DNA of 64,000 nt from Candidatus Cloacimonadales bacterium (GTDB lineage: Bacteria; Cloacimonadota; Cloacimonadia; Cloacimonadales; JAFGVF01): positions 32,001-96,000 of the forward strand of contig CAXXOU010000001.1 of the NCBI GenBank assembly GCA_963677495.2. Direction: 5' to 3'. The position numbers were made by a program, and so were the translations under genes. The notes beneath the pieces were generated by a model. The model made no database searches and was not told where the DNA came from. It was given only the letters and a program-made list of their open reading frames with translations. Numbering within the stretch: the first letter of the stretch is position 1; every line of letters starts with the position of its first letter. This document shows positions 1-64,000 of this stretch, piece by piece.

Positions 1-1941
1 ATGGTTTTCATTCCACTTGGCTGAAGTTTCCACAGCATTATCATTTCCTGCCCAGTTACGACGGCCTACGCCACCCATAACATCCCAGGAAAGACCTGAA
101 CGGATAACATCATCCATGCGTTTGCTTCCATCGAGTAAAATTCCGTTGCCACCGTTAGATGAACGCCCGATTCCTACTCCGCCACCATTTGAAAGCACAA
201 CAAGTGTCATACCTCTGGCAACGTTACCGGCAAAACATTGAACTGACATATCAGCCATCACGTTACTTCCGTCATAGATGTTAGCAGTTTCTCTGAATGG
301 TGAATCTGTACCGGAAACGTCATGATGGTCTCTACCAAGCATCACAGGTCCGATAACACCTTTACGAATCATCTCATTGAATTTAAGAGCGATGCGCACA
401 CGACCCTCTTCGTCAGAGTAAAGAATACGAGCCTTAGTTCCAACTACGAGTTTATTCTCTTCTGCTGTTGCAATCCAATGATGGTTATCTCTATCGAGAG
501 AGCTGTTCTCAGGATCAATACAAGCCATAGCAAGTTCATCTGTAGTCTTAAGGTCTGAGTCCTTACCTGATAAGCAAACCCATCTGAATGGACCATATCC
601 ACGATCAAAGCATACAGGTCCCATGATATCTTCAACGTATGAAGGCCAGATAAAGCCATCAAATGTATCTTCACCGTTCTTGGAGATAGCTTTCTCTCCT
701 GCATTAAACACAGAAGCCATGAAGCTATTACCGTAATCCCAGAAATAGGAACCTTTCTCAGTAAGCTTCTTAACAACTCTGAAATGACGTTTAAGAGATT
801 CATCAACAAGCTCTTTGAACTTAGCAGGATTCTCTTTATTTATCTTACGACCATCTTCATAAGTAATGCCTGCAGGAGTATAACCACCTTCATAAACAGC
901 GTGACAAGAGGTTTGGTCAGAAATAAGCTCAACTTTCACGTCGTTCTCATCGATATATTCAAGCAAATCTACAATATTACCATGATAAGCAATTGAGATT
1001 GGCTGTTTCTTCTCTCTATATTCCTTCATCCAAGCAACGATTTGTGCTAAATCATCAGAGATAAGTGATACCCATCCCTGCTCATGTCTTGTTTGAATTC
1101 TACTGTATTCAACTTCAGCAATAACACCGATACCACCGGCAATCTCAACAGCTTTTGGTTGTGCACCAGACATTCCACCAAGTCCTGAAGAGATGAAGAA
1201 GTTGCATTGCATATCCTGATCTTCAGGAACACCGAGATATTTACGGCAAGCATTCAATACTGTGATATATGTACCATGTACGATACCTTGTGGTCCGATA
1301 TACATCCAGCCACCGGCTGTCATTTGACCGTAATTTGCTACACCGAGAGCTGTGAGTCTTTTAAAGTTCTCAGGATCATCCCAATTACCAATCACAAGAC
1401 CATGAGTTGAAATAACTCTTGGAGCTTCAGGACGTGATGGGAATAATCCAACCGGATGTCCTGATTCAACAACGAGTGTTTGATCATCAGTAATCTCTTC
1501 AAGATAACGCATGATTAAGCGATATTGCATCCAGTTCTGCATAACTTGTCCGGTCTCACCGTAAGTTACAAGCTCATAAGGATAAAGAGCTATATCGAAA
1601 TCAAGGTTATTATCAATCATAACCTGAAGAGCTTTACCGGCCTGACATTTGCCCTTATACTCTTCAATTGGTTTGCCGTAAAGTTTACCTGCAGGTCGAT
1701 AGCGATAACCATAGATTCTACCCATTGTCATGAGCTCTTCAAGAAACTCAGGAGCCATCACTTCATGATACTCTTTAGGCACATAGCGTAAAGCATTCTT
1801 CACAGCTAATGCAATCTCTTTTCTGTTTAAATCAAGTCCTCTGTTTGGAGCTCTACGATACTGTTTATCAAACTCCTTAACTTCCGGTAACTCATCCGGA
1901 ATTCTAATCTTCATAACCTTCTGAGGGTTGAAGTCGATCAT
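1..1941 (-). CDS. hutU: Urocanate hydratase (3' end runs off the window; absent from the ORF track)
   Basis: Manual translation from ATG 1941 (RBS GGAGG): MIDFNPQK...NNLDFDIALYPYELVTYGETGQ...NYGQMTAGGWMYIGPQGIVHGT...SSGLGGMSGAQP, the urocanase signature motifs. ATGA overlap with the upstream gene. Confidence 0.95.
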   Translation of the reverse strand, partial: MIDFNPQKVMKIRIPDELPEVKEFDKQYRRAPNRGLDLNRKEIALAVKNALRYVPKEYHEVMAPEFLEELMTMGRIYGYRYRPAGKLYGKPIEEYKGKCQAGKALQVMIDNNLDFDIALYPYELVTYGETGQVMQNWMQYRLIMRYLEEITDDQTLVVESGHPVGLFPSRPEAPRVISTHGLVIGNWDDPENFKRLTALGVANYGQMTAGGWMYIGPQGIVHGTYITVLNACRKYLGVPEDQDMQCNFFISSGLGGMSGAQPKAVEIAGGIGVIAEVEYSRIQTRHEQGWVSLISDDLAQIVAWMKEYREKKQPISIAYHGNIVDLLEYIDENDVKVELISDQTSCHAVYEGGYTPAGITYEDGRKINKENPAKFKELVDESLKRHFRVVKKLTEKGSYFWDYGNSFMASVFNAGEKAISKNGEDTFDGFIWPSYVEDIMGPVCFDRGYGPFRWVCLSGKDSDLKTTDELAMACIDPENSSLDRDNHHWIATAEENKLVVGTKARILYSDEEGRVRIALKFNEMIRKGVIGPVMLGRDHHDVSGTDSPFRETANIYDGSNVMADMSVQCFAGNVARGMTLVVLSNGGGVGIGRSSNGGNGILLDGSKRMDDVIRSGLSWDVMGGVGRRNWAGNDNAVETSAKWNENH

Positions 1942-3227
1942 GATTCCTCCACTTTATTCTTTTTATTTACCATTACATTTAAAATAACATCATCACATTG
2001 TGGCATACCGTGGTTTATAACAATGCCCATGTTATCAATAGTCTTCTCAATATCATCTTCGATAATGCCATCATCACCACCGATGAATTTTCCATATCTT
2101 GCCATAAGAACAGAGTATAGAGCGGTACTGATAGTTGAAGCTATCTTAAGACCACAACTTGTTTTAGCTCCATCACATATCATACCGGTAAGGTTAGCAA
2201 GCATGTTTTTAATTACATATTCAAGTTCTTTCTCTCCTCCACCAAGAAGCATACTCATTCCACAACCTGCACCGGTTGCAGCATTTATTGCACCACACAT
2301 ACATGAGAGAATCCCCAGATGATTCTTTAGGTGGATAGATATCATATGACCTACAAAAAGAGCACGAATAAATTCCTCTCTGCTCTTCTTAAAATGAAGA
2401 TAAGTCTCATAAATTGGCAAAGTAATTGTTATACCTTGATTACCACTACCTGAATTTGTTAGTACAGGAAGTGGTGAACCACACATTCTAGCTTCAGATG
2501 CTGCACATGTGATAGCCACAACTTTATGGAAGAAGTCATTTTCAAGAATACCGTTATCAATCTCTTTCATGATAATTCCACCAAGTGTATAGTTGCATTT
2601 TAAGCCTGAGGTGGAGATTATCTTATTCATCTCAGCACCCTCTATCAGATATGCAAACTCTTCCGGGTCTAATTCTTGTGAAAAATCATAAATACTCTGA
2701 ACGCTCAGTTCCTCTTTAATACAGCATTTTTCCTTTGTTGCAGCTTCAACATCATGCTCTTCGACAATCTCATCATCAAGTTTGATATATTTTACACCGG
2801 TATGGTGCTCAATCACTTTACATTCTGCAACATGGTTCTCTGTGATAAGTCGTGCGATAATAAGAAGTTTGTCATCTGAGTCATGCAAAATAAGCTTTAC
2901 TTTCTGCTCTTTCACAAAGTCTTGAGCTTTCTCAATTGTTTCTTCAGGGATACCGGTGAGGACTTCGAGAGCATTTTCAGGGTCACCACCAAACGCACCT
3001 AAGGCAGATGCAATTTCAAGTCCTTTTATCTCAGTTCCGGGTATTCCAACTCCCAATCCATTCTTGAAAACATTTCGACAAAGGCGTAATTCAATTGTGT
3101 TGATTTCTTCATCAATGACCGTAGCAGCCTTAGCAGATGCAAGTGCAACTGCAATCGGTTCTGTACAGCCTAAAGCGGTGGATAACTCACTATCGAGTAT
3201 CCTTAAATAATCCTCTTTTGTAAGCAT
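1938..3227 (-). CDS. UPF0597/YhaM-family L-cysteine desulfidase (Fe-S serine dehydratase alpha-like)
   Basis: ALGCTEPIAVALA, SEARM, NSGSGNQG and GMICDGAKTSC motifs. Confidence 0.85.
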   Translation of the reverse strand: MLTKEDYLRILDSELSTALGCTEPIAVALASAKAATVIDEEINTIELRLCRNVFKNGLGVGIPGTEIKGLEIASALGAFGGDPENALEVLTGIPEETIEKAQDFVKEQKVKLILHDSDDKLLIIARLITENHVAECKVIEHHTGVKYIKLDDEIVEEHDVEAATKEKCCIKEELSVQSIYDFSQELDPEEFAYLIEGAEMNKIISTSGLKCNYTLGGIIMKEIDNGILENDFFHKVVAITCAASEARMCGSPLPVLTNSGSGNQGITITLPIYETYLHFKKSREEFIRALFVGHMISIHLKNHLGILSCMCGAINAATGAGCGMSMLLGGGEKELEYVIKNMLANLTGMICDGAKTSCGLKIASTISTALYSVLMARYGKFIGGDDGIIEDDIEKTIDNMGIVINHGMPQCDDVILNVMVNKKNKVEES

Positions 3228-3674
3228 AATAGATCATCCTCATTAAACCGATATATTTTAAATCAAAATTATTTATCCCCATTACTTATGCAATCTTTTT
3301 CTAAAGTAGTTATCAATAACGGTATTAGTAATGCTGATTTTACACAAGCTTGCATATTAGCTTTTAAAACTTAAGCAACTAAACGAAAAAAATACTTTGT
3401 TAACAATGAAAAGTTTTCGCCTAGACCCAATAAGTTAGCTTTCACCTATTTATCGACACTTTCTTAAAAAAACAATTTGTCTCGTAAGAATCTAGTAGTT
3501 TACAAAAATAAAGATAGTGTCACAAATCATACTGTTTTCATTAAAGGCACTAGCTACTCGATAAGTTCTTTTGTCACTCATGAATCTATTCAAGTAGGGT
3601 ACAAAATTCTTGACTACTATCACGTGTATTCAGAAAGTAATAATCTTAAGCGGAATCAAGGAGCTGTAATTTAG

Positions 3675-5108
3675 ATGTTATTTAATTCTTACATATTTTT
3701 AGTTTTTTTAACGGTAGTCTTACCCATTTTTTATATACTACCTAACAAAATTTCGAAGAATACTTTTCTTTTAGCTAGTAGCTATTTTTTCTATGGATAT
3801 TGGGATTGGAGGTTTTGTTCCTTGTTAGCAATTTCAACGATTGTTGACTTCTACTTAGGTAAAAAAATCTATAAAGAGCAAAGCAAACCCAAGCAAAAAG
3901 CCTATTTAGCTATGAGTATGGTTGTTAACCTCGGTTTATTAGGTGTCTTCAAATACTTCAATTTTTTTGTTGATAGTTTTTCCACAATGACAACAGCGTT
4001 CGGCTATAACCTTGATTTCCTTCATATGAATATTATATTGCCTGTTGGAATATCTTTTTATACTTTCCAAACTATGTCATATTCGATTGATATCTATAGA
4101 AAACGGATTAAGCCAACAAACTCATTCATAGATTTTGCTCTATTCGTCTCTTTCTTTCCACAGTTAGTAGCAGGTCCTATTGAAAGAGCTAGCAACCTCT
4201 TACCTCAGTTATCAAACAAACTAAAACCCAATAGAGATCAAGTACAGAAAGGTATTGTTCTTATAGTAACAGGTCTGTTTAAAAAAGTTATGATTGGAGA
4301 TACAACAGGAAGATATGTAGATCAACTGTTTGGTAATCCTGATCTGTACACATCAGCTGAAATGCTTGCTGCTCTGCTATTGTTTTCAATTCAGATATAT
4401 GCTGATTTTTCCGGATATAGTAATATTGCAAGGGGTGTCTCAAAATTGCTTGGTGTTGAGTTAATGAAAAACTTCGAGCAACCATATCTTTCCAGAAATA
4501 TTACTGAATTCTGGAGAAGATGGCACATATCGTTATCTAGTTGGTTAAAAGATTATCTCTATATTTCATTAGGAGGTAATCGTAAAGGGCAAGTTCGTAC
4601 CTATGTAAACTTGTTTGCTACTATGTTACTAGGTGGACTATGGCATGGGGCATCATGGAACTTCGTGATTTGGGGAGGTTTACACGGTATATATCTAGCT
4701 ATACATAAGAAAATGCTTAAGAACAAGAGAATTGATGATAGGTACCATTACGGTGGATTTGTAAGCTTGCTCAAGGCCTCTATGAATTGTGTCATTACTA
4801 ACATACTCGTTTTGTTTACATGGCTTTTTTTTAGAGCTAAAACTGTTGATGATGTAAGACTATTTTTCCATAAAATGATTCACTGGGAATCAAGTGATTT
4901 AACACCAATATTCATCAAAATAACTCTAACTTTTCTTATACTTAACTTCCTTATTGATGCATTTGAATACAAGCTACAGAGACATACTACCATTTTGGCA
5001 ATACCAAACATTGGTTTTCAATATGGAGTATTATCTGTATTATTTCTAACAACATTACTATATATGTTCCAAGCAACTCCCTTACCGTTTGTTTACTTTC
5101 AGTTTTAA
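3675..5108 (+). CDS. MBOAT-family O-acyltransferase (AlgI/PatA-like)
   Basis: LPVGISFYTFQ, FFPQLVAGPIER, FWRRWHISLS and GLWHGASWNF motifs. Confidence 0.93.
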   Translation: MLFNSYIFLVFLTVVLPIFYILPNKISKNTFLLASSYFFYGYWDWRFCSLLAISTIVDFYLGKKIYKEQSKPKQKAYLAMSMVVNLGLLGVFKYFNFFVDSFSTMTTAFGYNLDFLHMNIILPVGISFYTFQTMSYSIDIYRKRIKPTNSFIDFALFVSFFPQLVAGPIERASNLLPQLSNKLKPNRDQVQKGIVLIVTGLFKKVMIGDTTGRYVDQLFGNPDLYTSAEMLAALLLFSIQIYADFSGYSNIARGVSKLLGVELMKNFEQPYLSRNITEFWRRWHISLSSWLKDYLYISLGGNRKGQVRTYVNLFATMLLGGLWHGASWNFVIWGGLHGIYLAIHKKMLKNKRIDDRYHYGGFVSLLKASMNCVITNILVLFTWLFFRAKTVDDVRLFFHKMIHWESSDLTPIFIKITLTFLILNFLIDAFEYKLQRHTTILAIPNIGFQYGVLSVLFLTTLLYMFQATPLPFVYFQF

Positions 5109-5117
5109 GAGGATTTT

Positions 5118-6152
5118 ATGAAAAAAATAGCAGGATTCATAATAGCATGTTCTGTAACATTAATTCTAGTTGAGTTATTTGTTTCGAATAGCTATGTACT
5201 TCAAAGATATATTAATGATTATAATCAAGATTTAGGCAGAATCAGACGTGCAAGTACAGAGTTTGTTATGTTTAATGAGGGATTTACCGTAAACAGAATT
5301 AATAGCTTTGGTTATGTAGGTAAAGAATATGGAATGGAAAAAGATTCCAGCACATTTAGAGTTGCTGTTTTAGGAGACTCTTATGTAGAAAGCTTCCAGG
5401 TTTTTGATAGAAATTACTTTGGTCGTGTTATCGAAAATGAGATTTCGGAACAGCTTGGTATGAAAATAGAAGTTCTCAATTTTGGAAGAAGTGGTTTTGA
5501 TTTAGGTGATTGTTACGCATATTATCATACTTTCGTCAATGATTTTGAACCTGATTTATCTATAATCATCTTAGGGGAATCAGATTATGAGATAAAGAAC
5601 TATGACCCACTTTTGCCAAAGGTAGTTTTAGATAATGGCAAATTGGATGTTAGTAGAAACTATATTGGCTCATCAAGTGAAAAAAGAATTCAGAAGATAC
5701 AGCCATTTTTAAAACACTCAATAATTTTGAATACTGTAAACATTTGTACAAAAATCATGAATAGAGAGTATCTACTTTCTAAGTCCTTAGATAAACTTTA
5801 CATACCGAAAGCTCCTCCTATAAGTAAAAATGCTGAAGTTAAAACTATTGTTCTAGATGAGAAGGAGAAGAGAATCTTAGATGAGTTAGATAATATAAAC
5901 TGTATTTTCGTTCTTCGTGATCGGGTTAATTTTACTGAATGTTCAGTAGCACAACATCCATTATATGAGAAGTTAGAGCAAGCACCATTTGATACTAAAC
6001 ATTGGGATATTACAAACAAGTATGGACACTGGAATAATGATGCCCACATTCTTGTAGGCGAGTACCTATCAAGTATCATTATTAGAGAAATACAAACTAC
6101 TCATTATAACTTTTTAGATATAAGTCAAATATCGAAGTCAGCATCGAATTGA
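5118..6152 (+). CDS. SGNH-hydrolase-like protein, probable O-acetylation partner of the MBOAT
   Basis: N-terminal TM, LGDSY block, VLNFG, C-terminal GHWN; 9 bp after the MBOAT gene. Confidence 0.7.
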   Translation: MKKIAGFIIACSVTLILVELFVSNSYVLQRYINDYNQDLGRIRRASTEFVMFNEGFTVNRINSFGYVGKEYGMEKDSSTFRVAVLGDSYVESFQVFDRNYFGRVIENEISEQLGMKIEVLNFGRSGFDLGDCYAYYHTFVNDFEPDLSIIILGESDYEIKNYDPLLPKVVLDNGKLDVSRNYIGSSSEKRIQKIQPFLKHSIILNTVNICTKIMNREYLLSKSLDKLYIPKAPPISKNAEVKTIVLDEKEKRILDELDNINCIFVLRDRVNFTECSVAQHPLYEKLEQAPFDTKHWDITNKYGHWNNDAHILVGEYLSSIIIREIQTTHYNFLDISQISKSASN

Positions 6153-6182
6153 GCTAGAATTATATCGGTATAATTTTAAAGT

Positions 6183-6202
6183 GGGCACAGATTTCTGTGC
6201 CC
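6183..6202. terminator. Hairpin between convergent genes
   Basis: GGGCACAG-ATTT-CTGTGCCC. Confidence 0.65.
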
Positions 6203-6224
6203 TAATCTATTAATTTCCTTTTCT

Positions 6225-6626
6225 CTATTTGAGAAAATCCTTTAACCATTCATGTATTTCATCTCTAGTATTACAGAAAGCTAGAAGCTTATCAGCATCT
6301 GTGCCTTGCGCATCTGATGGGTCCACGAATGAGTGATGTATTACTTGCTTACCATAAACAACCGGGCAGCTTTCTTTCGCGTTATCGCATACAGTTACGA
6401 TGATATCGAAAGTGTTAAGATCCAGTTCTTGGATAGTCTTTGAGTAATGATGTGTTATATCAATACCGGCTTCTGCCATAGCTTTTGTTGCTAATGGTTT
6501 CACGCTTGTCTTCTCAGTTCCACAGCTTTCAGCTTCCCAGTTCTCTGAGAAGTAGTGGTTTACAAGTCCCTGCGCCATCTGAGATCGGGCAGAGTTGTGG
6601 GTGCATATAAACAGTAACCTCTTCAT
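6225..6626 (-). CDS. arsC: Thioredoxin-dependent arsenate reductase (LMW-PTP fold)
   Basis: CTHNSARSQMA P-loop, VTVCDNAKESCP, FVDPS; ars operon context. Confidence 0.9.
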   Translation of the reverse strand: MKRLLFICTHNSARSQMAQGLVNHYFSENWEAESCGTEKTSVKPLATKAMAEAGIDITHHYSKTIQELDLNTFDIIVTVCDNAKESCPVVYGKQVIHHSFVDPSDAQGTDADKLLAFCNTRDEIHEWLKDFLK

Positions 6627-6634
6627 TTATAACC

Positions 6635-7603
6635 TCATTGGATGAATGGATATATCAAGTTAAACAGGTAACCACAAATTATGATTGCAATACCTGTAAT
6701 TATTACAAAAGAACGAATCAGTTTAGGTTTTATAACTTTTCTGAGTATCACCATCTCAGGCACTGACAAAGCAGTCACAGCCATCATAAACGCCATAGCT
6801 GTACCAAGTCCGACACCTTTACCGATTAAGGCTTCAGCAATTGGGATGGTTCCAAGTGCATTTGAATAGAGCGGGATACCGAGTATAACTGCCACAATCA
6901 CAGCAAATGGATTGTTATCACCAGCATACTTAGCAAGCATCTCTCCCGGTGCCCAACCATGAATTGCAGCACCGATACCAATACCTATTATGATGAAAAG
7001 CCATACTTTACCGACAATAAACTTAACCTGCTCAAGAGCGAAGGTTAGCCTTCCTTTGAAATCATATTCTTCATCTTCGGCATCACCGACTTTCATCTGG
7101 TAGACATACTCCTCTACTTCAGATTCCATCTTAAGTTTGCCGATTACTATACCACCTATTACACCTGCCAAGACACCAAACACAACATACAATAGTGCTA
7201 CTTTCCAACCGAAAGCTGCAAGCAATACAGCGAAGGCTGCTTCGTTCACTATTGGTGATGTTATAAGGAAGGAGAAGGTAACTCCAATAGGTATACCTGC
7301 TTCCACAAAGCCGATGAAGAGCGGAACTGAGGAGCAACTACAAAATGGTGTGACAATCCCGAAGAGCGATGCCATCACATTTGCTTGTGGTCCTTTGAAC
7401 TTCTCTAAAGCTTTCTTTGTCTTTTGGGGTGAGAAATAACTTCTGATAAAGCTAATCAAGAATATCATTGTTGATAACAAGATTAAAATCTTGATTATAT
7501 CATAGAAGAAGAAGTGAACACTTGAGCCTAAGGCTGTCTCCATGCTCATGCCGAAGACGTTCACAACTAACTTCTCAATTAGTACTTCTAACCAGTGAAA
7601 CAC
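6635..7603 (-). CDS. ArsP/DUF318-family permease
   Basis: TPFCSCSSVP motif, GIPLY, ALSVPEM; multiple TMs. Confidence 0.88.
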   Translation of the reverse strand: MFHWLEVLIEKLVVNVFGMSMETALGSSVHFFFYDIIKILILLSTMIFLISFIRSYFSPQKTKKALEKFKGPQANVMASLFGIVTPFCSCSSVPLFIGFVEAGIPIGVTFSFLITSPIVNEAAFAVLLAAFGWKVALLYVVFGVLAGVIGGIVIGKLKMESEVEEYVYQMKVGDAEDEEYDFKGRLTFALEQVKFIVGKVWLFIIIGIGIGAAIHGWAPGEMLAKYAGDNNPFAVIVAVILGIPLYSNALGTIPIAEALIGKGVGLGTAMAFMMAVTALSVPEMVILRKVIKPKLIRSFVIITGIAIIICGYLFNLIYPFIQ

Positions 7604-7842
7604 TATTTAACCTCTTGTATAAGCTTCTTTACTCTCTCAACTGAAAGTCTCTTTCCTGTTGATACGAGTTTGCCATCAATCTCAAGGGCAGGAGTACCCA
7701 TAACGCCTGCTTCCATCATCTTTTGAACATCTTCTATCTTCTCAATCTCAGCATCAATGTTGAGAGCTTTAACTGCTTCCTGCGCAGCTTCAAACGTCTT
7801 CTTACAGTTAGTACAACCGGGTCCGTATACTTTGATCTTCAT
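7603..7842 (-). CDS. Small redox-active disulfide protein (MTH895-like thioredoxin family)
   Basis: 79 aa, GPGCTNC, GVMGTPAL. Confidence 0.88.
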   Translation of the reverse strand: MKIKVYGPGCTNCKKTFEAAQEAVKALNIDAEIEKIEDVQKMMEAGVMGTPALEIDGKLVSTGKRLSVERVKKLIQEVK

Positions 7843-7862
7843 AATGTGTCTCCTATCTTTCT

Positions 7863-8561
7863 TTATTTTATATAATTATATATTCCAAAAACTATTACTA
7901 CTATCCCACATATCCTTCTAATCAGAAGCATTCTGCCTGCTTTTGAGCTCCAATTTAGATATTGACTTACCTTCTTATATGATACTCCAGCAAATGCTAA
8001 AACAGCTGTATGCCCGATTGCAAACATGAGTAGCATCACTATCCCTTTAAATAGGTCTGAGCTACTTGTCTGGAACACGATTCCAAGCATTGGTGCCATG
8101 AATGCAAATGTACATGGTCCTAACCCAACTCCCATCAGTAGTCCAAGGATAAAGGCATTACCTGAATAGCGTTTGCCACCTGAGATATTGAAAAGCTTGA
8201 TGTCCGGGATTGGGATTATATCCAACAGCAAGATACCGAAGATGATGAAGAATATCAGCATAAAGATATCACCGAACCTGCCTGTATCACCTAAGATATT
8301 GCCAGTTAAACCTGTTATCACTCCAATCAATGCAACAGTAACCAACATTCCAAGTGAGAAAAGGATTGATATCTTCGTTGGACTCGATTGGTTCCTCTCT
8401 TTACTCACATAACCAATAATAAGTGGTATCGCTGAAAGGTGACATGGGCTAAAAACTATGCTGGCTATCCCCCATAGCAATGAGCCAATTAAGGCAATCA
8501 CAAGGTTACCTTCAATGCTGTTGCTTAGGAAAAGGAAGATGTTAGTCATTAGTGATTCCAT
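7863..8561 (-). CDS. CcdA/DsbD-beta transmembrane electron transporter
   Basis: FSPCHL and LGPCT conserved Cys-Pro pair; about 6 TMs. Confidence 0.85.
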   Translation of the reverse strand: MESLMTNIFLFLSNSIEGNLVIALIGSLLWGIASIVFSPCHLSAIPLIIGYVSKERNQSSPTKISILFSLGMLVTVALIGVITGLTGNILGDTGRFGDIFMLIFFIIFGILLLDIIPIPDIKLFNISGGKRYSGNAFILGLLMGVGLGPCTFAFMAPMLGIVFQTSSSDLFKGIVMLLMFAIGHTAVLAFAGVSYKKVSQYLNWSSKAGRMLLIRRICGIVVIVFGIYNYIK

Positions 8562-8928
8562 GCTCCTTAAGCATCTTCACAATCTTCTCTTCTGAGAAGT
8601 AACCCTGGTGTCTAAAGAACTCCTTACCCTCTGCATCGAGGAAAACCTGTGTAGGGATGGTTCGTATCTTATACTCACGAGAGATCTGTTTGTTTATCTC
8701 TTTCCGAACATCGATGAACTTGACCTCTACGATTCCTTCCCATTCTTTCTCGATTGCTTCCAGTACAAGTTCCATCTGCTTACAAGGTATGCATGTCTTC
8801 GAACCAAATTCAAGGAATGTGACTTGCGGTTTAGATTCTTCAATTTTTGCACTGTCCTGAACTGCTTCAGTTGCAAACAACCCTAGTGACAGTAGTAACA
8901 TCATAATTAAAAGTGTAATTCTTCTCAT
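8542..8928 (-). CDS. Exported thioredoxin-family protein
   Basis: Start moved to ATG 8928 (RBS GAGGGAG), giving a signal peptide MRRITLLIMMLLLSLGLFA; CIPC and IPT motifs. Confidence 0.85.
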   Translation of the reverse strand: MRRITLLIMMLLLSLGLFATEAVQDSAKIEESKPQVTFLEFGSKTCIPCKQMELVLEAIEKEWEGIVEVKFIDVRKEINKQISREYKIRTIPTQVFLDAEGKEFFRHQGYFSEEKIVKMLKEHGITND

Positions 8929-8931
8929 ATC

Positions 8932-8966
8932 TCCCTCATTTCGCATCTTGCATTTTTCATTTTGCA
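8932..8966 (-). repeat. Five degenerate tandem heptamers
   Basis: TGCAAAA TGAAAAA TGCAAGA TGCGAAA TGAGGGA fill the arsR-thioredoxin spacer. Confidence 0.7.
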
Positions 8967-8967
8967 T

Positions 8968-9279
8968 TTACATTAGGCAGCATTGCTGCTTCTCAATATT
9001 CTGTTTCAAGATTGAATCGATACAGTCGATAAATTTGTTAACGCAACACATCTCAATGTGATAAATCACATCTGCCCCAACCTTCTTGGAAGAAACAATT
9101 CCGGAACTCTTCAAAACAGAAAGATGCTTCGAAACTGTTGATTTGTCATATTCAAATGAGTTGTTAATCTCTGCAAAAGTCATATCTTTGTCTTTCAATT
9201 CCTGTATAATTATCAGCCTTACAGGATGCGCTAACGCCTTGATAATATCAGCTCTAATCTGAGCTTGCTCAAAATTCAT
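8968..9279 (-). CDS. arsR: ArsR/SmtB-family repressor
   Basis: KALAHPVRL, STVSKHLSVLK HTH, C-terminal CC pairs. ATG 9279 preferred over GTG 9285 on RBS spacing. Confidence 0.88.
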   Translation of the reverse strand: MNFEQAQIRADIIKALAHPVRLIIIQELKDKDMTFAEINNSFEYDKSTVSKHLSVLKSSGIVSSKKVGADVIYHIEMCCVNKFIDCIDSILKQNIEKQQCCLM

Positions 9280-9300
9280 ATTCACCTCTTCTTATGTCTC

Positions 9301-9335
9301 TGTTGGCAAATTAGCCAACAAGGCATTACTGTCAA
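9301..9335 (-). promoter_or_regulatory. Putative ArsR operator overlapping a sigma70-type promoter
   Basis: Palindrome TGTTGGC-AAATTA-GCCAACA (9301-9320). TTGACA on the minus strand at 9335-9330, with a TAATTT -10 candidate in the palindrome centre. Confidence 0.7.
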
Positions 9336-9395
9336 GGGAATTTCAGGACAAAATGATAGAGAAATCAGTATCATATTGATAACCGTAACCGCCGT

Positions 9396-9598
9396 CACCC
9401 AAAATGGCGAATCTTGACAAGCAAAATGGCGAAAGCTTGCCTTTGTTTTGTGTAACTACCTTTATTTGTTGATTTAGCCTTTCCTTAATCGACTGAAACT
9501 TTTCCTTAGTATTTCCTTAGTCTTCTGCCTTAGTCTCCTACATTTGCCTAAGTTCTTGCCTTTGTTGACACCCAAAATGGCGAAAGTTTACCTTTGTT
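9396..9598. repeat. Intergenic direct-repeat cluster
   Basis: CAAAATGGCGAA at 9400, 9422 and 9573; TTCCTTAGT at 9502 and 9513; CCTTTGTT three times. Confidence 0.8.
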
Positions 9599-9638
9599 AA
9601 CGAGCTGAAATGTTTGAGAATTTTATAGAGTAGTTCCT

Positions 9639-10583
9639 CTATGGGGATTCTTGATGATAGAATTCTATGTTTTGACCTTTAAGAATTTGTTTTACCCTAG
9701 TAACATCCTTCTCTAAAACATTAGAACCAAAAAATACTGACTTTAAAGCACTGGGTTTGTAGCTAACTAAGTTTCTATGCTCCATAAAATCAACTTGTTT
9801 AATGATTCTTATTTCCTTTTGATCCTCCCACTTTGTAGTTTTTGTGCAAAAAACTCGTTCAATTGGAAATTCATTGCATATCTCAAAGCTTGGTCCCCAG
9901 AATCCTCCCTTGTTATAGATAACTTTAAATGGGATTGTAGAAAACTCAGGATCTTCCAATAAGTCTAAACATATACAAATTCCCTTACCCTGCTCAGCAT
10001 ATTCATCCCACATATTCATCATGTATGGACTACGAGTAAAACAACAGATCCTTGTAGTCGTAATTAGTTCCTCATAGACTCCCTCTAATATATTGTACAT
10101 GTGTTCTCTGTTTGTACCATTCTTTTCAAGTAAGTCAGGATAGTGACATTTTACAAAGAGATCAAACTTGTGCTTATCTATATCCGAAAATCTTCCCTTG
10201 AAAGGATTGTATCCTTCTTTGTTATCATCGAAATTCCGAGAGTTTGAAAACCACAATTGATTGTTTGCTAAGTTTTCAATTGTCTTATCGTTGAATTTCA
10301 GATATCTATAAACCTTTCGTGGGATTCCATACACATAGACGCATTGATTAATTTTGTAATCTGCATAAATTCGTCTATTTTCCAAATATGCATCAGAGGT
10401 TATATCCTTTTGATCTATCAAAGACTTCATTTTCTCTTCAATGGATCTATAGTATGATGACATCTGTTGATATAAAATGACTTCTTGTTCAACCCACCCA
10501 AGTTCTTTCCTTAAAATTTCTGAAGTAGGATTGGCTAGTTTATTTGCTACAGATTCAAATATAAACAGATTTTTTAAATCCAT
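9639..10583 (-). CDS. DUF2971-domain protein
   Basis: VYRY, LWFSN..NFDD, ICCFT, MWDEYA..GKGICI, TKTTKWEDQKEIR motifs. Start moved to ATG 10583 (GGAGG RBS). Confidence 0.75.
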   Translation of the reverse strand: MDLKNLFIFESVANKLANPTSEILRKELGWVEQEVILYQQMSSYYRSIEEKMKSLIDQKDITSDAYLENRRIYADYKINQCVYVYGIPRKVYRYLKFNDKTIENLANNQLWFSNSRNFDDNKEGYNPFKGRFSDIDKHKFDLFVKCHYPDLLEKNGTNREHMYNILEGVYEELITTTRICCFTRSPYMMNMWDEYAEQGKGICICLDLLEDPEFSTIPFKVIYNKGGFWGPSFEICNEFPIERVFCTKTTKWEDQKEIRIIKQVDFMEHRNLVSYKPSALKSVFFGSNVLEKDVTRVKQILKGQNIEFYHQESP

Positions 10584-10998
10584 ACATACCTCCATAAAGT
10601 TTAAAAATGATCCCCCTGCAAGGGTCTGACAAGCAGGTGGAACCATGGTTGAATTGGAGTAAGTCCAATTACACACAAACCCTAAATCCTTATATAGGGA
10701 AGTCAATTCTTTTATCTTGGCATGATAATCACCTCTTTGTATACCATGTCTTGCTATTTTGCTATTTCAAAGTATTGACAAATTTTAAGTTTTCAGCCTA
10801 TGTTTAAAGAAAGGAAAAATCTTGGCTTAGCTATTCCAAATAGTTAGTTTCCTGTCAAACCAACCGATGTGACCTATCAGATTCAATAATTTGACCAAAG
10901 ACTAACAATACCTGTTTACTTATACACGTATATCGTTTCTTATAAGTATTACATTGACATGATTATCCCAAAAAACTTTAATGAAGTGGAGGTTGACT

Positions 10999-11514
10999 AT
11001 GACTTTTAAAAACAAAGACCCCTTTACAGCATTCATCTTGGCTCTTATTTTTGGTCCAATTGGATACTTACACTTTGGTTTTAAAGTGTTTTTGTCATGT
11101 GTATCGGTTAGCATATTAACTTTTATATTTGGATTTGTTGTTGAATATCCAGAACTTTTTCTAATGTTTACATCTATTTCATATGGATTACATGCATTCA
11201 AACTGGCTAATTATTACAACAAAGAATTACTAAGATGTACTGAAGATGAACTCCCATATCTTAGGACTTTCTTATTCGGTTTTATTAGTATGGATAGATG
11301 GCTATTCTATTATATTGTAGGGCAGGCAATTGCTTTCGGAGCATATTACGGTGTGACTAATTTTGAACAAGGAAGAATACTTTACGGGCTTTTATCTCTT
11401 CTAGTAGCCCCTTTTGTTTTTTATTTTTTCTGCAAGCACACCTTGGGGTACTTATATTCCATTATCCTTGGAATACTTCTTGAGAATTATAAAGAAAAAA
11501 AAGGCCTAAATTAA
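10999..11514 (+). CDS. Hypothetical membrane protein
   Basis: About 4-5 hydrophobic segments; KDPFTAFILALIFGPIG N-terminus; ATG 10999 follows GGAGG. Confidence 0.65.
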   Translation: MTFKNKDPFTAFILALIFGPIGYLHFGFKVFLSCVSVSILTFIFGFVVEYPELFLMFTSISYGLHAFKLANYYNKELLRCTEDELPYLRTFLFGFISMDRWLFYYIVGQAIAFGAYYGVTNFEQGRILYGLLSLLVAPFVFYFFCKHTLGYLYSIILGILLENYKEKKGLN

Positions 11515-11549
11515 TAATTTCCAAAATTATTAATGAAAACTTGAATACA

Positions 11550-11693
11550 CTATTTATAACGAGATTTAAGGTTCCCGCTCTTGGTATAAATACCGCTGTT
11601 ATCAAGAATCTCTTTTGCTTTCTTCTTTGATGTTGAAACCTCTTTCCTCAGCTTTTCAAACATCTTTATTATATCTTCATGTTTTTTATCCAT
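11550..11693 (-). CDS. 47-aa small basic protein (below the ORF-track cutoff)
   Basis: GGAGGTG RBS, then MDKKHEDIIKMFEKLRKEVSTSKKKAKEILDNSGIYTKSGNLKSRYK*. Confidence 0.65.
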   Translation of the reverse strand: MDKKHEDIIKMFEKLRKEVSTSKKKAKEILDNSGIYTKSGNLKSRYK

Positions 11694-11940
11694 ATTCACA
11701 CCTCCAACAACTCAATAATCCAATTTTATGAAAATATGTCAATTAGATTATTTTATTACAGTATCTCTTCTTCCATATCCCCAACAACTTACAGACATCA
11801 CACTCTCTCATGATTATAGAATATGTAACTAAGAGTATACTTTTATGCAAAATTAGTTGACAAATAATTACTGTTCGGTTTTCTTTGTATTGTAAGTTAT
11901 AGAATAGATTAATTTTTAACGACCTTGAAAAGGAGCAATT

Positions 11941-13320
11941 ATGCGTAAGATCGATTTGAAACGATTCCGTGAATCATTCAAGTATTACACGGAGTTACGC
12001 CAACAAGAGTTGAGAAGCAGCATGCTGTATTTCAACAATGGCACACTTTTAAGAAACTCCCAAAGTAGCATTATCGGTGGTAGTGCTCGCGTCTTCAAGA
12101 ATGGCGTATGGGGACTCTCAGCAAACACTGACCTTAATGACCAAAACATTGCCACAATGATTAAGAAAGCCACATCACAGGCTGAGTTCTTAGCAGGCAA
12201 ATCAGGCAAAACTGACTACAACCTACCTTCCATCACAGGTATCAACGAGAATCTTTACAAAGCGAAAAGAACACCTATGAGTATCAAAGAGCAGATTGAG
12301 TTCTGTCAAGAAGTTGATGCTTACATTGCAAAGAAATATCCTGAGCTTCAAGCTCGCAATGTTGGTTTCCAGAGTTCCACAATGGAGAAGAACCTTCTCA
12401 CTTCAGATGGTGCAATCTCTCATTATGAAATTCCACGCTCATTCCTTATCCTTGTGATGACTATTATGAATGGTAACGAACCTGTATCTCTCCACGATGT
12501 TGTGGGTGGATATGGCGAATCGCAGGATCTTTTCAGTAATCCTGAAGAGCTCTTCCCTAAGATTGATGAACTTTACATGCATGTTAGAAATAAGAAAGAC
12601 GCTATCTGGGCAGAAGCCGGTGTTCATGATGTTGTTATGGATGCTAAGCTTGCAGGTATACTTTCTCATGAAGCTGTTGGTCACACAACAGAAGCTGACA
12701 TTGTACTCAATGGTTCTATTGCAGGTGATATGCTCAACCAGAAAGTAGCTTCTGACCTGGTTACTATGGTTGACGTTGCTCATACATATAATGGTGACCT
12801 ATGTCCACAACCGGTATTTGTCGATGATGAAGGCACCGAAGCTAAGGATACTATGCTTATTGAAAATGGTATCCTTAAAGGCTTCATGCACACACGTGAA
12901 ACTGCTCATAAGTTTGGTGTTGAGCCTACAGGTAATGCTCGTGCTTATGATTTCAGTGATGAACCACTTGTACGCATGAGAAACACAATGATTGTACCGG
13001 GAACTTCAAAACTTGATGATATGATCAAAGATGTTGAAAAGGGTTATTACCTTGTGAACCCATCTAACGGTCAGGCTGACTCTACTTCTGAGTTCATGTT
13101 TGGTGTCACTCTCGGTTACGAAATCAACGAAGGTAAACTCGGAAAAGCTATCAAAGATACAACTATCTCAGGTGTTGCATTCGAACTTCTTAAGACTATC
13201 ACAGACATCTCTGATGACCTGACCTGGATATCATCAGGTATGTGTGGTAAGAAACAACCAATGCCTGTTGGAATGGGTGGTCCTGCTATCCGTTGTAAAG
13301 TTATGGTAGGAGGTAAATAG
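11941..13320 (+). CDS. tldD: TldD-family metalloprotease
   Basis: HEAVGH zinc motif, TGNARA, VRMRNT, CGK...PVGMGGP. Confidence 0.93.
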   Translation: MRKIDLKRFRESFKYYTELRQQELRSSMLYFNNGTLLRNSQSSIIGGSARVFKNGVWGLSANTDLNDQNIATMIKKATSQAEFLAGKSGKTDYNLPSITGINENLYKAKRTPMSIKEQIEFCQEVDAYIAKKYPELQARNVGFQSSTMEKNLLTSDGAISHYEIPRSFLILVMTIMNGNEPVSLHDVVGGYGESQDLFSNPEELFPKIDELYMHVRNKKDAIWAEAGVHDVVMDAKLAGILSHEAVGHTTEADIVLNGSIAGDMLNQKVASDLVTMVDVAHTYNGDLCPQPVFVDDEGTEAKDTMLIENGILKGFMHTRETAHKFGVEPTGNARAYDFSDEPLVRMRNTMIVPGTSKLDDMIKDVEKGYYLVNPSNGQADSTSEFMFGVTLGYEINEGKLGKAIKDTTISGVAFELLKTITDISDDLTWISSGMCGKKQPMPVGMGGPAIRCKVMVGGK

Positions 13321-13321
13321 A

Positions 13322-14614
13322 ATGGATATCAAGAAAATAGCACAATTTACTCTCGATACATTGGTTAAAGCAGGTGCAGAGAAAGCTACTGTACTTTGCA
13401 TAGAAAAGATTAAGACTGAGCTCCAGCTTGAGCATGGTGAGATTAACCTTTTCAGAACTATTCCTAACTTTGGACTCACATTGTCAGTTATCAATGATTT
13501 CAAAGTTGCACATATTACAATCAACGACCTAACAGAGGAAGAGATTGCCAAAGCTGCTACAAAAGTTGTGGAGATGGCTAACAACTCAACTCAGGATAAA
13601 GGTTTTGATATAGCTCCTGAAGCTCCTGCTGATTCATATAAGAAAGGCCAACTTGAGCCTGATACTGATAAGATGTACGAACGCCTTGTTGAGTTCAAGA
13701 ATGATTATCAAGAGCACTATCCAAGCATCCTTGCTGATGCGTATGTAGTGCATAACTACCGTCATTCAGTTAGACTCAATACAAATGGTATCGACTTCGA
13801 GACTGAGCTTGGTAACTATGAGTTCTCAACAATCTTCTCAGCAAAGAGCAAAGCATCAGTAAGTTCTATGAACTACGATGGAGCTGTTATGAAAGACCTT
13901 AGCAAACCACTGATTGAGCTTGGTTTGATTAAGACTTACTTCGACCAAATCGTTGGTCAAATGAAGACAGAGAGAATCGAAGGCAAGTTCAAAGGAGACC
14001 TTGTACTTCTCCCACAAAATGTGGAGATGTTAGTTGGAATGCTTCTGCAAAGCAACTTAACAGTAATGCCACTAATGAACAGAACAAGTTTGTTAGCTGA
14101 TAAGTTAGGTGAAAAGATTATGAGTGAGAAGCTTACTGTTGTATCAGATCCAGATAATGCTGACTTCGCTCTCGGTTCAAACTGCATCCACGAAGGTCTT
14201 AAACCTAAACTCACAACCATTATTGATGAAGGTATCCTCAAGACATATCTTCTCGGCATCTACGGTGCCAATAAAACAGGTTACGATGTAGCAACAACTG
14301 AAGGTAGCTTCTTAAAGATAACACCCGGTCAGATTACCTATGACGATATGATCAAAGATGTGAAAGAGGGACTTCTCCTCGTTCGCTTCTCAGGCGGAAA
14401 CCCTAATGCTTTCGGTGACCTTGCAGGTGTTGCAAAGAATAGCTATTACATCAAAGACGGTAAGATTCAATATCCTGTCAGCGAAGTTATGATAAGCGGA
14501 AATATCCTCGAAATGCTTAATAACGTAAAACACGTTAGTAAAGAAACAAAGAACACCGGAGTTAGCGAAACTCCTTGGATTACAATCGGAGACGTTACTA
14601 TTTCCGGTAAATAA
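13322..14614 (+). CDS. pmbA: PmbA/TldE-family protein
   Basis: TldD/PmbA-like sequence lacking HExxxH; 1 bp after tldD. Confidence 0.85.
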   Translation: MDIKKIAQFTLDTLVKAGAEKATVLCIEKIKTELQLEHGEINLFRTIPNFGLTLSVINDFKVAHITINDLTEEEIAKAATKVVEMANNSTQDKGFDIAPEAPADSYKKGQLEPDTDKMYERLVEFKNDYQEHYPSILADAYVVHNYRHSVRLNTNGIDFETELGNYEFSTIFSAKSKASVSSMNYDGAVMKDLSKPLIELGLIKTYFDQIVGQMKTERIEGKFKGDLVLLPQNVEMLVGMLLQSNLTVMPLMNRTSLLADKLGEKIMSEKLTVVSDPDNADFALGSNCIHEGLKPKLTTIIDEGILKTYLLGIYGANKTGYDVATTEGSFLKITPGQITYDDMIKDVKEGLLLVRFSGGNPNAFGDLAGVAKNSYYIKDGKIQYPVSEVMISGNILEMLNNVKHVSKETKNTGVSETPWITIGDVTISGK

Positions 14615-14633
14615 ATCCACATTTCACACCGTC

Positions 14634-14662
14634 AAAAGAGCATGTATCCAGCATGCTCTTTT
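14634..14662 (+). terminator. Intrinsic terminator after pmbA
   Basis: AAAAGAGCATG-TATCCAG-CATGCTCTTTT. Confidence 0.8.
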
Positions 14663-14819
14663 CTTATGGATTTAACCGACTGCGTCGGTTTGCCCTGTCA
14701 CACTTCTTCATACATGCACGTAGAGCATGCAACCTGCCTGCCCACAGCTCGAAAGATACAGCATCAGATACACTCCATAAAATAGATTTCCTCTAAATTC
14801 ATCTAAATTCATCCAAATC

Positions 14820-14987
14820 TGCCCTTCTTCATCCCTTCCGGTTCCGTGACTAAGAAAGGTGTTTCAAAGGTAATCCACAGGTGACCCTCTCGTGACCCTC
14901 TCGTGGAAGGCCTCGATTTATCCACATGATGTGGATAACTTAAAAATTTATGGAAAACTTGTCTTAATCACGGAACCAGAAGGGATG
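14820..14987 (+). repeat. Dispersed repeat copy 1 (MITE-like; 26-bp inverted ends; paired DnaA boxes)
   Basis: 14820-14970 matches the reverse complement of 58205-58355 at 138/151 positions with no gaps (manual count). IR 14830-14855 / 14962-14987 matches 24/26. TTATCCACA-TGA-TGTGGATAA at 14918-14938. Confidence 0.9.
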
Positions 14988-15089
14988 CAACAGGTTCATT
15001 TGGATTTCAATTAAATTAAATGGGAGATTTATTGTTGCCAGATTCTATATTGGTTTCAATAATTAGTCCATTAAAGGAAGGATGATTAA

Positions 15090-15620
15090 ATGAGATATAT
15101 CGCAATACTTAGAGGAATCAATGTTGGTGGACACCGAAAGATATTGATGAAGGTCTTTAAAGAGCAACTGAAAGAGCTTGGTTTTACTGATATTATCACC
15201 TACATCCAGAGTGGGAATGTTATATTTTCATCTGATGAGCCGTATTGCCTTGCACTGGGGAAAACTATTAAAGACTTTATTGCTGAAGAATATGTCTATG
15301 ATGTGCCGGTTATCGTTCGGACTGTGGAGGAGTGGCAAGAAGTTATTGCTAACAATCCATTGATTCCGGATGGGGATTATGATATAAACAGATACTTAGT
15401 AATTCTGTTAGACAAAGAACCTGACCCCAAAAGTGTTAAAGACCTAAATCAATTGGACTTTTCACCAGATAAGTTTGTTGTTGTAGGTAAGAATATTTAT
15501 CTCTATTCTGCAGGTCCTGTTCATAAATCGAAGTTAACTATCAATATGTTCGAAAAGAAATTAGGAGTTGTTGCCAGTGCGAGGAATTGGAAGACTGTAC
15601 TTAGGATAAAGGAGCTTTAA
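15090..15620 (+). CDS. DUF1697-family protein
   Basis: YIAILRGINVGG, TYIQSGNVIF, ARNWKTV. Confidence 0.9.
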   Translation: MRYIAILRGINVGGHRKILMKVFKEQLKELGFTDIITYIQSGNVIFSSDEPYCLALGKTIKDFIAEEYVYDVPVIVRTVEEWQEVIANNPLIPDGDYDINRYLVILLDKEPDPKSVKDLNQLDFSPDKFVVVGKNIYLYSAGPVHKSKLTINMFEKKLGVVASARNWKTVLRIKEL

Positions 15621-15623
15621 TCC

Positions 15624-15743
15624 ACCTTTGGAATGGTTGAGTTTGCGAGACCTTGCAAATGGTGGGAAACGAAATAGAACAACCAACTATGAGAAAGAGA
15701 TATTAAGTGTACCATTTAGAAGGTCTACGACCATTCTAAAGGT
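15624..15743. repeat. REP/REPIN-like element with four near-palindromic 14-mers
   Basis: ACCTTTGGAATGGT (15624), ACCTTGCAAATGGT (15650), ACCATTTAGAAGGT (15711), ACCATTCTAAAGGT (15730), arranged as nested inverted pairs. Confidence 0.7.
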
Positions 15744-15758
15744 AGATATTGCTATACC

Positions 15759-17933
15759 CTAATAATTATACCCAATACTAAAGTAACCTGAGAAATCCTT
15801 ATAAAGGTTATTCTTTTGTAAAGAGACCTGGATAGCTCCCAGAATTGTTCTAACACCAAAATCAACAGAACCTCCGAACATATCGTTCTCAGCTTTGAAG
15901 AGCTTGGTAATATCATCTTTAACTTCTCCATAATATCCGTTCACACCAATGAAGATTAAATCATGAAACGAACGTTGAATACCAAGTTTCCCAACATAAA
16001 TATTTCTACCCTTTTTCTTACGAGTAGTCATTGCAGGAAAAGGGAAAGTTGTAGAATTTATTAATCTATTACCCCCTAGATAGAAGGCATTATTATTCAG
16101 CTTGTTGTTTTCTGTAGAGATACCTAAATTCATTCCCAATTGAAGGCTGTAGTTCTTAGTTATTGGTACAGCACTTCGGTTATTGATAATTAACCTTTGC
16201 ACTTGATCATCAAAATCACTATCTAAACCTTCTATGAAACAGTTCTCAAATCTATTGTAAACCCATACTCCCTTTGATGGGAAATAGATGTCATCCAAGA
16301 AATCTCTATGAATTACAAGCCCAATTTTATCAGTGTGTTTCACATAATTGAAGTTATCGAGATTACTATTACTTTCCAGAAGATTGATATCATGAGAGTA
16401 AAGTAAAGATACAGAGAAAATATTATTAAATAGTAGTGTAGGTCCTGCATAAATGGATATATCAGATAGGAACTTTGGTTCTCCTGACCTTGTGTGTCCT
16501 TTATACTTATAGATCTCGGAGACATTAAGAGAACTTCCTGTAATAAGTCCAACTCCGTAATCCCAACCACTTAGAAACAGATGATGAATATCAATCTCAG
16601 CTTTAGGATTCAGTCTGGCATCGAAGTTAAGGCTAGTACCTCTCTTCAAAAGGTTCTGGAACTTTAACTGTAATAGTACCGAAGCATAATCTTCCGAGTT
16701 AAAGTTACCACCAAGTGATATGGAATCATTGGACTTTTCTCTGAGCTTTATGAGCAAGTTAAAGCCATCTCCCCTCTCTCTTTTAACTAATCTATAGTGA
16801 ACATGCTCAAAGTTCCTACTTGAGACCAATCTCTGGATTGAGGCTTCTATCTTATCAACGTGCACAACTGAGGGAGTTCGTATGTTCAACCAACCACGTA
16901 CAGCATAAGATGGAGTGGACTCTAATCCCTCAACCTTAATCTTCCTAATTAGGAACTCTCTCTTTGTGTGGTCTGGGAACTCCACTGGTTCTTTGTCATA
17001 ACTTTTAAGAATCGAAGCAAGAGCAGTGAGTTCATCATAATTCTGTCTTGTAGCATATTCACCAATGTTATAAATGTCTCTTAACTTATCAAAGGACATG
17101 ATATTATAGTCAACAAGATTAGGCGTGATAAGCAGATCGCATGATTTACGTTGTTCCTCTGTAGATGCATACCCACGATATGAAATAGCCTGGTTAATTA
17201 CCGAAATGACATTTGTGAGTTCATCACGACTTGCGATAGAAGATGAGATATCTACGCCAATAATTATCTCAGCTCCCATGTCTCTAACCAGTTGAACAGG
17301 GAAGTTATCTACAAGCCCACCATCAAGAAGAAGATACTCTTCCCATTCAGATGGAGAGAATACAGATGGGATTGACATTGAAGAGCGTATTGCTTCTGAC
17401 AAAATGCCATGATCCATTATAACAGGCTCACCAGTCTCTATATTGGTACCCATGCAACTAAAAGGAATTGGAAGCTGATTAAAATCTTCAATGCCATGCA
17501 CCGGGATTGTCAGTGTTGATAATAGGGATATCACGTTCTGCCCTGTTACAAATCCGGTAGGTAGAACAATTCGTCCCTTTTCAAGTGGAAAACTAAGTTG
17601 ATACTTGCCTTCGTTTTCAAGTTCTGAAAAAGATAGGTTTTGCCTTTCACGTCTATCAGCCATTAGTTCAGGCCAGTTCAAATCAAAAACTATCTTTTCA
17701 AGTTCTTCAGCAGAATAGCCTATTGAATATAACGCCCCTATTATTGCTCCCATACTGGTTCCGGTAATGTAATCAGGTTTGATTCCATGCTCTTCAAGTA
17801 CTTTTAAAACACCAATATGTGCAACACCTTTAGCTCCACCACCACTAAGCACAAGACCCACTTTAGGTCTGTCATTTGCAATTAGGTTCAAGGCAATAAT
17901 AGTAAGTAAAATAAATCCAATAAGCTTCTTCAA
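15759..17933 (-). CDS. Patatin-like phospholipase with POTRA and beta-barrel (PlpD/type Vd-like)
   Basis: Signal peptide; GGGAKG, GTSMG and DGG patatin motifs; barrel-like C-terminus ending FSIGYNY. TTG 17933 is the likely start (ORF track gives 17945). Confidence 0.88.
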   Translation of the reverse strand: MKKLIGFILLTIIALNLIANDRPKVGLVLSGGGAKGVAHIGVLKVLEEHGIKPDYITGTSMGAIIGALYSIGYSAEELEKIVFDLNWPELMADRRERQNLSFSELENEGKYQLSFPLEKGRIVLPTGFVTGQNVISLLSTLTIPVHGIEDFNQLPIPFSCMGTNIETGEPVIMDHGILSEAIRSSMSIPSVFSPSEWEEYLLLDGGLVDNFPVQLVRDMGAEIIIGVDISSSIASRDELTNVISVINQAISYRGYASTEEQRKSCDLLITPNLVDYNIMSFDKLRDIYNIGEYATRQNYDELTALASILKSYDKEPVEFPDHTKREFLIRKIKVEGLESTPSYAVRGWLNIRTPSVVHVDKIEASIQRLVSSRNFEHVHYRLVKRERGDGFNLLIKLREKSNDSISLGGNFNSEDYASVLLQLKFQNLLKRGTSLNFDARLNPKAEIDIHHLFLSGWDYGVGLITGSSLNVSEIYKYKGHTRSGEPKFLSDISIYAGPTLLFNNIFSVSLLYSHDINLLESNSNLDNFNYVKHTDKIGLVIHRDFLDDIYFPSKGVWVYNRFENCFIEGLDSDFDDQVQRLIINNRSAVPITKNYSLQLGMNLGISTENNKLNNNAFYLGGNRLINSTTFPFPAMTTRKKKGRNIYVGKLGIQRSFHDLIFIGVNGYYGEVKDDITKLFKAENDMFGGSVDFGVRTILGAIQVSLQKNNLYKDFSGYFSIGYNY

Positions 17934-17945
17934 ATCAATCTCCAT

Positions 17946-17972
17946 AAAAAGGGGAGGAGAAAACTCCTCCCC
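17946..17972 (-). terminator. Intrinsic terminator after the RND permease
   Basis: Minus strand GGGGAGGAG-TTTT-CTCCTCCCC-TTTTT. Confidence 0.8.
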
Positions 17973-17982
17973 ATAATATTAT

Positions 17983-20900
17983 CTATTTATCATGTCTTCT
18001 ATGCATCAAGAAATACAATCCCGGAATCATGAAGAGAGTCAGGATTGTTGATGTCATCATACCACCAATTTGTATCATCGCCATTGGGATACGATATTCA
18101 GCACCTGCAGTACCGATACCGAGAGCCATTGGCAACATACCAAGCTGGATAGCAAGAGTAGTCATGATAACTGTTTTCATTTTTGTAGGGGCAGCAATGA
18201 GAATGGCCTCTTTGAGAGGAATCTTCTCTTTCTCTTGTACCTGATTCGTATAATCCAGAATCAGAATAGCATCGTTCACAACCAGACCAATCAGCATGAT
18301 TATCGACATCATAGAGATGATGTTCATTGACTGTCCACTGATGAACATAAGAATAAACACACCAATTGTAGCCAAAGGAAGCGAGATAAGTATAATGAAA
18401 GGTCTTGTGAAGCTTTCAAGCAATGAAGCCAGAAGCATGTACACAAGTACAACCGCAATAATGAAGGCAAAAGCGAAATCAAGCATAGCTTCTTCCATCA
18501 TCTCAGCCTGTCCACCCCATGTTACAGTTGTTCCACGTGGCAATTCGACTTCATCAAGTCGTGCTTTAATTTCATTTACAATATTTCCGAGAGGTACACC
18601 CGGAGCAGGCGAAGCAGTAAATGCTACTGAGTTAACCTTGTCTCTATGACGAATCTGGGTTGGCCCCTCTTCGAATGTGATATCAGCCAACTGAGAAACA
18701 GTATAAGTTCCCATAGGAGTAAGAACTGTTAAGTTTTCCACTTCTTCAGGAGAATCAATTGCTGTATCTTGTAGTGATACTCTGATATCATACTCCAAAC
18801 CTTTATCTCTGAACACTGTTGGAGTAACACCTTCAGCAGCATTTCTTAAGAACATACCAAGTTCGAATGCTGTGATTCCTGCATCAGCAAGCTGATCACG
18901 CTTTGGATTTAAAACAAGCTCAGGCATACCTGTTCTTAGACTTGTATCGAAGTTAATCATACCGGGAACTGTTTCAATCTTCTCTTTAACAATAGGCCCC
19001 AGTTCTTCCACAACTTCTCTTGAAGAGTGTTTAAGATAGATCTCAATTGGTGCACCACCGTCGTTTTCACCTGTTGCAACAGCGATAACGGCATTCGGCA
19101 CATCAGAAAGTTCTTTAATGATCTGCTTGATAAAGTTATATGTTTTCACTTCTCTTTGAGTAGCATCAACCATGATAGCTGTTACACTACTTTCATTAGT
19201 TCCTGAATCACTACCAAGGGTAGTAAGAACCATCTCAACTTCCGGATGAGCTGTAATTCTATTAACTACCTCTTCCATAACTTCAGCAGATTGCTCTAAT
19301 GAATAACCCAAAGGCAACTCAACAGAGATTGTGAAGTTTCCTTCATCCATATCAGGGAAGAATGAGAAACCAATTCTTGGAGCTACTGTGAATAGTACTA
19401 TAAAGAAAATGACAAACACAGCTACTGTGAGTAATACAGGATTTCTTCTGTTAGAAAGAAGTTTAGAAAGCACTCCATGATACCAATGCTGTAGTTTCTC
19501 TAAGAAGTTCTCCATGAAGTTACCAAATCTAGTCTTCTTCTCGGTCTTAGGAATCATCACAGATGCAAGCATTGGCGTAAGTGTGAATGACATGAAGAGT
19601 GAGAATACTGTAGCTACTGACACAGTAAGAGCAAACTCTTTAAAGAACATGCCAACCATAGAAGACATGTTTGCGATCGGCAAGAACACAACAAGGTTAG
19701 TAGCAGTTGATGCCATAACGGCAGCAGTAACCTCGGCAGAACCTACACGCGCAGCTTCTCCTCTATCTCCAAGAAGTCTTTTATGTCTGAAGATGTTTTC
19801 AAGCACTACAATTGAGTTTGACACAAGAACACCCACAGCAGTCGACAACCCCATCAGTGTCATCATATTGATTGAGAAGCCAAGTCGACTAAGCACCATA
19901 AATGATGATACAATTGATGTAGGCATTGAAAGGGCAATAATCAAAGTTGAACGAATATCATGCAAGAATACATAAAGAATCAAACCTGTAAGGATAATAC
20001 CCAATAGAAGGTTAACAAATGTGTCCTTAATTGAGCTTTTAATGAACTCAGAATCATCAAAGAACAGCTCTAAGTTAACTCCTGCAGGAAGTTCTTCCTG
20101 TAAAACGGGAATCATCTCTTTCACATTACGAGCAATAGATACAGTGTTACCATCAGAAGCTTTGATAATTCCAAGCTTAATAACGTTAGGATCTTTTACT
20201 TTAGTTTTAGTATTGAAATAGATAGAACGTTTACGAACTTCTTTAATAGTATCGTCTACTTCTGCGATTTCTTTTACTCTTTTGTTTCCTTTTGTAGTTG
20301 GGATTCTAAGATTTTCAATCTCCTCTACTGTATCAAATTCAGCATCAGTTCTAAGAGCATACTCCCTAATTTTACGAGTAAATCTACCACCTGAAAGGTC
20401 TAGATTACTTGCTGATATATACTGAGCAAACTGATCAAGGGTTAATTGATTCTCAAAGAGAATTCTATCAGTCGTTTTAATCTGAATCTCACGTTCCTGA
20501 CCACCTGAAAGCTCAACTGATGCCACACCTTCTACTTGGTAGAAACGGTCTTTCACATAGTTTTCAGCAAGGTCAAAAAGCTCGGTTTCAGATACATCAC
20601 CACTAAGAATCAGCTGTACGATTGGTTCAGCACCAAACTCGAATTTTTCAACTGTTGGAGATTCTGCATCTCCCGGTAGCTGACTTAGAATTGTGTTAAT
20701 CTTATCTTTAACTTCCTGGTTTGCAAGATCCACATCTTTATCCATATTGAATCTTAGCACAACAGTTGAAACACTATTCATAGAGTATGACTCCACGAAG
20801 TCGAGTCCACTCACCGTTGAAAGAGCTTCTTCAATCTTTTCAGAAACCTGAGTTTCGATTTCAGAAGGTCCTGCTCCCGGATAAACGGTTTGGACAATAA

Positions 20901-21033
20901 TGTAAGGGATACTCACATCCGGCATAAGTGATACCGGAAGGTTGAGCATTGAAATTATACCAAATAACAACAACGCTATGATTACCATGGTTGTCATTAC
21001 AGGTTTTTTAGTTGATATATTTGATAAAAACAT
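17983..21033 (-). CDS. RND efflux permease (AcrB/HAE1 family)
   Basis: 1016 aa, YPGAGPSEIE, SIVVLENIFR, two-fold TM architecture. Confidence 0.95.
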   Translation of the reverse strand: MFLSNISTKKPVMTTMVIIALLLFGIISMLNLPVSLMPDVSIPYIIVQTVYPGAGPSEIETQVSEKIEEALSTVSGLDFVESYSMNSVSTVVLRFNMDKDVDLANQEVKDKINTILSQLPGDAESPTVEKFEFGAEPIVQLILSGDVSETELFDLAENYVKDRFYQVEGVASVELSGGQEREIQIKTTDRILFENQLTLDQFAQYISASNLDLSGGRFTRKIREYALRTDAEFDTVEEIENLRIPTTKGNKRVKEIAEVDDTIKEVRKRSIYFNTKTKVKDPNVIKLGIIKASDGNTVSIARNVKEMIPVLQEELPAGVNLELFFDDSEFIKSSIKDTFVNLLLGIILTGLILYVFLHDIRSTLIIALSMPTSIVSSFMVLSRLGFSINMMTLMGLSTAVGVLVSNSIVVLENIFRHKRLLGDRGEAARVGSAEVTAAVMASTATNLVVFLPIANMSSMVGMFFKEFALTVSVATVFSLFMSFTLTPMLASVMIPKTEKKTRFGNFMENFLEKLQHWYHGVLSKLLSNRRNPVLLTVAVFVIFFIVLFTVAPRIGFSFFPDMDEGNFTISVELPLGYSLEQSAEVMEEVVNRITAHPEVEMVLTTLGSDSGTNESSVTAIMVDATQREVKTYNFIKQIIKELSDVPNAVIAVATGENDGGAPIEIYLKHSSREVVEELGPIVKEKIETVPGMINFDTSLRTGMPELVLNPKRDQLADAGITAFELGMFLRNAAEGVTPTVFRDKGLEYDIRVSLQDTAIDSPEEVENLTVLTPMGTYTVSQLADITFEEGPTQIRHRDKVNSVAFTASPAPGVPLGNIVNEIKARLDEVELPRGTTVTWGGQAEMMEEAMLDFAFAFIIAVVLVYMLLASLLESFTRPFIILISLPLATIGVFILMFISGQSMNIISMMSIIMLIGLVVNDAILILDYTNQVQEKEKIPLKEAILIAAPTKMKTVIMTTLAIQLGMLPMALGIGTAGAEYRIPMAMIQIGGMMTSTILTLFMIPGLYFLMHRRHDK

Positions 21034-21042
21034 CTATGTTCC

Positions 21043-22074
21043 TTAGTTCAATACTTTAAGTTTACTACCATCTTTCACACGATTATAACCTTTAGAAATA
21101 ATCATATCACCGGCTTTAAGACCTGACTTAACTTCTACTTTGAGATCATTATTGATACCAAGTTTAAGAGCTCTCTTCTCTGCATTACCATTGTTGTTAA
21201 CCCAAGTTGTTATATTCTTACCTGCTCCGGCAATATAGACTCTTTCAAGAGCTATAATGTTCTTCTTACTTAAGAGTGTTAACTCAACATCAGCAGTAAC
21301 TCCACCCTTAATTTTGTAACCTGCATTATCGAACTCAATTTCTGTTCTAAAAGCTTTACGCATTGGGTTCATGTTCAAAGCAACAGCAGTAACTTTACCG
21401 TTAATGCTTCTACCTTTCCACATAGCTTTAGCTTTCTGACCTTTCTTAACTGAGTTAATGTCATCTTCGTTAACCCATACTTCAGCTTTCAGCTTGGAAA
21501 GCTCAGAGATTGTGAAAAGATTATCATCAGGGAATACTCTGTCAGATTCTCCAACATGCATCTCAGTAATTATACCTGCGATAGGTGCTTTAGCTTCAAT
21601 CATGTCAGTAACATTGTTAAGACTTGCTTCTAAAACAGCTACTTGTGTTTCCATCTGATCGATATCCTGCTTTGAGATTCCACCTTCCGCAAACACAGAA
21701 CGCATTCTTTCAAGAGTTTGTACTGCATCATCATATTGTGATTTAGTCTGATGATACTGAGCCATTGCATTGTCGTTAGGGAACTGCATTACAACAGCAT
21801 CTTTCTCTACATAATCACCTACTTTATAGAGAACTTTCTCAACCTGGTCAGCCACACTACTAATCTGTGTAATCTCTCTAACACCTTCCATAGTTGTGAA
21901 GAAGGTTCTTGTTTTCACAAGGTCACTCTTTTCAATAGTCATTACCTCAACAGGGATACCCTCTTCTCTATATATATCTTCCATTGATTTTGTTTCTACA
22001 ACTTCCTCTTTCCCGCAACCACTGAATAGAACTGCAATAACGAGAACGAGTGCTAAAAATATACCTTTTTTCAT
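21043..22074 (-). CDS. RND periplasmic adaptor (MFP), lipoprotein
   Basis: Lipobox FSGC, KAPIAGII, GLKAGDMII. Confidence 0.92.
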   Translation of the reverse strand: MKKGIFLALVLVIAVLFSGCGKEEVVETKSMEDIYREEGIPVEVMTIEKSDLVKTRTFFTTMEGVREITQISSVADQVEKVLYKVGDYVEKDAVVMQFPNDNAMAQYHQTKSQYDDAVQTLERMRSVFAEGGISKQDIDQMETQVAVLEASLNNVTDMIEAKAPIAGIITEMHVGESDRVFPDDNLFTISELSKLKAEVWVNEDDINSVKKGQKAKAMWKGRSINGKVTAVALNMNPMRKAFRTEIEFDNAGYKIKGGVTADVELTLLSKKNIIALERVYIAGAGKNITTWVNNNGNAEKRALKLGINNDLKVEVKSGLKAGDMIISKGYNRVKDGSKLKVLN

Positions 22075-23366
22075 TACATCTCCTTTGATAAATCTCTGCC
22101 TATAGCTTTCAGTAAACTAAGCCAGTTGATCTTTGCTTCATACATAGCATTCAGATGGCTTATCTTTGTACTCTTCCATGTTAACTGTGCATCACTAACT
22201 TCAAGCTGTGTACCAAGTTTGTTCTGGTAACGGGTTTCAGCTATGCGAAGTGCCCTTTGTGCAAGACTAACATTCTTCTCTTCTGTTGCCAGCTTCTGGA
22301 TACTGGCTTGATAACTTTTATGTGCATTAGTGATTTCAAGCTCGACCTTGTTCTTAAGGTCATTCTCTGCAATCACAGCATTCTTATATTGATATTTTGC
22401 TGACCTCTTCTCGTGATGGTTAGTAAGTCCTTTGAAGATTGGCCATTGGAAAGAGACTCCCCAATTGTATGTATCGCCAAAGTCTTCTCCCTCTATACCA
22501 TAATCATCTGATAGACCATAATGTGTGTATCCTGCGCTTGCCTGTAAGTTAGGTAAGAAATACAAGCTTTCATTCTTATAGTTGATCTCCTGCATCTCTC
22601 TACTTAGAGCTAATACTTGAAGTTCATCCCTTGTTTCTGTTCCGGTAGCAATTGCATTTGAAAGCTCAATAAGTTCACCCTCTGTAAACTCAATTGCACC
22701 TTCAACACTCATCTCACCATCAGTCCAACCAATGTAGTCTTCGAGATTCTTTGTAGCAAGAGCTACAGCTTTCTCAGCATCTGTTACATCCGGTTCTAGA
22801 CGTGAAACAGCAAGCTCAGCATTAAGCATATCATATTCACTTACAAGCTCCTGTTCGTACATAACCTGAACCTGACGATAATGCCTTCTCGCAACTTCTA
22901 GAGCTTCCTGTTGAGTTGCATAAAGCTCTTGTGCAAGCAGAACATTGTAATATGCTTCATAAGTTCCGAAAACTATGTTGTTTTCAGTTACGCTAACGTT
23001 TACATCTTGAAGATTCGTATAAACCTTAGCTGCCCTTAAGCCAAGAAATACTGAAGATGAAAAGAGAATCTGACTTGCCTGAATCCCGGCAGCCAAGCTT
23101 GTCTCTTTCTGCTCATCTGTCCCATACATAGCTGTCTGATTATCAGAAAGCAATGTCGTTGTCTGTTTAAACTCTCCAACAGCATCAATTTGAGGATAGA
23201 GTATGCCCTTTGTTCCTCGATAATCTGAATATGCTATTTTCTTCTCATTCCTGGAAGTTTGCATATCAGGATTGTTTTCTAATGCCATGTTAATAGCATC
23301 TTCAATCGTTAATGCTTGGAGTAATATAGGCAAAATCAATACCCATATCAATAGAAACCTTTTCAT
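22074..23366 (-). CDS. TolC-family outer membrane channel
   Basis: LTIEDAINMALENNPD, YPQID, RYQNKLGTQLEV. Start moved to ATG 23366 (GGAGG, signal peptide). Confidence 0.92.
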   Translation of the reverse strand: MKRFLLIWVLILPILLQALTIEDAINMALENNPDMQTSRNEKKIAYSDYRGTKGILYPQIDAVGEFKQTTTLLSDNQTAMYGTDEQKETSLAAGIQASQILFSSSVFLGLRAAKVYTNLQDVNVSVTENNIVFGTYEAYYNVLLAQELYATQQEALEVARRHYRQVQVMYEQELVSEYDMLNAELAVSRLEPDVTDAEKAVALATKNLEDYIGWTDGEMSVEGAIEFTEGELIELSNAIATGTETRDELQVLALSREMQEINYKNESLYFLPNLQASAGYTHYGLSDDYGIEGEDFGDTYNWGVSFQWPIFKGLTNHHEKRSAKYQYKNAVIAENDLKNKVELEITNAHKSYQASIQKLATEEKNVSLAQRALRIAETRYQNKLGTQLEVSDAQLTWKSTKISHLNAMYEAKINWLSLLKAIGRDLSKEM

Positions 23367-23416
23367 TTTTCCTCCAAATATATTTTCTTTAAATATTGTT
23401 CTCAGACGTAGCAAAA

Positions 23417-24034
23417 TTAGTTCTTCCCTCCCTCTTTAAAGAGTATGTTCTTAAAAGTAATATCTAAGAATGTTTCTCCCCAATCAGCTAAATTAACAAT
23501 TTCGGGGAGTTCAAATGATCCCCATATTAAACCTGCCACCACATTGTTAATGTAAAAATTGTATTGTTTCGGTGTAAGTTCATCTTTGAACTCACCGAGT
23601 TTAATTCCCTCTTCTATTATATCTGTGAAATTAAGAAACATCTCTTTAGCACATTTTTCTTCTTCAGTGAGTTCCATAACCTTCATCTCTGTTTTATTCA
23701 CAGCTATCTCAATCGCCATATGCATCTTTTTGTTACTAAAAATCATCTCTAAGATTGATTTATATATAGTCTGCATCTTCTCTTTTGGTCGCATCTGCTT
23801 CTTTCGATAGTAGTCCCCCAAAACAAGAATCTGTTTAGTATTCTCCTCCAAAACTGCTCTTAGAAGCTCCTCTTTACTCTGGAAATGCCAGTATAAGGCA
23901 CCTTTAGTAACACCAGCTTCCTCGCATATATCTTTAATGGAAGTTGCGTTATAACCGTACTCATAGAATACTTTCAAGGCAGAATCTAAAATAATCTGCC
24001 TAGTCACCATTGCTTCCTCTTTTGTTCTTCTCAT
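23417..24034 (-). CDS. TetR/AcrR-family regulator
   Basis: MRRTKEEAMVTRQIIL...AGVTKGALYWHFQSKEEL. Confidence 0.93.
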   Translation of the reverse strand: MRRTKEEAMVTRQIILDSALKVFYEYGYNATSIKDICEEAGVTKGALYWHFQSKEELLRAVLEENTKQILVLGDYYRKKQMRPKEKMQTIYKSILEMIFSNKKMHMAIEIAVNKTEMKVMELTEEEKCAKEMFLNFTDIIEEGIKLGEFKDELTPKQYNFYINNVVAGLIWGSFELPEIVNLADWGETFLDITFKNILFKEGGKN

Positions 24035-24043
24035 ATAACCTTC

Positions 24044-24270
24044 CATACAAACCAAGTAGTATTTTTTGATTTATTTTGCTATTTTATAATAACTTAACAT
24101 TTATTTATGTCACAATAAAAGCGAACATTTTGTGCTTCTGTTCATGTTTGTCATTAATAAGTTCAAAATATCCATGATCTCTTAACACACTATAAACAGT
24201 GTTAATTACAAGATTTCTCATCATAACACCCCTATACATACAAACCGTTTGGTATGCATTATTATGTCAA
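24044..24270 (-). promoter_or_regulatory. Two putative TetR operators and a -35 box
   Basis: CATAC-AAACCGTTTG-GTATG (24237-24256) and a degenerate copy CATACAAACCAAGTAGTATT (24044-24063); TTGACA on minus at 24270-24265. Confidence 0.65.
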
Positions 24271-24430
24271 CATCTTTTAAAAAAATATTCTGTTTAGTGA
24301 GTAAACTAAGGGTGTAATTGATTATTCTATCGTTATTGAATAGGAAGTAGTTATGTTCGTTTTTAGAGCACGAACAAAAGATGTGATAATTCTATCACAA
24401 AAATGTATTGTAATGGGTTGTCAGCTAATT

Positions 24431-27223
24431 CTATTTCATCAAAACTGTCTTCACAGTTTTGACTGCATTACCGCTTTGTAGTTTAATAAAGTAGATTCCT
24501 GATGAACATTGGTTACCACTCTTATCAGAGCCGTTCCAAATAACTGTATGTTGTCCGCGGTTCAGGTCGTCATCTAACAGTGTATTCACGTTTTGTCCCC
24601 TTATATTATATATCTCAAGTTTAACTTTACTATTTTCATTAACAAAGAATCTTATATTAGTTACAGGATTAAACGGATTAGGATAATTATTTAACCGTAA
24701 CGGTTGATTGTATGTATGCACTTCTGCATTGTCAACTAAATCTTCACCAAAAGTCTCTACTAAGTGTGCTATAATAGTTCTACTATCATCTAAATAGTAG
24801 AGAGGAACTGATATAATAGATGTTGGTTGACTAATTCTTCCAACAGAAGTTCCCGAATACTGTCCTTGGTCAGTATCAGCAGCAAAATTAGTTTCCCATA
24901 CAATAGATCCGGTAGCATCAACCGGAGTATATGATTCAATCATAATTAGGTGACTGTCAAAGCTAGTCCAAACCAAGTTATCATCTAAAACTAAGGAAAC
25001 TGCTGCATCTTGATAATTGTAAGATATACCATTCAAGGCTGCAGTATTGCTGTAATCAACTGCAGTAATCCCAAACTGATTTAATATATCACCTTCCATG
25101 ATCTCGTAAGGATAACCCATGATTTCATTGAGCTGCGTAGCTACTTTGTAACCGGCAAGCATTATCTTACCACCTAGGTCTAGATATTGTTCAAAAACAT
25201 TATCTGCATCTTCTAACATATTGCCGGCTGAGATACTATTACAGAACCAGAAAACACTTGAATATCTACATAAATCTACCAGCTCAATATTTTCAATATC
25301 TTCAGTATCAATAAACTGATATGGAATTCCTTCAAAACTACTATTATAGAATTCATCACACTCTTCTCTTGTGGGTCTCATAAAACTACCATTACCGGAA
25401 AGAGTATCATCTATTACTAACAATCCCTCGGATAACGATATAGTTGCTCCTCTTAGAATCTCTGTTGGTTCACTTTCATTACCATCAATATCTACTGCTG
25501 TAACATAGTAGTTATAGATTACACCATCTTCGATTCCTAAGTCACTATAGAAATTGTCAGTAAGCGTAATAATATCAACTTCTGTCTGAACTTCCTGAGA
25601 TTTATATAAGTTGTAATGTGAGAAATCTATCTCTGAGTTCTCAGTCCACTGCAAGCTTATATCATCAACACTTAAACTTACCTCAAACTGTTCAGGTGTT
25701 CTTGGGACTTCCATTGGAGTAACATTTACCTCTGTGTAAAGACCCGGTTCTCCATCTTGCATGATTGAGATACCTACATAATATGTTTGACCCGGTGTTA
25801 ATCCGGAAAGAATATACTGTGTATCAGTTGTATCAAAGTAATCGCTATAGGAGTTTTCATAAGTCCCTACTCCTATACGATAGGTTGTTCCTACATCATA
25901 GCTATCCCAGTTCAACTGCACATCCGTACCAGTACCGCTATCAGTTGCAGTGAAATTATCAACATAAACCATGTACATATCAGCAAAAATAACCGATGCA
26001 ACACTAAGCTTAACCATCTCAGTGAAATATGGCAAGTTCATATTAGCAATTATATCATCCAAAGAATGGTAGTAGGGAGAGAATGTATGCTCCTGATTAA
26101 AAATAGAAGGGAAGCCATTTCTAGCAAAAGACCAACTATCTGAATAATGAGAATCCATTTGAGGGAATGGATTTGACTCAAGTGTAGTATACTGTCCTGC
26201 TAACATCTCTTCCATATATTTTAAGTATTCGAACCCACTATAAGCAATAAGATTCAACATCCAAGGTGAGTCTGTTGGTTGAGTTCCAACCATATCATTG
26301 TTGAGCATAAAAATAACGTCTTCATCATTAAAATACATCTCATTAGATATATCTTCACTACCGTGTAAGCCAAGTTCTTCTGCTTCATAAGTCATAAACA
26401 TCATTGTATATCGAGGTTGGTAACCACTTTCAAGAATAACTCTGGCAGTTTCTAAGGCTGCAAGGGTACCTGTTCCATTATCGTCAGAACCCGGTGCACC
26501 TAACATAGGGTCTCCCTGATTAACTATTGAGTCATGGTGTCCTCCAATTATAATGATCTTCTCAGGGCTAACAGTACCCGGTATCACCGCAATTACATTA
26601 GATTCAGGATGATTAAATACCGTGAAGTCAGATTCCCTGAACTGAGTTATGCCGTACTGAGTAAACTTATCCGTAAGCCAGTTCACAACTTCAAAACGAT
26701 TTGGATGAAGACAATATCTGGTTACAAAGTCTTCAAGATGTTGTAGATTTACTGTTAACGTATCCTGACTTACTAATGCCAGTGCATCATCAATAGCATT
26801 TCTGGAGTTAAAGACTTGATTTCTATCAAAGCTTCTCACCTCTTTGGGAAACACCATGGGGTAAAGCTTTTGTATTCTTCTATTTTGAGGAGATTTAATC
26901 TTACGAATAGCAGACTTAGAGACAATATTAGAATTGTTATGTGTAAAAAGTACTTCCAACTCTTCAAGCTCTCCCTCTACAAGAAAAAGCTCTTCACTGT
27001 TTCCTACTTTTAGCAACTTGTACTTGTAATCAAGCGAGTTAAGTTGTGATTTGTCAGTTTCATCAATTTCTGCCACCACAAACTCTTCATTTAACCAATA
27101 AACTTGGTCCAGTTTTCTTATAGTATTAAAGTCATCTTCAAATCGAGTGATTAAGACTAAATCTGATGCAAACAAAGCAATTGTGAATATATAGAGAGCT
27201 ATTACTAGTTTTATCTTTTTCAT
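24431..27223 (-). CDS. Secreted M28-family peptidase with FN3 repeats and a C-terminal FlgD-Ig/T9SS-like domain
   Basis: GGHHDS, GSDDNGTG, AEELGLHGS, NNDMVG, YYHS; C-terminal NYPNPFNP...SGIYFIKL...VLMK. Confidence 0.88.
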   Translation of the reverse strand: MKKIKLVIALYIFTIALFASDLVLITRFEDDFNTIRKLDQVYWLNEEFVVAEIDETDKSQLNSLDYKYKLLKVGNSEELFLVEGELEELEVLFTHNNSNIVSKSAIRKIKSPQNRRIQKLYPMVFPKEVRSFDRNQVFNSRNAIDDALALVSQDTLTVNLQHLEDFVTRYCLHPNRFEVVNWLTDKFTQYGITQFRESDFTVFNHPESNVIAVIPGTVSPEKIIIIGGHHDSIVNQGDPMLGAPGSDDNGTGTLAALETARVILESGYQPRYTMMFMTYEAEELGLHGSEDISNEMYFNDEDVIFMLNNDMVGTQPTDSPWMLNLIAYSGFEYLKYMEEMLAGQYTTLESNPFPQMDSHYSDSWSFARNGFPSIFNQEHTFSPYYHSLDDIIANMNLPYFTEMVKLSVASVIFADMYMVYVDNFTATDSGTGTDVQLNWDSYDVGTTYRIGVGTYENSYSDYFDTTDTQYILSGLTPGQTYYVGISIMQDGEPGLYTEVNVTPMEVPRTPEQFEVSLSVDDISLQWTENSEIDFSHYNLYKSQEVQTEVDIITLTDNFYSDLGIEDGVIYNYYVTAVDIDGNESEPTEILRGATISLSEGLLVIDDTLSGNGSFMRPTREECDEFYNSSFEGIPYQFIDTEDIENIELVDLCRYSSVFWFCNSISAGNMLEDADNVFEQYLDLGGKIMLAGYKVATQLNEIMGYPYEIMEGDILNQFGITAVDYSNTAALNGISYNYQDAAVSLVLDDNLVWTSFDSHLIMIESYTPVDATGSIVWETNFAADTDQGQYSGTSVGRISQPTSIISVPLYYLDDSRTIIAHLVETFGEDLVDNAEVHTYNQPLRLNNYPNPFNPVTNIRFFVNENSKVKLEIYNIRGQNVNTLLDDDLNRGQHTVIWNGSDKSGNQCSSGIYFIKLQSGNAVKTVKTVLMK

Positions 27224-27440
27224 TTTTATCTCCTCTTAACGACTGTAAATATGTAATCACATCAACTGCATGTCAATGAATAATTTCTAGTCCATTGGAT
27301 AAATGGGAATAGTTCTCAGACTTAAGAAAGATTTTTTATTGATACTATACAAGGAACAGTTTACTATCTTGATATAAACATTCATTCTGCATCAGTCTAC
27401 TTTCAGCTTGTCTTTATTCTTTCATGTTTCTATCATAATA

Positions 27441-27550
27441 CACGGGATTTCTCTGGGAGTTTGTAGTGACTATCTAGGGAATTTCTCGGGCAAAGCCCCG
27501 TGTGATTCCCGAGAGAGTCCCGAGAGATTCCCGAGTGTGTCCCGTGTTTT
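27441..27550. repeat. 11-bp-periodic imperfect palindromic array
   Basis: (T/C)CCCG at 27496, 27507, 27518, 27529 and 27540, preceded by five degenerate inverted 11-mers from 27441. Confidence 0.75.
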
Positions 27551-27684
27551 GAATTGGAGCATAGAGAGTACAATGATATCGAAAGACTTACTAATACTTT
27601 CAATAAAGTTTGTTAAAGACTTGACATCGGGTATTATCTCTATACAAATTTTGTAGCTAAAAATGAGATTAAGGATATGCGTTT

Positions 27685-28326
27685 ATGTTAAACAAAGAGA
27701 AATACAACTTACCGGATATAGATTTACTTGAAACTAAGAAAGAGGGATTGAGTTTTATCGTCTGGCATCCAAACAGGACTTATGCTATTTTAGGAGCTTC
27801 GAATAAAGCAGAAAGTAGTTTCCATCTTGACGCCATCGGAAAAGATGAAGTAATCATCCAACATCGCCCAAGTGGTGGAGAATCTGTTCTTTTAACCCCT
27901 AATACATTGGTAATCTCCTTCAATATCCACACTAAAGAGAAGATTAATCCTAAGAAGTTCTTTATATACATAAACAGCACAATTATTAAAGCATTGGAGT
28001 CTCTAGGGTATACTGATTTGTCCGTTCGAGGAATCTCCGATATATGTTTAGGTCCAAAGAAAATCTTAGGTTGCTCGATTTACCGTAATGCCAATGGAAT
28101 ACTATATCAATCAGTTTTAAATGTCAGCGAAAACCCTACCCTTTTTAGTAAGTACTTAAAGCATCCGGAGCGAGAACCGGATTACAGAAAAGGACGCAAA
28201 CATGGTGAGTTTGTTACAACCTTGGCTTCTCAGCAGAGCGACTTGAATTCTACAATGTTAAGTGATAAGCTATCAAAGATAATCAAACATCTTGTAAATG
28301 AATTTGACATCACTTTGCTACGATAA
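27685..28326 (+). CDS. Lipoate-protein ligase/BPL-LplA-LipB family protein
   Basis: RPSGGESV, GISDI, KKILG, EPDYRKGRKH. Confidence 0.8.
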   Translation: MLNKEKYNLPDIDLLETKKEGLSFIVWHPNRTYAILGASNKAESSFHLDAIGKDEVIIQHRPSGGESVLLTPNTLVISFNIHTKEKINPKKFFIYINSTIIKALESLGYTDLSVRGISDICLGPKKILGCSIYRNANGILYQSVLNVSENPTLFSKYLKHPEREPDYRKGRKHGEFVTTLASQQSDLNSTMLSDKLSKIIKHLVNEFDITLLR

Positions 28327-28570
28327 AGGAGCCCAAAGTACACATTGTTATCAACTTGATTATTGTTTTTTCAAATAATCAATTGACATCTATGCAAAGA
28401 TGATTCTTGTTTTTGAATAAAGTTCATATATTTTATCTTGGATACTTTTTAGGAAAGAAAGTGTAAGCGAAGAACATCCTTGATCTTGCAGGATTACAAA
28501 AATACTGTCATAAATAAACGATACTACGAGTAGATAAAACTATCACCTAACGTTTACAGTGGAGGTATAT

Positions 28571-29215
28571 ATGGAATTACAACAATCCATAAACCGTTTT
28601 ATTAATTCCCTTCTAACCATGGATCGAATGAATGCTAAATCTATCCTCTCAGAGTTATCTGAAGACATTGGTCCACTTAAGATTACTTCAAAATTAATTG
28701 TCCCTGCTCTTGATGAGATTGGATTAGGATGGGAAAAAGGTAAATTATCGCTATCGCAGGTTTATATGGCCGGAAGAATTTGTGAACAACTCATTGATGG
28801 AATATTAAAACCTGAAAGCCCACTCAGAATTAAACAACCCAGAATTGGGATATGTGTCTTACAAGATCACCATATTTTGGGGAAAAGAGTTATTCAATCC
28901 GCACTAAGAGCGAGTGGGTATGATGTTATTGATCTTGGACATGGATTATCAATAATGGATATCATAAAGTTAACGCAAGAGAAAAAAATTCAGATATTGA
29001 TGATTTCTGTCCTAATGCTTCCATCTGCATTGCAAATCAAAGAGATAACAAATGCTTTGAAACCTGAGGGAGTAATCACTATAGTGGGTGGTGCTCCATT
29101 TAGGCTTGATGACAATCTGGTTAATGAAGTCGGAGCAGACTACACAGGTAACAATGCCGGTAAAGCAATCACTATAGTAAACAAAATTGTGGAGGAGTAT
29201 AATGGAAAAAATTAG
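28571..29215 (+). CDS. Cobalamin-binding (corrinoid) protein, MtaC/MetH-type
   Basis: B12 cap helix (PALDEIGLGWEKG), DHHILG (DxHxxG), SVL, GGAP. ATG 28571 follows GGAGG. Confidence 0.9.
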   Translation: MELQQSINRFINSLLTMDRMNAKSILSELSEDIGPLKITSKLIVPALDEIGLGWEKGKLSLSQVYMAGRICEQLIDGILKPESPLRIKQPRIGICVLQDHHILGKRVIQSALRASGYDVIDLGHGLSIMDIIKLTQEKKIQILMISVLMLPSALQIKEITNALKPEGVITIVGGAPFRLDDNLVNEVGADYTGNNAGKAITIVNKIVEEYNGKN

Positions 29216-30239
29216 TTCAATGCAAAGAATCCTAACAGCTCTAACACATAAAGAAGGTGATAGAGTACCTTTCATTTTACCTTTAACATTGCATGGTGCA
29301 AAAGAGCTTGTAATGTCTATTAAAGAGTACTTCTCTTCAGCAGACAATGTGTATAAAGGTCAAATTATATTAAAAGAAAAATATGATCACGATGCATATA
29401 TTGGATTTCTACATGCACCCTTGGAGATAGCAGCCTTTGGAGGTGAAGTTATCTATGTAGAGGATGGACCCCCAAACTCAGGAGAACCGGTTATAAAATG
29501 TGCTAAAGATATTCTGACTCTTGAAGTTCCTGACGTGAAGAATAATAAACATACTAGATTAACTTTAGATACAATATCTAAACTAAAAGAGGTAGCAACC
29601 GATCAGACACCAATAATTGGTGTGGTTATGTCTCCATTCTCTTTACCTGTTATGCAGATGGGGTTCGATAAATATCTAGATTTAATCTATGAAGACAGAG
29701 AGCTTTTCTGGAAATTGATGGAGAAGAACCTTGATTTCGCAAAAAGTTGGGCTAATGCTCAAGTCGAAGCAGGAGCAGCTGCAATTGTCTATTTTGATCC
29801 TGTGTCTTCACCAACAATTATCCCAACTGAGTTATACAAAGAAACAGGTCTAAAGGTGGCACAGCAATTTGTACCCAAAGTAAATGCCGGAGTAGTCTCT
29901 CACTTTGCTTCCGGTAGTTGCCTTCCAATTCTCGATGATGTGATTGGCTATGGGAGTGCAGGAGTTGGAGTTAGTTCTAAAGAGGATTTAGAAGAACTGA
30001 AAAAACGTTCAACAGGTAAGATTACTTTACTTGGGAATTTAAATGCAATTGAAATGCGAAACTGGGATATTGAGACGACAAAAGAAAAAGTTAAAGAGAT
30101 AATAAATATAGCTGGTAAAAACGGTGGCCTAATTCTCATGGATAATCATGGTGAAATCCCTTGGCAAGTAAGTGATGAGATACTATTTGCTATCGCAGAT
30201 GCTGTTAAAACTTATGGGAAATACCCTTTAGGAGAGTGA
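29202..30239 (+). CDS. UroD/MtaA-CmuA-family methylcobamide methyltransferase-like protein
   Basis: GDRVP, SPFSL, AQVEAGA, FDPVSS, LLGNLN; overlaps the corrinoid gene. Confidence 0.85.
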   Translation: MEKISSMQRILTALTHKEGDRVPFILPLTLHGAKELVMSIKEYFSSADNVYKGQIILKEKYDHDAYIGFLHAPLEIAAFGGEVIYVEDGPPNSGEPVIKCAKDILTLEVPDVKNNKHTRLTLDTISKLKEVATDQTPIIGVVMSPFSLPVMQMGFDKYLDLIYEDRELFWKLMEKNLDFAKSWANAQVEAGAAAIVYFDPVSSPTIIPTELYKETGLKVAQQFVPKVNAGVVSHFASGSCLPILDDVIGYGSAGVGVSSKEDLEELKKRSTGKITLLGNLNAIEMRNWDIETTKEKVKEIINIAGKNGGLILMDNHGEIPWQVSDEILFAIADAVKTYGKYPLGE

Positions 30240-30240
30240 T

Positions 30241-31986
30241 TTGAGTAAGCTAACTTTTATTGCTTGTTCTAATATTATTCCGGAACTAAAGTATATTCTA
30301 GAACAGGAATCAATTTCGGATGTTGAAATTGTTAGTTCAGGTAATAACTGTAACATGCGTTATAAAGCAAAAGATATTGATAGAATCCTTGCAAATCATG
30401 GTATCTCCGACTATATGGATGCATTCATAATTGGAAGTGTTTGTATGGATAAAGAAACAATCTCAGAGCTACCAAATCTAAAGACGCATATTATGGAAAA
30501 CTGCTTTGAGCTTTTCATGAATAAACCTGTTTTGATTCATTACATCTCTAAAAGGTATTTTATAATCTCTCCGGGATGGTTGCAACAGTGTTGGGATCTC
30601 TTTAAACAATGGGGTTTTAATAAATCAGACATAAAGGATTTCTTTAAAGAATCAGCTGACAAAATGCTGTTTCTTAACACCGGAGTGATGGTTAATTATA
30701 TACAGGAATTGGATAAAGTTTCTGAATATATCGGTATAGGATATGAAATTCTTGAAGTAGGAATTGATTATCTCAAGAACTATATCATTAAGGTTATTGC
30801 TCAATGGCGTTCCGAAAAGGAAAACATCTACTTTAGGGATCAATTGGCAATGTTAACACAGCAATCAGCGAACTATGCATTGATTTTTGACCAGATTGAG
30901 ATGATTGCTTCATTATCTGTCGAAGAGGAGATTGTCAGCAGTGTTATGGATATCATGAATATCCTTTTTGCACCAACTGATATTCTCTACCTACCCTATT
31001 TTGATGGTAATCCCGGAGAGCTAATTTCATTCAAAGGATGCACAGATGATTATATAGGGCAAATTGAAGCTGTATCTAAATCTGATTTCTTAATGCCTGT
31101 TGTTTATTTAAACCAACAGATTGCAACATTTAAGTTCATTGGTGTTACCTTCCCGCAATATATTGAAAGATATAAAGAGTTAACAAAAGTACTGAACAAT
31201 GTTTGTTCATTAGGCATAGCTAATTCCAGAAAGTATCTTTCATTGATGGATAAAGAGAAAGAGATTAGAGAAGTTAATGCAGAATTAGTACAAACATTAA
31301 ACCAAAAAGATAAACTTCTTTCCGTGATTGCACATGATATGAGAGGTCCTATTAGTAACCTTATCAGCCTTTCAAGTATCATCTCTGATGCGCTGGATGA
31401 AAGAGACTGTCATACTTGTATTGATATGGTTCAACACCTAAGCTCTGAATCTGAACGAGCTAACCATCTTATAAAGGATCTTCTCGAATGGGGTGCTTCT
31501 CAAAGCGGAAGAATAGCATATAATCCATCTTACTGTAACTTCTCAAAAATAGAGAAAGAGGTTTTACGTTATGTCAATGAAGCACTGGAACAGAAAGGTA
31601 TCTCTTTTCAAGAAGAGATAGCTAGCGACTGTAAAGTATATGCTGATTGTAGGATGATAGTAGTAGTTTTGAGAAATCTAATCAGTAATTCTGTTAAGTT
31701 TACACCAAGTGGTGGTGAGATTGAACTAAAGATGGAAACTGTGGATGACAATTTCATACGGCTATCAGTAATTGATAATGGTATAGGAATGCCGGAAGCA
31801 ATACGCACACGATTATTCCAAGTAGGTGAGAATGTTTCAAGATCAGGGACGAACGGAGAAAACAGCACCGGTCTTGGACTACTTATTAGTAACGACTTTA
31901 TCAAAAAACATGAGAGTAGCATTGACGTAAAAAGTGAGGAAGGTAAAGGTACAGAGATGAGTTTCAAACTCAAATATAAGAGATAA
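30241..31986 (+). CDS. DUF1638-like domain fused to a GAF-like linker and histidine kinase
   Basis: N-terminal IACS, NCFELF, IISPGWL; H-box IAHDMRGP, N-box RNLISNSVKFT, DNGIG, TGLGL; no TM segments. Confidence 0.85.
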   Translation: MSKLTFIACSNIIPELKYILEQESISDVEIVSSGNNCNMRYKAKDIDRILANHGISDYMDAFIIGSVCMDKETISELPNLKTHIMENCFELFMNKPVLIHYISKRYFIISPGWLQQCWDLFKQWGFNKSDIKDFFKESADKMLFLNTGVMVNYIQELDKVSEYIGIGYEILEVGIDYLKNYIIKVIAQWRSEKENIYFRDQLAMLTQQSANYALIFDQIEMIASLSVEEEIVSSVMDIMNILFAPTDILYLPYFDGNPGELISFKGCTDDYIGQIEAVSKSDFLMPVVYLNQQIATFKFIGVTFPQYIERYKELTKVLNNVCSLGIANSRKYLSLMDKEKEIREVNAELVQTLNQKDKLLSVIAHDMRGPISNLISLSSIISDALDERDCHTCIDMVQHLSSESERANHLIKDLLEWGASQSGRIAYNPSYCNFSKIEKEVLRYVNEALEQKGISFQEEIASDCKVYADCRMIVVVLRNLISNSVKFTPSGGEIELKMETVDDNFIRLSVIDNGIGMPEAIRTRLFQVGENVSRSGTNGENSTGLGLLISNDFIKKHESSIDVKSEEGKGTEMSFKLKYKR

Positions 31987-31998
31987 AAAGGGGTTTAT

Positions 31999-33126
31999 GT
32001 GAAGTATAGAAAGATGCCGAAATTAAACGATGACCTATCCATTCTTGGTTTGGGTTGTATGAGGCTACCAATGACTGAAGACAAGAAAATAGATGAAGAG
32101 AAAGCTTTTGCAATGATGAAACACTCGATAGAATCAGGTATTAATTACTTCGATACAGCCTGGCCTTATCATCAGGGTGAAAGCGAACCTATTGTAGGGA
32201 AGTTCCTGGCTCAAGGCTACCGTGACAAAGTGCTACTTGCAACTAAACTTCCATCCTGGTTAATAAATACTCGTGAAGAAATGGATGAATACTTAGATAA
32301 GCAGCTTGAGAGACTACAAACTGATCATATCGACTACTATCTTGTGCATGCTCTTAACAAGAAGTATTGGGATAACCTTACTAAGTTGGGTCTCTTTGAT
32401 TTCTTAGAGAAAGCGAAAGCTGCCGGAAAGATTAGAAATATTGGTTTCTCATTTCATGATAAGTATCCGATGTTTAGCAAGATTGTAAAAGCCTATGACT
32501 GGGATTTCTGTCAGATACAGCTTAACTTCTTCGACACAACTTACCAAGCAGGTTTAAAAGGAATACGACTTGCTGCTTCCAAGGGAATTGGAGTGATAGT
32601 AATGGAACCTCTGCGTGGAGGCAAACTTGTTAATAATGTACCTGATGATGTTACAAAACTATGGGATAAATCATCCTATGACTCTACACCTGCAGAAAGA
32701 GCTCTACGCTGGTGTTGGAATCACGCGGAAGTACAAGTTGTACTTAGTGGTATGAGTAGCATGGAACAGCTTCAGCAGAATATCGAGACTACAGATATCT
32801 GTGAAGAGAATGAACTTGCACCGAAAGAGATGAGATTATATCAAAAAGCCAGAAAGATATATATTGAGAGAATGGCTGTTGGTTGTACTTCATGTGGTTA
32901 CTGCATGCCATGTCCTCATGGAGTAAACATTCCAACCTCACTCGGTCTATACAACAATGGTCATATGTTTGGTGACAAAGAGCAGGCCAAGAAGGAATAC
33001 AACTGGTTTGTTAAAGAGGAGAATCGAGCTGATAAATGTGTTAACTGTGGATTTTGCATCGAGAAATGTCCTCAGCAGATAGATATTCCTACTGAACTTG
33101 GGAAAGTAAAGAATTACTTTGAATAG
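31999..33126 (+). CDS. Aldo/keto reductase with C-terminal 4Fe-4S dicluster
   Basis: LGLGCMRLP, YFDTAWPYH, LATKLP, CTSCGYCMPCP, CVNCGFCIEKCPQ. Confidence 0.92.
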   Translation: MKYRKMPKLNDDLSILGLGCMRLPMTEDKKIDEEKAFAMMKHSIESGINYFDTAWPYHQGESEPIVGKFLAQGYRDKVLLATKLPSWLINTREEMDEYLDKQLERLQTDHIDYYLVHALNKKYWDNLTKLGLFDFLEKAKAAGKIRNIGFSFHDKYPMFSKIVKAYDWDFCQIQLNFFDTTYQAGLKGIRLAASKGIGVIVMEPLRGGKLVNNVPDDVTKLWDKSSYDSTPAERALRWCWNHAEVQVVLSGMSSMEQLQQNIETTDICEENELAPKEMRLYQKARKIYIERMAVGCTSCGYCMPCPHGVNIPTSLGLYNNGHMFGDKEQAKKEYNWFVKEENRADKCVNCGFCIEKCPQQIDIPTELGKVKNYFE

Positions 33127-33131
33127 AATTT

Positions 33132-33157
33132 AAAAGGGCAGGTTAAATCCTGCCCTT
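33132..33157. terminator. Hairpin between convergent genes
   Basis: AAGGGCAGG-TTAAAT-CCTGCCCTT. Confidence 0.75.
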
Positions 33158-33176
33158 ACTCAATTTCTTTAAATCA

Positions 33177-33734
33177 TCAATCCATACTCAACAACGAGTA
33201 TTGCAATACATCATAAAAGAACTTCTTATCCTCATGGAATCCACGTTTTCTAAGTAATCCTTCTTTCGTGAAGCCAAGTTTCTCAACTAAGGCAACTGAG
33301 GGAGTATTATCAGGAGAAATCAGGCATTGAACACGATGTAAACCCATCTGTTTAAAAGAGAAGTCAAGTACAGCTTTCATTGCTTCTGTCATAAAGCCTT
33401 TCTTCCAGAACTTACGATTTAAGTCATAACCAAGATCTGCGATTCCCTCTTTTATAAAGTCATGGAGAACCATTGTACCAATCAGGATGCCTGAATCCTT
33501 CTCCTCAATTCCCCATCTGATAGCGGACATACTGTCAAACTGGTTGTTGAAATAATCAATCAACATCTCAGCTGTCTCTTCACTCTCTGGTCCAGTCCAA
33601 TCGAGATACTCAGTCACATCATTATTCTCATATATTTCGAAGAAATCATCAGCATCATCATACTCCATTCGTCTGATTACAAGACGTTCTGTCTCCAGTT
33701 CAGGGAATGAGTTGAAAACATCTCTAAAGCCCAT
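33177..33734 (-). CDS. GNAT acetyltransferase (RimJ/RimL family)
   Basis: FPELETERLVIR, LGYDL...WKKGFMTEA, NTPSVALVEKLGF. Confidence 0.9.
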   Translation of the reverse strand: MGFRDVFNSFPELETERLVIRRMEYDDADDFFEIYENNDVTEYLDWTGPESEETAEMLIDYFNNQFDSMSAIRWGIEEKDSGILIGTMVLHDFIKEGIADLGYDLNRKFWKKGFMTEAMKAVLDFSFKQMGLHRVQCLISPDNTPSVALVEKLGFTKEGLLRKRGFHEDKKFFYDVLQYSLLSMD

Positions 33735-33742
33735 AAACGCTC

Positions 33743-35002
33743 CTATTTATTAAAGTGCTCAAGTAATTCTGATTCAGTTAATGAATCTTGTGTACTCTCA
33801 TCTAAGTTTTTAAGTACATAAGCATTATTGTCAATTTCATTTTCACCAATAATTAACGCATACTTAGCATTAACTTTATTTGCTGTTTTCATCTGAGCCT
33901 TCATTGAAACTTTGATCGGATCATACTCAATCTTCACATCCAAAGCTCTCAGTTTCTGCATAAGTTCTGAGCCTTTTACCAAAGCTTTATCACCTAGGAT
34001 TACAGCATAAACATCAGGACCGGGTTCGTTACCCATAAAGAGCTCTTCCTGTTCAAGAGAAAGAATCAGTCGTTCGAAACCACCTGCAAAACCGATACCC
34101 GGTGATTCTTTGCCACCTATCTGTTGAACAAGACCATTGTAACGTCCACCACCCCCAACGGCATTCTGAGCACCAAGCTTATTATTAAGGAATTCAAAAG
34201 CTGTGTGAGTATAATAATCGAGTCCTCTAACAATACGTGGGTTGATTTTAAACTCAACATCCATCGCTTTCAGGTAAATCTGAACTGCTTCAAAGTGCTC
34301 TTTACATTCATCATCAAGATAATCTATCATCACAGGTGCTACAGCAGCAATCTCTTTACAAGTTGGGACTTTACAATCAAGCAAACGACGAGGGTTCTTT
34401 TCTAATCTAGCGATACAGTCACCACAAATTTCCTCTTTGTGAGGTTCATAAAAATCGCGAAGCGCTTTGTTATATCCCTCAGTCGAAGCTTTGTTTCCGA
34501 GTGAATTTATTTCTAGTACAATACCTTTTAAACCAAGTCTTTTCAAAAATGCATATTGCAGTGCAATCACTTCAGCATCAACATAGGGATGGTTTGAGCC
34601 AATAGCCTCTACCCCATATTGATAAAACTGACGATAACGACCTTTCTGTGGTCGATCATAACGGAACATAGGTCCCATGTAATATAATCTCTGGAGTCCG
34701 CCATTTGCCTGCATATTATTCTCTACATAGCTTCTGACAACCGGTGCAGTACCTTCAGGTCTAAGAGCAAACGTTCTTTGCTTGTTATCTTTGAACTTGT
34801 ACATCTCTTTCTGTATAATATCGGATGTATCACCGACACTTCTTTCAAACAGATCTGCTTTCTCAAAGATCGGTGTTACTATCTCTTTGTAACCAAATTC
34901 CATTGCAGTTTTAGCAAAAACATGTTTTATGTAGTTCCAAATATAGCTTTTTTCAGGTAGGATATCAAAAGTCCCTCGTGGGATAGTATATTTAACAGCC
35001 AT
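33743..35002 (-). CDS. hisS: Histidine--tRNA ligase
   Basis: LRPEGTAP, FRYDRPQKGRYRQFYQ, RGLDYY, GGGRYN. Confidence 0.97.
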   Translation of the reverse strand: MAVKYTIPRGTFDILPEKSYIWNYIKHVFAKTAMEFGYKEIVTPIFEKADLFERSVGDTSDIIQKEMYKFKDNKQRTFALRPEGTAPVVRSYVENNMQANGGLQRLYYMGPMFRYDRPQKGRYRQFYQYGVEAIGSNHPYVDAEVIALQYAFLKRLGLKGIVLEINSLGNKASTEGYNKALRDFYEPHKEEICGDCIARLEKNPRRLLDCKVPTCKEIAAVAPVMIDYLDDECKEHFEAVQIYLKAMDVEFKINPRIVRGLDYYTHTAFEFLNNKLGAQNAVGGGGRYNGLVQQIGGKESPGIGFAGGFERLILSLEQEELFMGNEPGPDVYAVILGDKALVKGSELMQKLRALDVKIEYDPIKVSMKAQMKTANKVNAKYALIIGENEIDNNAYVLKNLDESTQDSLTESELLEHFNK

Positions 35003-35095
35003 TAATTCTCCTTACGTTATCACGCTGTATTAATTGTCTCAAATCTTTAAGTATATTATCATTAGTCAAATGATTATTATCCTGATAATAAATAG

Positions 35096-35123
35096 AAAAG
35101 GGATTCTTGATCAAGAATCCCTT
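35096..35123 (-). terminator. Terminator after cutC
   Basis: AAGGGATTCTTG-AT-CAAGAATCCCTT with a U-tract on minus. Confidence 0.7.
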
Positions 35124-35147
35124 CAAAATTTTATACGTCATCTCAAT

Positions 35148-35780
35148 CTATAATAGTTTACCAACCAGTTTTCTTCCGTGATAATATGGTTGTTGTAATT
35201 TAGCATGAAGACGATTAACATTTCTATCTGTTATGTTTCCTGCAGGAATAATCTCAAGCACATAATCAGCAGCATCGTGCATCTTCTTCAGCATCTCCAA
35301 ACCGGCATCTGCTGTTGCTTCACCACCGGAGGTTAATATGTATTTAACTTGTGAGTATTTCTTCAAAGTTTCCACTGACTGGAGAATGTCATAAGTTTTA
35401 TCAATAGCTTTATGGAAAGTAACAGGAATATCACCGGTAGCTTTAAGGAGTTTCTTAAGAGCAGTCTCGTTGATAGTATCATCTTTCTTAAGAACTCCAA
35501 GTACAAAGCCGGCAACCTTAAGCTCTTTGAACTTCTCAATTGATGCACACATCTCATCAATCTCTGCTTTAGAATAAACAAAGTTACCTTCGCGAGGTCT
35601 AATCATGACCTTTACAGGTATATCAATAGCATTTACAACTATCCGTACCATCTCTATCGGTGGAGTCAAACCATCTTTATCAAGATGCGAGCAAAGCTCT
35701 AATCTATCAGCCTGTAGTTCCCAGGCGTAAAGGGCTTCTGAGAATGACTCTACACAAACTTCTTTCCTAAAATTATTCAT
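35148..35780 (-). CDS. cutC: Copper homeostasis protein CutC
   Basis: EVCVES, ADRLELC, GLTP, VMIRPREGNFVY, TFHKAID, ILTSGG. Start at ATG 35780. Confidence 0.92.
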   Translation of the reverse strand: MNNFRKEVCVESFSEALYAWELQADRLELCSHLDKDGLTPPIEMVRIVVNAIDIPVKVMIRPREGNFVYSKAEIDEMCASIEKFKELKVAGFVLGVLKKDDTINETALKKLLKATGDIPVTFHKAIDKTYDILQSVETLKKYSQVKYILTSGGEATADAGLEMLKKMHDAADYVLEIIPAGNITDRNVNRLHAKLQQPYYHGRKLVGKLL

Positions 35781-36079
35781 ACTTTCTCCAAACTTTGTTA
35801 ATCGCAAGTTTGATTCTAAGGAAATATCGTCAATAAAAAAGAATTGTCCAGAGTATGAATACTGATTTCCACTACATGTTTGCAATCATACGTCTGGCTC
35901 GTTCACGTATATACTACATCTTGTTTCGATACAAAGACTCCGCATACTCTTTAAAATGAAATTTATCTAGAAAAACCAAAACTTATTCTTAACAGTTTAA
36001 TCACTTCTTTTCTAACCTTTATTCATAAAGTTTTTTTCCAGCTTCATTGCTTTCTCCCAATGATAATTAACTTAGAATT

Positions 36080-36150
36080 TCTACATCATCTAAATCCAAT
36101 CTACATCCCATCTGTTGTAACGGGGAGCTAACGAGAAGCTAACGGGAACT
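36080..36150. repeat. Short periodic repeats in a divergent intergenic region
   Basis: TAACG at 36118, 36129 and 36140 (11-bp period), preceded by TCTA(C/A)ATC repeats resembling 14792-14820. Confidence 0.55.
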
Positions 36151-36311
36151 CCATGGGGGTCAATCTGGAAATGTGATAGAGCGATGAATGTTTTATTGAT
36201 AATACTAAGCTTGACTCATTAAATTTAAAGCTTGCATAAAAAATGTATTATTACTAAACTATCACAATAGATTAGCTAATTGTTCACCTGTAAAGAAGCG
36301 AGGAGGTTGGA

Positions 36312-36974
36312 ATGAACAGTAATTATGACGTCAGTATTGAAGCAAATTTCGATATCTATTTTGATAATCTTATTAAAGGCAATAGAAGAAACTGCTTAGA
36401 GATAGTGAAAGAACTTAAAACTATTGATGTATCTATTGAAGAGCTATACGAGCATTTGTTCAAACGAGCTCTATATAAAGTTGGAGATTTATGGGAAAAC
36501 AATGTTATATCAGTAGCAAAAGAACATATGGCTACAGCTATTACTGAAGGTATCATGAACACAATCTATGCTGATCTGGATCCCAGATATGAATCTAAAG
36601 GAGTTGTAATTGTTACTACAACCACGGGGGAAAAGCATCAAGTTGGTGCAAAAATGGTTGCTGATATCTTCGAATTGTTTGGTTGGGAATGCTACTTTCT
36701 TGGGGCAGAAACTCCGGTATCTGAACTGATCAAACTTGCTAAAGAGGTGAAACCTGATATTATTGCGATCTCCCTAACTGTTTACACGCATCTGCATGAT
36801 CTATATGCAATGATTCGTGAAATAAAGATTGAGATGTTAGATGTAGAGTTTCTAATTGGTGGTCAGGCATTCAATAAGGGAAGCAGCAGGATTGAGTCTG
36901 ATTTCACAAACTTAAAGCTTGTAAGTAATATTATTGATTTGGAACAATTTCTTGTAGAGAGGAGTGAACGATGA
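36312..36974 (+). CDS. Stand-alone cobalamin-binding protein with a CarH-type W-x9-EH motif
   Basis: W-ENNVISVAK-EH, EKHQVG (ExHxxG), ISLT, IGGQAF; no DNA-binding domain. Confidence 0.88.
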   Translation: MNSNYDVSIEANFDIYFDNLIKGNRRNCLEIVKELKTIDVSIEELYEHLFKRALYKVGDLWENNVISVAKEHMATAITEGIMNTIYADLDPRYESKGVVIVTTTTGEKHQVGAKMVADIFELFGWECYFLGAETPVSELIKLAKEVKPDIIAISLTVYTHLHDLYAMIREIKIEMLDVEFLIGGQAFNKGSSRIESDFTNLKLVSNIIDLEQFLVERSER

Positions 36975-37357
36975 GTAAAGATATAAATAAAGCTTCTGAT
37001 ACAACTATCCTAGAGATGGAAAAGGCTAAGCAAGAGGCAGTAATAGCATTAAATAACTATTTCATTGAAACAGTTGACTCGAGCGTATATGGTGATGATG
37101 AAGTAACACTAAAGAATAATCATAACAATCATTTTGATTTTGTGGTCTCATTTCTAGAAAATCCTGATATGGAAGTACTTTCTGAAACAGTTGGTTGGGT
37201 TGTGAAATCATATGAAGCTCATGGATTTCTGAAAGAGTATTTTTTAAGAGCTATACCTAAATGGAAAAAAGAACTGAAGAGACTTCTGTCCGATAAGGCC
37301 TATACTGAAGTTGCTCCACTATATGACTGGTTTACAAAGTATTTCGAGAATGAGTAA
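36971..37357 (+). CDS. Small helical hypothetical protein (possibly globin/phycobilin-like)
   Basis: ATGA overlap with the B12 gene; pattern NH..HF.F.....L...V.W....Y..HGF. Confidence 0.65.
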   Translation: MSKDINKASDTTILEMEKAKQEAVIALNNYFIETVDSSVYGDDEVTLKNNHNNHFDFVVSFLENPDMEVLSETVGWVVKSYEAHGFLKEYFLRAIPKWKKELKRLLSDKAYTEVAPLYDWFTKYFENE

Positions 37358-37360
37358 GAA

Positions 37361-38473
37361 TTGATGCCTACAAACCTTCTAGCAGATATCTTGATGAGTA
37401 GTAAATCACATTGTGTTGCGGTTTACTATATCGAATCCGGTAAATTCAAACTAAACAAGGGGTTTAGTAATCTGATTGGAAAAACACTACTTTCTGAAGC
37501 AGTTATGAACCCCAAATGGGACAAAGTGCTTAGTTTTCCTAGCTCAACAGAAGATTATGTGTTTAACGGTATAATAACTGCCGGTGTCAATGAGAATAGT
37601 GCCCAGAGCTTGAATGGGAAGATTTTCAAGAATGAAGATTTTATTGTTATATCACTTGAATATCAGGTAGATGAGTTAGTTAGTTTTACTGCCAAAGTCA
37701 GTGATTTCAACAGAGAGATTATGAACTTACAACGCGATTTGATTAAGGAAAAGAAGCAGCTCAAGCAAACACTAAAGAAGTTAAAAATTGCGAATGAACA
37801 GAAGAATGAACTTCTTGGAATCGCAGCACATGACTTACGTAACCCTATTGGAGCAATAAAATCATTTAGTGATTTACTGCTATATGATGATTTAGATGTG
37901 AATCAGATGGAGATTATCCAAATGATAAACAAATCCAGTGATTATATGTTGTACTTAATAACAAATCTACTTGATATGAGTGCTTTTGAGGCTGGAAAAC
38001 TGAATATCAAGATGTCTGAGCATTCATATAATGATGTTATTAAGGAGATTATATCTATTAATCATCATTACGCAACGAGTAAGGATATAACTCTGAATAT
38101 GCAGTATCTTGCTACACACGATATTTTCAATTTTGATAACAATAAAATAATGCAGGTTCTAAATAACTTAGTAGGAAATGCGATTAAATACTCCCCTCCC
38201 AAGACACATGTGGAAGTAATTGTCACAGATCAGGGAGACTTCATTAAAACAGAGATTAAAGACCAAGGTGTTGGTATTAAAGAGGAAGAACTTTCATTGC
38301 TTTTTAAAGCATTTTCCAGAACATCTTCAACCCCAACAGGAGATGAGACAAGTACCGGGCTGGGACTAGCTATTACGAAGAAAATAGTAGATGGTCATAA
38401 TGGAGAAGTAGGAGTCGAAAGCATAGTTGGTGTCGGATCAGATTTCTGGTTTACAATCCCAATATCGATTTAA
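37361..38473 (+). CDS. Cytoplasmic sensor histidine kinase
   Basis: Coiled coil, AAHDLRNP, NNLVGNAIKY, DQGVG, TGLGL; no TM. Confidence 0.92.
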   Translation: MMPTNLLADILMSSKSHCVAVYYIESGKFKLNKGFSNLIGKTLLSEAVMNPKWDKVLSFPSSTEDYVFNGIITAGVNENSAQSLNGKIFKNEDFIVISLEYQVDELVSFTAKVSDFNREIMNLQRDLIKEKKQLKQTLKKLKIANEQKNELLGIAAHDLRNPIGAIKSFSDLLLYDDLDVNQMEIIQMINKSSDYMLYLITNLLDMSAFEAGKLNIKMSEHSYNDVIKEIISINHHYATSKDITLNMQYLATHDIFNFDNNKIMQVLNNLVGNAIKYSPPKTHVEVIVTDQGDFIKTEIKDQGVGIKEEELSLLFKAFSRTSSTPTGDETSTGLGLAITKKIVDGHNGEVGVESIVGVGSDFWFTIPISI

Positions 38474-38490
38474 ACTAATTATATTAAAAT

Positions 38491-38520
38491 AAGGCCACTG
38501 AAACAATCAGGGGCTTTTTT
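38491..38520 (+). terminator. Intrinsic terminator
   Basis: GGCCACTGA-AACAA-TCAGGGGCT followed by a T-run. Confidence 0.6.
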
Positions 38521-38788
38521 GTAATATCCTGTTACATAACCTATATAAAAGTAACAGCACATGCTTCTCTTGCCACAACTGTTTAACCTGCTTTGCTTTA
38601 GCATCAGAAGCATATTCTCTGAAAGATCTTTTCGTAACGCTATGTTACAATCTGAATCTTGGTTCAGATGAACTCTACATCATTGATCTACATAGAGATA
38701 CGCCAATTATTAAAAAGTGGTTCCAATCTGGCATTAGTAAAAGCCAGATATGGAATGATATATAATTGTCATACCGGAAGGAGTAAAA

Positions 38789-40861
38789 ATGAGAATAGGA
38801 CTAATATTCGTATTTTGTTTTGTTATAGCATTACTATCTGGTTTACAGATTAATGGGGACATTAATCAATCCAGTACTTGGTCAGAGGATGTTTATATAA
38901 ATAGTGATGTACTGATTTCAGGGACTGCGGTCATCACTATAGATCCGGGAGTGAATGTAATTTTTACAGGTGGGTATCATATAGAGATAAATGATGAGGT
39001 ACGGATTCTGGCTGGTGGCGAGGGGGCTCCAGTCAGATTCACTGCCGATTGGGACAATGATAATGTGTTCGGAGAAGAGGGTCTGGACAATGAACATTGG
39101 CAAGGATTACGTGTCCAGTATATGGATAATGCAGCAGATTCATCACATTTTGAGAACTGTATATTCGAATATAGTCACAAAGATGGAAGTGAAAACGGAT
39201 ACTCGAACAGGTATGGTGGAGCTATCTTTATAGACCATCATAACAAAGTTGAGTTTAAGAACTGTGAGTTCAGAAATAATTCAATAGAAGGGCCTAGTCA
39301 AGCAAAAGGTGGAGCTGTATATCTGATTTGGTCATCCCCGATCTTTAAAGATTGTTACTTCAATAACAACTCAACTAATGTAACAAATCCATTCCAAGCG
39401 AATGGTGGAGCTGTTTATGGAGAAAGGGCATATTTCGATATGATAAACTGCAGATTTACTAATAATCTTGCTGAAGATGAGGGTGGCGCATTATATCTAA
39501 AACAATCAGATTGGGCTACATTCAACAACGTTATATTAGATAGCAATAATGCTAATGAGGGTGGAGCTGTTTACCTTTATGACGCAGATGTAATAATGGT
39601 GAACTGTACAATTACTGGCAATACAAGTGTTTATGCTGGGGCAATATATAACAAATATAGTGATCCGATGATTGGTAATACAATAATTTGGGGGAACACA
39701 GCAAGTTTTCGAGGTGACCAAATTTATAATGAAATGAGCGAACCTGAGTTTAATAGTTGTTTGGTTGAAGGCAATGATAGTGCTTTTTATAATGATGATA
39801 GTGACGGTTATGTGTATGATGCAGGCTGTATTGATGTTGACCCACAATTTGATAACTCAAACCCTAATACTCCATATATGCTCAGTGTAGATTCACCGGC
39901 TATTGACAGTGGAGCAGACCTATGGTATGCCTACTTATGTGACTATGATTATCTACACAATGCAAGAGTTGTAAATGGTGCTGTGGATATGGGTGTATAT
40001 GAGATTCGGGGAAGTGTAGCCCTACAGCAGACAGTCATGCATTTTGGCGATGTTGTAGTGGATGAACCGGAGACATTGGGATGCTACTTAATTAATGATG
40101 GAAATAATGTAGTTGTAATAAATAGTTTTAGCTCTGATAATGATGTATTTACTACACTTAACAATGATATAGAGATACCTGCTGAGGATAGTATTTTTGT
40201 TGAAGTATCTTTTAATCCTGAAGGGATGAATTCTTATGTTGGAGAACTAACCATCAGTACAGATGCAGGTGACTTCCGTATAACAATGGATGGAGCAGGA
40301 TTGCAAAGAATCATTCAAAACAGCATGGGAATGGTAAATTTTAACTGCCTACTCGGTGAAGAGCGAGTAATTGATCTCAGAATCTCAAATGATGGTAATA
40401 CACCACTAGAGATAACTGAAATGAACATTAACAGTCCCAACTTCACAATCATGGATAACTTACCAATAACAATAGACGCAGGTGGTTTTGTAGAGGTGAA
40501 TTGCCTTTACATACCACAGAATCTTGGTAATGAGCAAGTAACAGTCACAGTTGTTTCCAATGCTCATAATCATCCAAGCTTTGATATGAATATTTCAGGA
40601 ATAGGCGATAAACTTCTTACTCCTGGGAACGTGACAATAACAACCAATGAAGATGTAATTGAGCTAAACTGGGATGAAGTTGAATTTACACAGTACGGAT
40701 ATTCAATAGATAACATCACATATCTGATTGATATCAGTGCAACCCCATCATTCGACCAATACGAACGAATAAATAGTAATAATAACTCTCACCAATACAT
40801 CCCCGGGGTAGATGTAAAAAAAGCTTGGTTCCGAGTAATAGCTCAACACATTAGTAATTAA
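38789..40861 (+). CDS. Secreted beta-helix repeat protein with Ig-like (choice-of-anchor Q/D-like) domains
   Basis: Signal peptide; repeated F.NN...GGA(I/V)Y; SPAIDSG...VDMGVYE; Ig-like I.NDG..PLEI; FN3-like tail ending WFRVIAQ. Confidence 0.75.
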   Translation: MRIGLIFVFCFVIALLSGLQINGDINQSSTWSEDVYINSDVLISGTAVITIDPGVNVIFTGGYHIEINDEVRILAGGEGAPVRFTADWDNDNVFGEEGLDNEHWQGLRVQYMDNAADSSHFENCIFEYSHKDGSENGYSNRYGGAIFIDHHNKVEFKNCEFRNNSIEGPSQAKGGAVYLIWSSPIFKDCYFNNNSTNVTNPFQANGGAVYGERAYFDMINCRFTNNLAEDEGGALYLKQSDWATFNNVILDSNNANEGGAVYLYDADVIMVNCTITGNTSVYAGAIYNKYSDPMIGNTIIWGNTASFRGDQIYNEMSEPEFNSCLVEGNDSAFYNDDSDGYVYDAGCIDVDPQFDNSNPNTPYMLSVDSPAIDSGADLWYAYLCDYDYLHNARVVNGAVDMGVYEIRGSVALQQTVMHFGDVVVDEPETLGCYLINDGNNVVVINSFSSDNDVFTTLNNDIEIPAEDSIFVEVSFNPEGMNSYVGELTISTDAGDFRITMDGAGLQRIIQNSMGMVNFNCLLGEERVIDLRISNDGNTPLEITEMNINSPNFTIMDNLPITIDAGGFVEVNCLYIPQNLGNEQVTVTVVSNAHNHPSFDMNISGIGDKLLTPGNVTITTNEDVIELNWDEVEFTQYGYSIDNITYLIDISATPSFDQYERINSNNNSHQYIPGVDVKKAWFRVIAQHISN

Positions 40862-40871
40862 TTCTCAAACC

Positions 40872-40903
40872 AAAAAAGGGGTAGCGAAGTTGCTACCCCT
40901 TTT
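40872..40903. terminator. Bidirectional terminator
   Basis: AAAAAAGGGGTAGC-GAAGTT-GCTACCCCTTTT between convergent genes. Confidence 0.85.
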
Positions 40904-40914
40904 AAAATATGAAA

Positions 40915-42063
40915 CTATTTCAGCAAGCTATCGTAAAGCCTTTCAATATCTTTTACCAACCGTTCAGATGAAAACATCTCATAAGCTCTTTTAGAAGCTC
41001 TCTCTCCAATTTCAGCGTATGTAGATCCATTGTTAAGCCAATTCATAATTGCATCAACAAAACCGGACACGTCACCTTGATTGAAATAGAATCCATTCTT
41101 ACCGTTCTCAACAAAGTCTGAGACTCCTCCAACGTTAGTAGAAAACACTATCTTTTGCTTAGACATAGCTTCAATCAAAGCAACCGGTGTACCTTCATTA
41201 ATTGATGTCAAGATAACTGCATCAGTTGCAGAATAAACTAATCCCATATCTTGTACCATACCGGTAAAAATGATTCTTTCATTATTACTAATCTTTGAAG
41301 CCTTTGATTTAATCTCATCGAGAAGGTCACCATTGCCTACTACCATGAAGTAAACATTATCATCTAGTTTTAAGACTTGCTCAGCAATCTTTAAGAACAG
41401 AGCATGATTCTTGATGTGAGTAACACGACCTATTATTGAAACTACTTTTGCAGAATCGGGAATATTGTACTGCTCTCTAAGTAGTTTAGCTTTGTTAGTA
41501 TTTGTCTGAATTCTTTCAAAGTCAAATCCCAAAGGTATTACGTCTATCTTCTCAGTCGGAGCTATTGAATAATTGACTAGTTCCTCTTTTTGCAGATGAC
41601 TGATTGCAATAATTCTATCAGATAATCTTGCAAAAAATCTATCAATTGCTTTAAAAACACTTGTCTTAGTTTTTGAGAAGTAACCGTTAAAGATATTACC
41701 ATGATATGTGTGTACAATTATTGGTACTCTGCAAAACCAAGCAGCAATACGTCCAAGAATAGCCGCTTTAGATAGGTGAGTATGTACGATATCAGGTTTT
41801 TCTTTACGAATGAGTTTTATGAGTTCCATTAAGGCTTTGAAGTCATGTGTTAAAGAGATTTCCCTGCTCATATGTTCAATATCGATAGGCTCAACCCCAT
41901 AATTAGTTGCAACATATGACATGTCAGATTCATGAGGTTCTATTTGTCCAACAGCTAGCATTGTACTGAACCTTTCTTTATCTAACTTAGCAGAAAGCAG
42001 TGAAACATGAATTGTTGGGCCACCGACACATAGTCTTGTAGCTATACGTAGTACTTTGTACAT
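40915..42063 (-). CDS. Glycosyltransferase family 4
   Basis: PDIVHTHLSKAAILGR, SINEGTPVALIEAM. Confidence 0.92.
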   Translation of the reverse strand: MYKVLRIATRLCVGGPTIHVSLLSAKLDKERFSTMLAVGQIEPHESDMSYVATNYGVEPIDIEHMSREISLTHDFKALMELIKLIRKEKPDIVHTHLSKAAILGRIAAWFCRVPIIVHTYHGNIFNGYFSKTKTSVFKAIDRFFARLSDRIIAISHLQKEELVNYSIAPTEKIDVIPLGFDFERIQTNTNKAKLLREQYNIPDSAKVVSIIGRVTHIKNHALFLKIAEQVLKLDDNVYFMVVGNGDLLDEIKSKASKISNNERIIFTGMVQDMGLVYSATDAVILTSINEGTPVALIEAMSKQKIVFSTNVGGVSDFVENGKNGFYFNQGDVSGFVDAIMNWLNNGSTYAEIGERASKRAYEMFSSERLVKDIERLYDSLLK

Positions 42064-43133
42064 TATTTCTCCAGTAAAGTCGAGACAGATTTTGCAACAT
42101 TTTCGACAGATATTGAGTTAATACATTTGTAATTATAAGGACAGTTCGTTTGGTCACAAGGACAGCATTGTTCTTTATTGAAATGAACAATGTTTTTATC
42201 ACCAAGAGGACCGGAAATAGAGGGAAGATTGGGGCCCATTAATGCAATAGTCCTCACACCACTAACCCAAGCAATATGCATTGGTCCACTATCATTACCA
42301 ATAAACAGTTTTGATTTTGAGATTAGTTCTTGAGTCTCCTTAAGATTCATTTTACCTGCTAAGTCTTTGACATTATACCGGCAGTATTTAAGAATCTCTT
42401 GGTTCAATTGCTTGTCCTGAGGTCCACCAATAAGTTTAATCTGATTAGGAATCATGCCAAGTTCTGAAATGAGATTATCAATAAATAGTGAGAAATTCTT
42501 TGTTGGCCATCTTCTACCTTCGAAATCAGCACCTGCATGAATGATTATTGAGTTGTCAGTTTCACCTCTTTGGATATAATCAATACTTATTGGTTCTAAG
42601 CCCAATGAATCAAGTATAACATCACTTCTTCGAGCTAGGTGCAAATCCTTCATATCCAGTACTTGGGGATCGATCTTCAACCCAACAGCTTGGTATTTAA
42701 ATGAAGGAATATATGAAGTAGCAAAAGATGTAATATAGCCAAGTATCCTTCTACAACTCAATAATGCAACAATAGAGTGTCTTAAAGCCCAACCGGGAAT
42801 AATTATTAAGTCAAAGCTTTCTTTTCTGATAGCTTTGATTGTATGTAAGTAACTTGAATGTCCAATTATACCATCAATTGCAACCATATTAGCCATCAAA
42901 TCTTTGTAACTATAAGGGAAACAACCCCAAACCTCGAATCGTTCACTCTCTTTCAATCTATTTAGGAATGGGGTAAGACAAACCACGTCTCCAATGCCCA
43001 TTAGGTCAATTACAAGGATCTTACGAATCGATTGTTCCTTGCAGTTACTTGTTAAAGTCTGCTTAATAAAATATAGTATGGAGAAGGCAAACATTATTAT
43101 CTGTTTAGCAAGTTGTCTCGATATCTGTTTCAT
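42063..43133 (-). CDS. Glycosyltransferase family 9 (heptosyltransferase-like)
   Basis: GIGDVV, RRWP, FIGNDSGPMHIA. Confidence 0.9.
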   Translation of the reverse strand: MKQISRQLAKQIIMFAFSILYFIKQTLTSNCKEQSIRKILVIDLMGIGDVVCLTPFLNRLKESERFEVWGCFPYSYKDLMANMVAIDGIIGHSSYLHTIKAIRKESFDLIIIPGWALRHSIVALLSCRRILGYITSFATSYIPSFKYQAVGLKIDPQVLDMKDLHLARRSDVILDSLGLEPISIDYIQRGETDNSIIIHAGADFEGRRWPTKNFSLFIDNLISELGMIPNQIKLIGGPQDKQLNQEILKYCRYNVKDLAGKMNLKETQELISKSKLFIGNDSGPMHIAWVSGVRTIALMGPNLPSISGPLGDKNIVHFNKEQCCPCDQTNCPYNYKCINSISVENVAKSVSTLLEK

Positions 43134-44392
43134 TATGATTCTATTATCTCAGCTAATTGATTGGCTTGGAATTCTCTAGAAAACTGGTATGAGTTTATCG
43201 TTTCCTCTTCTAGAGTAAATTTAACTATTTTTTGGATTGCCTCTTCCATTAGCTTTTTATTATCTGAAGGGACAGCAAAACCTAAATTGTAATCTTGTAT
43301 CAGTTTTTCTAGAATCCCACCTGAAGGGCACATAGCCAATATTGGTTTATTCAATCTAATGTACTCAAAGATTTTACCAGTGATTACACCTTTAGATTTT
43401 TCATCATTATTAACAATAATGACTAATACATCAGCTCCTGAAGCCATTTCCAACGCTTCATGATGATCTTTATATCCTAAAAAGCTAAAGAAATCATATT
43501 TACTTTTAATCGTTTCATGCATTTGTGAAGGAATAGTACCGATACTAATGAACTGAAAATCAAAAGGAAGTGTTAAATTGTCTAAAACCTCCATCAAAGG
43601 TAATGGAGATCTTTTAAAATCATATATCTTTCCCATATAAAAGAAAGTGAATTTATTGTATTTCATGGGTTTCAGATTCTTAAAATCATCTTCATCGTAA
43701 CCGTTTAGAATTAGTTTACTCTTTTGTTTCAGTGGTGGAACAAGTTCTATATACTCATCAAGAATTTGTTTAGTAGTGACTGTAAAATAATCACAACTTT
43801 TAAGAATATGTGTATCTAGCTTTTTAATTCTTTTCAAGCGAGCTAAGTTAACATTTTCCTCAAGTTTTGGTTCAAATTGCCATGAGTCTCTATAATCTGC
43901 AATATAGAATATGCGATCCCCAAGCTTTCTTTTCAACTTTAACCCAATAAGTTGTGCTGAGAAAGGAAAGGACGTGATAAAAACTGTCTTTATTTTCTCT
44001 TTTTTTATTACTTCTAATGCTTTTGCTGTTGCAAATGGAACCCACCCAATCTGCTTGTCATATGGGAAAATCATGTCATTAATGCTCTTAAAAACTTTCC
44101 AAGCAAATGCTTTTAGAAAATTCTTTTTTGCATTACTCACTGTTTCTTTAGTCTTAGCTATATAATCTCTTCCACTTCCTTTCAAACCAAAACTGGCTGT
44201 GTAATGAATCACAACATCCTCTGGAACATCATCACATAATGAGTAATCTAAGACAGTCTTGACAGGTTTTTTGGGAGTAATGACATGTACTTTATGCCCA
44301 GCTCTGGATAAATACTTTACAAATTTTAAGGCTCGCTGAACCCCACTTTCCCCTGTAGGAGGAAACTCATTAATTATCATTAATATTTTCAT
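43133..44392 (-). CDS. Glycosyltransferase family 4-like
   Basis: EFPPTGESGVQR, ADYRDSW, NGYDEDDF, GKIFEY. Confidence 0.88.
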   Translation of the reverse strand: MKILMIINEFPPTGESGVQRALKFVKYLSRAGHKVHVITPKKPVKTVLDYSLCDDVPEDVVIHYTASFGLKGSGRDYIAKTKETVSNAKKNFLKAFAWKVFKSINDMIFPYDKQIGWVPFATAKALEVIKKEKIKTVFITSFPFSAQLIGLKLKRKLGDRIFYIADYRDSWQFEPKLEENVNLARLKRIKKLDTHILKSCDYFTVTTKQILDEYIELVPPLKQKSKLILNGYDEDDFKNLKPMKYNKFTFFYMGKIYDFKRSPLPLMEVLDNLTLPFDFQFISIGTIPSQMHETIKSKYDFFSFLGYKDHHEALEMASGADVLVIIVNNDEKSKGVITGKIFEYIRLNKPILAMCPSGGILEKLIQDYNLGFAVPSDNKKLMEEAIQKIVKFTLEEETINSYQFSREFQANQLAEIIES

Positions 44393-45719
44393 ATAATACC
44401 TTATCGGATTTTAAATGAGTAATAGAATCACTTTTAGAAAGATTTGCCGTGTGATTAACCAGATACAGAATCAACCAGAAGAAAACATTGTTACCAACAT
44501 GACCACTTAGATTGGTATTCACAAATGAAGCAGCTAGAAGTCCAATTAACAAAAGGTTATCTAAATTGCGTAAATTTATTCTTTTTATATTCTTCACAGT
44601 GATTGTAATCATTATAATCAGAGCAAGCAATCCTAGTAACCCCATCTCTGAAGTTATTTCAGTAAAAAGGTTATGAGGATATTTTAGGAAATACTTATCA
44701 AAAGAGCCAAAACCTCCTCCAAATATCACATTTTGTCTGAATAGTTCGTAAGCCTGATATTGTGCTACTACTCTAGATAATGAACTCTTTTTACTACTTT
44801 GAGAACCTGAAAATCTTTCAAGAAAATCGGCTTCTGAAATTGAAATAACAAAACCTACAATAAGAATAAATACCATAGCAATGATGAGTAATTTCTTAAT
44901 ATTAAATCTGGTTTTATATACTATGATTATCATAATTGAAACAATAAATCCCAACAAAGGAGCTCTTGACCCGGTAGCTAGCATGAAAATGAATTGTGCT
45001 ATGCTTACAAAAGAGAGGTAAACTATACTTAAAACTTTATTTCTATAAGTGTATAGCAGAAACAGATTTGAGATTATTGAATATGAAAGATAACGTGCAA
45101 CCCAAATAGGATTAATCCCTAAAGTACTAAATCTGCCAAAATAAAACTTACCTATATGCATTCTTGGACTAAAAAGAGAAACGAAGCAAAGTGATAATAG
45201 AATTACTCCAAAAATATGTATAGCATAGAAAAGTTTCTTAACATCTTTTCTTTCATTTACTACTAGGTTAAGTACAAAGCAACCAATCAAAGTAAATGTA
45301 TAGTAAAGAAGTTTCTCAAAACCATAGTTTTTAGAAGTTGAAAAGGCTACAGTAGAGAAAAGCATCATTAAAAAGAACAGCACAATGGATAAGTTAAAGG
45401 GATGCAAATAAACCTTAACTTGCTTTTTCTTAATAATTGAGAAAAGAAACAATACAAAAAATGGGAACAAATAAAAGGAAACTACATGGAGGATGTTTGG
45501 GCTTGAATTTGTAATAACCTCAAATCCTCTAAGTAGAAAAATATTGCATAGGAATGCAAGTATTGCTCCTATTCCAGTGCTGAATTTGATTGTAACCAAA
45601 ATGCCCAATAGAGATACAATAAAAACGGACTCCATTGGGTAAATAATAATAGAACTAATAACTATTAAGATTGATATAATCGGGGGAAAATAATCTTTCT
45701 TTTCTATAAGAGTTTTCAT
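44370..45719 (-). CDS. O-antigen ligase/Wzy polymerase family
   Basis: Many TMs, TGSRAP, GGGFGSF, YPHNLFTE. Confidence 0.85.
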   Translation of the reverse strand: MKTLIEKKDYFPPIISILIVISSIIIYPMESVFIVSLLGILVTIKFSTGIGAILAFLCNIFLLRGFEVITNSSPNILHVVSFYLFPFFVLFLFSIIKKKQVKVYLHPFNLSIVLFFLMMLFSTVAFSTSKNYGFEKLLYYTFTLIGCFVLNLVVNERKDVKKLFYAIHIFGVILLSLCFVSLFSPRMHIGKFYFGRFSTLGINPIWVARYLSYSIISNLFLLYTYRNKVLSIVYLSFVSIAQFIFMLATGSRAPLLGFIVSIMIIIVYKTRFNIKKLLIIAMVFILIVGFVISISEADFLERFSGSQSSKKSSLSRVVAQYQAYELFRQNVIFGGGFGSFDKYFLKYPHNLFTEITSEMGLLGLLALIIMITITVKNIKRINLRNLDNLLLIGLLAASFVNTNLSGHVGNNVFFWLILYLVNHTANLSKSDSITHLKSDKVLYENINDN

Positions 45720-47134
45720 TTCGCTAAACCATTTTTAAGTTGAAATATATACTTAAGTATTCTCTCTTTATCCCACAAGAACAGAATAGTTGCGAAAATG
45801 GACCATGATAGGAAATAGCAAACGAATTTGTTTAACCCAATATGAAACAATACGACACAAGTAATAATAGCTGAGATAGAAAGAAGAATTGGCTTTAGTG
45901 TATTCTTCATTAGTGATTTCATTTTATAGCTTACAATACTCAAATCAACCTTTAAGCGGATCATTCTAGTTAGCGTATCGCATAATGTAAACGCCACGAT
46001 AGCACCCAAAAAACCATAGAATTGAAAACCAAATATCAATGACAATAATCTCACTGATAGTAAAGAGAATGCATACACAAATCCAATTTCCGGTTTATTC
46101 TTTAATAGTGCTAAACCTGATAAAGGACTTTGTAGCATGTTTACCACCATAAATATGGGGAAATATTTCAAAGCTATATAAGCATTTTCCCAATCAGGAT
46201 TGAACATAAAACCTGAAATTTCATGAGAAAAGAAACTGATCCCAAAATAGATGGGCATGCCTAAAATTATAAAAATGTAATGAAGATTGTTTATTACTTC
46301 ATGTATAATTTTGTTATCACGATTATTAGATAAATATGGTAACATAACACTGGCTACTGATTTCATTATCATAACTGCAGGGACCGCGGTTAAGACAAGT
46401 GGCATTTGAAACTCAACTGCTAAATCTTTTCCCATAATAGTTAAGACAATAATGTTGGGAAGTTGCAACGCAAGATTAACTAAGAGGGCTTCACCACCAG
46501 AAAGAAGCATAAACTTCTTTGCTTTTTTATCGAAGATAGTGTTTTGCTTAATTGGTTTTACAAGCAATCTACCTGATTTATTACAGAAATAGCTTAACAT
46601 TGCCACTTCAATAATCTCAGAGATTAGTAAAGCTCCAATTAAAATTGGTAGTATACTTTTGATGAAAGCAAAACTTATTAAAACCACATTTAGTACTGTT
46701 TGACGTGATATCATTGCAATTGTTATCTGCTTGAATTTTATATCCCCCATCAGTCTAGTAATGAGAAATACTTTATAGACCTCGATGCATGCAATAATTG
46801 CAAATACAACGCCTCCCAGTGGTACACCAGCAAAGAATCTGTCTTTTAAAAAATAAAGTACACCTAGAAACACTGCTCCAAAAAATGAAGTGGTAAATAC
46901 TAATAAGTTCCAATATTTACCTCTAACAGATTTCTCTTCCGCTAAATACAATAGATTGATTCCCATCGGGATAATAGCAAATACTAGCAGAAGTACAGAT
47001 TGGAGAGATTTATATATGGCGATATCACCCTTAGAATAGTAATTGGCTAAAAAAGGTATGGTAATAAAACTTAGAACTCTTGCAAAAACATTACCAAATA
47101 GGTTCCAGAAACTAGATTTTATGAAGTCAGACAT
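45716..47134 (-). CDS. Wzx-type oligosaccharide flippase
   Basis: 472 aa, about 12 TMs, SSFWNLFGN N-terminus, cluster context. Confidence 0.8.
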   Translation of the reverse strand: MSDFIKSSFWNLFGNVFARVLSFITIPFLANYYSKGDIAIYKSLQSVLLLVFAIIPMGINLLYLAEEKSVRGKYWNLLVFTTSFFGAVFLGVLYFLKDRFFAGVPLGGVVFAIIACIEVYKVFLITRLMGDIKFKQITIAMISRQTVLNVVLISFAFIKSILPILIGALLISEIIEVAMLSYFCNKSGRLLVKPIKQNTIFDKKAKKFMLLSGGEALLVNLALQLPNIIVLTIMGKDLAVEFQMPLVLTAVPAVMIMKSVASVMLPYLSNNRDNKIIHEVINNLHYIFIILGMPIYFGISFFSHEISGFMFNPDWENAYIALKYFPIFMVVNMLQSPLSGLALLKNKPEIGFVYAFSLLSVRLLSLIFGFQFYGFLGAIVAFTLCDTLTRMIRLKVDLSIVSYKMKSLMKNTLKPILLSISAIITCVVLFHIGLNKFVCYFLSWSIFATILFLWDKERILKYIFQLKNGLAK

Positions 47135-48279
47135 TAGTTCTTATTTAATACTCCATGTTTTCTCAAAGAATCAAGAACTGATGTATACACTATTATTAAC
47201 ACTAGTGACATTGTAGAAACAAACACAATTAGCAAAGCTCTTTTAGGCTTGGATCTAAGTCCTGCTAACCTTGGTGAATCTATAATCTCCATACTATGAA
47301 CTGATTTTAACTCGTTTATTCTTGCAGTTTCATATATTGGAACCAGATGTTCATACATTAGTTCCTGTAATTTTTGATTTCTAATAAGCTTCTTATATGT
47401 ATATGTATATGTAGGAATTTTCGATAGATTTTTATGTAGCCCGTTTTCCTTATTACTTGATTCTATTTCCTTGATATGTTCAGTTATGAGTGAGTCTTTT
47501 AAAGCTAATTGTTTAACTATTGGAGAATCATGACCAAGAACATGAGATTTTAAGTTATAATCTAGTTCTAGCTTGTATTTTTCAAGAATTATCTGACTAT
47601 AATTATCTAATGCTGTATCTATCTGCTGATTGATTTGATAAGCACTATTATCTGATTGAAATCTCTTTATTGCTAAATCAGCAAGATGCAATTCTTCTTT
47701 AACTTCCTCAACTCTTTTCTCTAAAAACACTCTCACTTCTCTTTGCTTCTTAATATGTTCATTATTATAGTATTTATCAAGAAGTTGAAGTTGGTAATCA
47801 ACAAGATTAAGTGAAAGTTCTTTATCCTGAGTTGTCATAGACACTCTTATCAGTTCTGAAATTTCATCATATGAAACCTTAATAACTTTCTTTGAATAGT
47901 TTTTTAGGGCAATATCCATGGCTTTCAGAGAATCAGGTTCAACGATATCAAAATATTTCATTAAATCAAAATTATTAATTGTATCTTCAGCAAATCTTCT
48001 TGATTTCAGAAGTTCAAAGCAATAAATATTGCTTCTCTCTGGGCTATTAGGATCAGTGAATAGATAGTTTAAGTTTGTTGCCGCACTACTGTTAATTCCA
48101 AGCTTGATATTCTCTGGTTTTAATGATCTAAAGACTGCCGATGAGGTAAATTGTTCCGGGACCAAAAATGCGTATAGAAAAGCAGCTATCGTGCAAACAA
48201 AAAAGCATAAAGAAATCATAACACGATATCTTTTTAAATGAGCGAAGAACCTAAAAGTGTCTAATGTGATTTCAAGCAT
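47134..48279 (-). CDS. Wzz/GNVR polysaccharide co-polymerase
   Basis: Two terminal TMs, coiled coil, IIDSPRLAGLRSKPKR. Start moved to ATG 48279. Confidence 0.82.
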   Translation of the reverse strand: MLEITLDTFRFFAHLKRYRVMISLCFFVCTIAAFLYAFLVPEQFTSSAVFRSLKPENIKLGINSSAATNLNYLFTDPNSPERSNIYCFELLKSRRFAEDTINNFDLMKYFDIVEPDSLKAMDIALKNYSKKVIKVSYDEISELIRVSMTTQDKELSLNLVDYQLQLLDKYYNNEHIKKQREVRVFLEKRVEEVKEELHLADLAIKRFQSDNSAYQINQQIDTALDNYSQIILEKYKLELDYNLKSHVLGHDSPIVKQLALKDSLITEHIKEIESSNKENGLHKNLSKIPTYTYTYKKLIRNQKLQELMYEHLVPIYETARINELKSVHSMEIIDSPRLAGLRSKPKRALLIVFVSTMSLVLIIVYTSVLDSLRKHGVLNKN

Positions 48280-48280
48280 A

Positions 48281-49486
48281 TTAACGTAGTACCAACATTT
48301 GTTTCCAGACTTGTTTCCATTTTGCTCTATCTTCTGCATTTATCGAACTGATAACCAATACAATTATAGATACGAAAATGAATGACAAAAAAGTAGCAAT
48401 CACTACGAACTTCGCTCTTTTAGGTTTAGAACGCATTCCCGCTAATCTTGGATAATCTATAATACTAATATATTCTTTTTCTTTTAAGTATTCAAACCTG
48501 GATGCTTCTAACATTGGGTATAATGAAGTCGTTACTTTTTCTAAAATCCTAGTTCTAATATATAATCTAGCATATTGTTCTGTTATAGAAGGGATATTAC
48601 TTAAACCGAATACATACTTTGAATTAGATAACCCCTTATGTGATTCAAAATCTTGTATCTGTTTTTCCAAAAATTCATCTTCCATTAACAATCTTTTATA
48701 TTCAGGTGATTCCTTTGAATAATTCTCTTCAATAATCATTAACTCTAAATCATTTTCCATACCTGTTGCAACCATTTCGCTATAAGCTTGTAGTAAGATT
48801 TGCTGTTGACTATTTAAACTGATAAGATTGTTTTCCTTCTGAAAATCTTTCATTTGGATAAGAAGGTCATCATATTGCTTATTATATTCGATGAATCTCT
48901 GATTTAAGAAATTATACTCAGATTGTTTTTGTTCTTTATCTATAGCTGTTAACTTTTCTATAGACTTTACTCGATAGAAATTGCAGATATCAACAGATAA
49001 TTGCTTATCTTGTGTTTCCGAACGAACACTTATCACACCTGTTTCCTCAGACAAGTTAACTGAAACTATTTTTTTTAGCTTTAATAGAGCTATATCTAAT
49101 GCTTTTAAGTTGTCTTCTTCTTTTATTTTGAAGTAATTGGTCAGTTCAAATTCATTAATTACTTCCTCTTTAAAACTTCTAGAAGACATTATATTTATCA
49201 GTTTTTGGCCATCTCCTGACGAAGTCAAGGAACCTAACATACTATTTCCAATCATCGAAGTAATATTGTCAGGTATAGCTGATCCGATTGAATCGTTATC
49301 TCTTATCGAAAATGATGTTTTAGAAACCCAGTATTTGGGTAGTAATAGTGCAATTACTACTGATATTATGGCAAATACTGATGTCCATAAGACAATATTC
49401 CATTTCTTATTTACTAATATTAGCAAGTAATCTACTAGCTTTTTATTATCCATTCTGCTTTTCTTAACTCCTATAATAAGGTTCAT
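48281..49486 (-). CDS. Wzz/GNVR polysaccharide co-polymerase (paralog)
   Basis: LLLPKYW, IIDYPRLAGMRSKPKR; the start may be 49453. Confidence 0.85.
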   Translation of the reverse strand: MNLIIGVKKSRMDNKKLVDYLLILVNKKWNIVLWTSVFAIISVVIALLLPKYWVSKTSFSIRDNDSIGSAIPDNITSMIGNSMLGSLTSSGDGQKLINIMSSRSFKEEVINEFELTNYFKIKEEDNLKALDIALLKLKKIVSVNLSEETGVISVRSETQDKQLSVDICNFYRVKSIEKLTAIDKEQKQSEYNFLNQRFIEYNKQYDDLLIQMKDFQKENNLISLNSQQQILLQAYSEMVATGMENDLELMIIEENYSKESPEYKRLLMEDEFLEKQIQDFESHKGLSNSKYVFGLSNIPSITEQYARLYIRTRILEKVTTSLYPMLEASRFEYLKEKEYISIIDYPRLAGMRSKPKRAKFVVIATFLSFIFVSIIVLVISSINAEDRAKWKQVWKQMLVLR

Positions 49487-49571
49487 TGTAGAATTTTGTT
49501 TCGCGTTAATTAGTCAAGAAAAACATATAGAGGTTTAAGTCTCAACAATGCAATCGATTTCTAAAAATTAA

Positions 49572-51743
49572 TTATTTTATCATAACTAGTTTTTTGACTT
49601 CACTATCTCCACAATTCTGAATTCTGCAAAAATATGTTCCTGAAGCTAAACATCGATTTTTAGTATCTTTGCCGTTCCAAGTGAACTTGTTTCTTCCAAC
49701 GGAATAATTCTGCTTATGAGAGAAAACCAATTCTCCTCTTATGTTGTAAAAACTAATATTTGTCTCATCATTACTTAAGACATTGAAGCTAATAGTAGTT
49801 GTAGGATTAAATGGGTTTGGATAGTTATTTAAACTAAGTCTGTTATCTAGACTCGGTTGAGAACTTTCATCTAAACTAACTATATCAGCAAGTAGAATAT
49901 GGGGGTAGCCATCGTTAACCTCAGAATCGATACTCCAATAATCATCGTCTCCGTTGATTGTCTCATCTAGCATGTCCCAACCTGCACCCACATATGTCGA
50001 AAAGTCTTTCATGTCATTTGTTGTAAGCCCAATTGCACCATAATTTGACCCGCTCATACCAGTTACTTCCATATCCCAAAATGAAGAGTTGAATGATCTT
50101 TGAGAAATACCGGCTATTGCATATGTGTTTTCATCACCGTATACCAATGTTGTACTATATATGAAGCTTATGTATCCATTAGCACTTCCAAAAACTCCAC
50201 CTACATAGTTTGAACCTGTAACTTCACCTCTAGTATAACAATTATTACAGCTACCATATGTAGTAAGTTTACCGACCAATCCTCCAACATACTCACTTGC
50301 AGCAACTGTACCGGTAAAGGATGAATAATCAATATTGCTATCAATACTGAACCCGACTAAACCACCACAATTACTAGCACCATAAACTTGACCTGAAGTT
50401 TTACAATTATAGATTGCACTATTAACATCAAATCCTGTTAATATGGCACAATCCCATCTACCGTTAACATACCCATCATTTATAATAAGATTCTCAATTC
50501 TTGCATGTTTCGATAGGCCAAAAAATCCCACTCTGTTGTATCCACTGTAATGTAATGAAAAAGATTCTACTGCAAAACCTGCACCATCAAACCTTCCATC
50601 GAAATAAGGGAAAAATAATTCATGAATACTAGATAGGTTCAAATCATTAGTTAACTTGAAAGCGTAATTATCTATCTGTGCGAATACAATTGCAGTTCGA
50701 AGATCTCCAGGTGTCGAGATTAAGTAATAGTCTCCATCATTTAGAAAAGAACTTGCTATATCAAGAGTTAAATCATTTAACATCCACTCACTATAGATTT
50801 CTGATGACATAGCTCCCAAAAGCCACTTGGCTGAGTTGTTTATCGTTGAGTCATTATAGTCATAAAAGCTATTTCTTACTTCAGATTCATGTAATTCAAT
50901 TATTGCACATAATATACCCAATTTTGTTTCACCACTAATAGATGCGCTAGTATAACTGTTAGATATCTGGCTGTGTTCAACCCTTGCAACAAGTCCTGCA
51001 AGTGTATGTGTACCAGATATTGATACTGAACTGTTACAGTTTTCTATTAAACTATCATCTGCCCTTCCGGCTAACCCGCCTAGATCATTTGAACCTTGTA
51101 TTACTACAGAGCTTGTGCAACCTCTTAGGATTGATTCATTGCGCATGTATCCTACAAAACCACCCCCAAGATTGTTACAGACGATTTCACAGTCCACAAC
51201 ACAGTTCTCGATTGTCGTTTCACTACAGGCCCCAATCAATCCTCCAACATGTATAGTGGCATCTAGAGTTCCTGATACAGAGCAGTTATTAATATAAGAG
51301 GTGTCACTTAAACCAACTAATATTCCGGTTTCCCATCCTCTGGATAGAACAGTTGCATCATTTAGGTGAACATTTTGGATAGTTGCTGAGAAAATATAAC
51401 CAAAGAATCCTAGATTACAAACAAAATTTAATTCTGAAGCATCCAAGTTTGATATAACATAATCATTACCATTATAAGAACCAGTAAACATTGTATCATC
51501 ATTACCGATAGGACTAAATCCTGCATAGTCATTCCAGCTTTCAGTATCAGATGCATCAATATCAGCAGTTTGAATAAAATGACTACTCCATGAACTATCA
51601 TTTGTACTAAACCATAGAAGATTATCTAATGTAGCAATTTGGTAAGGATCATTTTCTGTACCGGTTCCAATAGGTTGAACACCATCCGCAATAAGTGAAA
51701 ACACACAAAATGTAAGTAAAAGAGATAGAACAAACTTATACAT
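49572..51743 (-). CDS. Secreted GLUG-motif repeat protein with a C-terminal FlgD-Ig/T9SS-like domain
   Basis: GTGTENDPYQI, FTGSYNG, repeated VGGLVG, NDGYP, NYPNPFNP...KLVMIK. Confidence 0.85.
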   Translation of the reverse strand: MYKFVLSLLLTFCVFSLIADGVQPIGTGTENDPYQIATLDNLLWFSTNDSSWSSHFIQTADIDASDTESWNDYAGFSPIGNDDTMFTGSYNGNDYVISNLDASELNFVCNLGFFGYIFSATIQNVHLNDATVLSRGWETGILVGLSDTSYINNCSVSGTLDATIHVGGLIGACSETTIENCVVDCEIVCNNLGGGFVGYMRNESILRGCTSSVVIQGSNDLGGLAGRADDSLIENCNSSVSISGTHTLAGLVARVEHSQISNSYTSASISGETKLGILCAIIELHESEVRNSFYDYNDSTINNSAKWLLGAMSSEIYSEWMLNDLTLDIASSFLNDGDYYLISTPGDLRTAIVFAQIDNYAFKLTNDLNLSSIHELFFPYFDGRFDGAGFAVESFSLHYSGYNRVGFFGLSKHARIENLIINDGYVNGRWDCAILTGFDVNSAIYNCKTSGQVYGASNCGGLVGFSIDSNIDYSSFTGTVAASEYVGGLVGKLTTYGSCNNCYTRGEVTGSNYVGGVFGSANGYISFIYSTTLVYGDENTYAIAGISQRSFNSSFWDMEVTGMSGSNYGAIGLTTNDMKDFSTYVGAGWDMLDETINGDDDYWSIDSEVNDGYPHILLADIVSLDESSQPSLDNRLSLNNYPNPFNPTTTISFNVLSNDETNISFYNIRGELVFSHKQNYSVGRNKFTWNGKDTKNRCLASGTYFCRIQNCGDSEVKKLVMIK

Positions 51744-51822
51744 AATTCCTCCCAAGCTAAGTTCTTAGGTAAGATTGTATAAGTAAAAGTTTTGCTGTCA
51801 ATAGAAATAATTTTGATAAAGA

Positions 51823-51900
51823 TGGTCGGGATGACAGGATTCGAACCTGCGACCACTTGAACCCCATTCAAGTGCGCTACCCGGGCTGCGCTACATCCCG
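51823..51900 (-). tRNA. tRNA-Pro(GGG)
   Basis: CGGGATG acceptor stem, CTTGA-ATGGGGT-TCAAG anticodon arm, GGTTCGAATCC T-arm, encoded CCA. Confidence 0.97.
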
Positions 51901-52027
51901 ACTCATAAATCTACTTTTTAAGTACTATTTTTGTTGGCAAGGAAAAAGTGCTAAAACACTGTTAAGTATTCTCTAACAGATTTATTCTCATGTTTTTATT
52001 GATATCTTGTAACAATCAAGTATGTCA

Positions 52028-52043
52028 GGGCATAATAATTGCA
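52028..52043 (+). promoter_or_regulatory. Putative sigma54 (-24/-12) promoter
   Basis: GGGCAT-AATAA-TTGCA, with GG-N10-GC spacing, about 70 bp upstream of ATG 52114. Confidence 0.5.
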
Positions 52044-52113
52044 TGTGATTCTAATTAGGTTTTAACATAAAACTGATTATAATAGAGAAAAAGATATACA
52101 TAATGGAGGTATC

Positions 52114-53130
52114 ATGAAGAAGATTGGCTTAATGCTAGCTGTACTTACTATGTTTGGATTACTGGCAGCTCAAAATGTCCTTCTTTGGGATAACGATAAT
52201 TACTCGAGTTTCCAGGAGCCGGGTGGGGAAGATTATTTCGGTTGTGAAGTATCGCTCGGTAGAGCTCTGCTTAGCAATGGAATAAATTACACAGAAACTA
52301 ACATCCTACCGGGCAACCTTTCGCAGTACGACGCTGTCTTTGTGACGTTAGGCGTCTACTGCGTATCCTGAGGAGTCACTCCTCCGGGATCAATAGGCTC
52401 GGTCGAGCTAAATATATTAGTTAACTATTTGAACCAAGGTGGTGCCTTGTACGTTGAAGGAGTTGATTTTGTGAACGACTACTCCGATACACCACTCATG
52501 CCATATTTTGGAGTTACAATTGGTTTCAACGGCTTCCCTAATGGTATTAATCACCTCGAAGGTGTTCCAGGATCTATAGCTGATGGGCTTGATTTTAATT
52601 ACCTGTTTGGTGCTTATCCGGATTATATGGTTGATGAAATCTCCCTTGAAGGTGCAGATGCTGTACTTGTATCTCCGGATAATAATAACCGTGTAACTTC
52701 ATACGCGACACGTGAGTCTCGTACTATTGCTTCATCTATCGTTATAGGTGGAATCTATGATAGTGATGAGCATACAAAAGCGGAACTCATGAATAGATAC
52801 ATTCAATTCTTATTACCAACAACTTCAAACGACGAAAACAGTCAGCCGGTAGCAACTGCTGAACTTCATTCCGCATACCCTAATCCATTTAATCCGACTA
52901 CAACAATTAGTTTTTCACTGAAGGAAAAACAACAGTTCTCTCTTGATATCTATGATATTAAGGGTAGACATGTTACTACCCTAGCCGAAGGACTTGGTGA
53001 CAAAGGTCTTAATAGTGTTATTTGGAAAGGTATTGATTCCAACGGAAAGAGTGTCAATAGCGGGGTTTACTTCTGTAGACTTAAAACTACCGACTCTTCC
53101 TTAACGACGAAGTTAACACTTTTGAAATAA
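52114..53130 (+). CDS. Putative secreted selenoprotein (CxxU, Sec86) with a C-terminal FlgD-Ig/T9SS-like domain, 338 aa
   Basis: Track ORFs 52114-52371 and 52429-53130 are in the same frame and separated only by TGA 52369-52371: ...LGVYCVS-U-GVTPPGSIGSVELNILVNYLNQGG... The signal peptide lies in the first part and YPNPFNP in the second. Confidence 0.8.
52365..52410 (+). promoter_or_regulatory. SECIS-like RNA structure
   Basis: Hairpin TAGGCTC-GGTC-GAGCTA (52394-52410) with a G-initial loop 29 nt after the UGA; second stem 52365-52390 encloses the UGA. Confidence 0.65.
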
Positions 53131-53150
53131 TAGTTATAGTTCATAAGACT

Positions 53151-53181
53151 AAAGAGTGGGACAGATGCCCACTCTTTTTTT
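53151..53181 (+). terminator. Intrinsic terminator
   Basis: AAAGAGTGGG-ACAGATG-CCCACTCTTTTTTT. Confidence 0.85.
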
Positions 53182-53277
53182 ATCTTTAATGCATTAGCGA
53201 TAGACACATTGATAATTGTATAGCAATACTTCTTGACAATCAAGTATGAATCACTCAAAATATAATATAGAGGAAGA

Positions 53278-54114
53278 ATGAAGCGATTAATCATAATTTT
53301 TTTAATGTTATTTTTACTTGTAAATCTTTGTTCACAAGATTTACAAGAGATAGTTGATAAAGGAGAACTCATCCAGTTAGGAATGAGGTTTGCCAACTTT
53401 AACACAGCCAACTCCGGCGGTTTTTGCTATGAGTTTATTGACTTATTTTGTCAAGAATTGGGAGTTGAACATCGTTTCATTGAATCTGACTGGGATAGAA
53501 TTATCCCAGAGCTTAGAGGTGACAAGAGAAAAGAACCTATGGGTGATTTAATCTCCACCGGTATGACAATATTACCTTGGCGACAAAAGCTGGTAAACTT
53601 TTCTGAACCGGTTTTCCCAACTCAGGTATGGGTTATTGCCTCAGCTGAGTCAAAGATGCAACCTGTTAAAGCTTCAACATTTGAGAATGAGTTTGCCCAA
53701 ACAGTTTCACAATTTAAAGACCAAAGAATCGCATGTATAAAAGGAACTTCACTAGATTTATTAGAGTATGGTATTGAAGAACAAGGATTTAAGATTATAT
53801 CTTTTGACGGATCTGTGGATGATATCGCTCCTGCTATAGTACAAGGCAAAGCTGATGCCGGTCTTGTTGATATTGCAGATGCCTTAATCGCTCTTCATCG
53901 ATGGCCGGGAAAACTCAAAATCATCGGTCCAATTAATGAAACTCAAGAGTTGGCTGTTGCTTTTAGAAAGAACTCCCCAAAACTCTTAGCGAGATTTAAT
54001 GAGTTTTTGAAAAATAAACAAGAAGATGGAACTTACATTGAGCTTGTAAATAAGTACTACCCCTTTATTATTGATTATTATCCGGAGTTTTTTGAGCCAT
54101 GGCAAAAAAAGTAA
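53278..54114 (+). CDS. Periplasmic solute-binding protein (family 3)
   Basis: Signal peptide, DLQEIVDKGEL, TGMTILPWRQKLVNFSEP, AVAFRKNSPKL. Confidence 0.85.
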   Translation: MKRLIIIFLMLFLLVNLCSQDLQEIVDKGELIQLGMRFANFNTANSGGFCYEFIDLFCQELGVEHRFIESDWDRIIPELRGDKRKEPMGDLISTGMTILPWRQKLVNFSEPVFPTQVWVIASAESKMQPVKASTFENEFAQTVSQFKDQRIACIKGTSLDLLEYGIEEQGFKIISFDGSVDDIAPAIVQGKADAGLVDIADALIALHRWPGKLKIIGPINETQELAVAFRKNSPKLLARFNEFLKNKQEDGTYIELVNKYYPFIIDYYPEFFEPWQKK

Positions 54115-56357
54115 TCACAACGATTGTCCCAATAATCCTAGCTGTAACTATGCTGTTGGGTGTTATTTATATTCTGACAAGGATATCAATGAAAGATAGT
54201 AAAAGACTCGAGTTAGCTGCTATGGAGAACTATCTTAAAGATAGGACAATAGAAGTTAACAGATCTTCTGAACTTCTTAGATTGCTCAGAAATGACATGC
54301 AAAGGCTCTCGCTTAACCAAACACTCTTGACATATTTTACAAATGTGGACTTAGGAATGTCTGAAAAATATGGGCTCGGTTATAGCAAATACCAGATTAA
54401 AGAACTATTCCAACAATACCTTGATTACCAGATTATTGATAATGAGTTCTTCTATAGACAGATACTGCTAGTTGACAATGATGGGAATACCATTATCTCT
54501 AAATCAAAATCTGAAATATTAATTGAGAACAGTACAAATCCTCATATAAAGCAATTACTAAAATCGAATTATGCTAAAGGTGAGATAGTTGGTTTAATTG
54601 ATGACCAAACATATAGTATAATGTATATTCAACCAATCATACATAGAGGAGAATCTCGCGGTAAGCTGATTACTGTTATCAACAACTACATCTACTTTCC
54701 TCTCAATCATATGCATGAGTCTAAGCAATTGACTATACTGACGATTCCAGGATTTGAGGAACAATTATATAATGCTGGTATCAGTATTGCTTTTAATATT
54801 GATTCCTTGCCTTCATACTATGATTTGATTCGCGGAACTTATTACAAACTAAATGTTCAAGATATTTATAAAATTCCAAGAACAATAATTCTTTCACGAA
54901 TGAAAATTCCGGATACGAGCTTAGAGATAATAAACATAAAACCTTTTGAGCAAGTCTTCATGAAACCTGATCATAAGGCTTATACATGGACAGTGGTTAT
55001 CTTAAGCGTTATGCTGTTAATTGTTTTACTTGTGCTAGAAAGAACCCATCTAAAGAATCACTCTCTTCAAGTTAAAATTGATGCAAAGGCAGAGCAAAAC
55101 TCTAGAATTTGGCATAAGAACAAAGAACTTAACTTTGAAATTGAGAAACGTAAGTTAATTGAAGAAGAGTTGCATGAAAGTAGAATTAAAGCTGAATTCT
55201 TAGCTAAAGAGGCTCAACAGGCAAATCGGACAAAAAGCCTTTTCCTTGCAAACATGAGTCACGATATCAGAACTCCCATGAACTCAATAATCGGGTTCAC
55301 AGATATCTTACTAGAGAAAATTAAAGATAAACAGAACAGTGAGTTTCTTGGTCATATCAAAAGATCTGCTGATTATCTGCTTAATATTATTAATGATGTC
55401 TTAGATATTTCTAAAATTGAATCCGGATCTATGGAAGCAATTATCTCAGGCGTTTCTACTCATGAATTTTTTGATGATCTAAATGGGATATTTACACCTG
55501 AGTGCAATTCAAAGAATATTCAATTTGAGATCAATATTGCAGACAACACTCCTCAATTCATTGCAACAGACCACCAAAAGTTGAAACAGGTATTAGTAAA
55601 TCTGTTAAATAATGCTGTAAAGTTTACAGATAAAGGTCATGTTAAATGCCATGTTTCATTTGAAGAGGAGATGCTTTCAATCATTGTTGAGGACACAGGA
55701 CTGGGAATTCCAAAAGCATTCTTCCCATATATGTTTGAGCCATTTAAACAAGTAAAAGGTCAAAATCATAATAAGTATGGTGGAACAGGACTTGGACTAG
55801 CTATTTCAAAAAGAATCATTGACCTGATGGGCGGAGAGATTGCTTACAGATCCAAAGTTGGTGAAGGCACAACATTTGAATTGTTCCTGCCGGTTCAAAT
55901 CACAAGTAACATCAATCAAGAGGAGAATTCAACTCTATCATCAACTAAAACTATTGCCAACAAATTCAATATTCTTATTGCCGAAGATAACTATGTTAAT
56001 CAACGCTTGATAGGTTTCCTCATCAAAAGTCTGAATCACCGATTTGACATTGTAGACAATGGTGAAAAAGTTTTAGAAAAACTACATTCTAATGAGAAGT
56101 ACGACCTTCTGTTGCTTGATATTCAAATGCCAATCATGAACGGTTATGAAGCCTTGGAGTTAATTAGAAAAGATAGTAGATTTAATGATCTATTCATAAT
56201 AGCACTGACTGCACAAGCTATGTCAGGTGATAAAGAAAGAATACTTGAAAAGGGTGCTAATGACTATGTATCCAAACCGATTGATAAGAAGAAATTGATT
56301 GAAAGTATAAATAAATACGCTTCTCACCGGGCAAAGACCGACAAGAAGCATACATAA
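54099..56357 (+). CDS. Membrane hybrid sensor histidine kinase/response regulator
   Basis: Two TMs, FLANMSHDIRTPMN, NAVKFT, GGTGLGL, receiver AEDN/LLDIQMP/SKP. Confidence 0.93.
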   Translation: MAKKVITTIVPIILAVTMLLGVIYILTRISMKDSKRLELAAMENYLKDRTIEVNRSSELLRLLRNDMQRLSLNQTLLTYFTNVDLGMSEKYGLGYSKYQIKELFQQYLDYQIIDNEFFYRQILLVDNDGNTIISKSKSEILIENSTNPHIKQLLKSNYAKGEIVGLIDDQTYSIMYIQPIIHRGESRGKLITVINNYIYFPLNHMHESKQLTILTIPGFEEQLYNAGISIAFNIDSLPSYYDLIRGTYYKLNVQDIYKIPRTIILSRMKIPDTSLEIINIKPFEQVFMKPDHKAYTWTVVILSVMLLIVLLVLERTHLKNHSLQVKIDAKAEQNSRIWHKNKELNFEIEKRKLIEEELHESRIKAEFLAKEAQQANRTKSLFLANMSHDIRTPMNSIIGFTDILLEKIKDKQNSEFLGHIKRSADYLLNIINDVLDISKIESGSMEAIISGVSTHEFFDDLNGIFTPECNSKNIQFEINIADNTPQFIATDHQKLKQVLVNLLNNAVKFTDKGHVKCHVSFEEEMLSIIVEDTGLGIPKAFFPYMFEPFKQVKGQNHNKYGGTGLGLAISKRIIDLMGGEIAYRSKVGEGTTFELFLPVQITSNINQEENSTLSSTKTIANKFNILIAEDNYVNQRLIGFLIKSLNHRFDIVDNGEKVLEKLHSNEKYDLLLLDIQMPIMNGYEALELIRKDSRFNDLFIIALTAQAMSGDKERILEKGANDYVSKPIDKKKLIESINKYASHRAKTDKKHT

Positions 56358-56359
56358 TC

Positions 56360-57433
56360 TTAGATAACTGCATCTACTTCCGGAGCTTCCTCATGGAACT
56401 TCTCCTCTATTTCCTTAATCTCTTCAAGTGCTTTGTTCAATAATTTCACTCTCTCTTTGTAGTGAATAAATGCACTCTTGTATCCATTAATAATCACATT
56501 TTTCACATCCTGATAACTAAAGCCAAGCTTCTCAACTGCTACCATGTATTCATCTGTTAAGGTTGTGTTCGAAACGATTCTGTTATCAGTATTCAATGTT
56601 ACTCTTAAACCATAAGACAAATAGAATGAAGCAGGATGCTCTTTCAAAGAATGCACTGCTTTCGTATGTAAATTTGAGACCAGGCACACTTCCAATGGGA
56701 TTCTATGGTCATTCACATAGTTAAGTAAATCACCATCTTCAAACAAGCGAGTTCCATGACCGATTCTGTGAGTTCCGCAATAATGCAGAGCCTGATGAAT
56801 ACTGTCCGGACCGTAAGCTTCACCCGCATGAATTGTAATATTAAGATTGTTCTTAAGTGCCAACTTGAAAGAGTCCTCATGCACAACAGCCGGGTTATTG
56901 TATTCAGCACCGGCAAGGTCAAAACCTACTACTCCCCTATTCTTATACATTATAGCAAGTCTTGCCAGTATCTCTGATGTCTCGGGATCCATGTTTCTAA
57001 TGCCACAGATAATCACACCTGTCTTGATGTTGAAATCCTTCTCAGCTTGTGCTAGTCCTTCAATCACTGCATCAGAGATGTCTGTAAGCTTCATCCCTTT
57101 CTGCGTATGCAAGATTGGAGAGTATCGTACTTCCATATATCTGATATTCTCTTTAGACGCATCTTCAGCAAGCTCATAAGCAGCTCTGTATAAAGAGTCT
57201 CTATCCTGCAAAACCATATTAATAATATGGAATCCTTGTAAATATTCCTCCAAACTCGCTGTGTTTTCATCACATGAAACAAGTTTCATAAGTTTATCAG
57301 GATCAGTTTCAGGAAGCTTAATTCCCCTTTCATCTGCCATCTCTAGCAATGAATCTATTCTTACTGAACCATCAAGATGGACATGCAAGTCAGTTTTAGG
57401 TAATGCGTGTATTAACTCTCTTGTAATTTTCAT
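56360..57433 (-). CDS. add: Adenosine deaminase
   Basis: LPKTDLHVHLDGS, GFDLAGAE, TIHAGE, RIGHG, LNTDN. Confidence 0.93.
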   Translation of the reverse strand: MKITRELIHALPKTDLHVHLDGSVRIDSLLEMADERGIKLPETDPDKLMKLVSCDENTASLEEYLQGFHIINMVLQDRDSLYRAAYELAEDASKENIRYMEVRYSPILHTQKGMKLTDISDAVIEGLAQAEKDFNIKTGVIICGIRNMDPETSEILARLAIMYKNRGVVGFDLAGAEYNNPAVVHEDSFKLALKNNLNITIHAGEAYGPDSIHQALHYCGTHRIGHGTRLFEDGDLLNYVNDHRIPLEVCLVSNLHTKAVHSLKEHPASFYLSYGLRVTLNTDNRIVSNTTLTDEYMVAVEKLGFSYQDVKNVIINGYKSAFIHYKERVKLLNKALEEIKEIEEKFHEEAPEVDAVI

Positions 57434-57442
57434 AAAATCCTC

Positions 57443-58000
57443 CTATTTCCATTCTTCATATTTAACTGTTTTATCTAAACTGAGCCTGTTCTTACTACCG
57501 GCAAACTTCTTTAAAGCTTTACTATATAACTTATCCTTTTCGGCCGGATAACCAAACGGGCTTATCCCTACTACCCTGAATGTATCAGGTAGCTTTAAGT
57601 GTTTCTTCACAGACTCTTCATTGAACGCAGCAAGCCAGCAAGAACCTATCCCTAAGTCCCATGCTGCAAGCATCATCATCTGGAAAGAGATAGCAACATC
57701 AACAAGGTAGTATTCCTGCGAGTTTAGCTTAACACTCTTCTTTGTTTCAGCACATGCAACTATCACACACGGTGCATTCCTGATAAAGAGATTACTCAGC
57801 CCTATCAAACCTGAGTGTGTGCTGAGAGCTTTAATCTTCTCCTTATCTCTAAGCACAAGATACCGCCACTCCTGCCTGTTCTGTGCTGAGGGTGCGGATT
57901 GCCCCGCTTCCAGTATCTGCTGGAGAAACTCATCCGGGATAGGATCAGGCTTGAAGTCTCTTATACTATGCCTTGTTCTTACTACATCTATAAATTCCAT
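57443..58000 (-). CDS. Nitroreductase-family protein
   Basis: RHSIRDF, APSAQNRQEW, LGIGSCW, FGYPA. Start at ATG 58000. Confidence 0.92.
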   Translation of the reverse strand: MEFIDVVRTRHSIRDFKPDPIPDEFLQQILEAGQSAPSAQNRQEWRYLVLRDKEKIKALSTHSGLIGLSNLFIRNAPCVIVACAETKKSVKLNSQEYYLVDVAISFQMMMLAAWDLGIGSCWLAAFNEESVKKHLKLPDTFRVVGISPFGYPAEKDKLYSKALKKFAGSKNRLSLDKTVKYEEWK

Positions 58001-58204
58001 ATTATAACCTCTTACGTTTAACCGACAATTATGCAAGACGCAATTATTCCTGTCGAGAGATTTATCTATATTAACACATAAATTTATTGGTTATACTCTT
58101 AATAATTCCCTAAAAAGATGTGATTCGCTACAATATCACGCTATCCTAACTTTTGATTTTCTTGCATCTTCCAAAATGAGCCTACTACCTCCCTGACACA
58201 ACCC

Positions 58205-58355
58205 TGATTATGACAAGTATTCCATAAATAATCAAGTTATCCACATGATGTGGATAAATCGTGGCGTTCCACGAGAGGGTCACGAGAGGGTCACCTGTGG
58301 ATTACCTTTGAAACACCTTTCTTAGTCGGGGAACTAGAAGGGATCAAGAAGGGCA
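58205..58355 (-). repeat. Dispersed repeat copy 2 (inverted relative to 14820-14970)
   Basis: 138/151 identity to copy 1; TTATCCACA-TGA-TGTGGATAA at 58237-58257. Confidence 0.9.
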
Positions 58356-58711
58356 AATTCAAAATGGTAAAGGGCAATTTCTGTGATGAAACAGATTGAT
58401 TTGATGAATTAGTACCGAAAAAATGGACTTAAGTGAACATATTGGACAAAGTGGACGAAGTGAAATGGCTAAGAAATAGTTTTCATACTAAGTTCACTAT
58501 GTCCTCTTTAATACTCGACAACAACATTTTTTTCATGTAAATTGAAGGTTATATTGCCATTTTAAGAAGTGCTTTTTCGCTCATTGCTCTGAAGAACTCC
58601 TTGGAAATTAAAACAGACTCAGGCAACCAAGTTGCATCATTATTAACAATTTCCTTGACTGATAAGCTATTAGAGTTAGAAAAATGGAAATCATAATTAT
58701 GGAGAGATACT

Positions 58712-59989
58712 ATGAGAAAATTGCTTCTTTTATTTTTAGCTTTAGCGATAATGGGTTCTTTGTTTTCAGTACATAATTTCACAATAAACGGACAGGACGA
58801 GATTACTGTTGCTGTTGGTGATCCTATGCTTTACGACTTCGACTTTGAGTCTGTTATGGGAAATGCAGGATATAGAATATCTATTGACATACCTGTATTA
58901 GAGATACCTGCAATTGAAATACCTTTTAGCCTTTTCCAAGACGGTTTAGGTTATGATGAGACCGGGTTTGATGGACACTTCACAGCTAACCTTGAGTGCG
59001 AAATGAGCTTTCCTTCATCCGTTCCTGTTACAATCGTATTAGAAGACGGTGGAGTAGCTGATAGTGTACTTGTTCACTATACTCAATTGAATTCAAACTT
59101 CTCAGTTTCAGGGGCTGTTCAACAAGAAAGTGGTTGGATGGATTTACCTGTCCCAAGTCCGCTTGTATACGTTAACTACAACTCTGATGACTTCTCTAAT
59201 GTTGAGCTTATGACTTGTATTGCAAACTTCTTCGACCCAATGCCGGAAGGTGAATACCTTGTTATGGAGTTCGGTAGTATGCTCGGTTCTTATCAGGTTT
59301 ATGTTCCTGACACTATACCTAACGTTGACTGTGCTGTGAATGTCTATAGCTATTTGGATGTGGAAGGAGAAGGGACTCAAACACCACCTCAGCAAGTAGT
59401 GAATGTCAATGGGCATGAGTCTAATGTCAATTTCTTGTATCTTAATTTAGATGGTGGAATCGAAGGTACAGTAGTAGATAATATGAATGCACCTGTCGGC
59501 TATGCTGCATTCTACATCACAATGGATTCTAATCCTGACTTCGAAGACTATTTCCTTACAGGAGAAGATGGTTCATTTAACCGTGGTTTGGAAGATGGGA
59601 CTTATAATATAACTATCGTAGCAATGGGTTATGATACTTATGAGGAGCAGGTTACAGTTAATGGCTCATTTGTTACAATGAACATAGCTCTCGTACCAAC
59701 TGCTAATGATGACAATGTTGCAACTGCACCAACAATGCAAGTTAGTGCTTATCCAAATCCTTTTAGCTCTAACTCATCTTTAGATATAGACACTGCTAAA
59801 TCAGAAAATGTTAATATTAACATCTACGACATCAGAGGAAGACTTGTTAAACATATCTATGATGGTAGGTTAAATAAAGGATTTAACAGCTTCACTTGGA
59901 ATTCTAAGAATAACTCGAACGGAATCTATTTCTGGAGAGTTAAATCAAATGACACTACATTTACAAAGAGAATCACTTTAATCAAATAG
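58712..59989 (+). CDS. Secreted acidic protein with a carboxypeptidase-regulatory-like domain and C-terminal FlgD-Ig/T9SS-like domain
   Basis: Signal peptide, IEGTVVD...TGEDGSF...GTYNITIVAMGY, AYPNPFS...NGIYFWRV...ITLIK. Confidence 0.78.
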   Translation: MRKLLLLFLALAIMGSLFSVHNFTINGQDEITVAVGDPMLYDFDFESVMGNAGYRISIDIPVLEIPAIEIPFSLFQDGLGYDETGFDGHFTANLECEMSFPSSVPVTIVLEDGGVADSVLVHYTQLNSNFSVSGAVQQESGWMDLPVPSPLVYVNYNSDDFSNVELMTCIANFFDPMPEGEYLVMEFGSMLGSYQVYVPDTIPNVDCAVNVYSYLDVEGEGTQTPPQQVVNVNGHESNVNFLYLNLDGGIEGTVVDNMNAPVGYAAFYITMDSNPDFEDYFLTGEDGSFNRGLEDGTYNITIVAMGYDTYEEQVTVNGSFVTMNIALVPTANDDNVATAPTMQVSAYPNPFSSNSSLDIDTAKSENVNINIYDIRGRLVKHIYDGRLNKGFNSFTWNSKNNSNGIYFWRVKSNDTTFTKRITLIK

Positions 59990-59994
59990 AGCTT

Positions 59995-60019
59995 AAGGCC
60001 CCATCCGGGGCTTTCTTTT
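59995..60019 (+). terminator. Short terminator-like hairpin
   Basis: GCCCC-ATCC-GGGGC-TTTCTTTT. Confidence 0.55.
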
Positions 60020-60035
60020 AAATAAAGGAGACCTT

Positions 60036-60257
60036 ATGCAAGATCAAGTTTATAGTCGCAGAAGTTGGTTAGCAACCCTATTACTCTGTATATTTTTAGG
60101 TGAGTTCGGTATTCACAGATTTTACAATGGAAAAGTTTTGACCGGTATTTTGATGGTAATCACTGCAGGTGGTTTCGGAATCTGGTGGCTTTATGATATT
60201 ATTATGATTGCAACTAAGAACTTTCGTGATAGCGAAGGTTACGTTGTAATGGACTAA
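60036..60257 (+). CDS. TM2-domain protein
   Basis: LLLCIFLGEFGIHRFYNGK...GGFGIWWLYD; AAGGAG RBS. Confidence 0.9.
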   Translation: MQDQVYSRRSWLATLLLCIFLGEFGIHRFYNGKVLTGILMVITAGGFGIWWLYDIIMIATKNFRDSEGYVVMD

Positions 60258-61760
60258 CTATTTAAGAAACAGGCTTTTAATTATATCGGTTGGAGTAATC
60301 GCATTTGTCTCTTTTCCTTGATTGAGATTCTCTGCTGTTACTCCAAGTAGATAGGAACCTGCTATAGCTGCCTTTCCTAACTGTATTTTCTGACCAATAA
60401 ACGACGTGATAATCCCTGAAAGGACATCACCAGACCCTCCAGTTGCAAGTCCATCATTACCTCTTGTATTAATGAAAGTGCTGTCCATATCAGAATATAT
60501 ACTGATACTATCTTTTAAAAGAACTTTTGCTTTGTAGTTATTGGTAAAACTCTTCAGCACTTCAAGTCTATTCTTTTTAATCTCATTTATTGATACCTTT
60601 GCTAATCTGCTGAACTCTCCAACATGAGGAGTTAGAAGCACATCCTTAAAAGCAATTTGAGTTAAAAGGTGTGGGTTTGCTGAAATAAGATTCAATCCAT
60701 CTGCATCTATAACTATCGGTTTCTCTATCTTTAGTAACAATTCTTCAAGAATCATAAGAGTGTAATCCGATACTCCGATTCCTGGGCCAAAGAGAATAAC
60801 GTCATAATTTTTCAGAATAGAGATAAACTCATAAACATCAGGTTCTCCATCAACTTCCGGGATAGCTTTTGTCATAACTTCAGTAAGTTTCAACTCAAAT
60901 ATGGTTGAAAGCTCTTTTCTATGAAATAATGTAATCAAGCCGGAACCACTTCTTAATGCCGACTGACATGCCATGATTGCTGCACCGGTATATCCTTCAG
61001 AACCGGCAATAACAGCAACTCGACCATAGCTACCTTTATGAGTGTGCCTTGTTCTATCAGGTAATGTGACATTTTCTTTTTCAATAAGTAAAGCAGGATT
61101 TTCTTTCCCAAAATAGCTATCAGGTATACCAATGGGAACTACTTCAGTCTCCCCACAGACACATCTTCCCTTTCCTAACACATGTCCAATTTTCAGGGAT
61201 GCCATTGTAAGAGTGACGTCAGCTTTAACGCATAGGCTACTATTTCCTGTTAACGCATTTAGACCACTTGGGATATCTACACTGATAACTGTACCTTTAG
61301 TCCTGTTTATAGATTCAACCACTACTTTCATTAAGCCTTTAAGTTCACCCTTAAAACCTATTCCAAAGATACTATCTACAACTATATCAGCTGTAAGAAG
61401 AGCCAACCTTTTCTGTTTCCAAACATCTTCCTCATCTATTTCATGAATCTTTAATCCAAGTTTCTCAATAAGATCATAGTTTGCTCTTGTTTCTGCTGAG
61501 AACTTCTCTTTAGTACCAACAAGATAGACCGTACAGTCAAACCCATACTTATCTAACCATCTGGCTATAACGAATCCATCTCCCCCATTATTACCTGAAG
61601 AGCAGACAAGCGCGACTTCGTTAGTGCTAGCATAGTTCTCTTTGATATAGTCAGCACACCCCTTACCGGCTGTTTCCATTAAAACACGTGAAGGAATACC
61701 GAAATCATCCATAGTTCTTTTATCTAATCTATACATCTGCTCAGGTGTTAACAGTGTCAT
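60258..61760 (-). CDS. nnr: Bifunctional NAD(P)H-hydrate epimerase/dehydratase (YjeF)
   Basis: LMETAG, GNNGGDG, SVDIPSG, HKGSYG, DADGLN, TPHVGEF, ATGGSGDVLSG. Confidence 0.95.
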   Translation of the reverse strand: MTLLTPEQMYRLDKRTMDDFGIPSRVLMETAGKGCADYIKENYASTNEVALVCSSGNNGGDGFVIARWLDKYGFDCTVYLVGTKEKFSAETRANYDLIEKLGLKIHEIDEEDVWKQKRLALLTADIVVDSIFGIGFKGELKGLMKVVVESINRTKGTVISVDIPSGLNALTGNSSLCVKADVTLTMASLKIGHVLGKGRCVCGETEVVPIGIPDSYFGKENPALLIEKENVTLPDRTRHTHKGSYGRVAVIAGSEGYTGAAIMACQSALRSGSGLITLFHRKELSTIFELKLTEVMTKAIPEVDGEPDVYEFISILKNYDVILFGPGIGVSDYTLMILEELLLKIEKPIVIDADGLNLISANPHLLTQIAFKDVLLTPHVGEFSRLAKVSINEIKKNRLEVLKSFTNNYKAKVLLKDSISIYSDMDSTFINTRGNDGLATGGSGDVLSGIITSFIGQKIQLGKAAIAGSYLLGVTAENLNQGKETNAITPTDIIKSLFLK

Positions 61761-63298
61761 GCTATATGCTCCTTAAGTTGTATCTCGAATGTAGTACCTT
61801 CCGGTGAAGTCTCCAAAACCTTTATCTTACCTTCATGGTACTCTTCGACAATCCTCTTAACTAAACTAAGTCCTAATCCCCAACCTCTGGTTTTGGTAGT
61901 AAAACCCGGTTCGAATATTTTCTTAGTCATATTTTTGGGGATACCTTTGCCTTGGTCTTTTAGATGTAGATGGATGTTATTCTTCTCCTTAGCAATGGAA
62001 ATAGTTATCATTCCACCCTTTGCAGTCATAGCATCAATGCTATTCTTAACCAAATTCTCCAAGGTCCATTGGAATAATTCTTTATCCATAGAAGCTATTA
62101 GATCAGTATCTCTACAAATTAAATCAATATCAATTTTGGCACTGAAATGAGGTAAACGGGTATCAAAATAGGCTACAGTTTCCTTTACAGTTTCATAGAC
62201 ATTCAATGGTTTCAGCTTAATATTAGAACCTACTTTTCCAAAACGTGATGCTATCTTTTGCAGATGCTTTACATCCTCTGAGATATTATCTAACATAGGA
62301 TTAACTTCTATTGCTTCGGGACTGTCCTCAAAATGGAGTTTAAGATATTCAGTCCAACCTTGTAGCGAAGTAATAGGAGTCCCAAACTGGTGAGCTGTTT
62401 CTTTTGCTAATCCTACCCATAGTGTATCCTTCTCTGAGTTCTTAATCATCAGGAAGCCATAGCTACCGAAAGCTAAGAATAGTACTATCAACAGAATCTC
62501 AACATACACAAGAGAACGAATCTTCTTTAAGGAGTCTGATTCCTCAAAGTAAACGAATCCAACTCTCTTACCATTTGCTTCCAAGGGAAACTCAACCATT
62601 TTGTTCATTCTTCCGTTAATAAACTCTTTATTCGGTTCATTAAGCTCATCATACTTTATATTTTCAAGTATCCCCATATTACGCCAATAACGTGGTTTTC
62701 TAAACTCATCTGTCACAATAAGTGAGTACTGCACATCCTGAACAAAGTCTTCAAATCCTGACTGGCTTCTATAGAAAACATATCCAACTACTTTGTCCCC
62801 ATATTTAAGGGGGATAAGCTCCATTTCACGCTTAATCTTGTCGATATGTTCTTTGTAAACATGGCTCAAATCTTTGTATTGAACAGCTTCAGGGACATCC
62901 AGATTTCTCCAATAGAGGGGCTTCTTCTCATTATCAGCAATAATCACCGGCATTGCAATATTGGTAACAAACTCATCTCGAATATACTCAACTAATATCT
63001 CTTCATAATTATCTTCTGTCAGGGAGTTTATATATTTTGCAAACAACTCCGATATTAGCTTAGAATTGCTTTCTGCTTCCAGCATTTGTGATTCTATATA
63101 TACAATATAGTTAGCAAAACTTCTTGGGATGAACTCAGAATCTTGCTTAGCTTTCTTAAGAAGAATGTTCGTGTAGGTGATATAGAACCCAATTAGGACT
63201 ATACTACCAATAATAAAATAAAGCTGTAAAAAATTACTATTTTTCTGTGCGTTTAACCTGGTCCCAAACCCGGTCAAGTTCTTCAAGAGTCGCATCAT
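61757..63298 (-). CDS. Membrane sensor histidine kinase with a duplicated periplasmic module
   Basis: Two TMs, AKETAHQFGTP, ENLVKNSIDAM, GWGLGL. Start uncertain; ATG 63298 has a GGAG RBS and overlaps the mazG end. Confidence 0.88.
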   Translation of the reverse strand: MMRLLKNLTGFGTRLNAQKNSNFLQLYFIIGSIVLIGFYITYTNILLKKAKQDSEFIPRSFANYIVYIESQMLEAESNSKLISELFAKYINSLTEDNYEEILVEYIRDEFVTNIAMPVIIADNEKKPLYWRNLDVPEAVQYKDLSHVYKEHIDKIKREMELIPLKYGDKVVGYVFYRSQSGFEDFVQDVQYSLIVTDEFRKPRYWRNMGILENIKYDELNEPNKEFINGRMNKMVEFPLEANGKRVGFVYFEESDSLKKIRSLVYVEILLIVLFLAFGSYGFLMIKNSEKDTLWVGLAKETAHQFGTPITSLQGWTEYLKLHFEDSPEAIEVNPMLDNISEDVKHLQKIASRFGKVGSNIKLKPLNVYETVKETVAYFDTRLPHFSAKIDIDLICRDTDLIASMDKELFQWTLENLVKNSIDAMTAKGGMITISIAKEKNNIHLHLKDQGKGIPKNMTKKIFEPGFTTKTRGWGLGLSLVKRIVEEYHEGKIKVLETSPEGTTFEIQLKEHIA

Positions 63299-64000
63299 AC
63301 ATCTTTTCTCCGTTATCAGAGTAGATTTTCTCAACTTGTTTAAACCTTCTGACAAACTTGTTTATAGTGATTCGTAAAGCAATTTCAGAATCTACGTGTA
63401 GTTTTCTGGCAAGATTCACCACTGAGAATAATAGGTCCCCGACTTCCTCTTCAACTTTACTTTGGTCACCCGATTCTATAGCTTCTCTAATTTCGTCCTG
63501 CTCCTCATCTATCTTTCCAAAGATAGGTTCAATAGAATCCCAATCAAAGCCAATGGAAGCAGCTTTTTCCTGTAGCCTATGAGCAACAATAAGAGCAGGC
63601 ATAGAAAGTGGAGTTCCATCAAGGATAGATTCCCTTTCCTTTTTCTTCTCCTCCTGCTTCATCCTCTCCCAATTGATCTTTACCTCATCAGCATCATTCT
63701 CTTTCTTTTCTCCAAAGATATGAGGATGTCTTCTTATAAGTTTTTCTGAGATACCGTTCAATGAATCTGCTACCGTAAACTCTTTATTCTCCTCTGCAAT
63801 TCTACATTGCATGAGCAGATGTAGCATCAAGTCACCAAGCTCCTCTTTGAGAGCTTTCGGGTCATTATCCTCTATCGCTTCAACTGTTTCATAGAGCTCT
63901 TCTATGAAGTTAGGAACAAGTGATTTATGCGTTTGCTTAAGATCCCACGGACAACCATCCAGAGGATCTCTAAGTTTGGCAATGATCTCAACTAATCTAT
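63237..64000 (-). CDS. mazG: Nucleoside triphosphate pyrophosphohydrolase MazG (5' end outside the window)
   Basis: Frame extends upstream of the track ORF: LRDPLDGCPWDLKQTH...EELYE...EELGDL; KLIRRHPHIF; EEVGDLLFSVVN. Confidence 0.95.
   Translation of the reverse strand, partial: RLVEIIAKLRDPLDGCPWDLKQTHKSLVPNFIEELYETVEAIEDNDPKALKEELGDLMLHLLMQCRIAEENKEFTVADSLNGISEKLIRRHPHIFGEKKENDADEVKINWERMKQEEKKKERESILDGTPLSMPALIVAHRLQEKAASIGFDWDSIEPIFGKIDEEQDEIREAIESGDQSKVEEEVGDLLFSVVNLARKLHVDSEIALRITINKFVRRFKQVEKIYSDNGEKMYDATLEELDRVWDQVKRTEK

Follow-up and report, generated by a model that had tools for sequence, protein, structure and literature searches.

A candidate Cys-x-x-Sec surface selenoprotein of Cloacimonadota, read as two open reading frames across an in-frame TGA

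In the 64,000-nucleotide stretch of DNA from a Candidatus Cloacimonadales bacterium analyzed here (the window), two called open reading frames (ORFs) share one frame on the forward strand and are separated by a single TGA at 52369-52371, which raises the question of whether they are two small genes, the halves of a broken gene, or one intact gene in which UGA specifies selenocysteine (Sec). A reading made from the sequence alone had proposed the last, with 19 codons bridging the two ORFs, and coordinates and translation agree with that layout. The first called ORF (52114-52371, ATG start) encodes 85 aa and the second (52429-53130, TTG start) 233 aa. The frame 52114..53130 (+) is interrupted only by the TGA, which stands 19 codons before the TTG in the context TGC GTA TCC TGA GGA (C-V-S-*-G), and reading through it gives a product of 338 aa (338 codons plus TAA, with the putative Sec at codon 86). 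Lys and Arg are absent from residues 51-192 of this product, which would leave U86 within a tryptic peptide of 142 residues. On the sequence evidence set out below, the two ORFs are very probably one genuine Sec-encoding gene for a surface protein of the type IX secretion system (T9SS), an estimate that leaves the chemistry of the site aside.

The codon found in homologs at the column of residue 86, where TGA or Cys was looked for as the earlier reading had proposed, was determined in two sets of loci. In a first set from relatives, this column of an ungapped motif reads TGA in 15/20 and TGC/TGT in 5/20; in an additional set with the motif, TGA occurs in 16/17 loci and Cys in 1/17. Both sets minus 2 duplicates comprise 35 distinct homologous domains, 30 with Sec and five with Cys, and Trp, Arg or Gly occurs at this column in none of the 35. 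The UGA at 52369..52371 (+) is accordingly predicted to encode selenocysteine 86. The TGA at this column spans several families of the order, other genera included, and N-domain matches with one TGA were obtained, among the matches listed, from 20 of the 61 genomes searched. Within the window's own genus, full-length homologs in three genomes share the single TGA at 61-67% identity, and it is retained in each of the four same-genus genes, all of full length. These comparisons argue that this is a selenoprotein gene under selection both 5' and 3' of the TGA. The library holds six representatives with CxxC-G-x-T/I/R-PP. That the Cys forms arose through loss of the Sec trait was considered and rejected, selA being present in 6/6 genomes with a Cys form.

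The same comparisons bear on whether the locus is a nonsense-mutated pseudogene or a pair of separate small genes. In favor of this reading, gene callers give two ORFs, and the 3' part is stored in the public collection as a separate 227-aa protein. Against this stand the occurrence of the TGA at one column in most of the distinct homologs, the Cys that replaces it in the others, and the conservation of both halves, which together make up one domain. Moreover, the second part has no Shine-Dalgarno sequence, and its TTG start is unconserved. We give this explanation very little credence.

In keeping with the earlier claim that only the first half has a ribosome-binding site, a Shine-Dalgarno GGAGG read directly from the sequence lies at 52105..52109 (+), 4 nt before the ATG, and no comparable purine run was seen by eye ahead of 52429. 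A consensus scan places a promoter-like site (TTGTAA, 18 nt, CATAAT) at 52007..52036 (+), a weak indication given that the scan found 8 sites against 5.2 expected; a 13-nt motif, ACAATCAAGTATG, overlaps this site and recurs upstream of the next gene. Downstream, a terminator scan finds an intrinsic terminator with a 10-bp stem and a T run at 53151..53187 (+). With these signals the selenoprotein gene would be transcribed alone, and translation would begin at ATG 52114 and stop at TAA 53128-30. In a metatranscriptome, a single 210-nt contig with 3 mismatches covers 52610-52819; it falls short of the UGA and could derive from DNA or from a relative. Coverage is limited to this segment, and the uncovered remainder of the gene proves nothing.

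Another possibility is that an error in sequencing or assembly created the TGA, or that UGA here specifies Trp, Gly or Cys under a variant code or through near-cognate read-through that involves no selenium. In its favor, Trp occupies the column in one library representative (P0006, C-S-G-W-G), and the DNA runs all come from a single sample. However, the W of P0006 may reflect a TGA that a gene caller translated with code 4, and contig assemblies from three DNA runs match with 0 differences and reproduce the TGA; these runs are not independent because they come from one sample, possibly the source of the assembly itself. The same TGA in genomes of other genera also speaks against an error, and the natural substitute is Cys, not Trp or Gly. 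The genetic code of the organism points the same way. TGA ends 133 of the 1357 stop-to-stop frames of at least 300 codons in the genome, and the three places cited earlier as ordinary stops do read TGA (30237-39 on the forward strand; 1938 and 6635 as TCA there, hence TGA on the reverse strand). An error or a variant code is thus scarcely plausible.

The machinery for Sec insertion, whose presence in the genome the earlier reading had left to be checked, was found in full. Both selA (444 bits) and the adjoining selB (323 bits) score above the curated cut-offs and have no internal stop, selD (381 bits) is likewise above its cut-off and carries a TGA of its own, and aragorn reports a tRNA-Sec (tRNA-SeC, anticodon tca). 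All 20 relatives listed with a TGA form have selA, and none of 17 selA-less genomes has an N-domain match among the matches listed.

A hairpin with a GGUC loop starting 29 nt past the UGA had been noted from the sequence alone and was located at 52396..52409 (+) as GGCUC-GGUC-GAGCU, with 5 bp. PMC13188914 gives the geometry of a bacterial SECIS (bSECIS) element as a loop of 3-9 nt, a stem of at least 4 bp, a G in the first two loop positions and a distance of 16-37 nt after the UGA; with its loop, 5 bp and spacing of 29, the window's hairpin falls within it. Across the Sec loci, a conforming hairpin occurs in 29/30, and at -5 kcal/mol or better in 26/30, compared with 6/133 real TGA stops and 38/1357 coding positions at that same energy. 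The hairpin of the window (-5.4 kcal/mol) is weaker than the published -7.5 kcal/mol, a value reached by 8/30 Sec loci; the scan used bulge-free stems, while the published threshold covers the whole element.

Conservation of the hairpin among homologs was borne out. For the 30 Sec sequences, covariation between columns 27-33 and 37-43 is 0.483 against 0.226 in shuffles, of which 0/500 reach 0.483, and sliding the same columns as a control gives 0.11-0.20. The pair 30-40 alone occurs as UA in 14 sequences, AU in nine, CG in four, GU in two and UG in one, and is unpaired in none. Judged from these alignments, compensatory changes maintain a hairpin 3' of the UGA across the Sec genes. In most of the family it lies 9 nt (three codons) nearer the UGA than in the window's genus. 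Within that genus no covariation arises, because the hairpin is identical in all four genes, and its invariance stands out from the remaining synonymous sites, which are saturated: over codons 87-101, identical codons are used at 8/12 conserved residues versus 26/149 elsewhere (Fisher p 5e-4). The Cys forms retain the hairpin as well, and the pairing may therefore partly reflect the codons of P-G-x-V-G-S/T, or the Cys forms may be recent Sec-to-Cys conversions. A second, 5' hairpin that embeds the UGA (GAGGAG...CUCCUC) was rejected: its covariation is 0.073 versus 0.040, with 17/500 shuffles as high and 0.086 on sliding, and it is left out of the SECIS element because Gly and Pro-Pro codons account for the pairing. 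Rfam at gathering thresholds returned only tRNA in the window and is uninformative on bacterial SECIS. In the proposed mechanism, the hairpin at 52396-52409 would recruit SelB and Sec-tRNA(Sec) to the UGA, so that selenocysteine 86 is inserted.

The two ends of the read-through protein carry putative export signals, again as first read from the sequence. The N-terminus, MKKIGLMLAVLTMFGLLAAQN, looks by eye like a Sec signal peptide, with n, h and c regions over approximately residues 1-20 (MKKIGLMLAVLTMFGLLAAQ; 52114..52173, +), and all homologs with the N-terminal domain have a similar hydrophobic leader. The C-terminus holds a type IX sorting domain (residues 255-334; 52876..53115, +) recognized by Por_Secre_tail PF18962 (E 1.2e-9, 38.8 bits, cut-off 27) and TIGR04183 (E 3.9e-10, 39.6 bits, cut-off 23); this T9SS tail also ends 8/8 of the longer Sec homologs scanned. 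The genome encodes PorU (NF033707, 615.8 bits, cut-off 420) and SprA (TIGR04189, 431 bits summed, cut-off 200). Type IX secretion leaves such cargo anchored at the cell surface. The chain would thus cross the Sec translocon by means of its signal peptide and be passed by the sorting domain to the type IX system, becoming anchored on the cell surface.

Between these signals lies one domain of 214 residues (residues 22-235; 52177..52818, +), matched by its family profile over 52177-52812 at E 2.9e-89. The sequence-only reading had expected a fold unlike thioredoxin. The predicted fold is that of class I glutamine amidotransferases (GATase1-like), and no thioredoxin-type model of Pfam or NCBIfam matches the read-through protein at E up to 1. 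The best of five AF2 models has a pLDDT of 92.2 and a pTM of 0.91 (the other four, pLDDT 74.5 to 55.9), with a pLDDT of 75 for the block of the CxxU loop. Foldseek gives a best E of 1.8e-8, and 58 chains match at Z of at least 8, with VIA Z of 17.2 for 2gk3 (rmsd 3.1 over 184 residues), 17.0 for 5xb7 and 16.4 for 3rht. A resemblance to the M28 peptidase of the window (24431-27235, reverse strand) had also been suggested from the sequence; hhalign does pair the same named segments, but at 3.9% probability, and the domain profile scores 1.6 bits on the peptidase, a weak resemblance that falls short of establishing a relationship.

The loop C83-V-S-U86-G-V-T-P-P-G (52360..52389, +; Cys83 at 52360-62) is, in the alignments, particular to one subfamily: its C, U/C, T and P are invariant in 20/20 aligned domains, and the C-x-x-U-G-x-T-P-P-G pattern is missing from 63 Cys-less library domains, which have the scaffold residues W25, D26, D28, Y113, E115 and G116 in common with it. 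In the model, the C83/U86 loop follows the third core strand, and the topology suggests that it lies near D26, D28 and E115. The mature protein would accordingly consist of one amidotransferase-like domain bearing this loop, with the three acidic residues beside it at the C-terminal edge of the sheet.

The Cys-Sec pair is presumably the working site. A selenenylsulfide/selenol-thiol redox centre for substrates outside the cell (disulfides, polysulfide or peroxide, for example) is the most likely role, held tentatively and at a little short of even confidence. We are aware of no outer-surface electron donor that would serve such a role. The redox assignment stays provisional in view of a live rival, a metal-binding knuckle: the same selenoprotein might use its C-x-x-U-G loop at the surface to bind metals or metalloids (e.g., Cu, Ni, Zn, Hg, As or Se species) for capture, sensing or detoxification instead of acting as an oxidoreductase. 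DSSP of the model shows C62 and T68 (domain numbering) forming a bridge and a tight turn that has U65 at its tip and Gly after it, a shape that we take to recall the 'knuckle' formed by CxxCG in metal sites of the rubredoxin type. In addition, the invariant D26, D28 and E115 are on adjoining loops, His occupies the Sec column in 38% of 63 Cys-less relatives, a third Cys (C44, 'GCE') occurs in 65% of 20 aligned domains, and several selenoprotein families in Table 1 of PMC13188914 bind metal. However, the invariant soft ligands number only two, the third Cys being unconserved, and, according to PMC13188914, where selenoproteins have CxxU/CxxC pairs these serve more often as redox sites. We regard metal binding as possible but rather unlikely.

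The fold itself suggests a further role, in which a hydrolase or transferase has Sec86 or Cys83 as its catalytic nucleophile, like the Cys of true GATases and of C26 and C56 peptidases. True GATases are among the fold matches (Z 11-14), Cys-less relatives occur within secreted S8 and M14 peptidases, and a predicted GATase selenoprotein with Sec as the GxUxG nucleophile offers a precedent (PMC12013277 and Table 1 of PMC13188914). However, by the apparent order of secondary structure in the model, the CxxU loop comes after the strand that precedes helix 75-86, while the nucleophile elbow would be expected after strand 90-95, which reads Y-V-E-G-V and has no Cys. Furthermore, the top fold matches are non-catalytic (STM3548, the GH42 domain and ThuA-like proteins), and NF004836 and all GATase Pfam/NCBIfam models leave the protein unmatched at E up to 1. 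A catalytic nucleophile thus seems improbable, and selenenylsulfide/selenol-thiol chemistry remains the preferred reading.

The protein had been described at first as fitting no known selenoprotein family, and a broader comparison agrees. None of the 119 prokaryotic selenoprotein families in Table 1 of PMC13188914, a 2026 review, fits by model, motif or description, where the comparison used Pfam/NCBIfam models and descriptions and a few cd/PTHR entries fell outside the model scan. When the read-through protein was scanned with Pfam and NCBIfam, only its T9SS tail was found, the domain being covered by none of their models. The sole selenoprotein on an amidotransferase fold in that table is the predicted GATase noted above (see also PMC12013277), a true cytoplasmic GATase with Sec as its catalytic nucleophile, whereas the window's protein has CxxU in another loop and is predicted to be exported; the model of that GATase is the NF004836 already mentioned. 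An outer-membrane beta-barrel selenoprotein (NF049945; Table 1 of PMC13188914) likewise belongs to the cell envelope, has CxxU and was predicted from Sec/Cys pairs, but it is neither T9SS cargo nor GATase1-like, and NF049945 does not match the window's protein at E up to 1. Thioredoxin-fold selenoproteins that are exported (thiol:disulfide interchange protein, DsbA-like and DsbG-like) are described in Table 1 and the text of PMC13188914 as secreted and presumed redox, with Sec and Cys three residues apart; unlike the CxxU, GATase1-like and T9SS-sorted protein of the window, these proteins are mostly UxxC and are periplasmic.

As for the fold, STM3548 (2gk3), the GH42 'trimerisation' domain (5xb7, 4oif), 3rht, ThuA-like proteins (4jqs, 1t0b) and the IFT52 N-terminal/GIFT domain (5fms) share it over the full 214-residue domain (Z 17.2, 17.0, 16.4, 15.1, 14.4 and 13.5; rmsd 2.9-3.4 over 180-189 residues). 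Such non-catalytic GATase1-like modules are frequent accessory domains in extracytoplasmic enzymes. They differ from the window's domain in sequence (12-18% identity), are neither selenoproteins nor reported with a CxxC/CxxU loop, and the Pfam/NCBIfam models of their families do not match the window's protein.

Database records add little about function. The Cys forms are labelled "hypothetical"; in the ESM Atlas, all clusters retrieved with the natural Cys homolog P0003, at 0.92, were unnamed and labelled 'hypothetical protein', with no functional lead. A protein search with residues 20-240 among entries of near length returned only the window's own 3' ORF. Literature searches returned no selenoprotein report for Cloacimonas or Cloacimonadota, only tRNA-Sec work for Cloacimonetes, and nothing relevant joining selenoproteins with type IX secretion. 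The family does not appear to have been described. The BSepDB supplement includes Cloacimonadota species.

To our knowledge, nearly all bacterial selenoproteins are cytoplasmic or periplasmic, and most have thioredoxin-like folds. With moderate confidence, we propose that the locus represents an undescribed, mostly Sec-containing family widespread in Cloacimonadota, which would be the first reported T9SS surface selenoprotein and the first Cys-x-x-Sec on a normally non-catalytic GATase1-like scaffold, serving selenium-based extracellular redox or chalcogen/metal handling, with Sec the older state and Cys secondary. If this is true, selenocysteine acts outside the cell on an otherwise passive accessory scaffold, which would widen the reach of selenium chemistry. 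Most family members in public collections are N-terminally truncated fragments, 'hypothetical' or 'T9SS sorting domain' proteins (95 of the 188 domains within the best 150 library clusters have the look of post-UGA fragments), and the selenoproteomes and surface proteomes of Cloacimonadota are therefore under-annotated. With its stems of 5-7 bp and the three-codon shift of the hairpin in one genus, the family also provides a clean set of cases on which models of the bacterial SECIS can be tested.

A last point of comparison is the DUF1573 selenoprotein (PF07610), which differs in having Sec inside DUF1573, in a UGC motif, whereas the window's protein has it in the GATase1-like domain and shows no DUF1573 in the Pfam scan. 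In longer members of the CxxU family to which the window's protein belongs, DUF1573/HYDIN Ig-like domains come after the CxxU domain.

The gene at 52114-53130 (+) very probably encodes a genuine selenoprotein. Two open reading frames, 52114-52371 (85 aa) and 52429-53130 (233 aa), share one frame that is interrupted solely by a TGA at 52369-52371, in the context TGC-GTA-TCC-TGA-GGA, and readthrough gives a product of 338 residues with Cys83 and Sec at residue 86. A Shine-Dalgarno-like GGAGG (52105-52109, +) lies 5' of the ATG, and inspection of the sequence upstream of TTG 52429 revealed no GGAGG-like run. The C-terminus carries a type IX secretion system (T9SS) sorting domain (PF18962, E 1.2e-9; TIGR04183, E 3.9e-10), and residues 1-250 of the readthrough protein have no Pfam or NCBIfam match at E up to 1. 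The hairpin GGCUC-GGUC-GAGCU (52396-52409, +) has a UGA-to-loop distance of 29 nt, and beyond the gene's 3' end lies an intrinsic terminator (about 53151-53177, +). The frames, lone TGA, ribosome-binding site, tail and hairpin are all as the sequence-only reading had described them.

The region 52050-53200 is matched with zero differences by contigs assembled separately from three DNA runs; since these runs represent one sample, possibly the source of this genome, they give no independent confirmation of the TGA. Given that TGA closes 133 of the genome's 1357 long frames, and that selA and selB contain no internal stops, the standard code applies, as had been claimed from TGA stops elsewhere in the window. 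The Sec machinery proposed for inspection was found in full: adjacent selA and selB a few kb ahead of the window (C1:23431-26490, on the source genome's contig C1), selD outside the window (C1:618556-619476, -), and tRNA-Sec on contig 2. A single in-frame TGA within selD makes this genome's SelD a selenoprotein too.

When 61 genomes (the source genome and 60 relatives) were searched in six frames, the N-terminal domain turned up, among the matches listed, in 26, with one TGA within the match in 20 and none in 6. Among these matches, selA accompanies the TGA form in all 20 genomes and the Cys form in all six, and the 17 selA-less genomes have no listed domain match. In a 20-locus alignment, across which the motif C-x-x-(U/C)-G-x-T-P-P-G is ungapped, TGA occupies a single column in 15 loci and Cys the same column in 5. 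A contig scan of one genome per species contributed 17 more motif-bearing loci (16 TGA, 1 Cys), and removal of two duplicates left 35 distinct domains (30 with Sec, 5 with Cys); in none of them is this column occupied by Trp, Arg or Gly. In a maximum-likelihood tree, rooted by midpoint only, Cys forms nest within Sec forms, requiring two changes (minimum one). In P0006, a library representative of 344 aa, the Sec column holds Trp (C-S-G-W-G-L-T-P-P-G), which may be TGA rendered by a code-4 gene caller.

By record title the family belongs to Candidatus Cloacimonadota, except for three contigs labelled Armatimonadota and one labelled Bacteroidales. The former (L037, L039 and L042) are Sec-type and nest tightly among Cloacimonadota sequences, and their labels may reflect mis-binning; the latter, a 104-kb contig (L046), is Sec-type and very divergent, without a conforming simple hairpin.

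Most Sec genes have a 5-7 bp hairpin beginning about 16 nt past the UGA, with a (C)GUG(A), GUU or GUC loop. Across the 30 Sec sequences its covariation score is 0.483 versus 0.226 for shuffles (none of 500 as high) and 0.11-0.20 for slid controls; pair 30-40 shows five pair types with no unpaired cells, and pair 32-38 forms in 29 of the 30. Under the published geometry criteria for bSECIS elements, as set out in PMC13188914, a conforming hairpin occurs in 29 of 30 Sec genes (26 at -5 kcal/mol or better), against control rates in this genome of 6/133 at ordinary TGA stops and 38/1357 at coding positions. The proposal of a bacterial SECIS element is supported by conservation, covariation and geometry. 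Against it, in a bulge-free stem scan, -7.5 kcal/mol is reached by only 8 of 30 Sec genes, and the window's hairpin scores -5.4 kcal/mol. Its GGUC loop is also that of the E. coli fdhF SECIS.

In the window's genus the hairpin lies 9 nt (three codons) more 3' than in most Sec genes, and, having one and the same sequence in all four genomes, it offers no covariation within the genus. Synonymous positions across it are frozen all the same: the same-genus genes agree in the codon used at 8 of the 12 conserved residues within codons 87-101, versus 26 of 149 elsewhere (p 5e-4). Cys forms retain a hairpin, which fits recent Sec-to-Cys replacement but also cautions that part of the pairing may derive from the encoded P-G-x-V-G-S/T. 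The Cys-form loci L009-L013 all keep it 3' of the Cys codon, L009 as GCUC-GGUC-GAGC, the version typical of the window's genus, despite only 45% protein identity; this points to a recent change from Sec to Cys or to an additional function of the hairpin. A small second hairpin embedding the UGA lacked covariation support.

Of the five AlphaFold2 models built on a 20-sequence alignment, one was confident (pLDDT 92.2, pTM 0.91), with 75 for its CxxU loop block; the rest scored 74.5 to 55.9. The predicted fold is class I glutamine-amidotransferase (GATase)-like, with matches to STM3548 (2gk3, Z 17.2), a GH42 accessory domain (17.0), 3rht (16.4) and ThuA-like proteins (14-15); true GATases score Z 11-14. 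Judged by strand and helix order, the CxxU loop would come after the strand preceding helix 75-86, and the classical nucleophile elbow would fall after the next strand, at the invariant Y-x-E-G.

Searched with the domain profile, 1.84 billion representatives yielded 1451 proteins at E 0.001 or better, and 188 domains in the best 150 of these were classified. Ninety-five begin within the first five residues of their protein, align solely past the Sec column, and are best read as what gene callers make of Sec genes; 6 have CxxC, 1 has CxxW, and 63 have neither the Cys pair nor the TPPG loop and typically read G-I-Y-P/S-N-N-H-V. Since W-D-x-D and Y-x-E-G are common to all groups, the CxxU loop is an innovation of one subfamily on a shared scaffold, Cys-less versions of which occur in secreted S8 and M14 peptidases. 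The gene under study is the sole strong copy in its genome by domain profile search. Weaker matches at C4:655569-656099 (-, E 2e-12) and C3:381431-381790 (+, E 1.8e-3), in 915- and 914-residue frames outside the window, are probably Cys-less scaffold relatives. The sequence-only reading had also likened the domain to a 934-residue frame at 24431-27235 (-), which it assigned as an M28-type peptidase with a T9SS tail; its residues ~655-755 line up in register with the domain's strand-helix-strand core, at only 1.6 bits and an hhalign probability of 3.9%, and the scaffold may be present there in Cys-less form.

A Sec that Cys can replace and that has another Cys three residues away usually marks a redox centre (PMC13188914), and for this reason C-x-x-U is tentatively read as one, at somewhat under even chances. 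Metal binding at C-x-x-U-G is possible but less likely; it is favoured by the tight turn, which lies next to invariant acidic residues, and by the His that Cys-less relatives have at the Sec column. The sequence-only selenoprotein interpretation is supported, with function still putative.

From established knowledge of these systems and the features found here, the hairpin would direct SelB-mediated recoding of UGA, and Sec-dependent export would be followed by T9SS anchoring at the cell surface. PorU and SprA are encoded in this genome, and the tail region of the PorU model matches about 50 frames genome-wide, so the genome is very rich in T9SS cargo. The gene has a minimal architecture of leader, domain and tail; all eight longer Sec members scanned end in a T9SS tail and pair the domain with MAM, CARDB, Ig-like, NIDO or CarboxypepD_reg modules. 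An adjacent 727-residue frame (49572-51755, -) also ends in an NYPNPFNP-type T9SS tail.

The family has no counterpart among the 119 prokaryotic selenoprotein families tabulated in a 2026 review (PMC13188914), whose nearest entries are a true GATase with nucleophile Sec (GxUxG), a TonB receptor (FCYXU) and a DUF1573 protein (UGC). It is not among deep-Sep's nine new families in the accessible part of that report, and the BSepDB text describes a search limited to known families. Literature searches for selenoproteins in connection with Cloacimonadota or T9SS yielded nothing of relevance, and Cys forms bear the public names 'hypothetical protein', 'large repetitive protein' and 'T9SS type A sorting domain-containing protein'. 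The full reading as an apparently undescribed selenoprotein family carries moderate confidence. As new bacterial selenoprotein families keep being discovered, the system is not new in kind; surface location and scaffold are what is unusual.

Immediately upstream, on the opposite strand, lies a tRNA-Pro (anticodon GGG, 51823-51900, -). The 13-nt motif ACAATCAAGTATG occurs exactly at 52012-52024 and 53236-53248 (+), inside promoter-like sites 5' of this gene and of the next plus-strand gene, and with one mismatch at 6012-6024 (three matches observed versus 0.23 expected); it may be a common promoter or operator element.
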